Shown piece after piece: positions 1 to 64,000 of a stretch of 64,000 bases of DNA; within the stretch, counting starts at the first letter, position 1; every line of letters starts with the position of its first letter. The stretch spans positions 1,632,001 through 1,696,000 of the forward strand of contig OZ245011.1 of the NCBI GenBank assembly GCA_965223665.1, given 5' to 3'. Made by a program: the position numbers and the translations under genes. The notes below the pieces were generated by a model. The model did not search any database. It worked only from the letters and a program-made list of their open reading frames with translations, and was not told where the DNA came from. The DNA comes from Nitrospinaceae bacterium (GTDB lineage Bacteria > Nitrospinota > Nitrospinia > Nitrospinales > Nitrospinaceae).

Positions 1-23
1 TCATTGCGAACCTTGGGTATTGG

Positions 24-425
24 TTGTTTTCAGGAACAATGGATGACATTTCTAGTAAGGTCGTTATGGCATCCTTCCCTTATCTGGCGTTGAACATTTA
101 CAATTTTTTACAGATGAAAAACCGAACGGTGAAACCCTGGGTTTACCTTGTCGAGCGCATCATTACGATTGGCGGCATGGTCATGCTGGGGCTGATGGCG
201 TTTCCAGGTGGTTTTTTCATCGCGCAGCTCAGCCCGGTGTTCATCAGTTTTTGGGGAGCCATTTTTCTGAACCTGCTCTCCCTGGTGGAACATCAACAAA
301 GAGCCATCATGTTTGGTTTTCATTTTCTTATTTTCCTGATGGTTTTCTCCATAGAGTTTTTCTACTTTCATTTCCTTAGCCGCAACAAGCAAGCCCTGTC
401 GGAAAAATTGCAGCTGGATAATTAG
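24..425 (+). CDS. Small multi-pass membrane protein, hypothetical (true start uncertain, may extend beyond the window edge)
   Basis: 133-aa ORF with about 4 hydrophobic segments; converges on the terminator at 440-470. Confidence 0.55.
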   Translation: MFSGTMDDISSKVVMASFPYLALNIYNFLQMKNRTVKPWVYLVERIITIGGMVMLGLMAFPGGFFIAQLSPVFISFWGAIFLNLLSLVEHQQRAIMFGFHFLIFLMVFSIEFFYFHFLSRNKQALSEKLQLDN

Positions 426-439
426 AATAACTCCAACAT

Positions 440-470
440 AAAAAAGGAGAGCTTCCGTAGAAACTCTCCT
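440..470 (-). terminator. Intrinsic terminator downstream of the vWA gene
   Basis: Minus strand reads AGGAGAGTTTC-TACG-GAAGCTCTCCT followed by a T-run, about 35 nt after the stop at 506. Confidence 0.8.
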
Positions 471-505
471 AATAAAGCTTACTATTTTGCTTAAATCACA
501 GAACC

Positions 506-2257
506 TTATTTTGGAGGTTCTGGAACCAAACAGGTTACAGGATCGCTGGTATTACCCGATTGATCTACCGCAGTCACCACAGGGTCCCCATTCAAAATGA
601 TATGATGGTCCACATGGTTGGCGTTACCCTTGTTGCCACCAATATCTTTAATTTCAGGAGTGGCTTCCGCATCCTGGGTAAACTTAATGGTGGTTCCTAC
701 CGCGAACGGACCAAACACCACACCACTGACAGGATCAGTCACAAAAATTTGAAGAGGCGCACAATCCTGCGTGAGGTTGTCCGTGGCACTCAGAATATAG
801 AAACCATCTTCATTAATTTTGTTAGCTTTCGGTGTGTTGTTGCCGTTAGGGTTCTCGGTTTCGGTACAAGTTGCAACCGGCGCGATCGTATCCACCCAAT
901 GCTTGAGCAGGTCGACCGAATCTACCATACCACCGATAGTCGTACTTACCGTAATGGTATCCGTACCTAAGCTGTTACAACTTTTTGGTACCGTATAGTC
1001 AAAGGATACAGCGGCTCCGCCCGGTGTAGCCGTTTCGGAACCATTCGGACCGGCATTCTGCCCACTCACTGAAAAATTAATGAGTCGGTCCGGCCCGGTG
1101 CCTCCCAAAATTTGACCAAACACTGTATGCGAGTCGTCTTGACTGAGCTCGTTGGTGGCTGTTGGAGGAGACGCCGTCAATTGAAGCAGATGGATTTGAA
1201 TATCCGCGGTGACACTGTCGCTTCCATTCTCGTCTGAACCGTCGGCTCTTAAAGTTACATCGTAGTCACCCACACCCAGGTTTGGAGTGGTATCACAATC
1301 CGAAGTCACCGGTCCGTCTTGTGGAAGTGCCGGATTACAAGTGGTCGGTGCATCCGCCCCATTGATCTGATATTGGGCATTTTCCAAAGTGGTTGATAGC
1401 AAGTCCGGTAAACTTTCCGCTAGCAAAGAAGGATCAGGAACAGGAAAACATTTTCCACCGGTCGCATCGGCAATTTCATGTAGAGTTCCCACTGCACCGC
1501 TGACACAATCCACATTTGGGCCTACCGCAAACGTATCTACCTGAGCGCCGGTCGCAGCTAAATCCGCCAACTGTCCGGCGAAACCACCAGTTGCATCTTC
1601 TCGATTACCGAATCCATCTGAGAAAAAGAAGACACGGTTATTACCACTGGTGCTGGCTCCAAGAACGGAAATAATTCTCTCCATGGCTTGTGAGAAATCC
1701 GTCCAACTGGAACCAATGGAAATAGGAGTGAACTGGTTTACACCCGCCGGACCGCCGCCTGCATCGGAAAAAGCAGATTGAGCCACCGTGATCACGTTAT
1801 TCGGATCCGTAGTCAACAATCCGGGCATATCCGCAGCGGCACTTCCATCAGCAAATATGACGAGGCCCATTTCTTTTACAGAAGTTATATTGGGTTGACT
1901 TTGATAAGTTACAATCGCACTGACTTCACAATCCAGAATAGTACCTCCCAGGCAGGCATTCTGCACCGTACTGGCAGAGACATCCAGAACATAAATGAGT
2001 CCAATATCCGGAACGCCCTGACCCACACTGACTTCGCCATCGATAGGTACATCAATGGTACCTCCCGGACCAGACGCAGCGGGTACTTTAAACTCGGCTT
2101 CATCGGCCGGGTCTTGAATTTCTGAAGTAAGTTCTCCACCGTTGGGTAGAGTCGTGGAATTGGGGTTGACCGCAAGCGCCGCAACAGGCACGAGTCCCCA
2201 AAGCAAGATCGCCACAATCCCAACCACCATTTTTGAATACATATTCGATTTAAACAT
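506..2257 (-). CDS. Secreted von Willebrand factor A (MIDAS) domain protein with Ig-like C-terminal domains
   Basis: Signal peptide; MIDAS motif LDVSAS, then TDF and FFSDG; Thr/Gly/Asp-rich beta segments with paired cysteines. Confidence 0.8.
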   Translation of the reverse strand: MFKSNMYSKMVVGIVAILLWGLVPVAALAVNPNSTTLPNGGELTSEIQDPADEAEFKVPAASGPGGTIDVPIDGEVSVGQGVPDIGLIYVLDVSASTVQNACLGGTILDCEVSAIVTYQSQPNITSVKEMGLVIFADGSAAADMPGLLTTDPNNVITVAQSAFSDAGGGPAGVNQFTPISIGSSWTDFSQAMERIISVLGASTSGNNRVFFFSDGFGNREDATGGFAGQLADLAATGAQVDTFAVGPNVDCVSGAVGTLHEIADATGGKCFPVPDPSLLAESLPDLLSTTLENAQYQINGADAPTTCNPALPQDGPVTSDCDTTPNLGVGDYDVTLRADGSDENGSDSVTADIQIHLLQLTASPPTATNELSQDDSHTVFGQILGGTGPDRLINFSVSGQNAGPNGSETATPGGAAVSFDYTVPKSCNSLGTDTITVSTTIGGMVDSVDLLKHWVDTIAPVATCTETENPNGNNTPKANKINEDGFYILSATDNLTQDCAPLQIFVTDPVSGVVFGPFAVGTTIKFTQDAEATPEIKDIGGNKGNANHVDHHIILNGDPVVTAVDQSGNTSDPVTCLVPEPPK

Positions 2258-2408
2258 AAATTCCCCCGTTCATTTTAAATTAGACTTTAGTTTCGAGTTC
2301 AATTTTGATGCAGTGGGTTTACTTCACCGTTTGTGGGTTACTTCGGATCAACCTCCTTTCCTTTTTGTTCCGTTATTTCCCTTTTCATAAAACCTCTCCA
2401 TAGCAAAT

Positions 2409-4250
2409 TTATAATGCTGAATCCTTTTCAAGAGTTATCAATAAAGCCCCATGGGAAGTGGTCGGCATTTCTTCACGTCGAATCGAGCGATAGCCGGGAG
2501 CAGAAATCGAAAGAGTGTGACCTCCGGGCCCCAGTTCTGTAAAAAGAAAGTGGCCGTTCCCATTGGTAATGGTTTGACGTTGAGAATGACTGGTGATCCC
2601 CTGCATTTGACCAGACCAGAAAAGCTTGACCCTGGCATTCGATACAGGTTCCCCATCAAAACTTATGATGTTTCCCGCCAATTGGTCATTCCCCCAATCG
2701 ACAACCAGATCCGCATTTTTTATTTCTCCGGATTCCAGTTGAATTCCACTAAAACTGAACTTCGGGGAGCCTTTGCTGGAAAAATTGACCACCCCCGCGG
2801 GCACATCGTTTACCTGAAACCGACCACTCTTATCTCCGGTAACCGCAAGGTTTTTGCTGGCCCCTGCCCCTGTGTTCGACATCCATAGGGTGAATTGCGA
2901 AAGAGGTTTACCGCGGACGTTGAGCATGCGGCCTTGAATGCTGGTCCTGCCCATAGGTTCCAGAAAAATGGTCCGTTCGGGATTATTGGTCCTGACGGCT
3001 ACATGGTCTTCAAAATAATCTTTAAAATCCTCTTTGGGTCGAACCCAAAGCCGGTAATCGTCACCAATTTCCACATCATCTATTTCAAAGAAACCATCCG
3101 ATAAAGTCCTGGCGTTATAATTCCCCTGATGAATTTGGGAAAACAATCGAACTTTCGCTCCTCCGACAGGAATAGAGTTTTCATCCAGAACATAGCCGTA
3201 AACAGGAACCCCCTGGTTTAACTGTTTCAATTGAACATTGAGCTGAGTGGTTGGTGTCTCCCTTAATTGAGACTGGGGAATCCCACGAGTTTCGGTACGA
3301 TAACCTGACAAGGTGAAACGAACACTTTGATTGCGTTCTCGGTCATCCACATTAATTTGCAGGAGGTAAACTCCGTTGTTGTCTGTGGTCGTCGCATTTC
3401 TCTGACCAGAAGCAGCCACTCGAACATCGGCAAGAGGTTGACCCTCCCCATCCGTAACAACTCCGTTAATGGTTACCGGTGTTCGGGTATCATTTTTTAC
3501 TTGAAGAACCAGTGAAGTCACTCCGGCTCGAACTAGTTTGTTGATGCTTTCATAACTCCGAGTTTTCTCTGTTCGAAGCAGGTACTCGCCATCCGGTAAC
3601 TCTTCAAAATTAAATTGTCCCAAAGAATCCGATCGCGTCTCTTCCTTCACTCCGGAACTACTGCTAGCTCCATTGCCTTCTGCCAGACTTCGACTAGACA
3701 CCACAACTTTTAGATTTTTAACGGGTTCTGTGTTCTGATCGTATATCCAACCTGAAATCGGCTGAAGAGGAGGTTCGTTCTCTAATTCTTTTAGAGATGG
3801 AGTTTCAACCGCACCCTCTGAACTTTCCCTCGCAAAGGACTCGTCCATGGAAGCAGATGATTTTTTATTCTGGTCTGTTTTGCTTGAGAGATCTTTGAAC
3901 TGATCCTTGGCCGAATCTCCGAGAGAATCCTTTAAACCTTCATTTTCTGAAGTGTTACTATCGAGGTTTTTATTTTCAAAATCCTTTTGGCCTTTTCCCG
4001 GATCATCCAGGATGAAAAAAGATTTCTCTGTTGCAAATTCATTCGGCAAAGAATTGGTGCTGAAAAAATATGATTCAATATGGTTTACAATTGGCTCATA
4101 AAAACCATATATCCCCCATCCAACCAGCAAAACAAAGGCAAGAACAGCAATCCATTTTCCTCTCGAAGATTCCCTTCTAACCTTTTCAGCACCTGGTTTT
4201 GAAGTACCTAGTTTTTCTTTTGAACCAGCCGTCATTTTTGCCCCTCTCAA
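2409..4250 (-). CDS. Membrane-anchored protein with multiple carboxypeptidase-regulatory-like (Ig-like) domains
   Basis: One N-terminal TM, an acidic/Ser-rich linker, then about 5 repeats of the type IxGxVxDxxGxPxxxxxV...TDxxGxFxF...GxY. Confidence 0.8.
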   Translation of the reverse strand: MRGAKMTAGSKEKLGTSKPGAEKVRRESSRGKWIAVLAFVLLVGWGIYGFYEPIVNHIESYFFSTNSLPNEFATEKSFFILDDPGKGQKDFENKNLDSNTSENEGLKDSLGDSAKDQFKDLSSKTDQNKKSSASMDESFARESSEGAVETPSLKELENEPPLQPISGWIYDQNTEPVKNLKVVVSSRSLAEGNGASSSSGVKEETRSDSLGQFNFEELPDGEYLLRTEKTRSYESINKLVRAGVTSLVLQVKNDTRTPVTINGVVTDGEGQPLADVRVAASGQRNATTTDNNGVYLLQINVDDRERNQSVRFTLSGYRTETRGIPQSQLRETPTTQLNVQLKQLNQGVPVYGYVLDENSIPVGGAKVRLFSQIHQGNYNARTLSDGFFEIDDVEIGDDYRLWVRPKEDFKDYFEDHVAVRTNNPERTIFLEPMGRTSIQGRMLNVRGKPLSQFTLWMSNTGAGASKNLAVTGDKSGRFQVNDVPAGVVNFSSKGSPKFSFSGIQLESGEIKNADLVVDWGNDQLAGNIISFDGEPVSNARVKLFWSGQMQGITSHSQRQTITNGNGHFLFTELGPGGHTLSISAPGYRSIRREEMPTTSHGALLITLEKDSAL

Positions 4251-4623
4251 CGTTATAAAACAACAGCGTTTCTTTTATTGAGAATCCTTACGCAGATGAT
4301 TTTTGGATTAAGAATTTTTTAAACTGGATTCTCTAAAACCAGCTTAAATAAAAAACCTTTTCCTTTTTGCTGCTACACTATAAGAGAGAGCCTTTGAAGT
4401 AAATAGCCCAAATTAGTCATTTTTGAGTAAAAATTATTTTAATTTCGGATGGGATGTTTTGGGAATATGAGAATCAATATTGGAAGGACAAACCGGAAAT
4501 TGTCGAAACCCTTACATGAGCCTTGTCATATTTTTTATTACTTAAGTGTCATAAGCTGAAACGAATACCTTTATTAAGGTCAACCATTCACGTAGACGCA
4601 AGAAATTCTTAATAAATCAAACG

Positions 4624-5088
4624 ATGAAATTCCTTTTATCTTACAAATTTACTTACCTGGTTTTAATTATTGCGAATCTTTTAGTTTTGTTTTGCAAACA
4701 ATATTTCTTTAAAGGAAAGGATGAATATTTTTTTCAAAAAATTGTCTGGTGGAGTCCCTGGGTAATAATTAATTTGTTACTATTCATAAAAATGATCAAA
4801 AGAAAACTGACTTATAAATTTTTTGTCATGGAAGAATTTGTGACCTACTGTAGAATCGGAATGCTGTTTTATCTGACTCCATCCTTTGGTCTAATAATTT
4901 TTCTCAGCCCGATATTCGAAAGTTTCTGGCTTCCCCTTTGGGAACTTATTAATTTTTTTGATAAGCACTCAATTACAAAGGGGTCTTTATTTATTATATA
5001 TTTCACACTGCTGATTCTTTTTTTAATCCTCGAAATTCGTTATCTAAAACTCTTAAGAAAAAACTCAAACCTCTTAGCCGCAAAATAA
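4624..5088 (+). CDS. AT-rich multi-pass membrane protein, hypothetical
   Basis: 154-aa ORF with an ATG start and 4 hydrophobic segments. Confidence 0.6.
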   Translation: MKFLLSYKFTYLVLIIANLLVLFCKQYFFKGKDEYFFQKIVWWSPWVIINLLLFIKMIKRKLTYKFFVMEEFVTYCRIGMLFYLTPSFGLIIFLSPIFESFWLPLWELINFFDKHSITKGSLFIIYFTLLILFLILEIRYLKLLRKNSNLLAAK

Positions 5089-5133
5089 AACCTCCGAAAA
5101 TCACCTTCATTCCAAAACTTGCTTTTCATAAGG

Positions 5134-5177
5134 AAAACCCCCTACCTCCCGCCGCCTCACCGCGGGAAATAGGGGGC
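5134..5177 (-). terminator. Probable terminator after the tyrosinase gene
   Basis: Minus-strand stem CCCCTATTTCCCGC...GCGGGAGGTAGGGG followed by GTTTT, just after the stop at 5192. Confidence 0.6.
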
Positions 5178-5191
5178 TCCATCACCTAGGG

Positions 5192-8100
5192 TCAGTTCAT
5201 CGCTTTCTTCACGGCGGGGAAGTTGGCTTTGAGATAATCCAGCACCTCGCTGTAAGGCTCGCGGATAATGGCACGAGTTGGCTTTTGTTGCTTGACAATG
5301 GTTTCAACCATCCTGGCAAACCGAACCTGATCGCTTTCCGATACTTTCTTATAGTTCATTCGGCCCACCATCGCTTTGATCACCGCCCGGCGAAACTTAT
5401 CCGTTTCCTGACTGTTGCCGAGGATCTTCATCGCAATCCGCGGAAACCCAGAATCATTTTTAGCCATGGGCACCAACGCCGCTTCTCTCACTTCAAACGG
5501 AATTTGCGGACTCATGAGAATTTCCATGATCTTGCCCCGGCTTTGCCGGTCTTCGGAAAGTCCTTCCACCGCGGCAGCTCTCACCTTCACATCCGCATGA
5601 TCCACAAACGGACGGAACGCTTTCAAATGCCGAGATGAGCCGTACAAATTCAACAACTGCAGCGCATCCGCCAAAGGCACTGCCGGTTTTCCTCGGCCTA
5701 TCAGGGAATCCGCCAATTGCTTGGCCGCTTCTTTATCCCCGGAAGAAACCAGCAACTGAAATGAAGTCAACCGCAGTTTGTCCATATGCGTGGTCAAATT
5801 CTTTCGCGCCCAGGTGATGACTTGTTGCTTCGCGGTTTCATTTTTTTCAACCGTCGCTCGGCGAGCCATCTCCGTAAGCAGTTTCACTTTAAAATTTACC
5901 GTGCCACCGCGCGGGTTATTTAGAATCTGATCACTGGTATCCAGCAACTTTTTATCCAACGGAACCTGCCGTGTGGCTTCCAGACGCACATCTTCATCCT
6001 CTTGCGCATTCTGGATCAAAGGAAAAATCTTTCCGCGGACTTGCTGCTTTTCACCTATGGTAGATTTCAAAGCTTTCAAACGCATTTCCTTCGGTTGATT
6101 CCGATCCGTAAACACTTTGGACAAATCACTATTAACAACAATGAACTTATTCACCATCTCAATAATATCCGGATGCACCAGGATCAGTTTGCGAAATCCA
6201 TAGGGAACATCGTCATAACTGAAACCCAACCCAAGTTTCGGATCAAATTTACCCAGGTAATCGATCATATCACGTGGTCTTGCCACCGAAGGGGTTGCCG
6301 GCCACAAGTTGCCGATGGTAGAAGCCGGGAACGGCTTTTGTGGAACAATCGGCCGACTGCGCGGAACATTAAAGTTACTGTTCATGTCCGCAACGCTGGC
6401 CTGGTTCGGCGGGCGATCGTCACGACTTCCCGGACCCTGTGGTCCGGAGAGACTATCCCACGGCCACATACCATCCTCTAAATAAGCGCCACTGAACCAG
6501 GCGTTATTTCCTGGATCGCTCCAGTTGCCGTTGTTGTCATAATGTTGCGGCGCAGGAAACGTCTGCGCTCCTCCGGAAATTCCGAAGCGTCGCTTTTTCC
6601 ATTGCCAATACGCCCACTGCCGGTCCACCTGTGTATGCAGTAAATAAAACAGCGGATCCGTTGCCGAACGTTGCGGCGAAAGAATGTGACCGCTGCCGCA
6701 GGTCCAGCCATGGGAATAATTATGAGAGTATCTTTCCATAATATTACTGAAAGAAGTTGAACTGCTGCGCGGTCCAAAGTTGTCGTATACCATCAGATTG
6801 GGACGACTTAACAGAGCGCCCTCGCCGGCAGCATTGAATTCATTTTGCATATCCGTATTAGGTTCGTCTACAAACCGAAAGTTTGGCCAATCCGGAAAGA
6901 CGGTATGATCACTGCCATTTCGGCGAACCACACCAAACGACAAAGAACCGTTGGTCCCTAAGTCTGTATCCCATCCATTTAATGGATTGGTCCAGTGAAA
7001 ATTAACTGCCGGTGGAAACGACCCCGTTCCCGGAGCACCCATGAAACCACTGACAAACACATTGGGCGATTGCCGATCCCAATTCCAATAGGGCAACGCC
7101 ACGCTGGGATCAATCTTTTGCAGTTCACGTTCCAGGTGCAACAATAAGGCACGATGCCATGGCAAAAACGCCGGCTGGCTATGACCCAAATCCCCCGGGC
7201 CGCTTCCTACGGTGGATCCCAAACGGTGCAACTCCTGAAACATCAGATACCCTTTAGAGTTTCCGTCGGCATCCAGCCCGGTGTCTGACTGATTGCGCAG
7301 TTCACGCATAGCGTTTAAAAATCGGTCTCGCTCTCCGGTGGTCAACTTATTTGCATCCTTACGAATTCGCACCATGAGTTTGTGTTTACCGATCAGTTTT
7401 CCTTTTGCTTTTCCTTTGTGAACTTCAATAACGGCATCCTTGTCTTTAATGCTGGGACGGCCGAATTTACCTGCTATCACAAAGTTCACCCATTTCCCGT
7501 TACGCGGCAAATCCAGAGTCAGCGTTTTACGAGTGGCTGTAGTGTTGATGGGCCAGGGTTTTTTGTATTTCGCGAACAACACATCCCCGCCAGCACGTAA
7601 TTTATCATTAGTCAAAACTACTTTAACGGGTTGCGGGTTTAAACTGGCGCGACCTTTGTAGCGAGCCCTGGCAAACGTGGGTGCCCAGGTGACGTAATCA
7701 TCCTTTCCTGTTTTTGTCTGATTAACCTGAATTTCCACTTCGAGGCCTGGAGGAAATTTCGGTTTTTTACAATCGATGCTGGGAATTGTCATTCCACCAC
7801 CGCGTCCAAATCCGGTACAACGTTCACATATGGAACCCGGCCCGGTTCCACCAAATCCGCCCAGTTGCCATTCACCTATGGTATTGCCGCGACTCATGGA
7901 GGAAATCATTTCCTCCTGCATGCGGCCCATCTCCGGGTTCCTTTCAAACAACTCAGTCGCGCGGAAATTATCTGCGGGACATAAAATCTGCGTACAAATA
8001 CGCTCGGTCAGATCCGGCCGAAACCGTTCGCGGAACCGGTTTACCGCACACAAGGTATCGTAAGTATTGGCGAACCTTCCGACATTCTGCGAGCGGAAGG

Positions 8101-8551
8101 CCACGTAAGTTTTTCCACCCTGCAAATTAGCCACGATCTTTCCATTCTTTTTCGTGTAAGGAACGTCCAGGAGTTTGCCCTGAACATATTCTTTAAATTC
8201 CAGTTCTGGAAAATCAGACGCTTTCGCTTTGATGGTTTTGTTAGGATCGATTTCAACACTTCTTACCGTTTGCCCCACACCCGTGTTTACTTTAAAGGCC
8301 GTCGCCTCGTTGAATAAAAACATCAGATCCTTGGGCAAAGGGACTGTTTCGGCCTTTTTAGGTTTGGGACACGGTCGCAGGATGGGTCGGAAAGACGTCC
8401 ATCCGCGCGAAGGCGCAGTCGATAATCGGGATTCATCCTGACAGGGAAGTGTCAATCTCGGTTGTTCTCTCAACTGCGCATTGGATCGATCACTCATAAA
8501 AAAGAAGGCAGCAAGAACAATCAGAACTACTATTAGCATAAATTTTTTCAT
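5192..8551 (-). CDS. Secreted tyrosinase-family (type-3 dicopper) protein with a long N-terminal extension and C-terminal HEAT-like repeats
   Basis: Signal peptide; CuA region ELH...HSQPAFLPWHR and ALPYWNW; CuB region HNYSH...SATDPLFYLLHTQVDRQW; C-terminal helical repeats such as DVKVRAAAVEGL and FEVREAAL. Confidence 0.9.
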   Translation of the reverse strand: MKKFMLIVVLIVLAAFFFMSDRSNAQLREQPRLTLPCQDESRLSTAPSRGWTSFRPILRPCPKPKKAETVPLPKDLMFLFNEATAFKVNTGVGQTVRSVEIDPNKTIKAKASDFPELEFKEYVQGKLLDVPYTKKNGKIVANLQGGKTYVAFRSQNVGRFANTYDTLCAVNRFRERFRPDLTERICTQILCPADNFRATELFERNPEMGRMQEEMISSMSRGNTIGEWQLGGFGGTGPGSICERCTGFGRGGGMTIPSIDCKKPKFPPGLEVEIQVNQTKTGKDDYVTWAPTFARARYKGRASLNPQPVKVVLTNDKLRAGGDVLFAKYKKPWPINTTATRKTLTLDLPRNGKWVNFVIAGKFGRPSIKDKDAVIEVHKGKAKGKLIGKHKLMVRIRKDANKLTTGERDRFLNAMRELRNQSDTGLDADGNSKGYLMFQELHRLGSTVGSGPGDLGHSQPAFLPWHRALLLHLERELQKIDPSVALPYWNWDRQSPNVFVSGFMGAPGTGSFPPAVNFHWTNPLNGWDTDLGTNGSLSFGVVRRNGSDHTVFPDWPNFRFVDEPNTDMQNEFNAAGEGALLSRPNLMVYDNFGPRSSSTSFSNIMERYSHNYSHGWTCGSGHILSPQRSATDPLFYLLHTQVDRQWAYWQWKKRRFGISGGAQTFPAPQHYDNNGNWSDPGNNAWFSGAYLEDGMWPWDSLSGPQGPGSRDDRPPNQASVADMNSNFNVPRSRPIVPQKPFPASTIGNLWPATPSVARPRDMIDYLGKFDPKLGLGFSYDDVPYGFRKLILVHPDIIEMVNKFIVVNSDLSKVFTDRNQPKEMRLKALKSTIGEKQQVRGKIFPLIQNAQEDEDVRLEATRQVPLDKKLLDTSDQILNNPRGGTVNFKVKLLTEMARRATVEKNETAKQQVITWARKNLTTHMDKLRLTSFQLLVSSGDKEAAKQLADSLIGRGKPAVPLADALQLLNLYGSSRHLKAFRPFVDHADVKVRAAAVEGLSEDRQSRGKIMEILMSPQIPFEVREAALVPMAKNDSGFPRIAMKILGNSQETDKFRRAVIKAMVGRMNYKKVSESDQVRFARMVETIVKQQKPTRAIIREPYSEVLDYLKANFPAVKKAMN

Positions 8552-9061
8552 GGGACCCCCTCACAAGAGCTTTCAAGAAAGCCAGCTTATTTTGAGCAAA
8601 GTTTATGGTTCCGCGTGGATCCTGTTTCGGCCCCTCCTCACTAAAACTTCCCAAAACAGAAACCACGCTTCGGTTTAAAATTCTCGGTTCATTATGGGAA
8701 ATTGCGATACGATCAGTTGTGTGAATAGGAAGAGAATCCTATGAGATGGGTGGCGCCCCTTCCCTCCCGGTTCGAAACTGTAAGCTTTGCATCTCAGCTT
8801 CCCCTAATTAATTTGGTTCCATTATAGAAATTTTTCAAATCGAATATATCGTAGAAAGCATATATCTTTTGTCATATTCCGAATGACATCCCCAAAGTGG
8901 TCTGATTTTTGAAAAATCCATCCACACTATAAGGCAATTAAACTAATAAAATCAATGGGTTGTTTGATTAAGGGCTGGCAATACCGGGTTTTAGTGCCTA
9001 TTTTATAGAGAGCTTTGCATAACCAAGGATTATTGAACAAACAAGTTCAACAAAAGAGCAG

Positions 9062-9272
9062 AAACCCATGTTCGCCCTCTTTCCGGCCCACGCCCGGTGA
9101 GACTCACTCGCCGTGAGAGGCAACATTGATTTGGGATGATCGGTAACGAAATTGAATCAATAGAACCTTTTCTTAAGTTGAGTGGGTCTTCAGAAGAAAA
9201 CATAAAAATGGAAGACTCATGTATTCCCCCTTTGTGAAGGGGGATAGGGGGATTTTACCTCCAGGGGTTTTA
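9062..9272. repeat. Composite intergenic repeat: inverted copy of the 28040-28078 module plus a REP-like palindrome
   Basis: The reverse complement of 9083-9120 matches 28040-28078; 9218-9256 CCCCCTTTGTGAAGGGGG-ata-GGGGGATTTT matches 24865-24904. Confidence 0.75.
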
Positions 9273-9361
9273 CATTTTCTGACTTACGCAAAGATCTCTT
9301 TTATAAGAAACCGCAGTTATTGAAATTTCATTTAGAGGGCACACACCCCAAGGAGGATCGA

Positions 9362-10042
9362 ATGGAAAGAGATGAATTGCAACAGCATATCTATTCCACC
9401 TATGTTAACCAACGCCACGGGATGGCCTTGATCACTTTAGTTTTTCCGGCGCTACTTTATATCGTGGGGAAGTTTAACGGCATCCCATTGGAAAATTCGA
9501 TGAGCGCTTATTATTTTGCGCCGACCAGTAATCCGGTCGAGCAGGATTTCCCGGTGCGAGTCTGGTTCGTCGGAATCCTCTTTGCACTGGGAATTTTTTT
9601 CTATTTGTACAAAGGCTTTAGTGAAAAAGAAAACATTGCCCTGAACCTTGCCGGAGTGTTTGCCATAGGCGTAGCTATTTTTCCCATGGACAGACCTCCC
9701 GGAGATGAAAGCACCTGGTTCTCGATGCATGGGTTTAGCGCTGTCATGGTTTTCGTTTGTATCGCGTTCGTCAGTATCTGGTGCGCCAAAGATACGTTGT
9801 ACCTGTTAAAAGACGAAGCATTGGAAAACCGCTACAAAAAAATCTATGCGACTTTAGGTGGACTGATGGTCGCTTCCCCGGTGATCGCATTCATACTGAC
9901 TTTAGTATTCCAGAAACAGCCCAGTTATATTTTCTTTGTAGAAGCCGCCGGAGTCTGGACCTTTGCCGCCTATTGGTCCGTCAAAAGTACCGAGCTTGAA
10001 AAATCCAGCGCCGAACAACGCGCCCTCGCTAAAGAGATTTAG
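9362..10042 (+). CDS. Conserved-looking integral membrane protein (DUF998-like), about 7 TM
   Basis: AGGAGG RBS before the ATG at 9362; motifs SMSAYY, FVGIL, YKG, EN..LNLAG and H..SA in TM helices. Confidence 0.7.
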   Translation: MERDELQQHIYSTYVNQRHGMALITLVFPALLYIVGKFNGIPLENSMSAYYFAPTSNPVEQDFPVRVWFVGILFALGIFFYLYKGFSEKENIALNLAGVFAIGVAIFPMDRPPGDESTWFSMHGFSAVMVFVCIAFVSIWCAKDTLYLLKDEALENRYKKIYATLGGLMVASPVIAFILTLVFQKQPSYIFFVEAAGVWTFAAYWSVKSTELEKSSAEQRALAKEI

Positions 10043-10257
10043 CCTGCTACTGGATAACCAGAATCTTTTCTATAACTTGCAGGGAAGATTAGATTAGATA
10101 ACCTTCCCTCCATCCTGGAAAAATACTTCCTTAATTCCTAAATTCAGGGAGATAATCAACGAATATCCGTATTGCGCTTCTTTACCATTCCGAATATAAT
10201 TCTTCAAAAAAACAAAACATAACTAAGGTAATTCTAGGCCTCACATCGAGAGAGCAA

Positions 10258-13200
10258 ATGAGTTTTGAAGATAAAATCCAACAAATTTCTGAAAAAGAGT
10301 TTACGCAATTAGCTCGGGAAGGAAAGTTTAAGGAAACCACAAACCTGGCTCTTTTTCCAGCATGGTTAAATCTAAATTTATTAACTGAAGATGAAATCCA
10401 AGAATTCCCAAAAGAGATTAGAAGTGCTGAAACGATCTATCAATTGGATGGATTGAAAGATTGGTCTATTTTCAATTCACACAATTTTTCTTTAATTACA
10501 ACACTTTCATTAGTTGATTTAAGACTAGACACTATAGGGATTGATTATCTTGCACAACTCGAAAATCTGACTTCACTTGTTCTTGCAGGTAAACAAATAG
10601 GCGATGCAGGATCCCAGCATCTTGCAAAACTTACCAACCTCGATTCTCTCCTTCTTTACAATAATCGAATCGGCGATACCGGAGCCAAGTACCTGGCACA
10701 ACTCGAAAACCTCACTTCTCTGCATCTTAATAACAACCAAATCGGCGAGGCAGGAGCCCAATACCTGGCACATCTCCAAAACCTGCAAATCCTCGACCTG
10801 GGACACAATGAAATCGGCGAGGCAGGAGCTAAGCACCTGGCACAACTCACCAACCTCAATTCCCTTAATCTTGCGCACAACCAAATCGGCGATGCCGGAG
10901 CCCAATACCTGGCACATCTCCAAAACCTGCAAATCCTCGACCTGGGACACAATGAAATCGGCAATGCCGGAGCCCAGCACCTGGCACAACTCACCAACCT
11001 CAATTCACTTGATCTTAGATACAACCAAATCGGCGAGGCAGGAGCCCAATACCTGGCACATCTCCAAAACCTGCAAATCCTCGACCTGGGACACAATGAA
11101 ATCGGCAATGCCGGAGCCCAGCACCTGGCCAAACTCAAAAACCTTGTTTCACTTGATCTTTACAAAAATAAAATTGGCGAAACCGGAGCTAAGCACCTGG
11201 CACAACTCACCAACCTCAATTCCCTTAATCTTGCGCACAACCAAATCGGAGAGGCCGGAGCCGAGCACCTGGCACAACTCAAAAACCTCAATTCACTTAA
11301 TCTTACATACAACCGAATCGGCGAAGCGGGAGCCGAACACCTGGCCAAACTCAAAAATCTTATTTCACTTGATCTTGGATCAAACCAAATCGACGATGCA
11401 GGAGCCGAGCACCTGGCACAACTTGAAAACCTCACTTCTCTGCATCTTAATAGCAACCAAATCGGCGTTGCCGGAGCTGAGCACCTGGCAAAACTCGCCA
11501 ACCTCCATTCACTTAATCTTGCATACAACCAAATCGGCGAGGCCGGAGCCGAGCACCTGGCACAACTCAAAAACCTCAATTCACTTAATCTTACATACAA
11601 CCGAATCGGCGAAGCGGGAGCCGAACACCTGGCCAAACTCAAAAATCTTATTTCACTTGATCTTGGATCAAACCAAATCGACGATGCAGGAGCCGAGCAC
11701 CTGGCACAACTTGAAAACCTTACCTCACTTACTCTTGTAAATAACCGAATCGGCAAGACCGGAACCCAACACTTGGGACAACTGAAAAACCTTATTTCAC
11801 TTGATCTTGGATCAAACCAAATCGACGATGCAGGAGCCGAGCACCTGGCACAACTCAAAAACCTTATTTCACTTAATCTTAGTAACAACCAAATCGACGA
11901 TGCAGGAGCCGAGCACTTGGCACAACTCAAAAACCTTATTTCACTTAATCTTAGAAACAACCAAATCGGCGATGTCGGAATGAAATCTCTATCCAACTTG
12001 AATCAACTCGCTGAACTCAACCTGGTCGATAACAAAATCAGTGACCTAACTCCACTAAGAAGCATTATTGAAAAAGGTATACCGGTTGAATGGGACGAAT
12101 ACGGCATGGGAATTTTAGTTGTAAACTGTCCGCTAAAACATCCACCGCCGGAAGTCGTTCAATCAGGTCACGATGCGGTTTTAAATTATTTCCGTGAAAT
12201 CGACGCGCAAGGAAAAGATCAGCTTTACGAGGCAAAGGTGTTATTGGTGGGCGAAGGCCGTTCCGGAAAAACCAGTTTGATGCGGCGATTGTATTATCCC
12301 GATCTTCCATTGCCTGAGGAAGATGAAACGACTAAGGGGATTCATATTCATCCACAGGAATTTCCTATGGCCAATGGACGAAATTTTCGTCTTAACGTTT
12401 GGGATTTTGGGGGACAACAGATTTACCACGCTACGCATCAGTTTTTTCTTACCAAACGTTCCCTCTACATACTTTTGGACGATACAGCAAAGGACGATAA
12501 AACGATTCATGATCCTGTATTTAAGTATTGGCTGGGGGTGGTAGAACTGCTTGGCGAGAAAAGTCCTCTATTGATTTTTCAAAATGAAAAAGGTGACCGA
12601 AGTAAGGACATTGATATTAGTGGAATTAAGAATCGGTTTCCGAATGTAAAAGAGGTTTATCACGGCAATTTAAAGTATAAAAAATCTGTTGAGGAGTTAA
12701 ACCAATCCATTCAGTTTTTTGTACAGAAACTTCCACATATCGGCGATGAAGTTCCCGCCAAGTGGGTTTCGATTCGGGATGAAATTGAAACTATTGCCAA
12801 GAATAATGCCTGCATCACTGAGAATGAATATTTTGAAATCTATGGGAAACATCTTGAGTTTGATCGGGACAAAGCCAGGCACTTGAGTCAATACCTGCAT
12901 GACCTGGGAGTATTCCTGCATTTCCAGGATAAGGATTTGTTACAGCGTATTGTCATTTTGCAAAACGAGTGGGCCACCGCCGCAGTGTTTCGGATCCTTG
13001 ACGATATGCAGACTAAAGTCAACTTGGGACGGTTCACCGATGCAGATTGTGAGAGGATCTGGGGCGATTCCCAGTATGCCGACATGCATCCGGAACTTCG
13101 AGCACTGATGGAGAATTTCGAGCTCTGCTATAAGTTACCTGATAAAGAACCCACCACCTGGCTGGCTCCGCAGTTGCTACCGGCTTCAATGCCTGAATCG

Positions 13201-14268
13201 TTAGCAGATTGGGGACAGGTCGGTGATTTGGTGCTGAGTTATTGTTATGACTTTCTTCCTCGAGGACTTGTCAACCGCCTGATGGTACGGATGCATCATT
13301 TCGTTAAGCAACCGGAATTGGCCTGGACTGATGGAGCGTTATTTCAGCATGAAGACAGTCAACTATTGATCAAGACTACTATTCGAGGAGACGAGTTAGT
13401 ATTACGCGCTCGCGGCCCTCAACGTAAAGAGTTGATGAGCGTGATTTCCAGCGACCTTGATACCTTAAACACCACTTATGGAGATTTAAAAAAGAAAGTA
13501 AACAAACGAGTGCCCTGCATTTGTCCCAAATGCCTTAATTCATCCGAACCTCATTTGTATGAGGAGAAAAAACTTTTAAATCGAAAGGAGAAAAACAAAC
13601 TCACCATTGAATGCGAAGAAAGCTTTGAAGATGTGAAAGTATTAGAGTTGCTCGACGGCCTCAAGCTTGACAAACTTCCCCCCTGGGCAGAGGATCCTTC
13701 TAAAAAGTCACCGGAGGATCAAAATAAAAATGGCTCCATGGAAAACCGTTCACCTAAAAGTTCATCTACCGCTTCACTCAAGACTATTAGAATTTTCCTC
13801 GCATCCTCCAAAGAACTTGCAGAAGAACGCGACGCTTTTGAATTGTATTTTCGTCAGCAAAATGATTCTTTCCGTGATAAGGGATATTATCTAGAAATCA
13901 TTCGTTGGGAAAATTCTATTGAATCAATATCAGAAACGCGAATGCAAGATGAATATAATAAAAAGATAAAAGCATCCCATCTTTTTGTGAGTCTATTTTC
14001 TACAAAAGCCGGCAAATACACAGTAGAGGAATTTGAAGTAGCCCATCAGAACTTCAAAGAAAATGGAAAACCAAAAGTGTATACGTATTTCAAAAACTCG
14101 CAAGTTAATATGGAAGATGCTGATCGAGAAGCATTAAATTCCTTTTGGGCGTTCAAGGATAAACTCATTGAACTGGAGCACTTTTACTCAACCTACAATG
14201 ACATTGAGCACCTGAAACTAAAATTTTCTGATCAACTGCAAAAGTTGATGAATGAAGGTTTGATCTAA
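10258..14268 (+). CDS. Roco protein: LRR - Roc GTPase - COR - Cys cluster - TIR-like (DUF4062-like) C-terminal domain
   Basis: About 21 LRRs of 24 aa; P-loop GEGRSGKTSL; WDFGGQ..Y.ATHQFF; COR region LHDLG...ILQNEW; CICPKC; C-terminal IRIFLASSKELAEER...F.SLF..KAG.YT..EF. Confidence 0.92.
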   Translation: MSFEDKIQQISEKEFTQLAREGKFKETTNLALFPAWLNLNLLTEDEIQEFPKEIRSAETIYQLDGLKDWSIFNSHNFSLITTLSLVDLRLDTIGIDYLAQLENLTSLVLAGKQIGDAGSQHLAKLTNLDSLLLYNNRIGDTGAKYLAQLENLTSLHLNNNQIGEAGAQYLAHLQNLQILDLGHNEIGEAGAKHLAQLTNLNSLNLAHNQIGDAGAQYLAHLQNLQILDLGHNEIGNAGAQHLAQLTNLNSLDLRYNQIGEAGAQYLAHLQNLQILDLGHNEIGNAGAQHLAKLKNLVSLDLYKNKIGETGAKHLAQLTNLNSLNLAHNQIGEAGAEHLAQLKNLNSLNLTYNRIGEAGAEHLAKLKNLISLDLGSNQIDDAGAEHLAQLENLTSLHLNSNQIGVAGAEHLAKLANLHSLNLAYNQIGEAGAEHLAQLKNLNSLNLTYNRIGEAGAEHLAKLKNLISLDLGSNQIDDAGAEHLAQLENLTSLTLVNNRIGKTGTQHLGQLKNLISLDLGSNQIDDAGAEHLAQLKNLISLNLSNNQIDDAGAEHLAQLKNLISLNLRNNQIGDVGMKSLSNLNQLAELNLVDNKISDLTPLRSIIEKGIPVEWDEYGMGILVVNCPLKHPPPEVVQSGHDAVLNYFREIDAQGKDQLYEAKVLLVGEGRSGKTSLMRRLYYPDLPLPEEDETTKGIHIHPQEFPMANGRNFRLNVWDFGGQQIYHATHQFFLTKRSLYILLDDTAKDDKTIHDPVFKYWLGVVELLGEKSPLLIFQNEKGDRSKDIDISGIKNRFPNVKEVYHGNLKYKKSVEELNQSIQFFVQKLPHIGDEVPAKWVSIRDEIETIAKNNACITENEYFEIYGKHLEFDRDKARHLSQYLHDLGVFLHFQDKDLLQRIVILQNEWATAAVFRILDDMQTKVNLGRFTDADCERIWGDSQYADMHPELRALMENFELCYKLPDKEPTTWLAPQLLPASMPESLADWGQVGDLVLSYCYDFLPRGLVNRLMVRMHHFVKQPELAWTDGALFQHEDSQLLIKTTIRGDELVLRARGPQRKELMSVISSDLDTLNTTYGDLKKKVNKRVPCICPKCLNSSEPHLYEEKKLLNRKEKNKLTIECEESFEDVKVLELLDGLKLDKLPPWAEDPSKKSPEDQNKNGSMENRSPKSSSTASLKTIRIFLASSKELAEERDAFELYFRQQNDSFRDKGYYLEIIRWENSIESISETRMQDEYNKKIKASHLFVSLFSTKAGKYTVEEFEVAHQNFKENGKPKVYTYFKNSQVNMEDADREALNSFWAFKDKLIELEHFYSTYNDIEHLKLKFSDQLQKLMNEGLI
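10549..11990 (+). repeat. Intragenic 72-bp tandem repeats encoding LRRs
   Basis: About 20 units with highly similar DNA, e.g. recurring GGAGCCGAGCACCTGGCACAACTC. Confidence 0.95.
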
Positions 14269-14303
14269 ACGCGATTCAAATTTACGGAATCATAAAATGC
14301 AAC

Positions 14304-15161
14304 CTAATTGTTAAGGCCCATTTTTTGTTGGGTTTCGAGGATTTTTTGAGTGGCGCGGGTGTAGGGTTCGATGGCGTTGGCTTTTTCCCACATTTCAATG
14401 GCTTCCCGGTAACGTTTCTGGCCGACCAGAAAGTCCGCATAATTGTCGTACATCCATTTGTTCTCGGGATTATTTTTTATGTTCAGTTTTAACAGTTCCT
14501 CTTTTTTACCCAAGTCTTCCAGATAGACCGCCACTCTCTGTCGATGTGCGTTCACAATGATATGATGAAACTTAAACTTCACGCGTTTTTCAGCTTCTTT
14601 AAAATGATGCAGCGCGTCGTCCCACTGATGCAGCTTTTCATACAAAATGCCTTTGAAGTACCAGGGATAAAAACTTTTTTTGTTCAAATCCATCGCTTCA
14701 TCTAATGAAGCTTCCGCCTTATCATAAGCTTCCAAAAGAATCATCAACCGTCCAAAATGCGCATGCGTCTGGCTTTCCTCGCTATCCACTTGAACCGCCT
14801 TTTCCGCCAACTCGCCGGCTCTGTAGACGCTATCCTTATCGAAATTACTCATGCTGTACCAATCCCGACCGCCATACCCTTTCACAATAAAATACAGGGA
14901 AGATGCCAGGTACACCCACGGATCGTTCGGATCCTGCTTCTCCGCTTCTTCAATTTTGGAAACAGCGTCCTGAATTTTTCTCCAATTGAACACATTACCT
15001 TCGATTTGATAATACGCTTCCTGTGCCAAAGAGTGATCATGGGAATCAGCTTCAGCTACTGCACTCAAGCAAGACGCCTTCATACCCACAAATACATTTC
15101 CCACGGCAATACTACCCAGAAGCGTTGCTGTTAATATTGGTAAATGTAATTTGTTTATCAT
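14304..15161 (-). CDS. Exported TPR-repeat protein
   Basis: AAAGGA RBS before the ATG at 15161; N-terminal hydrophobic segment; TPR patterns such as YFKGILYEKL and YREAIEMWEKANAIEP. Confidence 0.8.
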   Translation of the reverse strand: MINKLHLPILTATLLGSIAVGNVFVGMKASCLSAVAEADSHDHSLAQEAYYQIEGNVFNWRKIQDAVSKIEEAEKQDPNDPWVYLASSLYFIVKGYGGRDWYSMSNFDKDSVYRAGELAEKAVQVDSEESQTHAHFGRLMILLEAYDKAEASLDEAMDLNKKSFYPWYFKGILYEKLHQWDDALHHFKEAEKRVKFKFHHIIVNAHRQRVAVYLEDLGKKEELLKLNIKNNPENKWMYDNYADFLVGQKRYREAIEMWEKANAIEPYTRATQKILETQQKMGLNN

Positions 15162-15192
15162 GATGTATCCTTTAAATCGTTCGATTAAACCG

Positions 15193-15765
15193 TTACAAAA
15201 AATCCAGCGCACAGAGGTGGTCAAAGAAAGCTCGCTTGTTCATGGCGCTTTCCTTTGGAAACTGGCCCATCAAAGTTTCGTAAGCCTTAATTAATTTATT
15301 ATGAGAACTGAGGACCAGCGGATGCCGAGTATACATTTTTTTAAACTCTTGTTTCTTTGACATGGGTGCAATAGCCCATTGATTCAACAATTGCTTCTGC
15401 TCTTCAATCGCTTCCAGCACCAGTCGATGTACGTTCTTTAACGATGTCGGCGTCGGAAGGGTTTTTAGCTTTCGCAGCAATGGATTGATTTTCCGATTGT
15501 ACGCAGACTTTCCTGCATCGCCTTTTCCTTTAAAGTAATAGAGCTGGGATAAATGCTCCAGACGAGCTACCATCGCGTCATCAGTAATCATAAACATCTT
15601 TTTCAGGAACATTTTATTCTGACCGGAGACCCTGGAGGTAATCTTATCAAATGTAGTTTGCCGATGCGGAATCGATCGATACGCCTGATCCACAGACATG
15701 GCCTGCCCCTGTGAAACCACAATGAACCCCAATAAAATAAATCCTGTTAAACTTTTTAGCTTCAT
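15193..15765 (-). CDS. Secreted helical hypothetical protein
   Basis: GGAGGA RBS; the ATG overlaps the upstream stop (ATGA); signal peptide ending in GQA; C-terminus HLCALDFL. Confidence 0.75.
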   Translation of the reverse strand: MKLKSLTGFILLGFIVVSQGQAMSVDQAYRSIPHRQTTFDKITSRVSGQNKMFLKKMFMITDDAMVARLEHLSQLYYFKGKGDAGKSAYNRKINPLLRKLKTLPTPTSLKNVHRLVLEAIEEQKQLLNQWAIAPMSKKQEFKKMYTRHPLVLSSHNKLIKAYETLMGQFPKESAMNKRAFFDHLCALDFL

Positions 15766-16436
15766 GATGTCCTCCCTGAACGTTCCATTAACACTTGCGG
15801 GACCATGGGTAATAAATCGGTCCATAAATTATGCTTCGGGTTGTGACCGGTAGCGTCTGATCGCAATTGAAATTCTTTATCAATTAACTGGTAACCCGGA
15901 ATTAAATCGTAGCTGGCCTGACTCCGCATATCTTTTGCGGGAATAACCACGAAATGATTGTTCTTACTTTCCATTCCAAAATGTTTGGCCCAGCCCTTCG
16001 CATCCTCTACCGTGGGATGCCCCAACTTTAAGTCGTATAGAAGAAACTCTACCAGCACAATACCTTCATCCTCCAAACGCAAACCGCCGGTATACGATTT
16101 AAAATATCCCTCAAAATCTTCCAGGCCGTTTTGTGGTTTGATGTTGCCATACGATCCCTTTTTATGCGCGCCGGCGAATGATTGACACGCCGGACAGTTC
16201 ATTCCGATCGGTTCGATTAAGATGACTTTGCCTTTAAACCGCGACAGATTCCATTGGTTGCCATCCTGATCGATAAACTCAAGATCCGGATACGTGCTGC
16301 CAATCTGAGGGGGCCAATTGGTAAAGTTACTTTTTGGAACCGCGGTGTTCTTTTTAGAATATCCCCAGTTATAACCAATGCTGATGAGAGCCAGAACCAA
16401 GAAGCCCAAAAATACTTCCCATTTAACGCTTCGCAT
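15762..16436 (-). CDS. Membrane-anchored thioredoxin-fold (redoxin/TlpA-like) protein
   Basis: YPDLEFIDQDG..WNLSRFKGKVILI...CPAC CxxC motif; IPGYQLID. Confidence 0.75.
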   Translation of the reverse strand: MRSVKWEVFLGFLVLALISIGYNWGYSKKNTAVPKSNFTNWPPQIGSTYPDLEFIDQDGNQWNLSRFKGKVILIEPIGMNCPACQSFAGAHKKGSYGNIKPQNGLEDFEGYFKSYTGGLRLEDEGIVLVEFLLYDLKLGHPTVEDAKGWAKHFGMESKNNHFVVIPAKDMRSQASYDLIPGYQLIDKEFQLRSDATGHNPKHNLWTDLLPMVPQVLMERSGRTS

Positions 16437-17202
16437 GGTGAATCTCCTTAATTAATTTTTTTGCTTCTTTCCAATTGCGGTGTTTGGGATTCTTTTTTAT
16501 AAACTCTTCCAATGAAACTCGTGCCAGCTCAACCATCCCGGCATCCAAATAACTTTTTCCAAGCCAGTACCTGGCGTTTCCGTGATTGGGTTCCTTTTTT
16601 AAAACTTTTAGAAATTCGGGAAAGGCTTTCCAATATTCTCCGTTGTAGTAAAACCCCATTCCCTGAATCATATGCTGGTTCACTTCCGGATATTTGTCTG
16701 CTCTTAAATCCAGAAATGAAGAAGGACCGAATCGGTCCAATTGCTCCACAATTCGCTTTGCATAGGTTTGGCAGCCCTCCGCCAAAGATTCAATCGGCAT
16801 TTGCAGCGTCTCGGTAGCCACCAAGCGGGTGGATTCGGTTTCATAAACCAGGGTTTGCACCTCGACTTTTTTCCGGTCCACCCAAAAGTTCCCTGCCAGA
16901 ATATAACGGGCGGCAGCCAGGCGACCAATCTTTGCCATTGTTTCCTTATCCATCGAAGCTTCGTAACGCAACCCTTGCTCGCGGATTAAAGCATCCATAT
17001 AGTCGCGATCCAATATCTTTATTGATTTTGAATGCGAGGACAGACACACCTGCAAAATATCCGGAATGCCCTCAGCCAGAGTTTGATGATTTTGCTCCAC
17101 CGACATGGCATTGAAAGGAAGTATCATCAAAGATATTTTTTGTTGAGGCAGAGCCTGCGCGGTGCTGTGAATCAGAAGTATCACAAATAATAATGCCCTC
17201 AC
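16423..17202 (-). CDS. Exported CsgG/TolB-N/FlgO-like domain plus TPR protein
   Basis: ILPF...LDR..MDALIREQGL...KIGRLAAARYILAG; C-terminal TPR ARYWLGKSY. Confidence 0.75.
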   Translation of the reverse strand: MRALLFVILLIHSTAQALPQQKISLMILPFNAMSVEQNHQTLAEGIPDILQVCLSSHSKSIKILDRDYMDALIREQGLRYEASMDKETMAKIGRLAAARYILAGNFWVDRKKVEVQTLVYETESTRLVATETLQMPIESLAEGCQTYAKRIVEQLDRFGPSSFLDLRADKYPEVNQHMIQGMGFYYNGEYWKAFPEFLKVLKKEPNHGNARYWLGKSYLDAGMVELARVSLEEFIKKNPKHRNWKEAKKLIKEIHHAKR

Positions 17203-20200
17203 GGTTCCCTCCGATCCAACTTATAAACCCCGTCGTACCAGGTTCCAACCCATACCCGCCCCTGCCTGTCGATATCCAGCGCACTGGGTGTATCGATAAA
17301 CCGCTGCGGTGGATTGTACAGCGTGTTGTTCACTCCATCAAAATAACCAATGCCATAAGAACGCGCCTGACCATCGGCCCCATACCAAACCCCCTTTTCC
17401 GGGGCGGAGATCAACATTCCAATGCGGTCATAAACAATGCTTGAATTTTTCGGTGAGAACATTTTCCACTTACTATTTTTGAAACGAGCCAAACCTTTAC
17501 CATCCACAGCCGCCCAAAGGCTGCCTTTGGCATCCACCGTCAAATCGTTCACTCGTCCATGAAAAACACCAATGGACGCAGGTTCCTTGTTTCCGATTTG
17601 ATGGATACTTCCTTCTTCCGTTCCTACTGTAAAGTTACCCCTAACCCTTTCAGTAAGCGCGGTGATGCCAGAGGGAAAAGTTTGACTCGTAGTAACCTGA
17701 TTATCTTTAAAATGTATGAACTGACCTTTCGTCGTCCCGACCAATAACCCGCCACTGGCTTCGGCGCATTTAATGACGGAGATGGCCCCTTGCGCTTGCG
17801 GAATACGCACGCGTTGAGTTATGAGCGGCTCAAAGGATCGAAACATTTTTGAGTTGACGCTGACTTTACCCACTTCCGGAACTTCATGAAACCGCGAGGA
17901 CACCCAGGCATGGTTATTCGAACAAGCCGCAATATCGGTAATAAAGTTATGAAAGAATCCGTTGGACACATCCTGCACAGAAAACGACTCCCCTTTCAAA
18001 CTCATGATGCCGCTTTCGATACCCCACCACACTCGTCCATTCGGTGCCAGGGCCAACGCCGTCACATCCGGAAGAATAAATCGTTTGTGCGCAAAAATTC
18101 GGTCCCACTGATTCCCCGAAAGATCCCGATCCGTTTCTGTATAGATAACTCCGTTGCCGGTATTTCCGGAATGCGTCGTGAAATTTTTGTACCGATAAAT
18201 CCCCACTCCCTGTTTTTGTTTGAGCGCTATAAGGTAATTGCCCTTGTCGACCGCGGTCACGGCAAACGGTTCCATCAACGCGCGACTGACTAAATCGAGT
18301 TTAGGCAGATTCACGTCGGGATCGAAATGCGCATATTGCAATCCATAAACATTATCCGAAAGCAGCAAAGTTAAACGTCCGTCCGATTTAGGAATCAATT
18401 GAAGAGAATGGACTTTGCTGGAGTCCTGATCACAGGCGCAATGCAGTTTGAACAACTTCTGTTTCCATTGGCGACCTTCATTGGAACTGTAAAGTTGTGG
18501 CCTGCCTTTACTTGAAAATAAGGCCAGTCGGTAAACGCCTTTTGCATCCTGCACCAGTGAAGGTCCATACACAGGACCGCGGGTAGAAATTTCTGCAACC
18601 TGTTCCCATTGTTTCAGGTCGGATGATTTTAAAACCACCAAACTGTTACTCACATAGGAATAGTAAGCCAATACCCATTGGCCTCGGCGGTTTTGCATCA
18701 CCGCGTATTCCAGGACACTTGGGATCGCTGATTGTGTGTTTCTTTTAAATTTAACTTTTTTTGCTTTGTCCACCACTTTAAGAAATGCATCTTTCCAGGT
18801 TCCCAGCTTTGATTTTGAAGCGAGCAATTGTGACATCGCTTTCCAGGGTTTATGCTTTTCCAAAGGTACGCGAACCGGAGGTGACCATTCGCCTTTTACC
18901 GGTAAGTAACTGGTCCATAACTCCCAATCTCTTCCTCGTTGCTGAGAAAGCCAGAACAATCGGAGACTGCCGTCTTCCGCCGGAACGAGTCGCGGATAAT
19001 ATTCTCCACTGGAAGAATTGAACGGTAACTTCATCGGCGGCGCCCAAAGCGCTCCGTCTTTACTTTGCGAATACCACAAATCACTTTCCGCATTATTCAA
19101 TGCTCCGGAAAGAGTGACCAAACCAATCCGTCCACTACGATCCATGGCCAGGGACATTTCTTTTTTTGGCATATAAAAATAATTATTACGGTTGCTGCCG
19201 GTGAACTTACCATCCGGAAAAGGAATCGTATTTAAATGAAGTGCTTCAGAATTCTTTTTTAGTTTCGCGGTGAGCGGAAGTGATTTTTTAAGGGGATTAC
19301 TTACTTTTTGAACATAGCCTTTGATCTCCCAATCCTTCACATTTCCGTTAGAGGCTCCTACTTCCACCACAATGATTTTGCGGTTGTCTCCATGAAACGT
19401 CACTTCTTTCCGCAAGGTGGTGAATTTAGTGGTCTGCCCGTAAAGCGTCCCCAACCAGGAGTTGGTAATTTCTCTCGGCAAAGGAAACGGATGCACCCGT
19501 ATTCGAAAACTGTCTCCCGATTGTCCACCGGACAACCCTTTCCTGAAAACTTTTCCGGTGACCTCCATCGCCACACCAGTCATTTCGTAACCGTGGGGAA
19601 CCGCCACCGCATAGTACCGTTCCTCCCATCCCTGGTGCGGTCGCACATCTTTAAAGAAAGGCTTTGTGGTTTTATGCCCGGTGAATTTCAAAAACGGTTT
19701 CTTTGGATCTAAAAGATATGCTCCCACCGGTAACCGAGGCAATCGTTTGCGATTTAAATTTTTAGTGAGATCCGGGACCATTGCTATCATTTGCCGGTCA
19801 GCTTCCCAATGCAATGTAGAAGCATGATGCCAGGTGAAGTAAGAAGAGTTGCGTGTGCCGGGCTTGCGATATTTTCTTCCTAAAGAATATTTTTTATAAA
19901 ATGTATTGACGCGTTGAAGCGCCTGATAGGCCTGCTTTTTCTGATTGCTATTGGAAAGGAGACCGCCTAACCGAAACCACGCTTCGATATTGTGCGAAGT
20001 GACCGGTTGTTTTTGCGAAAGCGTTTTGTAAATTTCAATCGCCTGCTTTCGGTCCATCAACCGTTGTTCCGTCAACAGCCCGGCAAACATCATAGCGTCT
20101 TGAGCTTCAACAGACGCCGGCGATTTTTTAAAAAGCTTTTTATAAATAAGAGCCGCTTCCTTGAGTTGCCCCTGAGCCTCCAAAGCCCGACCCATCCAGA

Positions 20201-20858
20201 GATTCGCTTCGCGGTAAGCAGGATCGTTTTTGGAGGCGGCAAAAAACCGGCCAAACGCATCGGCATATTGACCGCGGTCAAACAAATCCATTCCGGTATA
20301 AAAGTGTTCCGTCGCCTGGTGAGAATCCGTAACTACAAACCGAATTTTTTTTCTCTCTTCGGCACTCAGCTTCATTCCTTTTTTTTCTATCAGGTCGAGG
20401 GTGACTTGCTGAGTCAACTGGCGCATCTGTTTCAGTTTTCCTGAAGCTTTGGAAATTTTGAGTATCTCTTGCGTATCCATTTCCATCAGAAACACATTCA
20501 AGTGAAGCGTTCTTCCATCCACTTCATAATTTCCGTACAACACCTGGTCGACTTTGGCGACGCGGCCCATACGCAGCGCCTGGTTCTTATCAATCAAACC
20601 AGTCTGACTCAACTCCAGTTCATTCATGTGAGCCTGCATTTGCGAACGGTCCAGAAGAATAAAGGAATCGACCTGTGAAAAGTTTTGCGTAAACTGGTCC
20701 GCCAGTCCTTTGCTTAACCAACCTTGAGGTTCACCTTCCATAGCGGTGAAGGGAATGACCGTTAAATGGATGGGCCGTGGTTTGGAAACACTGGTGCCGG
20801 GGAAAATCAGTAACACCAGAAAACATATTCCTATCCACGTAGCTTGTTTAACCTTCAT
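17199..20858 (-). CDS. Large exported multidomain protein: CsgG-like, TPRs, BNR/Asp-box propeller, two-component-regulator-type propeller
   Basis: LDRSQM...ELELSQTGLID...MGRVAKVD; TPRs; Asp-box-like SKDGALW, SSDLKQW, SNEGRQW; C-terminal DAKGSLWAA and DRQGRVWVGT repeats. Confidence 0.8.
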   Translation of the reverse strand: MKVKQATWIGICFLVLLIFPGTSVSKPRPIHLTVIPFTAMEGEPQGWLSKGLADQFTQNFSQVDSFILLDRSQMQAHMNELELSQTGLIDKNQALRMGRVAKVDQVLYGNYEVDGRTLHLNVFLMEMDTQEILKISKASGKLKQMRQLTQQVTLDLIEKKGMKLSAEERKKIRFVVTDSHQATEHFYTGMDLFDRGQYADAFGRFFAASKNDPAYREANLWMGRALEAQGQLKEAALIYKKLFKKSPASVEAQDAMMFAGLLTEQRLMDRKQAIEIYKTLSQKQPVTSHNIEAWFRLGGLLSNSNQKKQAYQALQRVNTFYKKYSLGRKYRKPGTRNSSYFTWHHASTLHWEADRQMIAMVPDLTKNLNRKRLPRLPVGAYLLDPKKPFLKFTGHKTTKPFFKDVRPHQGWEERYYAVAVPHGYEMTGVAMEVTGKVFRKGLSGGQSGDSFRIRVHPFPLPREITNSWLGTLYGQTTKFTTLRKEVTFHGDNRKIIVVEVGASNGNVKDWEIKGYVQKVSNPLKKSLPLTAKLKKNSEALHLNTIPFPDGKFTGSNRNNYFYMPKKEMSLAMDRSGRIGLVTLSGALNNAESDLWYSQSKDGALWAPPMKLPFNSSSGEYYPRLVPAEDGSLRLFWLSQQRGRDWELWTSYLPVKGEWSPPVRVPLEKHKPWKAMSQLLASKSKLGTWKDAFLKVVDKAKKVKFKRNTQSAIPSVLEYAVMQNRRGQWVLAYYSYVSNSLVVLKSSDLKQWEQVAEISTRGPVYGPSLVQDAKGVYRLALFSSKGRPQLYSSNEGRQWKQKLFKLHCACDQDSSKVHSLQLIPKSDGRLTLLLSDNVYGLQYAHFDPDVNLPKLDLVSRALMEPFAVTAVDKGNYLIALKQKQGVGIYRYKNFTTHSGNTGNGVIYTETDRDLSGNQWDRIFAHKRFILPDVTALALAPNGRVWWGIESGIMSLKGESFSVQDVSNGFFHNFITDIAACSNNHAWVSSRFHEVPEVGKVSVNSKMFRSFEPLITQRVRIPQAQGAISVIKCAEASGGLLVGTTKGQFIHFKDNQVTTSQTFPSGITALTERVRGNFTVGTEEGSIHQIGNKEPASIGVFHGRVNDLTVDAKGSLWAAVDGKGLARFKNSKWKMFSPKNSSIVYDRIGMLISAPEKGVWYGADGQARSYGIGYFDGVNNTLYNPPQRFIDTPSALDIDRQGRVWVGTWYDGVYKLDRREP

Positions 20859-20866
20859 CGACTCCT

Positions 20867-21913
20867 CTAATGAGTTTTGGTATTTAACTTTTTAAGCATG
20901 GCCGGAACGAATCTTTCAGACAGTTGCGCCGTCGCGTTTTGCAAAGCTTTTTTACCGGCCATTTCCGGTGATAAATCCACCGCCACGACCACCGCGCGGT
21001 CAATCGCTAAAATTTTTCCGGTGGTGCGTTCAATGGCCTTCACTTCCACCCTGCCCTTACTGGAAACCAGATTGCCCTTACGCAGTCCGAATTCACTAAA
21101 GGCTTCCCCCTCGATTTGCACATCCGGCGGAGAGCTGGCACTGACAGGATCGACTAATTGGAATCCCACACCCTGCATTATGGTTCCCAGTTCCGTTTCG
21201 GAAGCCGGGTCCAGGGTGCGTTGGCTCATGCTCATTTCATCGATTGAAATAGAAATAATCGGAAAATCATTCGTATCGTAATTCACAAGCTTCGCTTGCA
21301 GTTTTTGAATGGGGTCTTGTTCTGTATCGCTGGTGGCGACCAAATGGGAACCGCTCGTTGTCAGCACGTCGGCAACTTTCGCCGCCAATAGGGTTGCCGC
21401 TTCCGTGACTGAACCTCGTTTTGGGATCGTGACGGTTTGGCTGAACACCCGACCGGTCTCCACTCCAATAACTTTGGTCACCACCACCATGTTCGACTGC
21501 ACTTGAAACATTCGACCTGTAATAATTGCTTTTGCACCTGTTAAGTGGCCAATCCTGGCCGCGGTGCCGGGTTCGACTAATCCGGATTCTCCCAGTTCCA
21601 TTTCGCTTAAGGCTTTATTCAACTCGGCACGTTCTACCAAAGGGATGCCGTGTGTCTCCGAAAGTTCCTGAGTTAACAGTAAAGAAAACTCCTCGCCCAT
21701 GGTGTCGGCAGGTTCATCCTTTTTTCCTTTCAGGGTAGACATCAGGTCTTTAATTAAACTGGTTTCTTCACCGGTCACTGCCAAAGGAAGGACCGTGGCA
21801 ACCAACTCTCCCGTTTGCGCGGCGGCCGGGATGCTGGCCAAAGCCAACAGACCGAAAACGGCGGCCAGAATAATGGTTGTCACTAATTTTTTAATTGAAT
21901 GAATACCCTGCAT
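20867..21913 (-). CDS. CsgG/HfaB-family exported protein (two alpha/beta domains)
   Basis: Signal peptide; LVERAELNKALSEMELGESGLVEPGTAARIGHLTGAKAIITG, typical of the CsgG/HfaB-like fold. Confidence 0.8.
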   Translation of the reverse strand: MQGIHSIKKLVTTIILAAVFGLLALASIPAAAQTGELVATVLPLAVTGEETSLIKDLMSTLKGKKDEPADTMGEEFSLLLTQELSETHGIPLVERAELNKALSEMELGESGLVEPGTAARIGHLTGAKAIITGRMFQVQSNMVVVTKVIGVETGRVFSQTVTIPKRGSVTEAATLLAAKVADVLTTSGSHLVATSDTEQDPIQKLQAKLVNYDTNDFPIISISIDEMSMSQRTLDPASETELGTIMQGVGFQLVDPVSASSPPDVQIEGEAFSEFGLRKGNLVSSKGRVEVKAIERTTGKILAIDRAVVVAVDLSPEMAGKKALQNATAQLSERFVPAMLKKLNTKTH

Positions 21914-21939
21914 AATGTCTTTCCTTAAAATAAAAACAG

Positions 21940-22611
21940 TTATAAAACTTTCTGAAACATCTGGATCAATTCAAACTGGAATAACGGATTCTCCGACAGC
22001 TCGTCCAGAAAAAACATTTCTATTGAAACTTCTTTGGGTTTGTAGAGAACCTTAGGAATCCCTTCTACCTTTTCATTAAAATGAATTTTGCTTTGTTCCA
22101 GAATTAAAGAAGCCGCGGGAGATTTTGGAGCCTTCCGGTGATTGGAGATATAGGGAATATTGTTTTCCTCCAGAAACCTCTCCAGTTTTCCATCTGAGTC
22201 GGCAACCACAAGATCATGCTTTAACGCCCAGTCCCGGATGGGATCCAGCATTTGTTGTGGATATACCTGCAATTTAACAGTTTCGGTGCGCTTCCATCCA
22301 TGGGAGGTTAAAAGGTTCACTTCTAATTCAAGTTCCGTCTTGCGGCGCACTTCTGGTATTTCAATGTGAAAGAGTTTGGTGCATGGACTGATGGATGGAT
22401 CACCAATCGGAACCTGCAGCGCACTGGTCTTACCAAAAAGTTGCAGACGAATTTTCTGGCAACCTTTCATTTCTGTCTTTAAAGGGATCGATAATGTCTT
22501 ACCCCCAAAAGTATGATGGGTCGAATTGGCGACACTTGATTCGGGAATGGAAAATGCGAACAGAATCCCCAACAACGTTGTAACAACCCCTCTTTGAAAC
22601 AAAGTCATCAA
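21940..22611 (-). CDS. Exported hypothetical protein, first gene of the CsgG-like operon
   Basis: 223-aa ORF with a signal peptide; co-oriented with and 26 nt from the next gene. Confidence 0.7.
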   Translation of the reverse strand: MMTLFQRGVVTTLLGILFAFSIPESSVANSTHHTFGGKTLSIPLKTEMKGCQKIRLQLFGKTSALQVPIGDPSISPCTKLFHIEIPEVRRKTELELEVNLLTSHGWKRTETVKLQVYPQQMLDPIRDWALKHDLVVADSDGKLERFLEENNIPYISNHRKAPKSPAASLILEQSKIHFNEKVEGIPKVLYKPKEVSIEMFFLDELSENPLFQFELIQMFQKVL

Positions 22612-22890
22612 TAATTTTCCGGATTATTTAAATTTACTTAGAAGGTAATTGTATCATACCGATAAATATTAATTAACCTGTTTTTTAAGCAGGGAGTTTT
22701 CAAAGAGTTTCACGAGCGATTTATGGATTCAAAGGAAAGAATCTCGAGAAAATAGGAATTGGGGCCCTGGTTTAGGTTTCTTATGCGAGATGCCCCTGAA
22801 AAAATAACGAGAAGGTTTTATATATATAGTAACCCTCCAAAAGGAACTAAGGGGTAAAAGCAGAAAAATAATAAAAATATGAAAAGTGAA

Positions 22891-23421
22891 GTCGATGCGC
22901 TCCCGGTTTCCCCAACCTGGCGGTTGGATGCAAAAAGGATTCTCAAAAGTCTGTGGACAAATAATATTTGAACAACCTGACGAAAATTTATTCCGGGTGC
23001 AGCGTTACGCTGCGGGTGATGGACCACCTGGGGTTTTGTTGAACTGAAAGAAATGAATAAATAGTTTCCGGAAATTCAGTTGAAAAGATAACTCATCGAG
23101 AATTTAGGCTGCCTCAGGCGCTAGCCTGTTCCCACCGGCCGGGGGCCGGGCCGCGTCACGCTGCGGGTGATTCACAGCCAGAGGACTTCGGGCTTGCGAC
23201 TGCAAGCAAAGAGGAAAACAAGAGAAAAAAGGGAATGAGGTTTTTAGTTTTGTAACGATATCACCTTAAGAATCGTTACTTCAGGTTTCTTTGGGGGAAG
23301 CGAACCAAAGTGGAAAGATTTCAGTGCTAAGCTGCCTCCACGGCGAGTGGCCGGGTTCCCCCTCCTCCTCACCGCCCCCAAACTCACCAAAGCGGTTCAT
23401 TAAATTTATCGAGTGGGTTCT
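22891..23421. repeat. Modular intergenic repeat, copy 1
   Basis: 23014-23148 matches 27517-27651; 23311-23421 matches 24729-24820, 25797-25863 and 28121-28229. Confidence 0.85.
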
Positions 23422-23522
23422 GATTTTTCTCCATCATCCTTTGCGTAAAAGAGAAATGAAAATAAATACCAAAGAAATTAATCACAGAGTCGTGTTAGGG
23501 AGAATAGAGAGGTTGGAATTCG

Positions 23523-23843
23523 CTACTGAAGATGATTGAGTTTGAGTGGAGCCAGGCGATAACCCATCGCATGCATGATGGCATTGATATTTTCAAACCT
23601 GGGATTGCCTTCCTCCGAAAGCGCTTTTTGAATGCCATTCCGCGAAATTCCCGTTTCACGTGAGATCTCGGAAATTCCTTTCACACGACAAACCATACGC
23701 ATAGAAGAAAGCAAGGCGGACATATTTCCATCCTTTGCATATTCATCAAAAATTTCAGATAAATAATCATCAATTTCATCCGGGTGTTCGCGGTAATATT
23801 CCTCAGACACTTCATCCAGTGTTCTATATTTTCTTTTAGCCAT
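23523..23843 (-). CDS. Type II TA antitoxin, HTH addiction-module antidote (HI1420/HigA-like)
   Basis: GISEISRETGISRNGIQKALSEEGNPRFENI HTH; overlaps the upstream toxin gene. Confidence 0.9.
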   Translation of the reverse strand: MAKRKYRTLDEVSEEYYREHPDEIDDYLSEIFDEYAKDGNMSALLSSMRMVCRVKGISEISRETGISRNGIQKALSEEGNPRFENINAIMHAMGYRLAPLKLNHLQ

Positions 23844-24174
23844 GGCTTTTATGCTCCTTCCAATATTCCTTAGCGGCTTTTATATCTTTATCCTGACTGC
23901 CCTTATCGCCTCCGCATAACAGAATCACAATATGGCCCGCCTCTTCACCAAAATAAACCCGGTAGCCGGGACCATAGAAGACACGCAATTCGGAAACTCC
24001 CTCGCCAACAGGTTGACAATCGCCATAATTTCCAGCTTCGAGTCGTCTTAAACGAGCATCAATACGCGCTTTTCCTTTTGTATCTTTCAAACCCTTAAAC
24101 CAAATCGTGAAAGGCTCATTGCCGCTTTCATCCTGATAAACAACAAGAGTCTTCGGCTGTACCGGTTTAACCAT
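23836..24174 (-). CDS. Type II TA toxin, RelE/ParE family addiction-module killer (HI1419/HigB-like)
   Basis: ARIDARLRRLEAGNYGD..PVGEGVSELRVFYGPGYRVYF...ILLCGGDKGSQDKDI; toxin-first gene order. Confidence 0.92.
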   Translation of the reverse strand: MVKPVQPKTLVVYQDESGNEPFTIWFKGLKDTKGKARIDARLRRLEAGNYGDCQPVGEGVSELRVFYGPGYRVYFGEEAGHIVILLCGGDKGSQDKDIKAAKEYWKEHKSHG

Positions 24175-24280
24175 AATTCTAATTTATCATATGCATAATA
24201 TACTATGCAAGTATTTTTAACTTGCCCATGATCCTGAAAAAACAAAGTACCAAAAACTCTGGGCAGCACTTCAAATTCAG

Positions 24281-24904
24281 CGGAGGGAGAGGAGAAATTT
24301 TTTTGGTTTGGTGGAAAACTCCTGAATGTGAATCACCCTAGCCCTCTTTAGAAAAGAGGGAACACATCAATCTCTACTCAACATCATTTTTTAAAGGGGA
24401 CTCAACCTCAGCGGAGAGAATTTTTTTTTGATTTGGGACGAAAAGAAATAGAAGAATGGGGTAAGAAGGTTTCGAAGGGCAGTGGGCTGGGATTGTATTG
24501 GGTGGAAAAGAATAGGAACAAAATTCATGGAAAGATTTCAAAAATTATACTGACCTTCAGAAAAAAATGCAGAAGAGAAATCGATATATTCCCTCTTTCC
24601 TAAAGAGGGCAAGGGTGATTCACCTCCAGGGGTTTTAGAAATGATAAATCCAATAATGCGAAGTCTCTGAGGATACTGTTGGCAAGAAAGCACATCGGAA
24701 ATGAAAGGCACCTTCCAGGCGGGGCCTGGCTGCCTCCACGGTGAGTGGCCGGGCTCACCCTCCTCCTCCCCGCCCCCAAACTCACCAAAGCGGTTTGTTA
24801 AACTTGTCGAGTGGGTTCTATATATTGAAACTCACCTTCAGAAAACAATATTGAAAGTAGCGCTATGCGTTCCCCCTTTTTATGAAGGGGGCTAGGGGGA
24901 TTTT
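24281..24904. repeat. Modular intergenic repeat, copy 2 (includes three REP-like palindromes)
   Basis: CGGAGGGAGAGGAGAAATT head and GGGACGAAAAGAAAT...GAACAAAAT.CATGGAAAGATTT block shared with 25632-25770; palindromes at 24328-24367, 24584-24624 and 24865-24904. Confidence 0.85.
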
Positions 24905-25027
24905 ACATAAGTTCGCATTCCAAAAGAAAGCATAGCGTGGAAACACGCCAAAATTTTGATTCTTATGTATATTTTATGTATAATTTATGGATATTTTATA
25001 TAAGCGAACGCAAAAGGGATCATTAAA

Positions 25028-25321
25028 ATGCATTTAAATCTAGGATCGGAATTTGAAGAATTCATTCAAAGTCAGGTTTCCTCCGGCATGTATGGGAATG
25101 CGACGGAAGTGATTCGAGATGCCTTACGGCACATGAAAGAACAACAGGAGGAAAAGCGCCTTGAAAACATTCGTGCATTATTAGATATCGGGGAAAAACA
25201 AATTGCCAAAGGCCATACGGTGCCTTACACTGCGGATTTGCTGGATCGGCTAACAGAGGAAGCCCTCGCCAATTCCAAAAAAGGCAAACCCGTTAAGAAT
25301 GCAATCAAACCCAAACGCTGA
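25028..25321 (+). CDS. parD: Type II TA antitoxin, ParD family (RHH, CC2985-like)
   Basis: FEEFIQSQVSSGMYGNATEVIRDALR motif. Confidence 0.9.
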   Translation: MHLNLGSEFEEFIQSQVSSGMYGNATEVIRDALRHMKEQQEEKRLENIRALLDIGEKQIAKGHTVPYTADLLDRLTEEALANSKKGKPVKNAIKPKR

Positions 25322-25619
25322 ACACACCCTCGAACTTTCACAGGAAGCCCAGGACGATATCCGGGATATTCTTCAATACACGTTCGATACCTATGGCAAG
25401 TCGCAGCTACTCAGCTACAAAACCAAAATCGACCAGGCATTGCAGAGGCTTCAGAAGAATCCCGGCCTGGGTCACAAACGCCCCGATCTTCCCCCAGAAT
25501 ACGATGCCTATTTGGTAGAACAACACGTTCTAATCTTTCGATTGGAAACTAGAAAAATATTTATCGTGAGAGTCCTACACGGCCGAATGGACTTCACCCG
25601 CGCATTGGATGGGAACTAA
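25299..25619 (+). CDS. parE: Type II TA toxin, ParE family
   Basis: LSQEAQDDIRDILQYT...NPGLGHKRPDL...HVLIFR...IVRVLHGRMD. Confidence 0.9.
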   Translation: MQSNPNAEHTLELSQEAQDDIRDILQYTFDTYGKSQLLSYKTKIDQALQRLQKNPGLGHKRPDLPPEYDAYLVEQHVLIFRLETRKIFIVRVLHGRMDFTRALDGN

Positions 25620-25627
25620 ACATTACC

Positions 25628-25863
25628 TGAACGGAGGGAGAGGAGAAATTAGTTTAATGATTTGGGACGAAAAGAAATTGGGGAATGAGGTAAAGAGTTT
25701 TCGTTGGCCAGTGGACTGGGACTGTATCTGGTGAAAAAGAATATGAACAAAATCCATGGAAAGATTTCCGTGAAAAGCAATACTGAAGGCACTGTGTTCA
25801 CCCTCCTCCTCCCCTCCCTAAAACTCCCAATGGCAGTTTATTAAATATTTAGAGTGGGTTCTA
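25628..25863. repeat. Modular intergenic repeat, copy 3 (compact form)
   Basis: Starts CTGAACGGAGGGAGAGGAGAAATT and ends GAGTGGGTTCTA like the other copies. Confidence 0.85.
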
Positions 25864-26129
25864 TATAGTAGGTTGGAAAGAAAACGAAAAACTTATTTTT
25901 TGGGGTTGTATTAATGTTGTGTTTACGAGGTTAATTCCGTTCAAGTGAGAAGTTACTAAAATTATTTCTTGAATTCTAAATGTGTAAATTGGAGGAAGTT
26001 ATTTTAGTCTTGTTAACAAAAAAATTTAATTTTTATCAATATATTTTGTGCAAAGACCATCAAAATAAGGTTTCTTTCAATGCTTTTCCAAAATATTTTA
26101 AACTTAGTTTGGGATTATATAACGAATAA

Positions 26130-26528
26130 TTATTTATCCTTTAACCTTTCTTTAGCTGACTGGCTTACAAATTTAGAAGTGTCCGAGGCCAAAATTTCCA
26201 AAACATCATCAGGAGTTTTTTTGTTACAAGCAATTCGTTTTCTAACGGATTCGTCTTCATCATGAGCTAGTTTTTCGAACAAAGTTCTATCCAATTTTCT
26301 TTTAAAAGCTACCCACCAGCGTACTTCTGGGTCAGGATCATCAGATAAAATCCTCAATATATTTAATTGAACCTTTTTATTTTGAACAACCCACTTCTTC
26401 ATTTTCGGGTACTTTTCAATGACTTCCAACCAAACTTCTTCACTGGCTTCTTCCCGAGCTGCTCGGTTGTATTCTTCCAAGTCCTCACTTGTTCCTAATC
26501 GAATTAATTCATTTGCCGATAAAATCAT
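26130..26528 (-). CDS. HEAT/LRV-repeat protein, probable immunity protein
   Basis: GAGGT RBS before the ATG at 26528; repeats LSDDPDPEVRWWVA, LAHDEDESVRKRIA, LASDTSKFV. Confidence 0.75.
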   Translation of the reverse strand: MILSANELIRLGTSEDLEEYNRAAREEASEEVWLEVIEKYPKMKKWVVQNKKVQLNILRILSDDPDPEVRWWVAFKRKLDRTLFEKLAHDEDESVRKRIACNKKTPDDVLEILASDTSKFVSQSAKERLKDK

Positions 26529-26651
26529 ATAAAAACCTCGCGCCACTAAAATCTTTCCAGGAAATAAACAATCCGGTATAGCTTTTATGGACCTTTCATA
26601 TAATTATTTTACTTACAAACCGTTTTGGTAAAATTCATTTTCTTAAATTTC

Positions 26652-27011
26652 TTAAACTATAATATGCTTATCTTTCCAGCTGATTTCATAGGATTCAAAA
26701 CTATCATTACTATCTAATAAAATTAATTGAAAATCATTAGAAAAAAATAATTGAATATCTCCTGTGCCAAAGTTAATTACTTTATTGACGTTTTTTCCCA
26801 AAAAATCAACCAAATTTTTTGAGAATCTTGGTTCATTACTAGAAACTTCAATGGCTTTTCCCATAGGATCAATTATTTTGAATTTCGAATAAAGTATAAA
26901 ATTAAGCTCATTACTATAATTCAAAATAACCTCATTGAGACCAATACTCACCTGAATTAATTCGGCACCAATAATAAAATTCAAGTTAACAGATTTATCC
27001 AAACCATACAT
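26652..27011 (-). CDS. Probable immunity protein (DUF6188-like) for the adjacent orphan toxin tip
   Basis: 119-aa AT-rich ORF 12 nt downstream of the toxin-like ORF; pattern L.GKNV.KV...GDIQLFFSN. Confidence 0.65.
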   Translation of the reverse strand: MYGLDKSVNLNFIIGAELIQVSIGLNEVILNYSNELNFILYSKFKIIDPMGKAIEVSSNEPRFSKNLVDFLGKNVNKVINFGTGDIQLFFSNDFQLILLDSNDSFESYEISWKDKHIIV

Positions 27012-27023
27012 AATTTTTCCTTA

Positions 27024-27446
27024 TTATTTTTTTGGAGGCAAAGGTATATGAGTTTCATCTTTCGGACCCGGTTTTCCCGTTGAAGGGTTAATAGGTTGAC
27101 CATGCTTATTGTATTGCCTCCAATAACCATTTGGATATTGTTTGGTAGGAGGCATTACTCGAATGGTATTTGCATTTCCTGTTGTTCCAGGAATACGCCA
27201 AATAGTACCACCTTTTGTACCAGGTACATCAACATATCCTTCAGGTATTTTTGGCTTTTGAGGGGGATTAGTTGGCGCCTTAAATTTTTTAGCTTCCTTG
27301 GGTTTACCCGGTGTTTTGGCTTTAACCTTGTTTTTTGAAAATAACTTAGATAACCACTTTAATACAGGACCCAACATACCAGCTTCTACAATTACAGGGT
27401 CTGCATCTGACATTACCTGCCCCGAATCCGTATAATCCTTCCACAA
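27024..27446 (-). CDS. Orphan polymorphic-toxin C-terminal tip (probable nuclease-type toxin fragment)
   Basis: No ATG start; basic, Pro/Gly-rich; [31 protein letters not shown]...THIPL resembles RHS toxin tips; followed by an immunity-like gene. Confidence 0.6.
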
Positions 27447-27483
27447 GTTTCACTTTCCTTTAGAAAAAAATATAAAAAGGAAG

Positions 27484-28229
27484 AGCGATGCGCTCCCTCT
27501 TTCCTAAAGAGGGATGGGGTGATTGACCACCTGGGGTTTTGTTGGACTGGAAAAAATGAATGGATAGTTTCTGGAGAATTAGTTGAAAAGGAAACTCATC
27601 GAGAATTTAGGCTGCCTCAGGCGCTAGCCGGTTCCCAGCGGCCGGGGGCCGTCTGGTGAAAAAGAATATGAACAAAATTATGGAAAAGTTTCAGTAGAAA
27701 GCAATGCCGCCAAGTGGGAAAAGGAAGAAATCCCCCCAGCCCCCTTCATGAAAGGGGGAGCACATCGATTCTCGTTCAATGCTAACTTTTTAAAGGTAAG
27801 CTTAAGTCTGACAGGGGGAGGAGAAAATTGTTTTTTGGTTTGGGACGAAAGGAAATAGGAGAATTGGTTTTTAGGTTGATTGCAAGAAAAACGCTAGAAA
27901 AGCTTCTAAGCATCCGCTCACACAAAAACTCATCGCCAACCTGCGGTTGGAGGCAACTGGCATTTTCGAATATCCTTGTGCGTCGGAATACACACCCACT
28001 CATCGAAATTTAAATTTGTCTGCGGGCGCTGGCCCGCTGCCCCTCACGGCGAGTGAGTTCCCACCGGCCCGGGGCCGGGTTGGGGCTGTATCTGGTGAAA
28101 AAGAATATGAACAAAATCCAGGGAAAGATTTCAGTGGCAAGCTCCCTCCACGGCGAGTGGCCGGGCTCACCCTCCTCCTCCCCACCCCAAAATTCCCTAA
28201 GACGGTTCTTTAGATTTTGAGTGGGTTCA
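27484..28229. repeat. Modular intergenic repeat, copy 4 (long form)
   Basis: Contains most modules seen in copies 1-3, palindromes at 27488-27540 and 27728-27765, and ends GAGTGGGTTCA. Confidence 0.85.
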
Positions 28230-28286
28230 ATACATAGAATATGATCCAATAAGAAGTCGCGGCGAAAAAGAAAAGAATTCTTTAAT

Positions 28287-28856
28287 TTACTCCACCGATC
28301 TCCATCGGTACCAAAAATTTTTTGAACCTCCAACAGGAATAACCCATAAAACAGCACCCCCTATTCCCACATCCTCTTTACCAATAAGAGTTCCATCCTT
28401 GGCTTTAACTAATCCTAGTTTTAAACTAACCCGGGACCATGCTGGACCGGTCACCGTATAATCAACAAGTGAGGGGATCCATATTAATCCATCGTCACAT
28501 TCGAAATCACCTTTCTTTCTTCTTAAATTTTTCATTTCCTTGACTGTGTCGCCCACCATGGATTCAATCCGAATTTCATTTTCATTTTTATGAGAAATTC
28601 TTACAAGATAGGCGTGAGTTTTAGACTTCCCCCTATTCAATCGGTACCACAATTCATCAATAGGTTCTTTGGATTGATTAAAACGCTGATATTCTGTATC
28701 AGGGTTTGTGGACTCACCTCGATTGGAATACAACCCGGAAATATCAGGACAATCATCCGAATCGTTGATTTCCATTTTCGGCCAGTAACTGGGTGGAGGT
28801 TGGTTAGAAATACACCCACTATAAAAAATCCATACAATCAGGAAAAATACTCGCAT
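28287..28856 (-). CDS. Lipoprotein, probable cognate immunity protein of the RHS toxin
   Basis: Lipobox-like YSGC; CPDISGLYSN; first gene downstream of the RHS stop. Confidence 0.7.
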   Translation of the reverse strand: MRVFFLIVWIFYSGCISNQPPPSYWPKMEINDSDDCPDISGLYSNRGESTNPDTEYQRFNQSKEPIDELWYRLNRGKSKTHAYLVRISHKNENEIRIESMVGDTVKEMKNLRRKKGDFECDDGLIWIPSLVDYTVTGPAWSRVSLKLGLVKAKDGTLIGKEDVGIGGAVLWVIPVGGSKNFWYRWRSVE

Positions 28857-28924
28857 GATTTCCTATTTCCGTATAAAACGAAATCTTGGATTTAACTATA
28901 CAAATCTTTCGCAAAAAGTAAAAG

Positions 28925-31900
28925 TTACCTATCACGCTTGGCAATGGATTGAAAGGGAATACTTGAGGTTCCAATCATGGAACTAACCACAACGGGGGCA
29001 GCTAAACCAACATTAATAAGACTAAATGCTTCACCAATGAACGTTCCTAAGCGCCCATATGCGAAATTATTACCCCGAACATTATACCAGTAGGGTGTAT
29101 TCAAAGTATCATGAACGCCAGAGAAAGCTTCGACTACATAATCAATAAAACCACCAGACTTGCAACTCCATTTAATGAAATTACCTTCTCCACCTTGTAA
29201 CCCTCCTAGTGGACTCACTTGGGACATATCTAAAGTCCCATCTGGGTATTCCGTTATACGATTCCCCGCTATTTTAGGCCCAATTCCATTAAAACCCATA
29301 CTATCTCCAGAAGCATTCCATTTTCCCCAAGTTTCCGACATTGGGTCATAAGTTAGCTTACTAGATAACTTTACCTGAAATTTACGCATCTCAATGGCAA
29401 AATAGGTAGTAATTGAAATTGCGAAACTTGTAATAAATCCTTCTAAAAAGTCTCCTCCCTTCAACTCTTCTGTTATCCCACCTGCGATGGATGTTACTCC
29501 CACTCGCTTAAGATCCCAAGTTTTTCCGAATTTTGCTCCAATGGCTCCAGACATTGCGCCGGACACCGCACCAGTAATAAGAGATTTCCAAAAGTTGACT
29601 TTATATCCAGCTGCTTGAAACACCAACGCGCTAGCTCCTCCAGTTAGCGCACCTATCATAGCACCATCTGCAATACCTGCTCCCATAGGACCTAATGAAG
29701 AAAAAATGCCAGTTCCACCAGCATAAGCTGTGGCAACAGCAACAAACTGTTGAAAGGCCATTATTCCAATATTCCAATTTGTTGCTTCACCTTGTGCAAC
29801 GGTAATTCCTACCCAAGGACCCCCAATCATAGCCGCAAGAAACCCTTTAAATAAAGCTTTGAAGAAATGCCCAGACGGATCGGTATAAATAATTGGGTTG
29901 TTGCGGGTGTAGGTGTAGCGGTTGAGGGATTCGTAGTCGAAGGGATTCTGCACAAATGCATCGGGGGTGATGAAGCGGGCCAGGTTTGGATCGTAGTAGC
30001 GCGCTTCGTAGAAATAGAGATCCGTACTTTCATCCAATTCCTTGCCGGTGAACTTGTAACGGGCATTAAAGGTTGGTCCGTTATCCGAATGCACTTTTCC
30101 GTACGGAAGGTAAATTAAGTCTTCGATGTTATTGCCGCCACTGTCAGTGGTTAAACTGGTCGATCCCAAATGATCGCCATGGAAATATTTGGCGTTGCTG
30201 CCGGTGCCTGCATCGATTTGCGCTATGCGCGTACCGCCGGCAAAAATGTAGATAATACAACTGCCGCCTTCACACACATGGGATTTGCCGATGTAAATGG
30301 TATCGACACTGCCCACGGTTTTCTTCACCCGGCCGCCGTCGCCATCGTAAACAAAGTCGGTAACCACACTGCCTTTGGTGATTTGGGTCGGCCGGTTCTC
30401 GAAATCGTACACCATCGATTTACCGGCGGTATCTCCGGTCATGTTTCCGTTGGCGTCGTAGGAATAGGTGACTCCATTTGCGGTTTTCACTGCATGCGGT
30501 GTCGGATTGCCCTGCCCACTGGGGAAATAAGTATAAGTACCTCCGTTTTTAGAATTGGAGGTCATGTTGCCAATGGTATCGTAGGCATAGGTGACGGTGC
30601 CGTAACCACTGAATCCGTTGATGCCGTTATGAGTCGCGCTGGTTAAACGGTCATGGTCGTCGTAGACATAAGTCTTATTGCCGCGAACCGCATCAGTGAT
30701 TTGAGTGATGTTGCCGCCGGAATCGAAAAAATAATCCAGATCCTGGAAGGTACTCACCACAGGGTGATCGTTCTGTGTGAGCATGGAATCGAGCCGAAAA
30801 TTATCCGGATCGTAAGTATAATCGGTGGTCACTCCATTACCGTATTCGGCTTTCTCGTACTGACCGTTGGCGTTGAAATCAGAATAAGTCACGAAAGTTT
30901 GAGTGGAATCGCTCACACTTTCTAACAACGGTCCGTTGTAAATGTTGGTGATGACCGTTCCATCCGGATACGTTTGAGTCTTCACGCGTCCCAAATTGTC
31001 AAAGGTACTGTGAGCCGTATACGTTTGTCCATCGACCACTTTATCCGAACGGATGACTCGTCCTTTAATATCGTATTCGAAACTTGTAGAGCCGGAGCCG
31101 TCTTCCACTTTAATGAGCCGACCAATGCCATTGGCCACGGAGCCACCACCTCCACCGCCGCCGGTGGTGTAGGTGATGGAAAGCTGCGGCCGTAAGCTGG
31201 TCCCGGTAACCTCACCCGAGTGGAAACGGATACCATCGGTAGTTCCGGCTGACTGGACAACAAATCCATTATTGGTTGAACCGTTAACCCAACTTTGAAT
31301 CACTGCAATTCCTGCCGAATTTAAATTAAATGTCTTATAACCGGTACCGCTTCCTCCATCGATAGTTCCCAAGTCTGTAGTACCTATATTGCCGCTGATA
31401 TCGTTCCAATCGACTGTACTTTCCGACCAGGTGGTCGTCACCTCACGGAACACATGATCTCCGGAACTGCCGTTATATATATTCAAAGAAATGCTGGCAG
31501 AATCTATCGTTGCTCCGCTCGGTATCGAAGAAATGTCCCAGGCGAGTACAGTTTTCAGATCGGTACCGGAACCTTCATCGGATTCTAAATTCACTTCGGT
31601 CCCATAGTTGGTGGTGGGGCTTGCTTCTTTCAGCAAAGCGTCCCGTGTACCGTTGTAACTGCTATCCGGCTCGACACCCTCTTTATAATCGACAGTGGTT
31701 GGAGTTCCACCACCGCCTCCGCCCCCTGTGGTGTAAGTGACAATTAATTTGGGACGAACTGTGGTCCCGGTAACCTCACCCGAATGGAAACGGATACCAT
31801 CGGTAGTTCCGGCTGATTGAACAACAAATCCATTATTGGTTGAACCGTTAACCCAACTTTGAATCACTGCAATTCCTGCCGAATTTAAATTAAATGTCTT

Positions 31901-34900
31901 ATAACCGGTACCGCTTCCTCCATCGATAGTTCCCAAGTCTGTAGTACCTATATTGCCGCTGATATCGTTCCAATCGACTGTACTTTCCGACCAGGTGGTC
32001 GTCACCTCACGGAACACATGATCTCCGGAACTGCCGTTATATATATTCAAAGAAATGCTGGCAGAATCTATCGTTGCTCCGCTCGGTATCGAAGAAATGT
32101 CCCAGGCGAGTACAGTTTTCAGATCGGTACCGGAACCTTCATCGGATTCTAAATTCACTTCGGTCCCATAGTTGGTGGTGGGGCTTGCTTCTTTCAGCAA
32201 AGCGTCCCGTGTACCGTTGTAACTGCTATCCGGCTCAACACCTTCCTGAAACTCTATTGTCGTTTGTGTTCCCCCGCCACCGCCACCGGTGCCGCCATCG
32301 AAGGTGTAGACCACATCACCGACACCTAAAGCTTTTTGCGTGCTGTAATCTTTTTGCACCAGGCGATTGAGCGCATCGTACTGGAAGTGGATTACCTGAC
32401 CCTTGGCATCGGTCTGTTTGACGATGTTACCGACGTTGTCGTACTCGTAAGACCATACCCCCATGTCCGGATCGTCCATACCGATTTTTCGCGACAGCGT
32501 ATTGTAAGTCAGTATCGATTCGTTGCCTTTGTCGTCAGTGGTCTTGAGCAGCTTGCCCTGAACATCGTATTCGTAAGTGGTTTCGGAATAGACGTTGGTG
32601 GTACTGTTCGGATCACAAGAACTGTATGTTCCTGAGAACTCCTGGACGAGGAGTGGTTTGCCGAAGACGTTACGCACTTGCCTAGTTTTATGGCCGTTCG
32701 CATCGATGGTGGCCGAGGTCCAGTCGTCATAACAATTGAGAATGAAGCTACCGTCGGGATTGGTCACTTTGGTTTTACGTCCTGCGAGATCATATTCAAT
32801 CACCACCCATTTTTTGACACCACCGATGTTAAAAAACGGTAGACTGGTTTTCCACACATTTCCGCGCAGATCATAAACGGTTTCGGTGACTATTTCTTTA
32901 TTGTCAGGACCGGTGCTTTTCGTTAAATACTTACGGCCCAATCCATCGAAATACACCTGCGAGGTTTGGCTCAGCGGACCATCGGTTTTCACCTGTTGTG
33001 AACTGATATTGCCGAAGTTGAGATAAGACGTGGTTGTGACGATGTCTTCCGGATCAGTAACTTTAATCACGCGACCCAGCGCATCATACTCTGTCGATAC
33101 CTTCGCACCATTGGGGTCAGTCGCCTCTTTGATCTGCCCATAAAGCCCGTTGGTCATGGACTCGCCCTCAACCCCGTAGTACTTGGTATCAACTTTATGC
33201 CCTAGAGCGTTGGTGCTGGAGATTTCGAACACTTCTTCATCATCGTACTCCATGGTCGAGGTGTTGCCGTTGGCATCGCGGGTACAAATCGGATTGCCCG
33301 CAGCATTGTACGCCAGACGCGTTTCCGGAGAGGTGCCACCGTCGAGCCAGTTCACTGAACGAGTGAGCAAACCTTTTGTAGGCAATTGATTGGTCGAAGC
33401 GGTACCACAACTGCTGGTGCCGTCGTAATACAGATCGGCATGGCTCACTTGGGTACGGCCGGTTCCAATGCCTTCATACGTGGTTTTGGATGTAGGGAAA
33501 CTGAGCAGTCGTTTAGTTAGGTTGTAATCGAACGTTTGCACTACCGTGCGATCATCGAGTGGAGTGTTGGTATCACCGTATTGTTCCTCTTCGATCACAT
33601 TGCCGTAGGCATCGTAAAAATATTTGGTTAAGGTTGTAACATTTCCGCCATGGCCGTCGTAGACCTTCACCTCCACCCATTGTGGTGGCGTGTACCAGGG
33701 TTCCTGGCCGTCGGCATCGGGAGTGTATTGCGTTTTAGTGATCGTCCAGAATGTTCCCGCAGTATCCCTGATTTCCTGGCGGTAAACCGAGCCTTTGGTG
33801 TAACCAATGGAATCGCTGGGATCGTTAGCTCCTACCGCCGTATCGTTCCCCTGATGGAAATACGAATGGTTGACGGTGCGTACACCGTTGGGTCCAGCGG
33901 GACCGGTGACTTTTGCGTGATGAAAACCACGAAACTCTTTGTCCACCAAATGAAAATACCCACCGTCGTATTCGTAATCGGTGCTGGATACATTGCCCCT
34001 GCCATCGTCGGTGGTGACTTTCGTCACCACCTGCGTCACAAACGGTAACAGCGTATTCGAAAAATCAGTGGAGGGAGAGTATTCTATTGTCGAGCTTCCG
34101 CCAAGGCCATTTTCAACCTTAGTTAGGAGGAAGGGTTTAGTATTTTTGTTCAACACACAACGCGATTCCCATCCATCAATGTCATTTGTAAGAACTATGC
34201 ATATATCCAAAAGTCCATCGCCATTAAAGTCTCCCTGGACTCGAGTCCAGGTGCCTGATCCACCATAATTTGCCGTATTATCATGCGCATTGAGAACCAT
34301 CGTTCCGAACGTGGTATCCCCATTATTCAGAACACAACGTGATTCCCAACCCCCATTAGAAGCAAGACCTGTCAACATGATACAAAAATCGGTGAGGCCA
34401 TCACCATTGTAATCCGCAGGAAGTCGTGTCCAGTATTCGGGTCCACCATAATTCACCGTACCATCATGAGTGTTAAGGATCATGGTTCCGAACGTGCCAT
34501 CACCCTTATTCATTACACAACGTGATTCCCAACCTCCATTTTGCGTGTTACCTGAATGCATAATACAAAAATCTGTGAGGCCATCGCCGTTGTAATCTGC
34601 GGGAATTCTTGTCCAGTAGGGAACTCCTCCGTAGTTTACATTTGCATTGTCATGCATCTGATTAATTACTGAACCAAAAGTTCCATCACCATCCCCCATT
34701 ACACAACTGGTTTGCCAACTGGTTGGAGAAGTTCCTGTACCTACCATGCACAGGTCAATTTTGCCATCATTGTTAAAATCGGAAAAATCTCGTGACCAGG
34801 TATTGACATCTCCATAGTTCGCAGGGTCTTGCACTTCATTTATTATCGGGCCAAAAGTTCCATCTCCATGGCCTTCCACACAACTGGTTTGCCAACTGGT

Positions 34901-36409
34901 TGGATAAGTGCCTGTGGCTACCATACAAAGATCAATGTCTCCATCATCATTGAAGTCAATAAAATGTCGTGTCCATGTACCCGGCCCGCCATAATTAATC
35001 GTGTCATGAACATTATCTACCTTTGTCCCAAAATAACCGTCACCCAGACTTGGTATACATTTTGACTTCCACCCAATAGGATTTAGTCCGGTAGCTATAA
35101 TACAAAAGTCGGTGAGACCATCGCCGTTGTAATCTGTTAAATGCCGTGTCCAAGTGCCTGCTCCCTCATAAGATCCTGTGTCGTGAGTATCGGATATTAT
35201 GTTGCCAAATTTCCCATCACCTTGGCTAAAAACACAAAGCGTTTCCCAGCCCTGATCACTGGTTTTCATGAGACAAAGATCAGTAACCGCGTCACCATTT
35301 AAATCGATCGCATGGCGGGTCCAAATACCCTATCCTTCAGTAATATTGGGGTCAATATTGTCTTTTTGATAAGCGAAAAACTCAGCTTCACCCTCTTGGC
35401 TATAGGTAAAATCAATCTTGGGTAAAGTAGTGCCGCCGGTGATGGTGCCGGTGCCGTCGATGGTAGCGTTATCGCCATATTGCTGAATATCAGCCAATAT
35501 TGAACGGGAGGTTTCGGCACTTTCTGTATAGGTAAGTTTGTATGCCCGTTGCAAAGTACCCGCGTTGTTGACGGTGACACTGCCGTTGGAGTTTACAGTC
35601 ACATCTGTGTTGGCACGGACTTCGACGGTTTTGAGTCGTTTCGCGGTTTTCTGTGGCGTGCCCCATTTCAGTGTGTAAATGGGATTTTTGTCATTGCGGT
35701 CTTCCAGGTGAAACACCACACTGTTGGTGGGCTTGAGTCCCAGAGCGGTGTTTCCGGTATAATCAATGCGGGAAAGATACGCCTGGCCCTGGTCATAACT
35801 GTAGTTGATCACCATGTAGTTGCCATGAACGTCTTCTACTCGGTCCAGACACCAGCGGAAAATACGGTCGGGATCATTCGGATCTACCACGCGAGTTTCC
35901 GGGTACTGGCCAAAATAATGCTTCTTGCCCATTTTATCGGTGGCCACAAAGTAAGGACGGTTATTCGAATCATTTAGCTTTTCTACTTTGGTGAAACTGC
36001 CCTCGATTTTGGAATAGTATTCGTTGCCTGTGGTATTGATCAACTCGACATTGATGCCCGAAAGGCGAAACACATAGTCGCCGCCGTTATAGTCCAACCC
36101 GTCTTTGGTCTGCCGCTCGATGACACTCTTCTCCAGTTTCCATCCCATACCGACCCAACCGTTGCCATTGGCGCTGCCATACGTCAAGGCCAACTCCGGT
36201 TGCACCGCTTGTCGCCCCGGCGGGACTTGAATAGGAATACTGGTTGTGGCTGTTCCGGTAAACAAGTCAGCGCGCACCTCTCCCCCAACAGAACCGACAG
36301 GCATGTTTTCATCTGCAAACGCATGCGGCACTGTGAATAAGGTCAGCAGGCTGAATAAAATAAATTGAATTAAAAACCGGATAGATCGGGCGGGTCGGGC
36401 AGCGATCAT
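28925..36409 (-). CDS. Sec-exported TcB/TcC-like RHS (YD-repeat) toxin: SpvB, FG-GAP/VCBS propeller, YD repeats with 2x DNRLRE-like insert, RHS core, toxin CT; interrupted by one in-frame TAG at 35330-35332 (possible pseudogene)
   Basis: SpvB N-terminus TGTATTSIPIQVPPGR..VQPELALTY.S..GNGWVGMGW; ORFs 35330..36409 and 28925..35269 are in the same frame, separated only by TAG plus 20 sense codons; RHS core FTGKELD...YYDP..ARF.TPD...LNRY.Y..NNP..YTDPSGH. Confidence 0.88.
31140..32285 (-). repeat. Near-identical tandem duplication (564-bp period) encoding two DNRLRE/CBM96-like domains with poly-Gly linkers
   Basis: 31199-31681 versus 31763-32245 are almost identical; protein DALLKEASPTTNYG...LAWDISSIPSGATIDSASISL appears twice. 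Confidence 0.95.
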
Positions 36410-36729
36410 GGCAGAGTCCTTCAGGAGTTAAGTTTGGATTAAAAACTAAAAGACATAAAAATGTCCCGCGATTTTTATCTCAAAACCCAATATCTGTCAA
36501 CCTTTAATTTTTTGGAATGGTAAATCTAAAGAGGCTAAAAACAACCTTTTTCTGGTGCAATTACTTGAAATTTTATGTATTATAGCGATATTTTTATTTA
36601 AGAAAATTTTCTATTAGAAAAGAGTTTGACGCCCCGATGTGATGTTTTTGGGAATGCATGGGGAGCTTGGTTTCGGTAAAAGACTGGCTGGGAGTGAGTC
36701 TATCCGGAAAGTTTCAATGAGGAGTTCAG

Positions 36730-37152
36730 TCAGGGTTTGGGGTAGGCTTTTATTTCATCGGTGAAGAATCGCTTTTGGCATTCTGCAACATTATCTTTAA
36801 CGAGAGATTTTTTGAATGCCTGATCAATGCGCAACCATCGTTCTATGAGTTCTTCAGGAACATTGCATTCCACCAGGCTATCCCGCAGCAACTGCAATCT
36901 CACTTGGAACAACTCTTCTGAGATGAACATATGTTTGTGCGCATCTTTAGGGAAACTTCCGGAATAAATCTTGCCCCCGCCCATGTTGGAAGTCATAAAA
37001 TCTGTCTGCTGACTTTCAATGATTTTTTGATCGACGTCTTTAAAAAATTGTTTTAACCAGGGATGCGCATAAATTTTGTCATAAAATATTTTATGGACCC
37101 GTTCCAACAGGGGGCGGCCTCCCAGGCTTTCAAATAAGGTACTGTCTTCCAA
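36730..37152 (-). CDS. Group I truncated (2/2) hemoglobin
   Basis: LFESLGG...FYDKI....L..FF...Q.DF....GG...YSG.....AH.HM.IS...F pattern; GGAG RBS before a TTG start. Confidence 0.88.
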   Translation of the reverse strand: MEDSTLFESLGGRPLLERVHKIFYDKIYAHPWLKQFFKDVDQKIIESQQTDFMTSNMGGGKIYSGSFPKDAHKHMFISEELFQVRLQLLRDSLVECNVPEELIERWLRIDQAFKKSLVKDNVAECQKRFFTDEIKAYPKP

Positions 37153-37164
37153 TAGCCGCTCCTT

Positions 37165-37515
37165 CTATTTTTTCCTGGGTTTGCCATAAACCAAAGCGAG
37201 GGAGTCCATCAGGTATCTATCGTTTACATCGATAAACTTTGCGGCGATCCCATATTGAGTGGGAGAGGTATTTTCCACGGGATCGCATCGGAGAACTTGA
37301 GCTTTCAAACGATTGCTATCCAACTTTTCATTTCCATAAAGATCAATATTTATGTTGGTTCCTTCCTGCAGGTTCTTTTGAATTTTAAAGGAGATGCCTT
37401 CCACGGTCAGATCCATGGTTTGTATGGCTATGGGATTGTCATTGGCAGTCACACTGCCCGCCATTAAAACCGTAACTCGAGGGAAATATCTTTTATCTTT
37501 GGCTTTTTCTTTCAT
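37165..37515 (-). CDS. Single-domain PilZ c-di-GMP receptor
   Basis: RxxxR (KRYFPRV) and DxT/SxxG (DLTVEG) motifs. Confidence 0.85.
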   Translation of the reverse strand: MKEKAKDKRYFPRVTVLMAGSVTANDNPIAIQTMDLTVEGISFKIQKNLQEGTNINIDLYGNEKLDSNRLKAQVLRCDPVENTSPTQYGIAAKFIDVNDRYLMDSLALVYGKPRKK

Positions 37516-37801
37516 AGAAAATTAGTTTAAAGTCAAAATTTTACGGATTCAATACAATTTTCATATTATCCGATACGTTTATTTTTACGGCATAAGGAAA
37601 ATAAACTGCAGGCCATCCTTTGCTTGCCCTTACCACACATCTTCCCACATGGTTTCGACTTTATAATTTGAACCTTCAACAAAGACATCTCGCCGGAATT
37701 TTCTTTTATCTTTTGATTTTTCTTTCATACCATCCAAGGGAAATAAAAATAAAAAAGTTTATAGAGCTTTTCACACTAGGATTCCAGGGTATTTGAAGAA
37801 A

Positions 37802-37875
37802 GGGTTGGCCAGGACTGGGGGAAGTCCTGGCCATTTGTGCCAAACCTTGTCCTTTGCCTAATCAAAGAACAAAGA
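37802..37875 (-). ncRNA. Twin-hairpin structured RNA element downstream of the PAS-MCP gene (copy 1)
   Basis: Two stems, homologous to 42078-42151, with compensatory substitutions and G-U pairs on the minus strand. Confidence 0.6.
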
Positions 37876-37979
37876 CGATAAATAGGATTTTATTTTTGAG
37901 AAATCCATCCTCTCAATAAGCTATTAAATTATGGTCTGTAACTTAACTACTCTACCTTTCTAACTCTGTTATCCACCCC

Positions 37980-39998
37980 TTAAACTTTTGCCTGATTTAC
38001 AATTTGCTGGAGTTCTGATGAAAGTTTGGACAACTCAGTCGCGGCCTGCTGCGAATCATTCGCCGCCTGAGTGGTGCCTTGAGCTGCTTCGGAAACTCCA
38101 GAAATATTTTGCGCAATTTCCTGAGATCCTTTGGCAGCGTTAGAAACGTTTCGACTCATTTCATTAGTGGTTGCCGTTTGTTCTTCCACCGCGCTGGCGA
38201 TGTTATTGGAAATATCATTGATCTGATTGATCACTTCGGAAATTTCCTGAATGGCTTCTACAGAAAGCTTGGTATCTCCCTGTATAGCCTCAATCTTCAT
38301 ACTGATTTCTTCGGTCGCTTTTGCAGTTTGATTGGCCAGTTCTTTTACTTCGTTCGCTACCACGGCAAACCCTTTTCCCGCCTCTCCGGCACGGGCCGCT
38401 TCAATCGTGGCGTTTAAGGCGAGCAAATTGGTTTGTTCCGCAATAGAGGTAATCACTTTGATCACCTGACCTATTTCCTGAGAACTTTCCCCGAGCTGGG
38501 AAACCGTGGCGTTTGTTTTTTCTGCCATTTCTACTGCCGAACGAGAAATTTTGGCAGCATCGCTGGAGCTTTTTGCAATTTCTTTTATGCTCGCAGTCAT
38601 TTCTTCGGTACCGGTGGCCACTGTTTCGACATTAATACTGACCTCCCCGGAAGATTCAGAGACCACCCGGGCCTGAGCTGCGGTTTCTTCGGCATTGCCG
38701 GCTAACTGCTGACTCACCGCTGATAATTCTTCAGAAGAACTTGCAAGTATGGTGGCCTTGTCCGTCACCTGTTTGATAATTTCCTGCATCCCTTCATTCA
38801 TTTCTTTATCCCGTTTTTCCATTTCCAATTTTTTAGTGATCACTTCCCAGGTCACCATGGGCCCCATATAATCTTGATTGTTATCATAAATAGCAGATAC
38901 CAACAGATCCAATGTTTCAGGGCCTACCTGGATTTGAGCGCGATGCGGTAAGTTTTTAGGGTCAGAAAGAATTTTTCTTTGGTGCGCGGGGTTTTTATGG
39001 AAAACATCAATCGACTGTCCCATCATAGAGTCCACCCGAACCGGAAGGTGTTTCTCTAAACCTCTTAAAGTTTCCCTGGAAGCCGGATTCATATACTGAA
39101 TATTTAATTCCATATCAGTACACATAATATTGATGGGTGCGTTTTCCATCATCGAGTTGACCCGGGCCATTCCCTTTTCATTTTCAAGTTTCTTAGTCAC
39201 CACTTCCCAGGTCACCATTGGTCCCATGTAATTTTGATTTTGATCATAAATAGGCGATACCAGCAGGTCCAATGTTTCAGGCCCCACCTGAATCTGGGCT
39301 CGGTGAGGCAAATTATTGGGATCGGCCAAAAGTCTTCTCTGATGGGATGGATTCTTGTGAAAGACATCTATACATTGACCGATCATAGAGTCCACCTGGA
39401 TGGGAAGATACTGCTCCAAACCTTTTAACGTTTTTATTGAACTAGGATTCATATACTGAATATTCAAATCCAAATCCGTACACATTACATTGACAGGTGC
39501 GTTTTCCATCATGGAGTTAATACGCGCCATGGCAGTTTCGGCTTTTATTTTTTCCGTTTCATTGGACCAGTTCACCACATAGCCCTGGCTTTGACGATTT
39601 TCATCAAATATTCCATTGATGGAAGCTTTCAACGTGACTTTTCCAAAAGTAAATTCGGCGGTATGGGGCAGTGCGTGCGGGTTATTTAAAATATTTTCTA
39701 TACGCTTCGGGTCTTTATGAAACCGGTGGATGGACCCACCAACGATTTCATTGAGAGAAACCCGGAACTCTTTGCTGATATCCTCCTGTATCCCCTTTAA
39801 AGTTTCCAAAGCCCTGGGATTGGCATAAATCAAATTATAATTCTTATCTGCAATCAGGACATTTTCCTGGAGACAGTTTAGGGAATTCAACAAATGGGAA
39901 GCAGAACTTAAAATGGAGGACTCTCCATTGTTGAATAAACTTTTAAATAAGGATGGTTTTGGTTTAGAACCTGGTAGAGTATCGTAATATTGAGTCAT
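37980..39998 (-). CDS. Soluble methyl-accepting chemotaxis protein with three PAS domains (Aer2-like, probable heme/O2 sensor)
   Basis: No TM; three PAS domains with I(H/D)xFHKxP; MCP tip [34 protein letters not shown]. Confidence 0.93.
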
Positions 39999-40405
39999 TC
40001 ATTTATCTCCAAGCGCTTTGCGGCTATTTGAAAAATTATTTTGTCAGGATTTTTTTGGCACAAAAATCACTTAACTGAACTCAGCATGAATTTAAATCAA
40101 AATGAAAGGAGCAATTTGTTAAGTAAACCCATTATCATTATCAAGATGAAATGATTTCCCCTGTTTTGTAAAGCCACAAAAAATGCATACACAACCCATA
40201 CAAAACCCCATAGGCAAAACCCGTCCAAAGAGATTAAACCAACGGAAAATTTTGATTCGATTTCTTTAACCGAATTTTCCAAAAAAATATTTAAATCTCT
40301 AATTTTCAGACTATTTCAAATATTGGCTGGGAAATCTTAGACTTGGAGGAACCGTTCTTTTTGGAGAATCAAATTTTTCATACAAAGTATGCACTCAGAA
40401 ATGCG

Positions 40406-41419
40406 TCAGGAAACCTTAACCTTTATACAATTTCGTCCACTCTCCTTGGCTTCGTATAAGGCCTGATCGGCTCTTTCAAAAAATTTTTCTTCCGAATCAC
40501 CTTTTGCTAACGTAGTCAACCCAAGGCTTATCGTGGTGGTCAACTTCTTTTCTTTAAATACCAGATAATCTTTTTCTACCGTGACTCGAATTTTTTCAGC
40601 AATCTTCTTTCCAATGCTTAAAGGACATTCTTTCAATAAGACAACAAACTCTTCTCCGCCATAGCGGAACACATCGTCTGATTTCCGGACACAACCCTGG
40701 AGAGTCTCTGCTACTGAACAAATCACCTTATCGCCCAGTTTATGACCATACGTGTCATTAAAATTTTTAAAATGATCGATATCACAAACGATTAGAATGG
40801 CGGGTTTTTCATATTTCCCAATTTCCTGAATGACTTGACTGACTGTAAAATTATAAGCCGATCTATTTAAGGTTTTTGTAAGTGGATCAATTACAGCGGC
40901 GGCTTTCGTCTCTTCAATTTGATTGGAAATACTTTGAATCATATTCTGGTTGGTATTTAATTCTTCTTTATAACTTTGAGTCTTCCTTTTCATATTCAAG
41001 GCATCAGTAATAATTTCATCCTTAATCGCCAAAATTTCATTTAAATCTTTAGCGGAACTAATACTGTTTGCATGATCTGTAAATCCCCTGTCAAAATCAC
41101 CCAGTTCTCCCAGGATATCTTTAAGGGTGCTTACCATTTCCAATACAATCCCTTTCGTTCCCTCTTTCTGTGAACTATGAAAATTTTTTTCCAGGTTCTG
41201 GCTTTTAAAAAAGTTTTCTATACTTTTTCCCAAATCAGTTGCTTTCCCAATCCGGGCAGCCTTTCGAATTACTTTTTCTAATTGGGTTATTGAAATGGCC
41301 AGGGCATCGGTTTCCGCAACCTGGGTTTTCATTCCATTCAAAAATACCAGTAGCAAATTACATACTCGATCCGTAAACTCCGTGGAGACGTTTCTCACTT
41401 CTGTGGTTTTAACTGCCAT
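40406..41419 (-). CDS. Diguanylate cyclase (helical N-terminus plus GGDEF)
   Basis: DPLT..LNR, DIDHFK..ND.YGH..GD, RxxD I-site (RKSD), RYGGEEF. Confidence 0.95.
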   Translation of the reverse strand: MAVKTTEVRNVSTEFTDRVCNLLLVFLNGMKTQVAETDALAISITQLEKVIRKAARIGKATDLGKSIENFFKSQNLEKNFHSSQKEGTKGIVLEMVSTLKDILGELGDFDRGFTDHANSISSAKDLNEILAIKDEIITDALNMKRKTQSYKEELNTNQNMIQSISNQIEETKAAAVIDPLTKTLNRSAYNFTVSQVIQEIGKYEKPAILIVCDIDHFKNFNDTYGHKLGDKVICSVAETLQGCVRKSDDVFRYGGEEFVVLLKECPLSIGKKIAEKIRVTVEKDYLVFKEKKLTTTISLGLTTLAKGDSEEKFFERADQALYEAKESGRNCIKVKVS

Positions 41420-41517
41420 TAATTTTGTTATTTATAAAGAATGGATATGGAGGTTTTTTTTAATTTTTTCCTGGCCGTGGCAAATGACACCCTTCTGCAT
41501 AAACAAGGATGCCTAGA

Positions 41518-41721
41518 CTAATTTGAAGTCTTTTCTTTAAGTTCTTTCTCTAATTGCAAAATGTATTTATCCTTTTTCTTATTCTGTTCAATATGCGCAT
41601 TGACCACCTGTTTTAATCGTAATATTTCACCGGTTAATTCTTTATGGATTTGAGACAGTTCTTCCTCAAGCTTTCGAATCACCAACTCATCACCCTTGTC
41701 AACCATAACGAATGATTTCAT
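41518..41721 (-). CDS. Small coiled-coil hypothetical protein
   Basis: 67-aa ORF with heptad pattern; AGGT RBS-like sequence upstream. Confidence 0.55.
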   Translation of the reverse strand: MKSFVMVDKGDELVIRKLEEELSQIHKELTGEILRLKQVVNAHIEQNKKKDKYILQLEKELKEKTSN

Positions 41722-42077
41722 TTTTTACCTACGTTAGAGTAAATTCATATAACCCTGTTGGGTTTTAAAAAAAGACAATCAATCTATTTGAGTAGGTTCA
41801 GGCAAAAGGATATTTTCGTAAAGGCTGAATTAATGCATACAAAACGCATACAAAACGCCTGCGCACGAATATCCCTAAAAATGGTGTTTTTGGGACTGAG
41901 TGGTCCCATTTGGGGGTTCCTGTTTCGCTTTCCTGCCACTCTAACTTTCCTATTTTCAACAATTTTTAAAATAGTTTTTTTAATGAACTTTAGTTGGACA
42001 ATAATTTTTTTTTGAATACTGAGCTCAAAGTATTTTATGTCCAAATTTTTGGGAGGGGGTTTGCTTATACTTTAAAG

Positions 42078-42151
42078 GGGGTTGGTCAGGACGGCGGAAC
42101 GTCCTGACCAATTGTCAAGACCTTGTCCTTGAACCATTCCAAGAACAAAGA
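42078..42151 (-). ncRNA. Twin-hairpin structured RNA element downstream of the Cache-MCP gene (copy 2)
   Basis: Begins about 14 nt after the stop codon; homologous to 37802-37875 with covariation. Confidence 0.6.
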
Positions 42152-42164
42152 TAGAACTAAGATT

Positions 42165-45046
42165 TTAATTCCCTTTCGATACAACTTCTTGCAATTCGTT
42201 AGCCATTCTTGCCAACTCTTTAGATGCGTTTTGACTGTCCACCGCTCCTTGAGAAGTGTTTTCCGCAGCTTCGGCCACTCCTGCAATATTTTCTGTAATT
42301 TCAGAGGTACCCTTAGAAGCGTCGCTTACACTACGAATCATTTCGCTGGTGGTTGAGGATTGTTCCTCCACCGCACTGGCAATCGAATTAGAAATATCGT
42401 CAATTTCATTAATGAAATTACTGATTTCCCCAATTGCAGAAACCGCGCTCTGCGTATTTTCCTGAATCGATTCAATTTTCTTACTGATATCTTCCGTAGC
42501 TTGAGCGGTTTGATTGGCCAGGTCCTTTACTTCATTTGCAACCACAGCAAACCCTTTACCGGCTTCTCCTGCTCTCGCCGCCTCAATTGTGGCGTTTAGG
42601 GCCAGAAGATTGGTTTGTTCCGCAATAGATGTAATGACCTTAACAACCTCGCCAATTTCAGCGGAACTTTCATCCAATTTGCTGATAGTCTCATTAGTAT
42701 CTTTTGCCATTTTTACAGCATCATCTGTTATTTTTGCTGCTTTATTGGAACTTTTAGAAATTTCCTGGATACTTGCATTGATCTCTTCTGTTGCCGTGGC
42801 TACTAATTGAACGTTTTTATTCACTTCTTGCGATGCGCCGGAGACAACCTTTGCCTGAGCACTGGTTTCTTCAGCATTGCCGGCCATTTGTTGGCTGGTC
42901 GCTGTTAATTCTTCAGAGGCACTGGCTAAGGTTTCTGAGTTACTACGGATATGATCGATAATCTCTTGCATCTTTTCGGTATGCTTTTTTTCTATTTCTT
43001 TCATAGTTTCCATTTCAGTAATAACTTCCCAGGTTACCAATGGTCCTAAGTAGTCATTATTTGCATCAAAGAGTCCATTAACATTCAGCTCCAATATATC
43101 TTCCCCAACTTGAATTTTAGCTACATGCGGAAAGTTTGCAGGATTGGATAAAATCTTTTGTATCGCTTTCGGATTTTTATGGAAAATATCGATGGAGTTA
43201 CCAATCATATTTTCTACTTTGACGGGCATATGTTTTTCAATTTTTTTCAACGTTTGTTTAGACTTGGGATTCATATATTGAAGAATGAAATCCCTATCTG
43301 CGTACATCACATTGGTGGGTAATTGATTCATTAATGATTCAGTCCTTGCCGTTTCGGTTTTAGATATCCGCAGGTTTTTCACCATGGTGGCGAAAGAATT
43401 TCCCAAAGTTCCAGAACTGTTATCCATAAGGTTTTCGTTATTCAAATCATTATTGGCAATAATATGAGCTTGAGAAGAAAACCATTTCATTTTGTTTTTC
43501 ATCATTTCGAATGTGTCCCCCATTTCACCGCATATTCTTTCTGCAAGTAATGGGTCATCCAACTTATCGTGAGCAATAGTGTCTGCCTGGACAGCGGTTT
43601 TTCTCAATGCCATCGTCAACCCGTCCAGCGCGTTGGGAAGATCCCCTTTTGTGACCTGGTATTTTTCCTCCACATAATCGGAAGCTTTTTGAACATCCAT
43701 TCCGGACTCTAATCGTTTCTTGACTTTTTCAAGTCCGAGTTTGCCATCGGAAAGTTCATTGGCTTGTTCCACTAACAGTTTGAACGTTTTCAACATTTGA
43801 TTGTAGGCCACTCTAAGACGGCTGATTTCATCTTTCTGTCTAACCTGCAAGGAATGTTTGTTTAAAATATTACCCTTCGCCAAGTCCTCTATCTCCTGGG
43901 TGGTGTCGCTAATTCGTTTAGCCATAGTTTTTGCAATCCAATAACCAAAGGCCATAATTAGGACTGCGAAAATTCCCATAATTAAAATAAGATTATTTCG
44001 AATAGAAATAATGGGAGCATTGATGACTTTATCCGAAGTGCGGATTAAAACCGACCAATTCATTCCCGGAAACCCTAAAGCTCCCTTATGATGAGCATAA
44101 CCCCCAGCTTGTTCTATCTTTTTTCGTGCATGGACGGCATAAGAAAACCCTGTTTGTTTGTCTTTGACAGCGTTGACCGCAACATCAACTCCTTTTTCCA
44201 CTAAATTAAGATTCATCAAAACTTTGAAATCATGCATCACACTATTTGAATTACCTCTTCCCTGGGTAGGGTCATAATCTATGATGACTCTGCCTTTGTC
44301 ATCTAACAAAGTCATTTCGGTTTCCGCTAATCCTTTGCTTTGCAAAATTTGATAACTATCAACAAATATATCTTCCACTAACGAAAATTTTGCATAGTTA
44401 TTCCAAACTGCAATAATATTACCGTCTGAATCATATACCGGAGCGGCGAAGCCTACCGTAAGCCCATCATCCCCTTGGTATACTTTTTTACTGACTCATT
44501 TACATGCAATGGCGTGAGGCTGGTCCCTGTAAAGGATGAATTTCCACCCACATTTCCCTCTTGGCTGGTATAAAATTTTCCTTGAATTACATTCTGAAAC
44601 CATGAAGTGTCAGAAAAATTTTTTCTATAAAAGTCACGGGTGGAGATTGCGTTACCATCCTGGTCCTTGGAATTTATAGAGATGACATTTCCTTGAAGGT
44701 CTACCAGTAAAGTGAAGTAATAAATATCGTACGTATCAACATACTTGTTCATAACTTCTTCGATGGTACTACCGGGTTTATACCAATTTCCTCGATTTTG
44801 AACAGAAGTGTTCAAACCAAAAGCTTGAACGTCCCCATAGCGTTCAAAAAGGTTTCGGTCGATCTTGTCCGCAATATTGGTCGCAACATTTTGTAGATTT
44901 TCGGCATTAATATCTTTAATTTCCTGAAAAGAAATAATGTTAAAAATCATTACGAATATTAACGGAACCAAGCCCGTTAAAAGGAATAAAATTGTTTGTT
45001 TTCCTTTTAAACCCAGATCATTCCATAAACCCATAACCTTCCTCAC
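42165..45046 (-). CDS. Membrane MCP (TM - Cache-like - TM - HAMP - PAS - MCP signal), split by a -1 frameshift at 44483-44489 (possible pseudogene or assembly indel)
   Basis: ORF 44453..45046 holds TM1 and the start of the Cache domain; after GTA AAA AAG the -1 frame reads [36 protein letters not shown] directly into ORF 42165..44378. Confidence 0.85.
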
Positions 45047-45480
45047 TTTACTTTGGATGTTTAGTAATTTAATTTATCAATTATTCCTTTATTTTATATG
45101 CCTCTATTGGCGCTTAACCTTATTAGTGTCTTCGGAAAGTTCGACTAAGTAAACGTTAAAAATATACATATAAAACCCTTACACAATGCATGCAGGCGGT
45201 TCACCTAAAAACTGGTACCTTTTGGGCTAATTTTTCGAATTTCTATTCATGAAACCATTTTTTTGAACTCTAACTTTCAATTTTTCAATTTCTTTAAACC
45301 GTTTTTTTTAAAAAGCTCAGGAAAAAAAATAATTAGGATATAAAAATAAGTTCCTTATACTAATTAGGTAGTATGCATTTCTTCTGAAGTATGTTTTTTC
45401 AAACTGTCTTATTGTAAAGAGTGGGTCCGCTCCTGTTTTTTCAAAAACTCATACCATCCCACCTGTTGGTTTCGACTTAA

Positions 45481-48400
45481 ATGTCAGCTGAAAATAATTC
45501 ACAAAACAAAAAATTAAATTGGAAGGGAACTCCTTTCATTTCTTCCTTAGGGTGGATCGTCCTGGCACTGGATTTGATTGTGACTCTGGGGCTATGGTAT
45601 TTCGTCAATGAAAGCGTCATCGAAGACGCAGAAAAAAGATTTCATTTTCGCGGTCAGGAAATTGAAACTGCAATTCAAGAAAGACTCAAGGCTTATGAAC
45701 AGGTTTTGCGTGGAGGGGTCGGTTTATTTAATTCCACCAACCTCAAGGTCGACAGAAAAACCTTTAAAACTTATGTAGAAAATTTAAAAATTGAGGAACG
45801 TTACCGCGGAATTCAGGGAATCGGGTTTGCTCCTTATCTATCCAAAAATAACAAAGAATCACACATTCAAAAAATTCGTGAGGAAGGATTTTCAAATTAC
45901 ACGATCAGACCGGAAGGATCGCGAAAAAATTATGTGGTTATCACTTATTTAGAGCCCTTTTCCGGTAGAAACTTAAGAGCCTTTGGCTATGATATGTTTT
46001 CCCAACCTGTCCGGCAAAGAGCCATAGAAAGGGCAATCATTACCGGGCAACCTTCCATTACAGGAAAAGTGACTCTGGTTCAGGAAACTAATGTGGATGT
46101 TCAAAATGGTTTCCTGATGTATCTTCCTGTTTTTCAAAAGGGGTCGACTCCCAATTCCATTCAGGAACGCAGGAGTACTATCTATGGATTCGTTTATAGT
46201 CCGTTTCGTATTCTGGATTTTCTCGAAGGCGTTTTAGGTCAAAGAAAAATTCCTGATATCGCCTATGGCCTTTATGACGGTGAAGACATTCAAGAGAAGA
46301 CTCTTTTATATGCAAGTAACCCCAATCATAACAAATCGACTTCATTATTTAATCTCACCATACCTATCAGTTTTAACGGACATCAGTGGTCTTTGGTCTT
46401 AGGGTCATTAAAATCTTTTGAAGATACTTTGGAAAAAGAAAAGTCCAATGCCGTTCTCCTTGCCGGAATTGTTGTGAGCCTGATTTTTTTCTTCGTATTA
46501 TGGCTCACTCACCGGGCTCGCAATAATGCCATTAATCGAATGAAAAAAATTACAAAAGACCTGGAGGAAAATGAGCAGCGCCTGAACTATGCTCTGGAAA
46601 GTACTGAAGATGGGCTTTGGGATTGGAATATTCAGACCGGGGAAGTTTACTACAGTCCAAGGTGGATGACCATGCTTGGGTACAAGCCTTTTGAACTTGA
46701 GGGCAATTTAAGCACATGGAAAAAACTACTGCACCCGCAAGACCAGGAAAAAGTTTTGCTGGAGGTGGATAAACTTTTAAATGGAGAACTTCAACTCTAC
46801 ACAACTGAGCAGCGGCTTAAAACAAAATCCGGAGACTACAAATGGATTCTCGCTCGTGGAAAAATAATTTCTTATACTGCTAACGGAAAACCCTTAAGAG
46901 CCACAGGGCTGCATACCGACATCAGCGATAGAAAATTATTCGAAGAAGAAATTAAAACCCGTGAATCCCAATTGCAGGGTATTCTGGAACAACTTCAATT
47001 TTATATTGATCATGCTCCCGGTTTAATTTCCTATGTGGATTCTGATGAAGTTTTTCAATTTGTAAATCAAAGTTATTTGAACTGGTTTGAAATTTCAAAA
47101 GAGGAAATTGTTGGAAAGTCAGTGAAATCTGCTTTAGGTAAGTTTGCATATCAGCAAATCGAAACGCATTTAAAAGCGGCCTTATCAGGAGTTCCACAAA
47201 CTTTTGAAACAGAGGTCCCTTATAAAAAAGAGGGCACCCGATTTGTCAAAGCTTCTTATATTCCAAAATGCGACACGGAAGGCAAAGTATTAGGATTATT
47301 TGCCTTTGTTTTTGATTTAACTTCTCAGAAAAAAGTAGAAGATGAAATTCGGACCCGGGAGTCTCAGTTGCAGGGCATTCTGGATAACTCACCTGCCATC
47401 ATTTATATGAAGGATTTGTTCGGTCGATATTTAATGATCAACAAACGCTGCGAAGCCGCTTTGGATCTCAAAAATGAAGATGTGGTTGGAAAAACATCCC
47501 ATGAAATTTTACCCCAATCCGTGGCGGATCAGTTTACAGCCAATGACCGTAAAGTTTTTGAAACTCTTTCCCCCCTGGAAGTCGAGGAAACCATTCCACG
47601 GCCGGATGGAGAACGAATCTTTTTATCGGTTCAGTTTCCTCTTAAGAAAGCCAACGGAGAGCTTTACGGTATCTGTGGAATTTCCAAAGATATCACTGAA
47701 AGAAAAAATGCGGAAAAGTTACTCAAGGAATATAAAGAAAATCTTGAAAAAGAAGTGAGCCACAGAACCGAAGAGTTGCTGGAAGCGAATGAAAAACTTA
47801 AGGACGAAATTGAAAAACACAAACACACACATAAACGACTTCTCCAAATGGAAAAGTTATCTGCTCTCGGTAAACTGACAGGATCCATTGCGCATGAGTT
47901 CAACAATCCTATCTATGGCATTAAAGTGATTTTGGAGCAATTGAACGAAAACGTTCAACCCAAAGGTAATAATAAAAGAGGATTGGAATTGGCCATTCGG
48001 GAATGCGATCGTATAACCAGCCTCATTTCCCAGTTAAGAGATTTCTACAAACCCTCGTCGCACAAAATGGAGTGGTGCAATATTAACAATCTCGTCAAGG
48101 ATATGCTTTCCCTGATTCAAAAAAAGATCGACCAAAAACAAATTTATACAGAACTGCAATTAGCCCGGGACTTGCCGAAAGTTTTCGTCGTAGAGGACCA
48201 AATCAAGCAGGTTTTACTTAATATACTTCACAATGCAGAAGAATCTATTCCTGAATTTTCCTCTAGTAAAAAAATAATCATAAAAACCGAATTCGATGAC
48301 GTGGAAATCAAAATTCATATTCAGGATTTTGGAACCGGAATTTCTCAGGAAAACATCGATTCTCTATTCGATCCATTTTTCACCACCAAGTCTACCGCAA

Positions 48401-48558
48401 AAGGCACGGGACTGGGGTTGTCCGTCAGCCACGGAATTATTGAAGACCATGGAGGAACCATTCAGGTAAAAAGTTCTCCTGAAAAGGGTGCCACCTTTTC
48501 AATCATACTTCCCATAAAAAGTGAAAACTATGAGCCAGCACAAAGTTCTATTAGTTGA
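45481..48558 (+). CDS. Sensor histidine kinase: CHASE - 3x PAS - HisKA - HATPase
   Basis: CHASE GIQGIGF...YLEP...RN.RAFGYDM; PAS DGLWDWN; H-box SIAHEFNNP; N-box QVLLNILHNA; G-boxes DFGTGI and GTGLGL. Confidence 0.95.
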   Translation: MSAENNSQNKKLNWKGTPFISSLGWIVLALDLIVTLGLWYFVNESVIEDAEKRFHFRGQEIETAIQERLKAYEQVLRGGVGLFNSTNLKVDRKTFKTYVENLKIEERYRGIQGIGFAPYLSKNNKESHIQKIREEGFSNYTIRPEGSRKNYVVITYLEPFSGRNLRAFGYDMFSQPVRQRAIERAIITGQPSITGKVTLVQETNVDVQNGFLMYLPVFQKGSTPNSIQERRSTIYGFVYSPFRILDFLEGVLGQRKIPDIAYGLYDGEDIQEKTLLYASNPNHNKSTSLFNLTIPISFNGHQWSLVLGSLKSFEDTLEKEKSNAVLLAGIVVSLIFFFVLWLTHRARNNAINRMKKITKDLEENEQRLNYALESTEDGLWDWNIQTGEVYYSPRWMTMLGYKPFELEGNLSTWKKLLHPQDQEKVLLEVDKLLNGELQLYTTEQRLKTKSGDYKWILARGKIISYTANGKPLRATGLHTDISDRKLFEEEIKTRESQLQGILEQLQFYIDHAPGLISYVDSDEVFQFVNQSYLNWFEISKEEIVGKSVKSALGKFAYQQIETHLKAALSGVPQTFETEVPYKKEGTRFVKASYIPKCDTEGKVLGLFAFVFDLTSQKKVEDEIRTRESQLQGILDNSPAIIYMKDLFGRYLMINKRCEAALDLKNEDVVGKTSHEILPQSVADQFTANDRKVFETLSPLEVEETIPRPDGERIFLSVQFPLKKANGELYGICGISKDITERKNAEKLLKEYKENLEKEVSHRTEELLEANEKLKDEIEKHKHTHKRLLQMEKLSALGKLTGSIAHEFNNPIYGIKVILEQLNENVQPKGNNKRGLELAIRECDRITSLISQLRDFYKPSSHKMEWCNINNLVKDMLSLIQKKIDQKQIYTELQLARDLPKVFVVEDQIKQVLLNILHNAEESIPEFSSSKKIIIKTEFDDVEIKIHIQDFGTGISQENIDSLFDPFFTTKSTAKGTGLGLSVSHGIIEDHGGTIQVKSSPEKGATFSIILPIKSENYEPAQSSIS

Positions 48559-49459
48559 TGACGAGGAATCCATTCGATTCTCACTTTCCAATGATTTAGC
48601 ATCCGCAGGATACTCTGTTGTGACCGCGGAAAACGGTGAGGCCGCAAAGGATCAGTTAACCAACCATTCTTTTGACCTGGTCATTACGGATTTGATTATG
48701 GAAAAAGTGGATGGGATTCAGGTATTAAAATGGACACGCGAATTGCAGCCGGAGGCAATGATGATATTGCTCACCGGGTATAGTGGCTTGACCTCTGCAA
48801 TCGAGGCATTTCGATTAGGAATTTTTGATTACATTGAAAAACCCTGCGAACGGAAAACCTTTCTTAAAAAAGTTCAATTGGCGCTGGAGCAATTCGACCT
48901 TAAACAAAATTTAAAAAGGAAAACGAACGAACTGGAAATTTCTCATGAAAAGTTAAGGAAAGAAATCATAGAACGAAAGCATTATGAAAATTTGCTGCAT
49001 AAGGCCAATGACCAGTTAGAAGAACAGGTACAAAAACGAACTCATGATTTAAAAGTAAAGAATCTAGCGCTCAATGAAATTTTAAGTCAATTGGAAATTG
49101 AAAAAAAGCGGATTAAAAAAGCCGTGGAATCCAATATTGAAGTCAGCATTTTTCCCATAGTGCATAAACTTCGAGAGAATGGGGACAAAGATAATACTCA
49201 ACTCCTCAATTTGCTTGAAAAAAGTTTAAACGATATTAATAATGAGTTCGGACTGAACGTTTCCAATCCTCTGAACAAACTCACTCCAAGAGAAATAGAA
49301 ATTTGCGATATGGTCAAAGGTCACCTGAGCAACAAACAAATCGCCGATTTGCTGAAAGTCTCTCCGGGAACCATCGAAAGCCATCGCCTGAAGATCCGAA
49401 AAAAACTCGGCCTCGCTCAGAAAAAAATCAACCTCACCTCGTACTTAAAAAATTTGTAG
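48530..49459 (+). CDS. Response regulator: REC - coiled coil - LuxR HTH
   Basis: VLLVDDE, DLVITDL.M...DG, LTPREIEI...LSNKQIA..L..S..TIESHR..IRKKLG; overlaps the kinase stop. Confidence 0.93.
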   Translation: MSQHKVLLVDDEESIRFSLSNDLASAGYSVVTAENGEAAKDQLTNHSFDLVITDLIMEKVDGIQVLKWTRELQPEAMMILLTGYSGLTSAIEAFRLGIFDYIEKPCERKTFLKKVQLALEQFDLKQNLKRKTNELEISHEKLRKEIIERKHYENLLHKANDQLEEQVQKRTHDLKVKNLALNEILSQLEIEKKRIKKAVESNIEVSIFPIVHKLRENGDKDNTQLLNLLEKSLNDINNEFGLNVSNPLNKLTPREIEICDMVKGHLSNKQIADLLKVSPGTIESHRLKIRKKLGLAQKKINLTSYLKNL

Positions 49460-49769
49460 ACCGGAAAAAGCACTGCTTCCGCGACCCTCCTTAATTGTCC
49501 TTTTGGGAAAAAAACGTCAAATGGAAATTTTTTCCCTAAATTCCACATTTTTGTAAGTAATTCGCCAATACTCAGACTAATAATTGTGTATGTTTTTCTC
49601 ATGCTAGGAGGCCTTTGTATAAGACAACAGTATTTGGCGGTACTGGAATTTTTGAAAGGGTTACTAATGTAAAGTCCCCCAACTCCTGGACCTCTCCGGG
49701 AGCCGCTTTATGTTAAATTCATCAATTCTTCATTATGCAAAGGTCTCTTTAACCAGCCCCCGGCTGGAG

Positions 49770-50010
49770 GGAACATTGATTTACGATGACTGGCGAGGTT
49801 CGCCGAATCAAAGAAAATTTTCTAAGGTTCATTGAACTTTAGGAGAAGATAAAAAAACGAATTAGAATGTGCCCCCTCTTTTCCAACCTAGCGGTTGGAG
49901 GCAAATGGGATTTACAAGTGTCCGTGGAGAAAAAGTGTATAAACAACCCCACGAGGACAAAGATTGAGTGCAGCGTCACGCTGCAGGCTGGGGTGATTGA
50001 CCTATTGGGA
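49770..50010. repeat. Degenerate copy of the modular intergenic repeat
   Basis: AACATTGATTT..GATGA as at 9122; CCAACC-TAGC-GGTTGG as at 22912 and 27936; GCAGCGTCACGCTGC...GGGTGATTGACC as at 22999. Confidence 0.65.
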
Positions 50011-50075
50011 TTTTGAAAAATAAATTAACAAGATTTGTTTTCGGCCGCGGCCCAAAGGAAATGATAAGATAAGGC

Positions 50076-51209
50076 ATGACCTGGTTAGCAGCGATATTAA
50101 TATTCGGACTTTTTTTAGCCTGGGCGAACGGCGCCAATGATAATTTCAAGGGAGTCGCCACCTTATATGGAAGTAAAACGGCGACTTATAAAACCGCGTT
50201 GATCTGGACCACTGCCGCCACCCTCCTCGGTTCCTTGACCGCACTTTTTTTTGCACAAGAACTCATTATCGTGTTCAAAGGGAAGGGGCTTGTGCCGGAT
50301 AAGGTGATGGGGTTTAAGGAATTTCCTGTGGCGGTCGGGTTCGGAGCCGCGGTGACAGTCATGCTGGCCACGCGATTGGGCCTTCCGGTTTCTACCACGC
50401 ACGCGCTCATCGGGGCGCTGGCAGGTGCGGGGTGGATGGCTTCCTCCAGCGGCATCAACACCGACAAGTTATTAGAGAAATTTTTTCTGCCGCTCATCGG
50501 CGGTCCGTTCATTTCATTTTTGTTGGTCTTGCTGCTGTATCCGATTTTTAAAAAATTACGAAAACACTTTGGCGCAGAACCTAGCACCTGTCTCTGCGTC
50601 GGCGAAAAAGTTGTCGCCACTCAACCGGGAACTCTCGCTACAGTCGCCGAGTTTACCGACGCATCGCCCTTACCGGAAGTCACACTCTCCGATGAAGCTT
50701 ACTGCCGAACCTCTTACTCGGGCAACGTAATGGGAATTTCTCTGGGAAAATTGTTAGACGTGATGCATTACTTAAGCGCAGGCCTGGTTTCCTTTGCACG
50801 AGGTTTAAACGACACACCTAAAATCGCCGCACTGCTGTTACTGGGTTCGCGGTTCTCACTGGAACTGTCGATCTTTGTGGTAGGAATTTTTATGGCAGTG
50901 GGCGGATGGATCCATTCCAAGAACATTGCGGAGACGATGGGCAAAAAGGTTACGGAAATGAATCCCGGCCAGGCCTTTTGTGCCAACCTGGTGACCGGCA
51001 TCATGGTGTTCGGTGCCTCACGAATCGGCGTTCCCGTTTCAACCACTCACGTTTCCTGCGGATCGATCTTTGGCATTGGCGCCGCCACCAAACAGGCGCG
51101 TTGGAAAATGATCAGCCAGATCCTCGTGGCCTGGATCACCACCCTCCCATTGGGAATCGCCCTCGGCATGCTCTCCATGACCTTCCTCAATTCATATTTC
51201 TTTAATTAA
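50076..51209 (+). CDS. PiT-family inorganic phosphate/anion transporter
   Basis: PHO4 signatures ANGANDNFKG, GLPVSTTHA, FARGLND and GVPVSTTH. Confidence 0.93.
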   Translation: MTWLAAILIFGLFLAWANGANDNFKGVATLYGSKTATYKTALIWTTAATLLGSLTALFFAQELIIVFKGKGLVPDKVMGFKEFPVAVGFGAAVTVMLATRLGLPVSTTHALIGALAGAGWMASSSGINTDKLLEKFFLPLIGGPFISFLLVLLLYPIFKKLRKHFGAEPSTCLCVGEKVVATQPGTLATVAEFTDASPLPEVTLSDEAYCRTSYSGNVMGISLGKLLDVMHYLSAGLVSFARGLNDTPKIAALLLLGSRFSLELSIFVVGIFMAVGGWIHSKNIAETMGKKVTEMNPGQAFCANLVTGIMVFGASRIGVPVSTTHVSCGSIFGIGAATKQARWKMISQILVAWITTLPLGIALGMLSMTFLNSYFFN

Positions 51210-51211
51210 GG

Positions 51212-51256
51212 AAAAATCCCCCCAGCCCCCTTCATAATAAAGGGGGAGCACATGGG
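51212..51256. repeat. REP-like palindrome between convergent genes
   Basis: AAAATCCCCC-cag-CCCCCTT-CATAATA-AAGGGGG-AGCACAT, nearly identical to 27728-27765. Confidence 0.85.
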
Positions 51257-51328
51257 ATCCCTTTTAATATTTTTTTGTGTTTTGTTGAAACTTAAAGGAT
51301 ATGAAATTTTTTCTCTGGAAAATTCTTA

Positions 51329-53338
51329 TCAAAGGTCCAAAAGATTGTCGGTGCTTTTTTCGTGGCTGAGAACGTATTGATGAGAATCGTACAACTTTTT
51401 ATAAATGGTGGAGAAAGGAGGGTATTTGTTTATCTCTTCAAGAAATTCTTTCCAGAGTTTTAGTTTATCTAAAAATTTGGTTAGAGATACATGTCTATCG
51501 TAGATCTCTTTATTTCCAAATTCAGGAATGAGAGAAATAAATTCTTTGGAAATTTCAGGATTATTTTTAAAGTCATATTTTTCGTAAGCAACGAATATTG
51601 CTAATCCCATGATTCGACTATGCTGGTCAAAATAATGAAACATCCCCCAATTTTTTTTAGCCGGTCCGACACTCATACTACCAAATCTAACATTTTGATC
51701 TTCCCCAGATAAATATAGAGTATGCCCAGAAGGAAGCTTCTCTAAGAAAAAGGATTTAGTAATTTTTTTATTGAGCAGGCTTTTGGTGACCTTATCTACG
51801 TTTAAAAATTTTTTCAGTGACGGCACTTCCAGAAACTTTTTGAATCGGTAAGGATCCACCTCTTCCAGAAACTTCAGCGTTTGCAACCAGCGGCCAAACA
51901 GTTTCTCGTTGTTTTCGATCTGTTCATAAAATTTTTCCGACGTGCTTTCCGGCACTTCGCTGATAAATTTTGCCGAATGATATTCCTGAATGCTTTTATG
52001 AATAAAGTTAATTTCGTTTCCTTCCTGCACCAGCAAACAGGTTATGGAAACCAGGTCCTCCAAGTAGTCTTCGGCAGGCGTTTCCTTTAAGTGGCACGCA
52101 TCCAGAGATTTGCTCACAATTTTTAAACAGTCGACTTCGTTGAATCGGGTCAGGTTTTCCTTTTGAGTGGTAAAACAAAAATTCCGAAATACCGTTTCGA
52201 ATTCCAGATCACCCAGTTCACTTTTCCTTTCGCGGACGTAACCGGGCTTCGTCTGGTCATGCCGTTTGAGCAACACCCAGAACAGATCGCGATACCAGTC
52301 CGACAACTGATCAGGAATTTCGTTGCCTCCCTTATAGACAATGATTAGCAGAGTTACCAACAACGGCGTGGTCAACACGTTTTGAATGTTTTTGTTGACA
52401 TCGATCGCCTTTAAAAACATTGCCGCCTTTTCCGGGTCCGGCACTAACTTTTTAATGAGGTTTTTGTTGTCGTCCGGAGTGAGTTTTACCAGCGGGAAAA
52501 TGGCAAAGTGAGGAGACTTTTGTATTTCCCCATTGGGTCGACTGGAAATAACGGTGCGAATGTTTTTATACTTTTGCGCAATTTTTTCCAGGTAACGAAT
52601 CGTTTGCATGATGTATTTGGAATTCAATTCATCGAACCCGTCGAGGATCAAAGCGATTCGACCCGCGCTGGCAAATGCGTCGAACAACTCACTGTCGAAC
52701 TTCAATCCCAGGATGGAAAGCGAGGAGAAAATCAAATCCTGCAATGAAGTTTTGTTATCGATTTGCCGCAGTTCGACAAAAATCGGAATGTATTCGCCGC
52801 GTCTCAATTCCTGAATACATAAATATTTTAAAAGAATCGATTTTCCCTGTCCGGCGGTTCCCTGAATAATAATATTCCGCAATGATTGAAAATCATCAAT
52901 GGAATTGACTTCCATTTCCAAACCGCTTTCACTTTTTCTAATCAACAAATCCTTTTCTTCATCCTGGTTCGCAAATATATCATACGCGGAGGTTTCTACA
53001 CGAGTGGGATAGTAGAAGTCGGACACTTTCACTTCTTTGTCCGTCTGCCAAATAGTTTTTACTTTTTCGACGTTGGCAATTTGCTCGACCAGGTTGGGGA
53101 TTTTCAGTTTGCTTTTGCTGAATTTGTATTTCTTTTTTTCAACAGAGGTGAGCCGTTCCAGAACCTCTTCAACTAAATCCCGGATTCCCTGCTCCAACTC
53201 AGGTTTTTGTTTGGTCAGGGAGATATTGTAGTTTTTAACAATCTTGTCGCGGCCAACTTTATCCCCGCCAACTTTATCCCCTTTGACGCTATCTCCCTCA
53301 AGTGAAGTCATTTTTTTCTTTTGTTTTTCGTTGTTCAT
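51329..53338 (-). CDS. NACHT-domain STAND NTPase (bacterial NLR-related) with an N-terminal GDKVG-repeat motif
   Basis: Walker A GTAGQGKS, Walker B LILDGFDE, ISSRP, TPLL, FIHKSIQEY; short non-repeat C-terminal domain. Confidence 0.92.
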   Translation of the reverse strand: MNNEKQKKKMTSLEGDSVKGDKVGGDKVGRDKIVKNYNISLTKQKPELEQGIRDLVEEVLERLTSVEKKKYKFSKSKLKIPNLVEQIANVEKVKTIWQTDKEVKVSDFYYPTRVETSAYDIFANQDEEKDLLIRKSESGLEMEVNSIDDFQSLRNIIIQGTAGQGKSILLKYLCIQELRRGEYIPIFVELRQIDNKTSLQDLIFSSLSILGLKFDSELFDAFASAGRIALILDGFDELNSKYIMQTIRYLEKIAQKYKNIRTVISSRPNGEIQKSPHFAIFPLVKLTPDDNKNLIKKLVPDPEKAAMFLKAIDVNKNIQNVLTTPLLVTLLIIVYKGGNEIPDQLSDWYRDLFWVLLKRHDQTKPGYVRERKSELGDLEFETVFRNFCFTTQKENLTRFNEVDCLKIVSKSLDACHLKETPAEDYLEDLVSITCLLVQEGNEINFIHKSIQEYHSAKFISEVPESTSEKFYEQIENNEKLFGRWLQTLKFLEEVDPYRFKKFLEVPSLKKFLNVDKVTKSLLNKKITKSFFLEKLPSGHTLYLSGEDQNVRFGSMSVGPAKKNWGMFHYFDQHSRIMGLAIFVAYEKYDFKNNPEISKEFISLIPEFGNKEIYDRHVSLTKFLDKLKLWKEFLEEINKYPPFSTIYKKLYDSHQYVLSHEKSTDNLLDL

Positions 53339-55063
53339 TTATTTAGATTCAGTATTGGGATCGTCTTTGAGTCGACGGGTGAAGGCAATGTTATTGAGAA
53401 CAACAGTCACGTTCGGGTGTGCTTTTCCTAAAGTCATTTGAAAAATAGGCAACGCTTTTGCAAAATAATCGATGGCTTTGTCGTAATCCCCTTTTTCTCT
53501 CCACGCGGCACCGAGGTTATTGTACCGGGTCCCCACATAATGATGATGCGGACCCCAGTTTTTGAGATCACTGGCCAGGGCCTTCTCAAAAAATTTAATC
53601 GCTTTGTCAAAATCTCCTTGCTCTTGCCAAGCGGATCCTACATTATTCCATCCGTTGGCAACATCGGGATGACCTTCTCCAAGCGTTAAAATATTTCTGG
53701 CAAGAGCTTTTTCAAAGTAGTGGATGGCTTTTTCGTTTTCACTTTTATTGTGCCAGGCCATTCCCAAACTGTTCCAATGATAGGCTAGATTCGGATGGTC
53801 TTCACCTAAAGTTTCGAGATCGCTGGCCAGGGCTTTTTCAAAATATTCGATGGCTTTATCGTACTCACCCATCGTATTCCACGCCAATCCCAGGTTGTTC
53901 CAATCTCGAGCGACACAAGGATGAACCTTTCCAAAAACTTTGAGATCACTCGCCAGTGCCTTTTCGAAATACTCAATGGCCTGGCCCGTCTCACCCAAAT
54001 TCTGCCAAGCCAATCCCAAATTATTCCACACAGTCGCAACACGGGGATGGTCTTTACCATACACCTCCTCATAAATGGGCAAACATTTTTTAAAATAGGC
54101 TATGGCTCTATCAAAATACCCTCTCGCCTTCCAAACCGTACCCACATTATGGCAACGGTGAGCCACATTCGGATGATTGGGGCCATAAGTTTTCAGGTCA
54201 CTTTGCAGAGCCTTTTCATAATATCCAATCGCTTTATCGAGTTCACCCTTATCCTGCCAAACATTTCCCAAATTACTCCATTGAATAGCCACCTCCGGAT
54301 GGTCCTGGTCATAATTTTTTAAATTAATGTCCAACGCTTTTTCTAAATACGCAAGTGCCTGATCGTATTCTCCCCTTTCTCTGCAAATCATTCCCAGATT
54401 ATTCAAATTGATAGCCACACTTGAATCTTCCTTCCCGTGATTTTGTATATTCGCATCCAATGCTTTTTCGTAGTACTCCATGGCCTTATCGTAGCGGCCA
54501 AGGGTTTTCAAAAGAATTCCAGTTTCGTTTAGATACAAACTATTTTCCGGAACCAGTTGCGTTGCACGTTCCATATATTCGAGAGCTTTGAGGTAATCGA
54601 TTTTATTTTCCGCTAGTTTTCCGAGTTGGTAGGCGGCTTCGGCGGCTTGTTCAATGGTATCTTTACTTTGATCTAAAGCTTTATGGAATAATTCTTCAGC
54701 TTTTTCAGTTTTTCCCTTTTTGAGCTGAGCTTCAGCTTCAGCTAACTGATCCTTAGTAATGGAAGGCTGGCGCTCTAAGGCTTCGGTGGCCTGGGCTAAA
54801 AGCTGTTGAGTGTTTTCTAAATCTTGTTGGACATTTTGTAGACGTGCTTCTGCATGATCCACTATTTTTTCTAAGAGAGCAATTTTTTCCTGATCCCGTT
54901 GCTGGCCTTTTTCATGCTCCCGTTTCAACTGCTCACGAACTTTGTGAACTTCCTTTTCCAATTCCGCCTTATGCCCGGCCAGCGGGATATTGTAATTATG
55001 GACGACTTTATCGCGTCCTACTTTATCGCCACCGACTTTGTCACCTTGAACATTATCGCCCAT
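53339..55063 (-). CDS. TPR protein (42-aa kinesin-light-chain-type repeats) with an N-terminal GDKVG-repeat motif and coiled coil
   Basis: About 9 repeats of HP.VA..WNNLG.AW...GEYDKAI.YFEKAL..DL; the stop codon abuts the NACHT ATG (TAAATG). Confidence 0.92.
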   Translation of the reverse strand: MGDNVQGDKVGGDKVGRDKVVHNYNIPLAGHKAELEKEVHKVREQLKREHEKGQQRDQEKIALLEKIVDHAEARLQNVQQDLENTQQLLAQATEALERQPSITKDQLAEAEAQLKKGKTEKAEELFHKALDQSKDTIEQAAEAAYQLGKLAENKIDYLKALEYMERATQLVPENSLYLNETGILLKTLGRYDKAMEYYEKALDANIQNHGKEDSSVAINLNNLGMICRERGEYDQALAYLEKALDINLKNYDQDHPEVAIQWSNLGNVWQDKGELDKAIGYYEKALQSDLKTYGPNHPNVAHRCHNVGTVWKARGYFDRAIAYFKKCLPIYEEVYGKDHPRVATVWNNLGLAWQNLGETGQAIEYFEKALASDLKVFGKVHPCVARDWNNLGLAWNTMGEYDKAIEYFEKALASDLETLGEDHPNLAYHWNSLGMAWHNKSENEKAIHYFEKALARNILTLGEGHPDVANGWNNVGSAWQEQGDFDKAIKFFEKALASDLKNWGPHHHYVGTRYNNLGAAWREKGDYDKAIDYFAKALPIFQMTLGKAHPNVTVVLNNIAFTRRLKDDPNTESK

Positions 55064-55353
55064 CTATCCAATTCCTGCTAAATTGAAAAATGGAAAAGTT
55101 CTTATGTATTCAAACCTACTCCTTCTGCCAAAACGAATCAAGGAAAATATTGGTGAGGGGAACGGAACCGGCCAGTCTAAAAATGGGAACTCGGTTTAAA
55201 CAGGGAGTCATAGGGATTTTCCCGGTTTGTCTGTGGAAAAAAATAACGAGTTGGTTCTATATATAGGGCGTTTTCGCGGAGATTTCTATTTTACAATTTC
55301 CCCTGAAATGGTTTATTTTGTCCCCAGGTTCAACATCTAATGAGGGGTCATTT

Positions 55354-55818
55354 ATGCAAACTATACTTCCGTTTTTAAAAATTTTTGTTGCACCATCCAT
55401 CATTTTAATCGGATTGTGTTTCACCATCCGCCATTTTAAATTTGTCCGCGCCATTTCTTATCTCGAACGATTGAACAGTACCGAGATGATGAAAGTTCGT
55501 GCAGAAGTCGACGGCTGGTTAAGTTCCAAAGCAAGTGACGAAGAAAAACTGAACGCGATATTTTCGAATCCCGCACTCCATTTGCATTTAATCCTGCTCA
55601 CCAACCTGTTCACAGAGTTGGGAATCGCTTATAAATTTGGAGTGATCAACAAAAAGCTGACGTTTGAAGCGTGGGACCCGGTCCTTCCCCGATACTGGAA
55701 CCAACTGCAATTTTATTTTCAGGACAGCCGCATCAAAGGAAAACTAGGAAAACATTTCGGAAACATGGCCAAAGACATGATGGAACAATCCGACCATCCG
55801 GAAGAAAGATATATTTAG
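55354..55818 (+). CDS. Hypothetical protein with an N-terminal TM (DUF4760-like)
   Basis: GAGGGG RBS before the ATG at 55354; N.FTELGIAYK.GVI.......W......YW pattern. Confidence 0.6.
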   Translation: MQTILPFLKIFVAPSIILIGLCFTIRHFKFVRAISYLERLNSTEMMKVRAEVDGWLSSKASDEEKLNAIFSNPALHLHLILLTNLFTELGIAYKFGVINKKLTFEAWDPVLPRYWNQLQFYFQDSRIKGKLGKHFGNMAKDMMEQSDHPEERYI

Positions 55819-55931
55819 AAACGTGCAATAGTAAGTAATCCTGGTAACTAATGGTTACAAAATTTTTACCTACACCTTGATTTGTACGGAAATTTTCCGT
55901 ATAATATGGAAATTCATTAAAGGAACTGACT

Positions 55932-56225
55932 ATGAAACCGGAAAATCCATCCACCAAATCGGCCCGTTTTGAAGCAAGAATCACGGAAGAACAAAAGGCC
56001 ATTTTCCAAAGGGCCGCGGCATTGGGGGGCCACCGGTCTCTCACGGAATTTGTCATTGAAAGCGCTCAGGAAAAAGCCAATGCCCTGATACAAGAGCATG
56101 ATATCCTTCGTTTATCGGCGAAAGACAAAAAATTGTTCGTCGAAGCACTTTTAAATCCTCCGGCCCCCAATGCCAGGTTGAAGCAAGCCGCAAAACGCTA
56201 TAAAAAACTGGCGCCGCGTGGGTGA
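55932..56225 (+). CDS. Type II TA antitoxin, DUF1778 (TacA/AtaR-like RHH)
   Basis: KSARFEARIT.EQKA...RAA..G.RSLTEFV...A...F.EALLNPPAPNARL. Confidence 0.92.
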   Translation: MKPENPSTKSARFEARITEEQKAIFQRAAALGGHRSLTEFVIESAQEKANALIQEHDILRLSAKDKKLFVEALLNPPAPNARLKQAAKRYKKLAPRG

Positions 56226-56721
56226 GTTCCTTCCTCTAACCGAAGCATTACGCGCCAAACATAAACGGGGACACTTTACCTGCGGCGAACCTGCGCTGGA
56301 TATCTATCTAAAACAATTCGCCAGGCAGGATCAAAAAAGACGTGTCGCTGCGGTGTTTGTGTTGGCCGATGCAGCGAATCGTATTCAGGGTTATTACACA
56401 CTTTCCGCAGCCCATATATCTTCCGAGATTTTGCCGGAATCTCTATCTAAAAAACTTCCGAAACATTCATTTCAACCGGCCACGTTGTTGGGTCGACTGG
56501 CGGTGGATCAAGCTTTTCAAAACCAGGGGATGGGTGAAACGTTACTCATGGATGCCTTGCATAGAAGTTTTTTACTTTCGGACCAAATCGGTTCTATCGC
56601 GGTGATTGTAGATGCTTTGAATAAAAAAGCGGCTAAATTCTATACTCCATACGGGTTCATTCCCCTGACCGGCAGCAAACGATTGTTCCTTCCCATACAA
56701 ACTATCGCTAAACTATTTTAA
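56218..56721 (+). CDS. Type II TA toxin, GNAT acetyltransferase (TacT/AtaT-like)
   Basis: H.R..F.CG...LD.YL...A, GYYTL, PA.LLGRLAVD...Q.QG.G..LL.DA, VDA....A..FY..YGF. Confidence 0.93.
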   Translation: MGEFLPLTEALRAKHKRGHFTCGEPALDIYLKQFARQDQKRRVAAVFVLADAANRIQGYYTLSAAHISSEILPESLSKKLPKHSFQPATLLGRLAVDQAFQNQGMGETLLMDALHRSFLLSDQIGSIAVIVDALNKKAAKFYTPYGFIPLTGSKRLFLPIQTIAKLF

Positions 56722-56752
56722 ATTGTAATGACTATAGTTTATGGATTGCAAA

Positions 56753-57151
56753 CTAAAGACAAAATATTAAATGGAAGGGAACATTCTCTTTTCGCCATTC
56801 ATCTGAGGCAAAAAGCCAGGATGAAATAAGTTTGCCTGCGGTAAGCGTTGCATTTTTCCAAAGTACTCCGGAATTTGATAAAAGCAACACATAGCCTTTG
56901 GCAGGCCACCACTCCAAATCCCCCAAACATTCATCCAAAGCATCCCAATTGTTTCCAAAGTAATCCGGAAATTTTAAGGCTTGAGCTAAAACAGCAAATA
57001 GATCGGAGTCATTCGAAATAGAAGCGGCATTAGCTTCGATTAAAGTGAGAGAAGAGTTTTGAACTTTCTCTCGCAAAGCGTTCCATTCGTCTTGAGAAAT
57101 AAAATGAACACACTCGGCGGATGGGTTTTCGAGAATTTTGAAATGAATCAT
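56753..57151 (-). CDS. Barstar-family RNase inhibitor (orphan immunity protein)
   Basis: LKFPDYFGNNWDALDECLGDL barstar signature. Confidence 0.9.
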   Translation of the reverse strand: MIHFKILENPSAECVHFISQDEWNALREKVQNSSLTLIEANAASISNDSDLFAVLAQALKFPDYFGNNWDALDECLGDLEWWPAKGYVLLLSNSGVLWKNATLTAGKLISSWLFASDEWRKENVPFHLIFCL

Positions 57152-57276
57152 TGTACCTCAGAAATTTCCATGGTTTCACCATCTTTAATATGAGCGGCTT
57201 TCTTCTCATCCAAATAAATACCCAGACTCCCCACCACTTGATCGCCCGTGTCTCTGTAAATGATAAGGCTACTCAT
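57148..57276 (-). pseudogene. Truncated duplicate of the 58038-58481 gene (first ~38 codons only)
   Basis: 57163-57293 is nearly identical to 58368-58498 (offset 1205 nt); MSSLIIYRDTGDQVVGSLGIYLDEKKAA, then it ends at the barstar start. Confidence 0.8.
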
Positions 57277-58036
57277 CGTTTGGTGGCTCTTCACTTTGAG
57301 AATCCATATAGATTCTTTCTGTATCCCCGAATCCTGCATACTTTTTTGTTTTTAGTTTACCGTCTGGATAGTAATAATATTCATACGCCCGTTTCATTTT
57401 CCCCTTATCAAAATTTTCGATGCGATATAGCTTTCCTTTCTCATCATAATAAAGGACAGAATAAAATGAATAAACTCCAGCCAGGACATCTTCCGGAAGT
57501 AATTCTCCTTTAACTCTGGGGAATAATCTAGACTTATGACTACTTTTTGCGATTCGATAGTATTTTTTTTCTTTTTTCCCGGTGGGAGTTATTTTTCGGG
57601 ATTTTATATATTTATCAACTGGCTCTCCATCCGGATCAAAACGATATCTTTTTGCAATTTTATTACCCGAATAAATTGTTCTTGCTTCTCTAAGTATTCC
57701 GTTTCCATGATACAGGTACTCATATTCTAATCGTTTTTCATCCTTAAAATATTTTTCTATTCTATGTAACTGACCTTTTTCATTGTAGTGCCCAATATAG
57801 TAGGAATCGTTGGTCGATAATGCCTCTTCTTTTGAAAAAGGTTCCACCAATTGGAAAGGTAAATATTTAGGATGCAAATGTTCCCCGGTGAATCCTGAAT
57901 AGTACAGAGCTTGCTTTTCCCCGGTAGCAGGAATTGTAGGCGCCATACGATTAGCCTTTCCGGCACAACCCACTCCAATCAGTAGAACGCAACCCAGCAC
58001 TATATAAATGAACCTGAAATTTTTCCTGGAAATCAA
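57269..58036 (-). CDS. Lipoprotein with two tandem paralogous beta-hairpin (MORN/YD-like) domains
   Basis: Lipobox GVGC; YYIGHYNEKGQLHRIEK and YDEKGKLYRIE domains match the 58910 and 58474 proteins respectively. Confidence 0.8.
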   Translation of the reverse strand: MISRKNFRFIYIVLGCVLLIGVGCAGKANRMAPTIPATGEKQALYYSGFTGEHLHPKYLPFQLVEPFSKEEALSTNDSYYIGHYNEKGQLHRIEKYFKDEKRLEYEYLYHGNGILREARTIYSGNKIAKRYRFDPDGEPVDKYIKSRKITPTGKKEKKYYRIAKSSHKSRLFPRVKGELLPEDVLAGVYSFYSVLYYDEKGKLYRIENFDKGKMKRAYEYYYYPDGKLKTKKYAGFGDTERIYMDSQSEEPPNDE

Positions 58037-58037
58037 T

Positions 58038-58481
58038 TCAAAACTCGAAATTTAATAAATCGATTAAACCCAATATCCAAAAAATTAAAAATATGCAAAG
58101 TATAAAAACAACAAAAAGCTTATCTCTTCTGGAAATTTTTCTATCGATTCTCTCAGGGAAAGATTCTTCGCTTTCCAATTTAGACAGATAGATTGCATTT
58201 AACTTCTTGTAATGCCCATAGAAATAAAAAAGTCTTTCCACAAAATTTGTTGGCTCGTTATAGCAGTAAAACTTTAAAGACTCTCCTTTAGAGATATTAA
58301 ATGAAATCGTTTTCGTATGAGAATAACCATTATTGATTTGAAGGTCATGATCACCCGGCTGTATGGGAATTTCCACGGTTTCACCATCTTTTATAAGAGC
58401 GGCTTTCTTCTCATCCAAATAAATACCCAGACTCCCCACCACTTGATCGCCCGTGTCTCTGTAAATGATAAGGCTACTCAT
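58038..58481 (-). CDS. Small beta-sandwich protein with a C-terminal TM
   Basis: The ATG overlaps the upstream stop (ATGAGTAG); IKDGETVEIPIQPGDHDLQI motif. Confidence 0.7.
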   Translation of the reverse strand: MSSLIIYRDTGDQVVGSLGIYLDEKKAALIKDGETVEIPIQPGDHDLQINNGYSHTKTISFNISKGESLKFYCYNEPTNFVERLFYFYGHYKKLNAIYLSKLESEESFPERIDRKISRRDKLFVVFILCIFLIFWILGLIDLLNFEF

Positions 58482-58893
58482 CGTTTGGTGGCTCTTCATT
58501 TTGTGGGAAAACATAAATTGCAATAGAGTCTCCATATGCGGCATACTCTTTCGCTTTTTTAAGTTTTCCATCTGGATAGAAATAATACTCGCGTACCCAT
58601 TTCATTTCCCCCTTATCGAATTTTTCGATGCGATACAGCATTCCTTTTCTATCATAAAATCCCACATAGTAAGGCTCACCTCTGGATAACGCTTCTTTTT
58701 TGGTAAGAGGTTTTGCTAATTCAAGAGGGAAAGTCGAAGGATCCCATTTTCGCCCAATATATCCTCCGTAATATGAAATCCGCGATTCGTCTGTCTCGTC
58801 CACCATGGAAGGTTTCTTGGTTGGAAGAAACCCACTCTGGGCAACCCACAAAACCAGTAACAACGTTAAATAAATCAGGAAATTTTTTTTCAT
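58474..58893 (-). CDS. Exported protein, paralog of the 57269 and 58910 proteins
   Basis: PL.L.KPL.KKEAL....YYVGFYDRKG.LYRIEKF..G; ends EEPPNDE like 57269. Confidence 0.75.
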   Translation of the reverse strand: MKKNFLIYLTLLLVLWVAQSGFLPTKKPSMVDETDESRISYYGGYIGRKWDPSTFPLELAKPLTKKEALSRGEPYYVGFYDRKGMLYRIEKFDKGEMKWVREYYFYPDGKLKKAKEYAAYGDSIAIYVFPQNEEPPNDE

Positions 58894-58909
58894 CTATGCA
58901 ACATCCTTT

Positions 58910-59371
58910 TCATTTCTTTTTCTGGTGTTTTCTGTAGATTCGCTCTCCACCATTAAGTGCCTCTCCATTCCGGTCAAAATAACTAGAATATTCTTCCTCC
59001 GTGTCCGGGTGAATCACAATGGCTTCTTTAAGGCTGCCATTCTCGTGGTAAAGATAGTCATGTCCCCAATGCATTTTTCCTCTATAGAATTTTTCTATCT
59101 GGTATAACTGCCCTTTTTCATCATAATACCCAATGATATAAGCAGCGTCTCTGGACAATGCCTCCTTTTTGGAAAGAGGCCCTACCAATTTTAATGGGAG
59201 GAAGTAAGGGTCAAAATTTTGCCCGGTAAATCCCGAATAATATTTAGCCTGCTTTTCTCCGGTTGCAGGAATGGTGGGCGCCATACGATTTACCTTTCCC
59301 AGGCAACCCATTCCCATCAGCAGAATGAAACACAGCACGAAATTAATGGACTTATATTTTTTCATATTCAT
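58910..59371 (-). CDS. Lipoprotein, paralog of 57269
   Basis: Lipobox GMGC; NRMAPTIPATGEKQA.YYSGFTG is identical to 57269. Confidence 0.8.
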   Translation of the reverse strand: MNMKKYKSINFVLCFILLMGMGCLGKVNRMAPTIPATGEKQAKYYSGFTGQNFDPYFLPLKLVGPLSKKEALSRDAAYIIGYYDEKGQLYQIEKFYRGKMHWGHDYLYHENGSLKEAIVIHPDTEEEYSSYFDRNGEALNGGERIYRKHQKKK

Positions 59372-60160
59372 TCACCGAAGAACATCCCACCGATAGTCGC
59401 AGGGGGATTTTAAGACTGGTTCAGGATCGGTTCCATCAGGCCAGCGCCTGATTCTAGAGTATAGACCCGAATAGTTTCCGGGACTGTGTATCGTCACAAA
59501 ATTTGCAATAATTCCCTTTACATCCAATCGCATATTCGCAGTGGAACAAGCCACATCAGGAGGAAGAACTGATTTTGATTTATTTTTCAAAGTCGACCTA
59601 AGGATTCCCCAGGATTTCTTAACTAAATCAGTTAACTTCTTAAACTCAGTATCAGAAGCGTAAAGCCTCAAATCACCATAGTGTATCCTTTGATCACTAT
59701 CAATATAAAGGGTTTCACTTCTTCCATCCTTCATTCTTAAAACCAATTTAATTATAAAATTTACAATTTCTGACTCAGAATCGCGGAAACCCAAAAAATG
59801 TCCGATTGACTTTTTAATCCTATAAGTTTTGCTGTTTTTTAAATAGAGTCTGCTGGTTTTAAAAATTTGATGCACAATTTTTCTGATCTCCGGAACCCAA
59901 ATTGGGCTCCTAAAGTAAGTTACGGTATAAGGGCTTTCTGATATCTTCTCCTTAGTAGCTAATCTAGCATGTCGACGACTGGGATAGTTATAGTGAACCC
60001 ATATATAGTCGATTTCCCCCTGCGTAAATTGATTGGTATCTTTTTGAAACTCGGGAGGAATTGATTTAGGCTTTCCAACACAACCCATTCCCCAAAATAG
60101 AAGAAGAATCAGTGCTAAATAAGCCAAGCCTCTTTCATTTATTTTCCTAAAAGAATTCAA
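59372..60160 (-). CDS. Hypothetical lipoprotein
   Basis: Lipobox GMGC; abuts the next gene. Confidence 0.7.
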   Translation of the reverse strand: MNSFRKINERGLAYLALILLLFWGMGCVGKPKSIPPEFQKDTNQFTQGEIDYIWVHYNYPSRRHARLATKEKISESPYTVTYFRSPIWVPEIRKIVHQIFKTSRLYLKNSKTYRIKKSIGHFLGFRDSESEIVNFIIKLVLRMKDGRSETLYIDSDQRIHYGDLRLYASDTEFKKLTDLVKKSWGILRSTLKNKSKSVLPPDVACSTANMRLDVKGIIANFVTIHSPGNYSGLYSRIRRWPDGTDPEPVLKSPCDYRWDVLR

Positions 60161-60169
60161 TGGAAAAAG

Positions 60170-60348
60170 TTATTCACTTTTCGATGCGGAATGGAAAACG
60201 TTATCCTTATAATTCTTTTGCAGTTCTTTCTTTTTCAGGTTTTCTTTTTTCGGGTAAACGCGAGTCATGGTCCAACGACTGGAGCATCCCACTCCCACAC
60301 ACACGATAAGAACAAGCGCCCCAACGACGCGACTGAACGGTTTCATCC
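60170..60348 (-). CDS. Short or truncated lipoprotein remnant
   Basis: GGAGG RBS, signal peptide with GVGC, and only about 38 residues after the Cys. Confidence 0.45.
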
Positions 60349-60547
60349 ATCTCCCTCCCAGGTGATGATTCAAATGAATTTCACCCGATTATATCTCACC
60401 CTTTTAAAGAACAGGAGCTGAAAAACGCGATTAGTTAGGGGTCGGACTCAAAAAACTTAACCAAGTTTGTGAGGAAACACAGTTTTTATCGGATACAGGA
60501 TTATTTCAACCCTGCACTATAGTAATGTTGAGAGTATTTTGTCTTTA

Positions 60548-61231
60548 TTAATCCGAATTTGGTGGTGATGGATAAATAACAGCCCAATCGTAAGAAGATG
60601 TCTCGTTCTTCTTTACAAAAAACTTTTTATCTAAGTTATTTACCAATTGCGCAACATGCACATATGCCGGCCATTCTTCAATCTTAAATATCGAAACTCC
60701 TTTTGTCCTGGTAGCTAGTATCACTTTATTGCACTCTTTTCCATACATTAGGACAGTGGGTAAAATATCAACAATCATATAACCATCTTTATTCGGGCCT
60801 ATTAGCTTCTTGAACTTATAACAAGCCCGAGTCAGCCTAAATTCATCCGTACAGTCCCCATCTGCAAGATAAAAATCAGGCTTTTTTACCTGACACCCTT
60901 TCCTTGTATAAAAGGGACAACACACTTTTCGTAACTTGGTTTCTTGATCTTCTTTAATATTTATAATTTGAAGATCTCGAAAGGTGGCATCACTTTTTTC
61001 TATAACCGAATTTATTCGGTTCAAAAGGTCCTCATCCATTTCGTTGGATGAAGTCTTAAAACAAAGGGAAGTAAAAGATTCTTTTTCTACCCTCATCTGC
61101 GCTAAATAAACCCGATGAACTTCCTCTGCGTTCAAGAGCAATTCCAGCAATGCCTGCTTCAGTTTGTTTTCCTCAAGCCCAACTCGCTCTTCAACAAAAA
61201 TAATATCTTTAGGATCGCTAATGAATTTCAT
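60548..61231 (-). CDS. Hypothetical protein with an SseB-C-terminal-like N-terminal half
   Basis: E.KLKQAL..LL....V.RVYLA pattern; AT-rich. Confidence 0.55.
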   Translation of the reverse strand: MKFISDPKDIIFVEERVGLEENKLKQALLELLLNAEEVHRVYLAQMRVEKESFTSLCFKTSSNEMDEDLLNRINSVIEKSDATFRDLQIINIKEDQETKLRKVCCPFYTRKGCQVKKPDFYLADGDCTDEFRLTRACYKFKKLIGPNKDGYMIVDILPTVLMYGKECNKVILATRTKGVSIFKIEEWPAYVHVAQLVNNLDKKFFVKKNETSSYDWAVIYPSPPNSD

Positions 61232-61266
61232 TTTTTACTAGATATTCTTATTAAGAATAATGGTTT

Positions 61267-61632
61267 TCATTTCAGGTTCACCCAGCACTCTCGGTCAGTC
61301 GACCACCTTACGCCTTTCGGTTCAATGACCCAATCTCCACTTTCAGATTTTTCCTTTTCAAGCATTTTCTCAACATCCGCTTTATTGAATTTATGAATTA
61401 CTTTCCGGTTTGATAAAACTTCAATTTTTTTTATAGATGAGTTTTCTTTTCCCAGGGATTGGGATTGACACAAGTAGATGAGACCTGTCTTTTTAGTCCC
61501 ATCCTCGTAATACACATTCAATTCAATATTATGAGAATATTCATTTCTTAAACTAGGACCATAGTTAAAAACGCATCCAAATAAATTTAAAATTAAAACA
61601 AAACAAAAAATAAATTGGCTGAGTTTATTCAT
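61267..61632 (-). CDS. Small hypothetical lipoprotein
   Basis: Signal peptide with an LFGC lipobox. Confidence 0.65.
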   Translation of the reverse strand: MNKLSQFIFCFVLILNLFGCVFNYGPSLRNEYSHNIELNVYYEDGTKKTGLIYLCQSQSLGKENSSIKKIEVLSNRKVIHKFNKADVEKMLEKEKSESGDWVIEPKGVRWSTDRECWVNLK

Positions 61633-61680
61633 CACTTTCCATTGGTTTTTTCCCAACCTTAAATTCCATAAGATTCCTTT

Positions 61681-62085
61681 CTATTCCCCACCAAAAGCCG
61701 TGAGTATTTGACCTGATTGCGCATCCACAAATACACTGAGATTTCCTCCCACCATTAATTTTTTGGGTGCTAAAAAAACCATCCAATAAACTTTCCCTTC
61801 AAGCTTTTTTTTATGAAGTACAGAATCCTTATCACCCTGCAAAGGAACTTTTGGCAAACTAGAGTTCCATGGAACAGAATGCAGAGAAGTTTTTATTTTC
61901 ATAGTTTTTACATCGAAACCCCATTTAATGGCTTCTTGTTTTGCAATTTCTATTGCATCCTCCTTACTGATGGAGGGTTTCTTAGCCATACTATTTTCGG
62001 TTTCATGAGCATCCGTATTTACCGAAGACAAAAAGCAAACAAAGAATGCCAATAAAATAATCGATTTAATTATTTCTCTTTTCAT
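61681..62085 (-). CDS. Exported PepSY-like (inhibitor/immunity-type) protein
   Basis: ISKEDAIEIAK...YWMV...VFVDAQSGQIL. Confidence 0.65.
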   Translation of the reverse strand: MKREIIKSIILLAFFVCFLSSVNTDAHETENSMAKKPSISKEDAIEIAKQEAIKWGFDVKTMKIKTSLHSVPWNSSLPKVPLQGDKDSVLHKKKLEGKVYWMVFLAPKKLMVGGNLSVFVDAQSGQILTAFGGE

Positions 62086-62100
62086 ATTTATCTCACTGAA

Positions 62101-62655
62101 TTAAACAGCACCCTGCTCACGGGGTTGATGATGAAGGAACATCACAAGATCACGCACGGTATTCACTTTGTCGTAATAAGGATTCTGTTCGTAGTTATCC
62201 AAACTCCGTTGAGTGCGGAGTGTAAGTTGGTCCGCGACCATATATTCAAAATCCTCTTCATCAATTTCCAGATCATCAAAGATGTGATCGTCTGCTCGAA
62301 TGGGAACTATCATATCCTCATATCTTACATACATCTGTAACTGTTCATAAACCGCACGAAGGATACGGGTATCCAGTTTTCTATAGTCAAAGGAACGAGC
62401 AAAGTTGCATATGGATTCCCCCTGCCTGCTTTGGACAAGTTCTTCAATTCGCTGCTTATTTTTTCTATCGAAATACCAAAATAAAAGTGCCAATAAAAAG
62501 ACAGGAATCAACACTAAAGGGTAAGACACTATAAACACCAGAGCACAAATACCTATAAGCACCAAAAAACTATTACCGATCGAATCCACCACATTCATTT
62601 TGATTTTTTGATCGTGTTTGGAATCTTTCTCTCTTTTTCTCGAAGGTTCTTTCAT
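62101..62655 (-). CDS. Membrane protein with an acidic acyl-carrier-like C-terminal domain
   Basis: GAGGAGG RBS; TM hairpin; PIRADD....DL.ID.EDF...TVRDLV. Confidence 0.6.
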   Translation of the reverse strand: MKEPSRKREKDSKHDQKIKMNVVDSIGNSFLVLIGICALVFIVSYPLVLIPVFLLALLFWYFDRKNKQRIEELVQSRQGESICNFARSFDYRKLDTRILRAVYEQLQMYVRYEDMIVPIRADDHIFDDLEIDEEDFEYMVADQLTLRTQRSLDNYEQNPYYDKVNTVRDLVMFLHHQPREQGAV

Positions 62656-62696
62656 AGTGGTTTCCTCCTCATTATTATCTTTTTGTGAATCCAGAG

Positions 62697-62897
62697 TTAT
62701 GCTGAGTTTTGGCGAGTGAGTGGCCAGTCGATAAAAGAGAACACCCACAGGAATATCACATTCACCAGGGGCACCAGGGTCAACAGTCCCCACCAAACCG
62801 AGAAGCCGGCTTTGCGCAATACGATCGTGGCGATGATCGACGGCGGCAACACAATTCCAAAAATCAAAAACGTTTCGGGTAATCCTAAAGGCATCAT
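62697..62897 (-). CDS. Small membrane protein (DUF805-like)
   Basis: RKAGFS.WW.LL.LVPLVNVIFLW.F.F..WP. Confidence 0.7.
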   Translation of the reverse strand: MMPLGLPETFLIFGIVLPPSIIATIVLRKAGFSVWWGLLTLVPLVNVIFLWVFSFIDWPLTRQNSA

Positions 62898-62974
62898 TGA
62901 TCGTTCACTTTCTTCATAATGTTATTCCCTCAATTCCACGTAACAAACAAATAACAAATTAATATGAATAGGAA

Positions 62975-63079
62975 CCCATGTGTTCCCCCTTTATGAAGGG
63001 GGCTAGGGGGATTTTTCCTTATTCTTAAAATCCCAAGCGGTCAATCACCCTAACCCTCTTTAGAAAAGAGGGTATACAT
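62975..63079. repeat. Two oppositely oriented REP-like palindromes
   Basis: 62975-63015 (CCCCCTT/AAGGGGG type) and 63027-63079 (CCCTCTT/AAGAGGG type), each matching copies elsewhere in the window. Confidence 0.85.
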
Positions 63080-63131
63080 TGGTCTGCACTTTTATATTGT
63101 GCTTGCCTTGTTCTTAGCCCATCGCCCGTTT

Positions 63132-63332
63132 TTAATCTTTTTTTGGGTTCAGTGACTCCTGCCAGGGGAAGATGATTAAGATTAGTCCGCACACAATGAT
63201 CCCGAAGTACGGCACCAATGAAAACAGGCTGGTGACCGGAGGCAAACCGACGCGCTGAAAGATGCGCCACATGGGATATGCAAACGCAATTCCCGATAAT
63301 AGTACCGCCACTAAATAATCTTCCAATTTCAC
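63132..63332 (-). CDS. Small membrane protein, paralog of 62697
   Basis: WRIFQRVGLP...SL..LVPY.GII......IFPW; GGAG RBS before a GTG start. Confidence 0.65.
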   Translation of the reverse strand: MKLEDYLVAVLLSGIAFAYPMWRIFQRVGLPPVTSLFSLVPYFGIIVCGLILIIFPWQESLNPKKD

Positions 63333-63543
63333 TTACTCCATTAAGATTTCATAGCCTGAAACCCCTATTCTACCTCATTTTTATTGAGCTGAAAAACTTA
63401 ACCTATAATGGAAAGAGTTACTTTTCTTAAAATTAAATTTCTACTCGAAATCTTCAAAAATTATTTATTTTTCCATACGTTTCGAAAACATACGGTTTAT
63501 ACTAAACAGGAAAGTTCGTTTTAGTATTTCAGGAAAAACTTTA

Positions 63544-63828
63544 ATGGAATCCAAATTCAAGAGTGATTTAAAATATGCTGCCTTATGGGCACTTTTAAGT
63601 ATTCCCATTTCTATTATGGGTGCTTTAATGAGTTGGGCAATAGTCCACGGTGGAGAGATATTGGCTCTTCCGGTTCTTCCGGCCATTATAGTCATTAATT
63701 ATTTGGAAGAATACAAAGTATTGCCACAATGGTTTATTCTGGGAATCGCCCTTGTAGCTCAATACATTGCTTATTTTATATTTTTTTATGGATTTACAAA
63801 GTTATTCAAATATCGAGAGAAAAAATAA
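63544..63828 (+). CDS. Small 3-TM membrane protein, hypothetical
   Basis: AGGA RBS, ATG start, hydrophobic segments. Confidence 0.6.
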   Translation: MESKFKSDLKYAALWALLSIPISIMGALMSWAIVHGGEILALPVLPAIIVINYLEEYKVLPQWFILGIALVAQYIAYFIFFYGFTKLFKYREKK

Positions 63829-64000
63829 TTCAAACAAAACCAGAACTTGTGAATTTTATGAGAAAGAAACCATTTCTAAGTGTGGTTCCATTAAAACTGA
63901 TAAGCGATTCCAAAAGTTACCTGGTTAAAGGAAGGATCGCTGTGAGTTAATATCCCGGGGAATTGAGGTGCAAAATCAATGGTGGTTTTCTTCCTGAATT

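Follow-up and report, generated by a model that had tools for sequence, protein, structure and literature searches.

The window analysed here, a stretch of 64,000 nucleotides from a Nitrospinaceae bacterium (assembly GCA_965223665.1, contig OZ245011.1, positions 1,632,001 to 1,696,000), contains two abutting genes that raise a simple question: why do a TPR protein and a NACHT NTPase carry the same short repeat at their N-termini, and does this peptide, hereafter called the tag, join them into one signalling device? Both genes, and all the features described below, lie on the minus strand. The TPR gene (574-aa ORF, 53,339..55,063) encodes the tag, a coiled-coil-like helical region and TPR units; the NACHT gene (669-aa ORF, 51,329..53,338) encodes an NTPase without a repeat sensor. 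The junction between them reads AAA TAA ATG, the ATG of the NACHT gene directly following the TPR stop codon. This stop-start abutment suggests coupled expression, and the pair is probably a co-translated two-gene module.

The tag of the TPR protein (aa 2-21; 55,001..55,060) consists of the pentads GDNVQ GDKVG GDKVG RDKVV, followed by HNYNIPL. A helical, putative coiled-coil region comes next (aa 27-130; 54,674..54,985), whose heptad-like, charged sequence is common to six paralogues and orthologues, with 62% mean column identity in the alignment. The TPR array (aa 171-560; 53,384..54,553) was delimited by Pfam (TPR_12, E 5e-85; TPR_10, E 2e-70) and by a 42-aa register, and comprises about nine TPR_12/TPR_10 units of 42 residues, in which TRF detected no tandem homogenisation at the DNA level. 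Pfam found no NTPase family in this protein.

In the NACHT protein, the tag (aa 15-34; 53,237..53,296) has the pentads GDSVK GDKVG GDKVG RDKIV, followed by KNYNISL. It precedes an N-terminal helical region that is conserved across the family (aa 41-130; 52,949..53,218) and the NACHT domain, placed by Pfam and by motif positions (aa 155-298; 52,445..52,876; E 1.8e-11). This domain contains the Walker A motif GTAGQGKS (aa 160-167; 52,838-52,861) and the Walker B motif LILDGFDE (aa 230-237; 52,628-52,651), whose D-G-F-D-E fits the signature D[GAS]hDE given for NACHT proteins (10.1101/2022.07.19.500537). The AF2 model (pLDDT 83.9), with helices at 41-61, 65-70 and 80-90, gave NLRC4, NOD2 and NLRP3 as best Foldseek matches (E down to 2.2e-12), so that both Walker signatures and the fold place the protein among the NACHT/STAND NTPases. 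Residues 1-38, which include the tag, had pLDDT <50 in the monomer model; that the tag is unstructured in monomer models counts against amyloid coupling. The C-terminal ~370 residues (51,332..52,444) combine a helical/winged-helix STAND part with a non-repeat C-terminal domain; they are confidently modelled as mixed helical/strand, are conserved across the family alignment, and their non-repeat domain is presumably the sensor. Pfam found no C-terminal repeat family (LRR, WD40 or TPR) in this protein, and its relatives are likewise repeat-less.

The two proteins have no Pfam family in common, none covers the tag, and neither protein contains a recognised toxic domain. PADLOC gave no relevant match, the NCBIfam GapS6a and GapS6b models did not match either protein at E<=0.1, and the Pfam pentapeptide family (A(D/N)LXX repeats) matched neither these two nor the three small tagged proteins encoded in the same genome. 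The initial annotation had described the locus correctly, as abutting genes with a shared N-terminal GD(K)V(G) motif and otherwise unrelated products, a TPR protein without NTPase and a NACHT protein without repeat sensor.

When the two tag modules, each opening with four G-D-x-[VI]-x pentads, were aligned over 40 codons, 26 of 40 residues were identical. Different codons are used at 16 of these 26 residues, and at 9 of 13 in the identical 13-mer on which the initial annotation had based its claim of protein-level conservation; the nucleotide identity is 80/120. Nei-Gojobori dN was 0.07 for the 20-residue core and 0.21 for the 40 codons, and dS was saturated and returned as undefined. Since synonymous sites are saturated while dN is low, the tag was indeed conserved as a protein sequence and does not stem from a recent copying of the DNA, and both copies have long been under the same constraint. 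A search with the NACHT protein against the whole genome retrieved the TPR N-terminus at 60% identity over aa 14-62 (per-genome E 8.2e-11), and a back-translated two-pentad DNA pattern gave 14 genome matches as compared to 0 when read backwards. The genome has 20 tag regions, of which those two in the window are reciprocal best matches (score 131 vs. at most 91 with any other). They have in common an extra segment, RDK[VI]V-x-NYN, that the paralogues lack, and their likeness continues past the repeats (NYNI-x-L...K-x-ELE). Of the 53 copies that were aligned, at least 90% retain the first pentad, although it was not part of the search pattern. About 40% of the tag residues are charged, with K or R recurring at every fifth position; such a charge is unusual for amyloid motifs and counts against a BASS11 or amyloid view of the tag.

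The tag is not limited to this pair. Its pentads are found on 16 ORFs of this genome, including TPR proteins, a Peptidase_C14 (caspase), an iSTAND protein, a DUF900 hydrolase and the three small proteins. The iSTAND protein is tagged at its N-terminus, and its gene is followed by those of an AAA ATPase and a large TPR protein. The caspase, several TPR proteins and small proteins have signal-peptide-like N-termini followed by matched tag variants, and one small protein contains two different sub-motifs, each matching one of two downstream TPR genes. Effector-type carriers, which the initial annotation had expected to complete the circuit, thus occur in the same genome as the caspase and the DUF900 hydrolase.

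In the species-genome collection, a three-pentad DNA pattern was found in at least 114 stretches, and the 68 pattern ORFs that were scanned contained AAA_16 (16), NACHT (10), NB-ARC (7), caspase (7), CHAT (4) and TPR_12 (7) domains. A search with the tag profile gave 462 cluster representatives at E<=0.001, a score that low-complexity repeats inflate; the 95 representatives of at least 150 aa contained AAA_16 (13), EAD7 (11), NB-ARC (9), NACHT (8), CHAT (6), TIR_2 (4) and caspase (4). Tagged STAND NTPases, caspase/CHAT, TIR and EAD7 proteins are widespread among filamentous or colonial bacteria. The number of pentads varies from one to more than ten. Frequently the tag separates the globular part from a membrane or signal segment, or one domain from the next. 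Of the 80 loci fetched, 17 contained at least two tagged ORFs, such as caspase with EAD7, DUF4062 with STAND-WD40, and LRR-Roc-COR with a small protein. In other genomes, the best tag match of an ORF was its partner in only 4 of 35 cases, so that partner-specific similarity is not general there; this counts against tag-to-tag coupling, although the test is confounded by orthologous loci. The shared peptide is a real, selected, NLR-associated tag of the signalling type.

Is this tag already known? In E. coli, Bab/Agp is described as an antiphage abortive-infection pair with the BASS11 amyloid motif, in which the antiviral death signal is passed between proteins via amyloid templating of the tag; BASS11 peptides form fibrils, beta-breaker mutants lose defence, and the motif is reported together with NACHT, NB-ARC, TIR, CHAT and EAD7 (Ibarlosa et al., 10.1101/2024.11.07.622273). 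The domain company that we observed in the 68 + 95 scanned ORFs is this same set. Moreover, the pentad pattern retrieved a small Photobacterium protein homologous to Bab (PDB 9h9v 'Babybass', E 2.6e-4; Pfam HetE-N; NCBIfam GapS6a, 53.6 bits), with the pentads at its C-terminus, and its GapS6b-like neighbour (181.6 bits) starts with a matching tag. In a Buttiauxella homologue (9h9v, E 1.6e-18), the C-terminal residues are Q-N-H-S-G-T-G-D-N-V-G-G-N-K-I-T-G, in which the spacing from Q to D-N equals that of Q92, D99 and N100, the published key residues of Bab (10.1101/2024.11.07.622273). At the BASS11 position, Bab homologues have G-D-x-[VF]-x-G-D/N-K-[IV] pentads, and hhalign aligned the tag profile with the Bab-like family profile at 96.5% probability (E 9e-10), although repeats inflate such scores. 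On account of these pentads and of the profile match, the tag is most likely a pentad-expanded relative of BASS11. Its kinship with BASS11 is probable, whereas an outright identity with BASS11 would be argued from the sequences of Bab homologues.

The key positions of Bab are not conserved as a set in the window tags. The TPR tag keeps G-D-N but begins there (M-G-D-N), and for this reason has no Q upstream; the NACHT tag has G-D-S where Bab has D-N, and neither Q nor H upstream. The Q-x-H-x-G half of the Bab-type motif is missing from both tags, which have three to four pentads as compared to about two. As to whether the motif belongs to a catalogued BASS class, which the initial annotation could not say, the answer is a probable kinship with BASS11 through the homologues of Bab, without the full set of its key residues.

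The pair resembles Bab/Agp in having a short G/D/N/V-rich tag on the products of adjoining genes and, on the sensor side, a TPR protein without NTPase tagged at its N-terminus, as described for Agp (10.1101/2024.11.07.622273). It differs in its second tagged protein, which is a NACHT NTPase, in having N-terminal tags on both proteins, and in a TPR protein without GreA/B-C and PIN domains; in addition, no Bab/Bell (HetE-N) effector was matched in the window or in this genome (98.6% complete). GAPS6, a two-gene, phage-protective Vibrio system, is described as a small GapS6a (Bab-like) protein with a TPR-containing partner (Mahata et al., 10.1101/2023.03.28.534373); its Photobacterium relative, which matches both the GapS6a and the GapS6b model, carries the tag at facing ends, whereas the window has a NACHT protein in place of the small membrane-type protein. 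The Bell-domain/NLR pairs (BASS1-10) of filamentous or colonial bacteria and fungal HET-S/NWD2 are reported as adjoining, collinear and tightly spaced genes, with an NLR-type NTPase that has an N-terminal motif (Dyrka et al., 10.1101/2020.01.06.895854). Like these BASS/FASS systems, whose motifs are about 20-40 aa long, the window has a short shared motif (20-residue core) on abutting genes and N-terminal, receptor-side copies (NACHT aa 15-34, TPR aa 2-21). However, the NLR of those pairs is canonically joined by an effector that targets membranes and has the motif at its C-terminus (10.1101/2020.01.06.895854); in the window a C-terminal copy on a Bell/HeLo-type (HetE-N) or executioner domain is absent, and the NACHT protein is paired with a TPR/coiled-coil protein tagged at its N-terminus.

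The initial annotation had proposed a split NLR, with sensor and switch on separate chains, and had regarded the lack of an NTPase in the TPR protein and of a repeat sensor in the NACHT protein as unusual. Both features have precedents, in Agp and in the repeat-less bacterial NACHT proteins, which are a described class (Kibby et al., 10.1101/2022.07.19.500537). The window protein has the architecture of the bNACHT01 type described there, a NACHT domain with a short non-repeat C-terminal region, and its relatives form a large family of ~590-aa repeat-less proteins without tag and TPR partner. Among the 120 family members listed, only the window's protein has pentads in the first 150 aa, and the other 119 lack them. 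Its Walker A motif starts at position 160, as compared to a family median of 99; the homologues begin near its aa 41, and a ~60-residue N-terminal add-on is specific to it among the 120. A homologous TPR/NACHT pair was not found in 40 relatives, and the gene order, TPR before NACHT, is the reverse of what the fission of a NACHT-TPR protein would give. The sister species has lost the operon, of which only a wreck is left, and keeps alone a near-identical, tagged TPR orthologue with no adjoining NACHT gene; the M-GDNVQ start is conserved in the same-genus TPR orthologue. These results leave the split-NLR reading weak. The best reading is that a known tag was grafted, in this lineage only, onto a NACHT protein of stand-alone type, which it couples to a TPR/coiled-coil partner.

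The tag could be a plain homotypic adaptor of the EAD kind instead, that is, a short beta-strand or an element of oligomerisation that links proteins in a stoichiometric way, with neither amyloid templating nor prion-like spreading. EAD1-11 of NTP-dependent conflict systems are described with the same coupling logic, one copy on a core component and others on effectors, with many paralogues per genome and neighbouring copies most alike (Kaur et al. 2020, PMC7159879). The distribution of the tag is of this type: copies sit on core components (the NACHT protein and the N-terminus of the iSTAND protein, with its AAA ATPase and large TPR neighbours) and on effectors (caspase, DUF900 hydrolase), paralogues are many, and neighbours are most alike. 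A charged tag with a variable number of pentads is also more easily seen as a modular zipper than as a fixed amyloid core. On the other hand, EADs are folded, mostly helical domains (PMC7159879), whereas this is a 20-residue repeat tag, and no Pfam EAD family matched the TPR or the NACHT protein at E<=0.1. The tag shares a chain with EAD7 in 11 of 95 representatives and, because both often occur in one chain, is something additional to EAD7. Furthermore, Bab relatives carry it where an amyloid motif has been experimentally shown. We consider this explanation rather unlikely. Slightly less probable again is that the two proteins have no action on each other and are neighbours for historical reasons, a recombination event having given the NACHT gene the 5' module of the TPR family; each tag would link its own protein to other tagged partners, or drive self-clustering. 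The untagged NACHT relatives, which work elsewhere without a TPR partner, the solitary TPR orthologue of the sister species and the lack of a general partner-specific similarity elsewhere (the confounded 4/35) agree with this, and many other partners are possible since 16 ORFs are tagged. Against it stand the reciprocal best match with its private RDK[VI]V-x-NYNI-x-L extension, a peptide kept while synonymous sites became saturated, the stop-start abutment, and the 17 of 80 loci elsewhere in which tagged genes adjoin.

Bacterial caspase homologues cleave after basic residues, and the pentads might be a protease-sensitive linker or recognition site, for instance for K/R-specific caspase-like peptidases, and not an interaction tag. 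Tagged proteins include some with caspase or CHAT domains, the tag offers K or R every five residues and, as noted above, it frequently separates domains from each other, or the globular part from a membrane or signal segment. Nevertheless, a cut at the extreme N-terminus (M-GDNV...) would free only a few residues, and neither the matched variants on adjoining genes nor the position of the tag at the fibril-forming site of Bab relatives would be explained; this possibility is very improbable. As for a chance likeness of two low-complexity stretches, conceivable for a repetitive tag of four residue types, it has a negligible probability, being refuted by the per-genome E, the reversed control, the conservation of the unrequired first pentad and the similarity beyond the repeats.

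On balance, and with confidence a little above even, we favour a two-gene module in which a probably BASS11-related tag of 20-25 residues, grafted onto a NACHT protein of an otherwise lone-working family, couples it tag to tag with the TPR protein. By analogy with Bab/Agp, the tags would self-associate in a templated, amyloid-like manner, and this binding would physically couple the two proteins. The signal might start from either side: the TPR protein may oligomerise with the help of its coiled coil and of a ligand, or the NACHT protein by NTP-driven assembly, and the clustered tags of one would then nucleate the tag of the other, leading to its recruitment or activation, possibly in defence. 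The graft would also plug the NACHT protein into the set of 16 tag-bearing proteins of the genome.

The tag is not private to the TPR/NACHT pair, and is most likely kin to a published amyloid signalling motif. That it wires the NACHT protein N-terminus to N-terminus to an NTPase-less TPR sensor and, in addition, serves a second, extracytoplasmic tag circuit is, taken jointly, doubtful. If true, the first part would imply an NLR whose parts come together in trans, or one that acts downstream of a different sensor. The second would imply that signalling of the amyloid type also operates beyond the cytoplasm, and that tag variants form a code by which partners in a single cell are told apart.

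The TPR gene (53339-55063, minus strand) encodes a 574-residue protein in which Pfam recognises only TPR families (TPR_12, E 5e-85), and its stop codon abuts the start codon of the NACHT gene (51329-53338, minus strand; 669 residues, Pfam NACHT at residues 155-298, E 1.8e-11) in the junction AAA TAA ATG. The TPR protein begins with M-GDNVQ-GDKVG-GDKVG-RDKVV-HNYNIPL; residues 15-34 of the NACHT protein are GDSVK-GDKVG-GDKVG-RDKIV, followed by KNYNISL. When the two tags were aligned, 26 of 40 residues were identical, which confirms the motif that the initial annotation had assigned to both genes. Of these 26 positions, 16 are encoded by different codons, as are 9 of the 13 within the identical 13-mer. 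The 20-residue core has a dN of 0.07 with dS at saturation, so that the 13-mer match is maintained at the protein level, as had been claimed. Purifying selection acts on both copies of the tag. The likeness is not due to chance, since the NACHT protein, used as a query against the genome, retrieves the N-terminus of the TPR protein with a per-genome E of 8.2e-11. Among the 20 tag regions of the source genome, the two are reciprocal best matches (score 131 vs. at most 91 for any other), and both contain an RDK[VI]V-x-NYN segment absent from the TPR paralogues. No Pfam family matched the N-terminus of either protein, and nothing was retrieved for the tag from NCBIfam or PADLOC. Promoter and terminator sites were no more numerous than in shuffled sequences. 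A complex prediction for TPR residues 1-110 and NACHT residues 1-140, run without controls, gave a score of 0.00 that speaks neither for nor against contact.

The pair sits in an accessory patch adjoining a phosphate transporter gene. Beside it, at 55318-57151, are found a DUF4760 protein, a toxin-antitoxin pair (TacA-like antitoxin and GNAT toxin-like acetyltransferase, 55932-56721) and a barstar-family protein (56753-57151); this stretch is accessory or defence-island-like.

The tag has been grafted onto the NACHT protein. With NACHT residues 100-669 as query, 191 proteins were obtained at E<=1e-5; the family figures come from the best 120, most of which are 570-620 residues long. Among these 120, only the protein of the window contains pentads in the first 150 residues, and its Walker A lies at residue 160 as compared to a family median of 99. 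Since the homologues start near residue 50 of the window protein, the tag represents an add-on of about 60 residues to NACHT proteins that are otherwise autonomous and repeat-less. In the AF2 model (pLDDT 83.9), confidence is high from residue 41, with residues 1-38 below 50, and Foldseek places the model nearest to NLRC4, NOD2 and NLRP3 (E 2e-12). Both Walker motifs are preserved (A, GTAGQGKS; B, LILDGFDE). When residues 1-60 of the NACHT protein were used in a word-index search, a method for which the tag is too short, the query alone was retrieved among 21 candidates. Simple fission of a single NACHT-TPR gene is rejected as the origin of the pair on account of the reversed gene order and of a NACHT family without repeats. 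Three other repeat classes were also rejected for the tag: a canonical pentapeptide-repeat protein would place K at an inward position and gave no Pfam hit, RTX nonapeptides have the wrong period, and Curli repeats gave no Pfam hit.

A DNA pattern of two pentads matched the source genome 14 times, as compared to 0 in the reversed control, and among 41 related genomes (source included) it was found only there and in G001, a sister species of the same genus. The G001 orthologue of the TPR protein has a near-identical start (MGDNVQGDKIVGDKVGRDKIVHNYNIPL) and no adjoining NACHT gene. At the G001 site syntenic to window 51329-55200 (locus L025, 1400-2520), the promoter region is kept and is followed by the start MGDKVGGE and then a stop; a 96-residue fragment matches NACHT residues 48-114 at 63%, the C-terminal NACHT residues are also kept, and an unrelated membrane-like ORF of 180 residues is present. 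These remnants indicate that the genus once possessed the operon and that the sister species has lost it by decay. A homologous TPR/NACHT pair was found in none of the 40 relatives.

A six-frame scan of the source genome (4.35 Mb, GC 38%) revealed such pentads in 16 ORFs, among them the window NACHT, and the tags divide into variants. According to Pfam, nine tagged proteins besides the window TPR protein belong to TPR_12/TPR_10, and three small tagged proteins have no Pfam family. The initial annotation had proposed a proteome search for attached domains; this search extended the tag to effector-type proteins, namely a Peptidase_C14 caspase and a DUF900 hydrolase (by Pfam) whose pentads are degenerate. 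The caspase gene (564 residues) lies directly 3' of a tagged TPR gene (703 residues) that overlaps its start (L004 8053-11855, G000:C1:2057052-2060854), and both products show hydrophobic, signal-peptide-like N-termini followed by one tag variant (GNQ-x-GDI..N.G....GD...GDKV). An iSTAND protein carries the tag at its N-terminus (L002 2437-8800, G000:C1:1727436-1733799); downstream are encoded a MoxR-like AAA ATPase of 351 residues and a 1381-residue protein with C-terminal TPRs, a layout like that given in Kaur et al. 2020 for iSTAND ternary systems, the tag filling the EAD slot.

At a further locus (L005 7282-11173, G000:C1:2119281-2123172), consecutive genes encode a small protein of 195 residues and TPR proteins of 525 and 574 residues, all with N-termini that, judged by eye, are signal-peptide-like. 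One sub-motif of the small protein matches the N-terminus of the 525-residue protein at 16 of 19 residues and the other aligns with that of the 574-residue protein (score 98). This suggests a tag code that may sort partners, possibly outside the cytoplasm. The AF2 fold of the small protein was uninformative (mean pLDDT 51.6, tag region a low-confidence coil).

When one genome per species was scanned for three pentads, at least 114 stretches were obtained. The 80 loci among the matches listed are chiefly those of Chloroflexota and Cyanobacteria, with Acidobacteriota, Planctomycetota, cable bacteria and Vibrionaceae also represented; 71 ORFs in them contain the strict motif. After removal of 3 ORFs (shorter than 60 residues or containing X), Pfam assigned to the other 68, a few of which are plain repeat arrays, the domains AAA_16 (16), NACHT (10), NB-ARC (7), Peptidase_C14 (7), TPR_12 (7), DUF4926 (6), nSTAND1 (4), CHAT (4) and COR-B (3). 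Across 53 aligned copies, conservation of the first pentad, G-D-x-[VI]-x, reaches at least 90%, though the pattern did not demand it. When the profile of this alignment was searched against 1.84 billion cluster representatives, 462 were retrieved at E<=0.001, 7 of them at E<=1e-10, and the window NACHT protein at E 7e-7. The domain counts for the 95 best hits of at least 150 residues were AAA_16 13, EAD7 11, NB-ARC 9, TPR_12 9, NACHT 8, CHAT 6, nSTAND1 5, TCAD2 5, caspase 4 and TIR_2 4. Two or more tagged ORFs occur in 17 of the 80 listed loci, where tagged neighbours include a caspase with an EAD7 protein, a DUF4062 with a STAND-WD40 protein, a HetE-N protein ahead of a large protein, and an LRR-Roc-COR protein with a terminal tag followed by a small protein opening with the tag. 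In a ranking of tags by partner in other genomes, confounded by orthologous loci and pentad number, the partner came out on top for only 4 of 35 ORFs, which lends partner-specific tags no support. A full-text literature search with tag strings gave no paper carrying them, and the term 'HetE-N' gave nothing relevant.

Several of these loci deserve description. In a Chloroflexota MAG (L054 5222-7499), the adjacent caspase and EAD7 protein share both the pentads and an extension, GDKI-x-VG-x-I-x-G-x-x-GIAIGR, which recurs in about a dozen fetched loci; the pentads can therefore form part of a larger module. In filamentous cyanobacteria (L070 2670-5937, L063, L067, L056, L032, L098 and L084), the tag lies at the end of a large protein and the following gene encodes a product of 150-230 residues opening with the tag. 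The large protein of L070 is an LRR-Roc-COR protein by Pfam, P-loop motifs are present in three of the other six loci, and the tag start, H-Q-[HY]-G-x-G-D-N-[FV], is closely like the enterobacterial Bab-type motif. Four Cyanobium-type loci (L094 1069-5923, L049, L087 and L104) contain an ORF of about 400-550 residues with a mid-chain tag beside a large ORF whose pentads are N-terminal; the two are adjacent in L087 and overlap in the other three loci. Pfam identifies the L094 pair as a DUF4062 and a WD40-repeat protein, and in our reading a putative STAND NTPase lies between tag and WD40 array.

The BASS11 motif is described as common to the C-terminus of Bab (109 residues) and the N-terminus of Agp; its peptides form fibrils, beta-breaker mutants lose foci and antiphage activity, the key residues of Bab are Q92, D99 and N100, and four glycines break the strands (Ibarlosa et al., 10.1101/2024.11.07.622273). 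GAPS6 is reported to shield E. coli from phages (10.1101/2023.03.28.534373). A small Photobacterium protein retrieved by the pentad pattern matched PDB 9h9v, 'Babybass', at E 2.6e-4, has D2, G11, Y14 and D15, residues that were targeted by N-terminal mutations in Bab, and gave a Pfam HetE-N match and an NCBIfam GapS6a score of 53.6 bits, below the cut-off. Its neighbour, which opens with a matching tag, reached 181.6 bits for GapS6b, also below the cut-off. By these matches the small protein is a Bab homologue; tblastn with it against phage records gave only noise (E>=5). A Buttiauxella plasmid encodes a closer homologue (9h9v E 1.6e-18), which ends in Q-N-H-S-G-T-G-D-N-V-G-G-N-K-I-T-G; the spacing from Q to D-N is 7, as in Bab. 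An 89%-identical E. coli copy, annotated gapS6a, occupies the interval from ogr to gpD in a P2-like prophage. At this chromosomal site (L144 3001-6119), gapS6a encodes 106 residues ending in ...QNHSGTGDNIGGNKITR, and the next gene encodes 930 residues that open with a matching motif, QNHTGTGHNVAGN; the two make up a pair of Bab/Agp type at a prophage hotspot, which is full-length in 7 E. coli genomes.

Nine aligned Bab-like proteins carry one to four C-terminal G-D/N-K-[IV]-x pentads, and when the tag alignment was compared with this family by profile, the match reached 96.5% (E 9e-10). On this evidence the window tag is read as a probable pentad-expanded relative of BASS11, a reading drawn from Bab relatives rather than from the logo of BASS11 itself. 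As to membership in a catalogued BASS class, which the initial annotation had left open, the profile kinship with Bab relatives speaks for it, and against it neither window tag has the Q-x-H-x-G half found in the Bab-type motif. The TPR protein without NTPase and with an N-terminal motif, which it took as unusual, has a precedent in Agp, a TPR sensor of that design.

Beyond what the sequences show, namely the tag itself, its domain company, the frequent adjacency of its carriers and its relation to the motif of Bab relatives, a mechanism may be proposed in which the two window tags would bind each other, the contact would run by amyloid-like templating, and the TPR/NACHT module would act in defence. 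The high charge of the tag argues against the amyloid-type step. Canonical pairs have the effector gene first and the receptor second, an order in which the window TPR protein would take the effector position; Bab/Agp and three further loci of the source genome suggest a sensor role for the TPR/coiled-coil protein, whose partner there is a small membrane-type protein. Also counting against the proposed mechanism, no executioner domain was recognised in the window pair, no HetE-N domain was found in the source genome, the 40 relatives yielded no homologous pair, and the partner ranking favoured the partner in only 4 of 35 cases.

A BASS-type tag common to adjacent immune-type genes is known already. 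Four features set the present case apart: the N-to-N arrangement, in which the second partner is a NACHT, the recent addition of the tag by grafting to a family otherwise without it, the pentad-rich form without Q and H, and the expansion to 16 members, partly on proteins with signal-peptide-like N-termini. The finding extends BASS11-type tags to a Nitrospinaceae lineage, and the network of 16 members in one genome could be used to ask if small tag differences confer partner specificity. If the tag is only a generic adaptor, the pair would be nothing out of the ordinary within the conflict-system repertoire of colonial bacteria. Should the two proteins indeed be coupled by their tags, a known amyloid-type tag would have been naturally grafted onto an otherwise autonomous NLR-like ATPase, and the case would illustrate how the transfer of a 20-residue peptide rewires immune modules.
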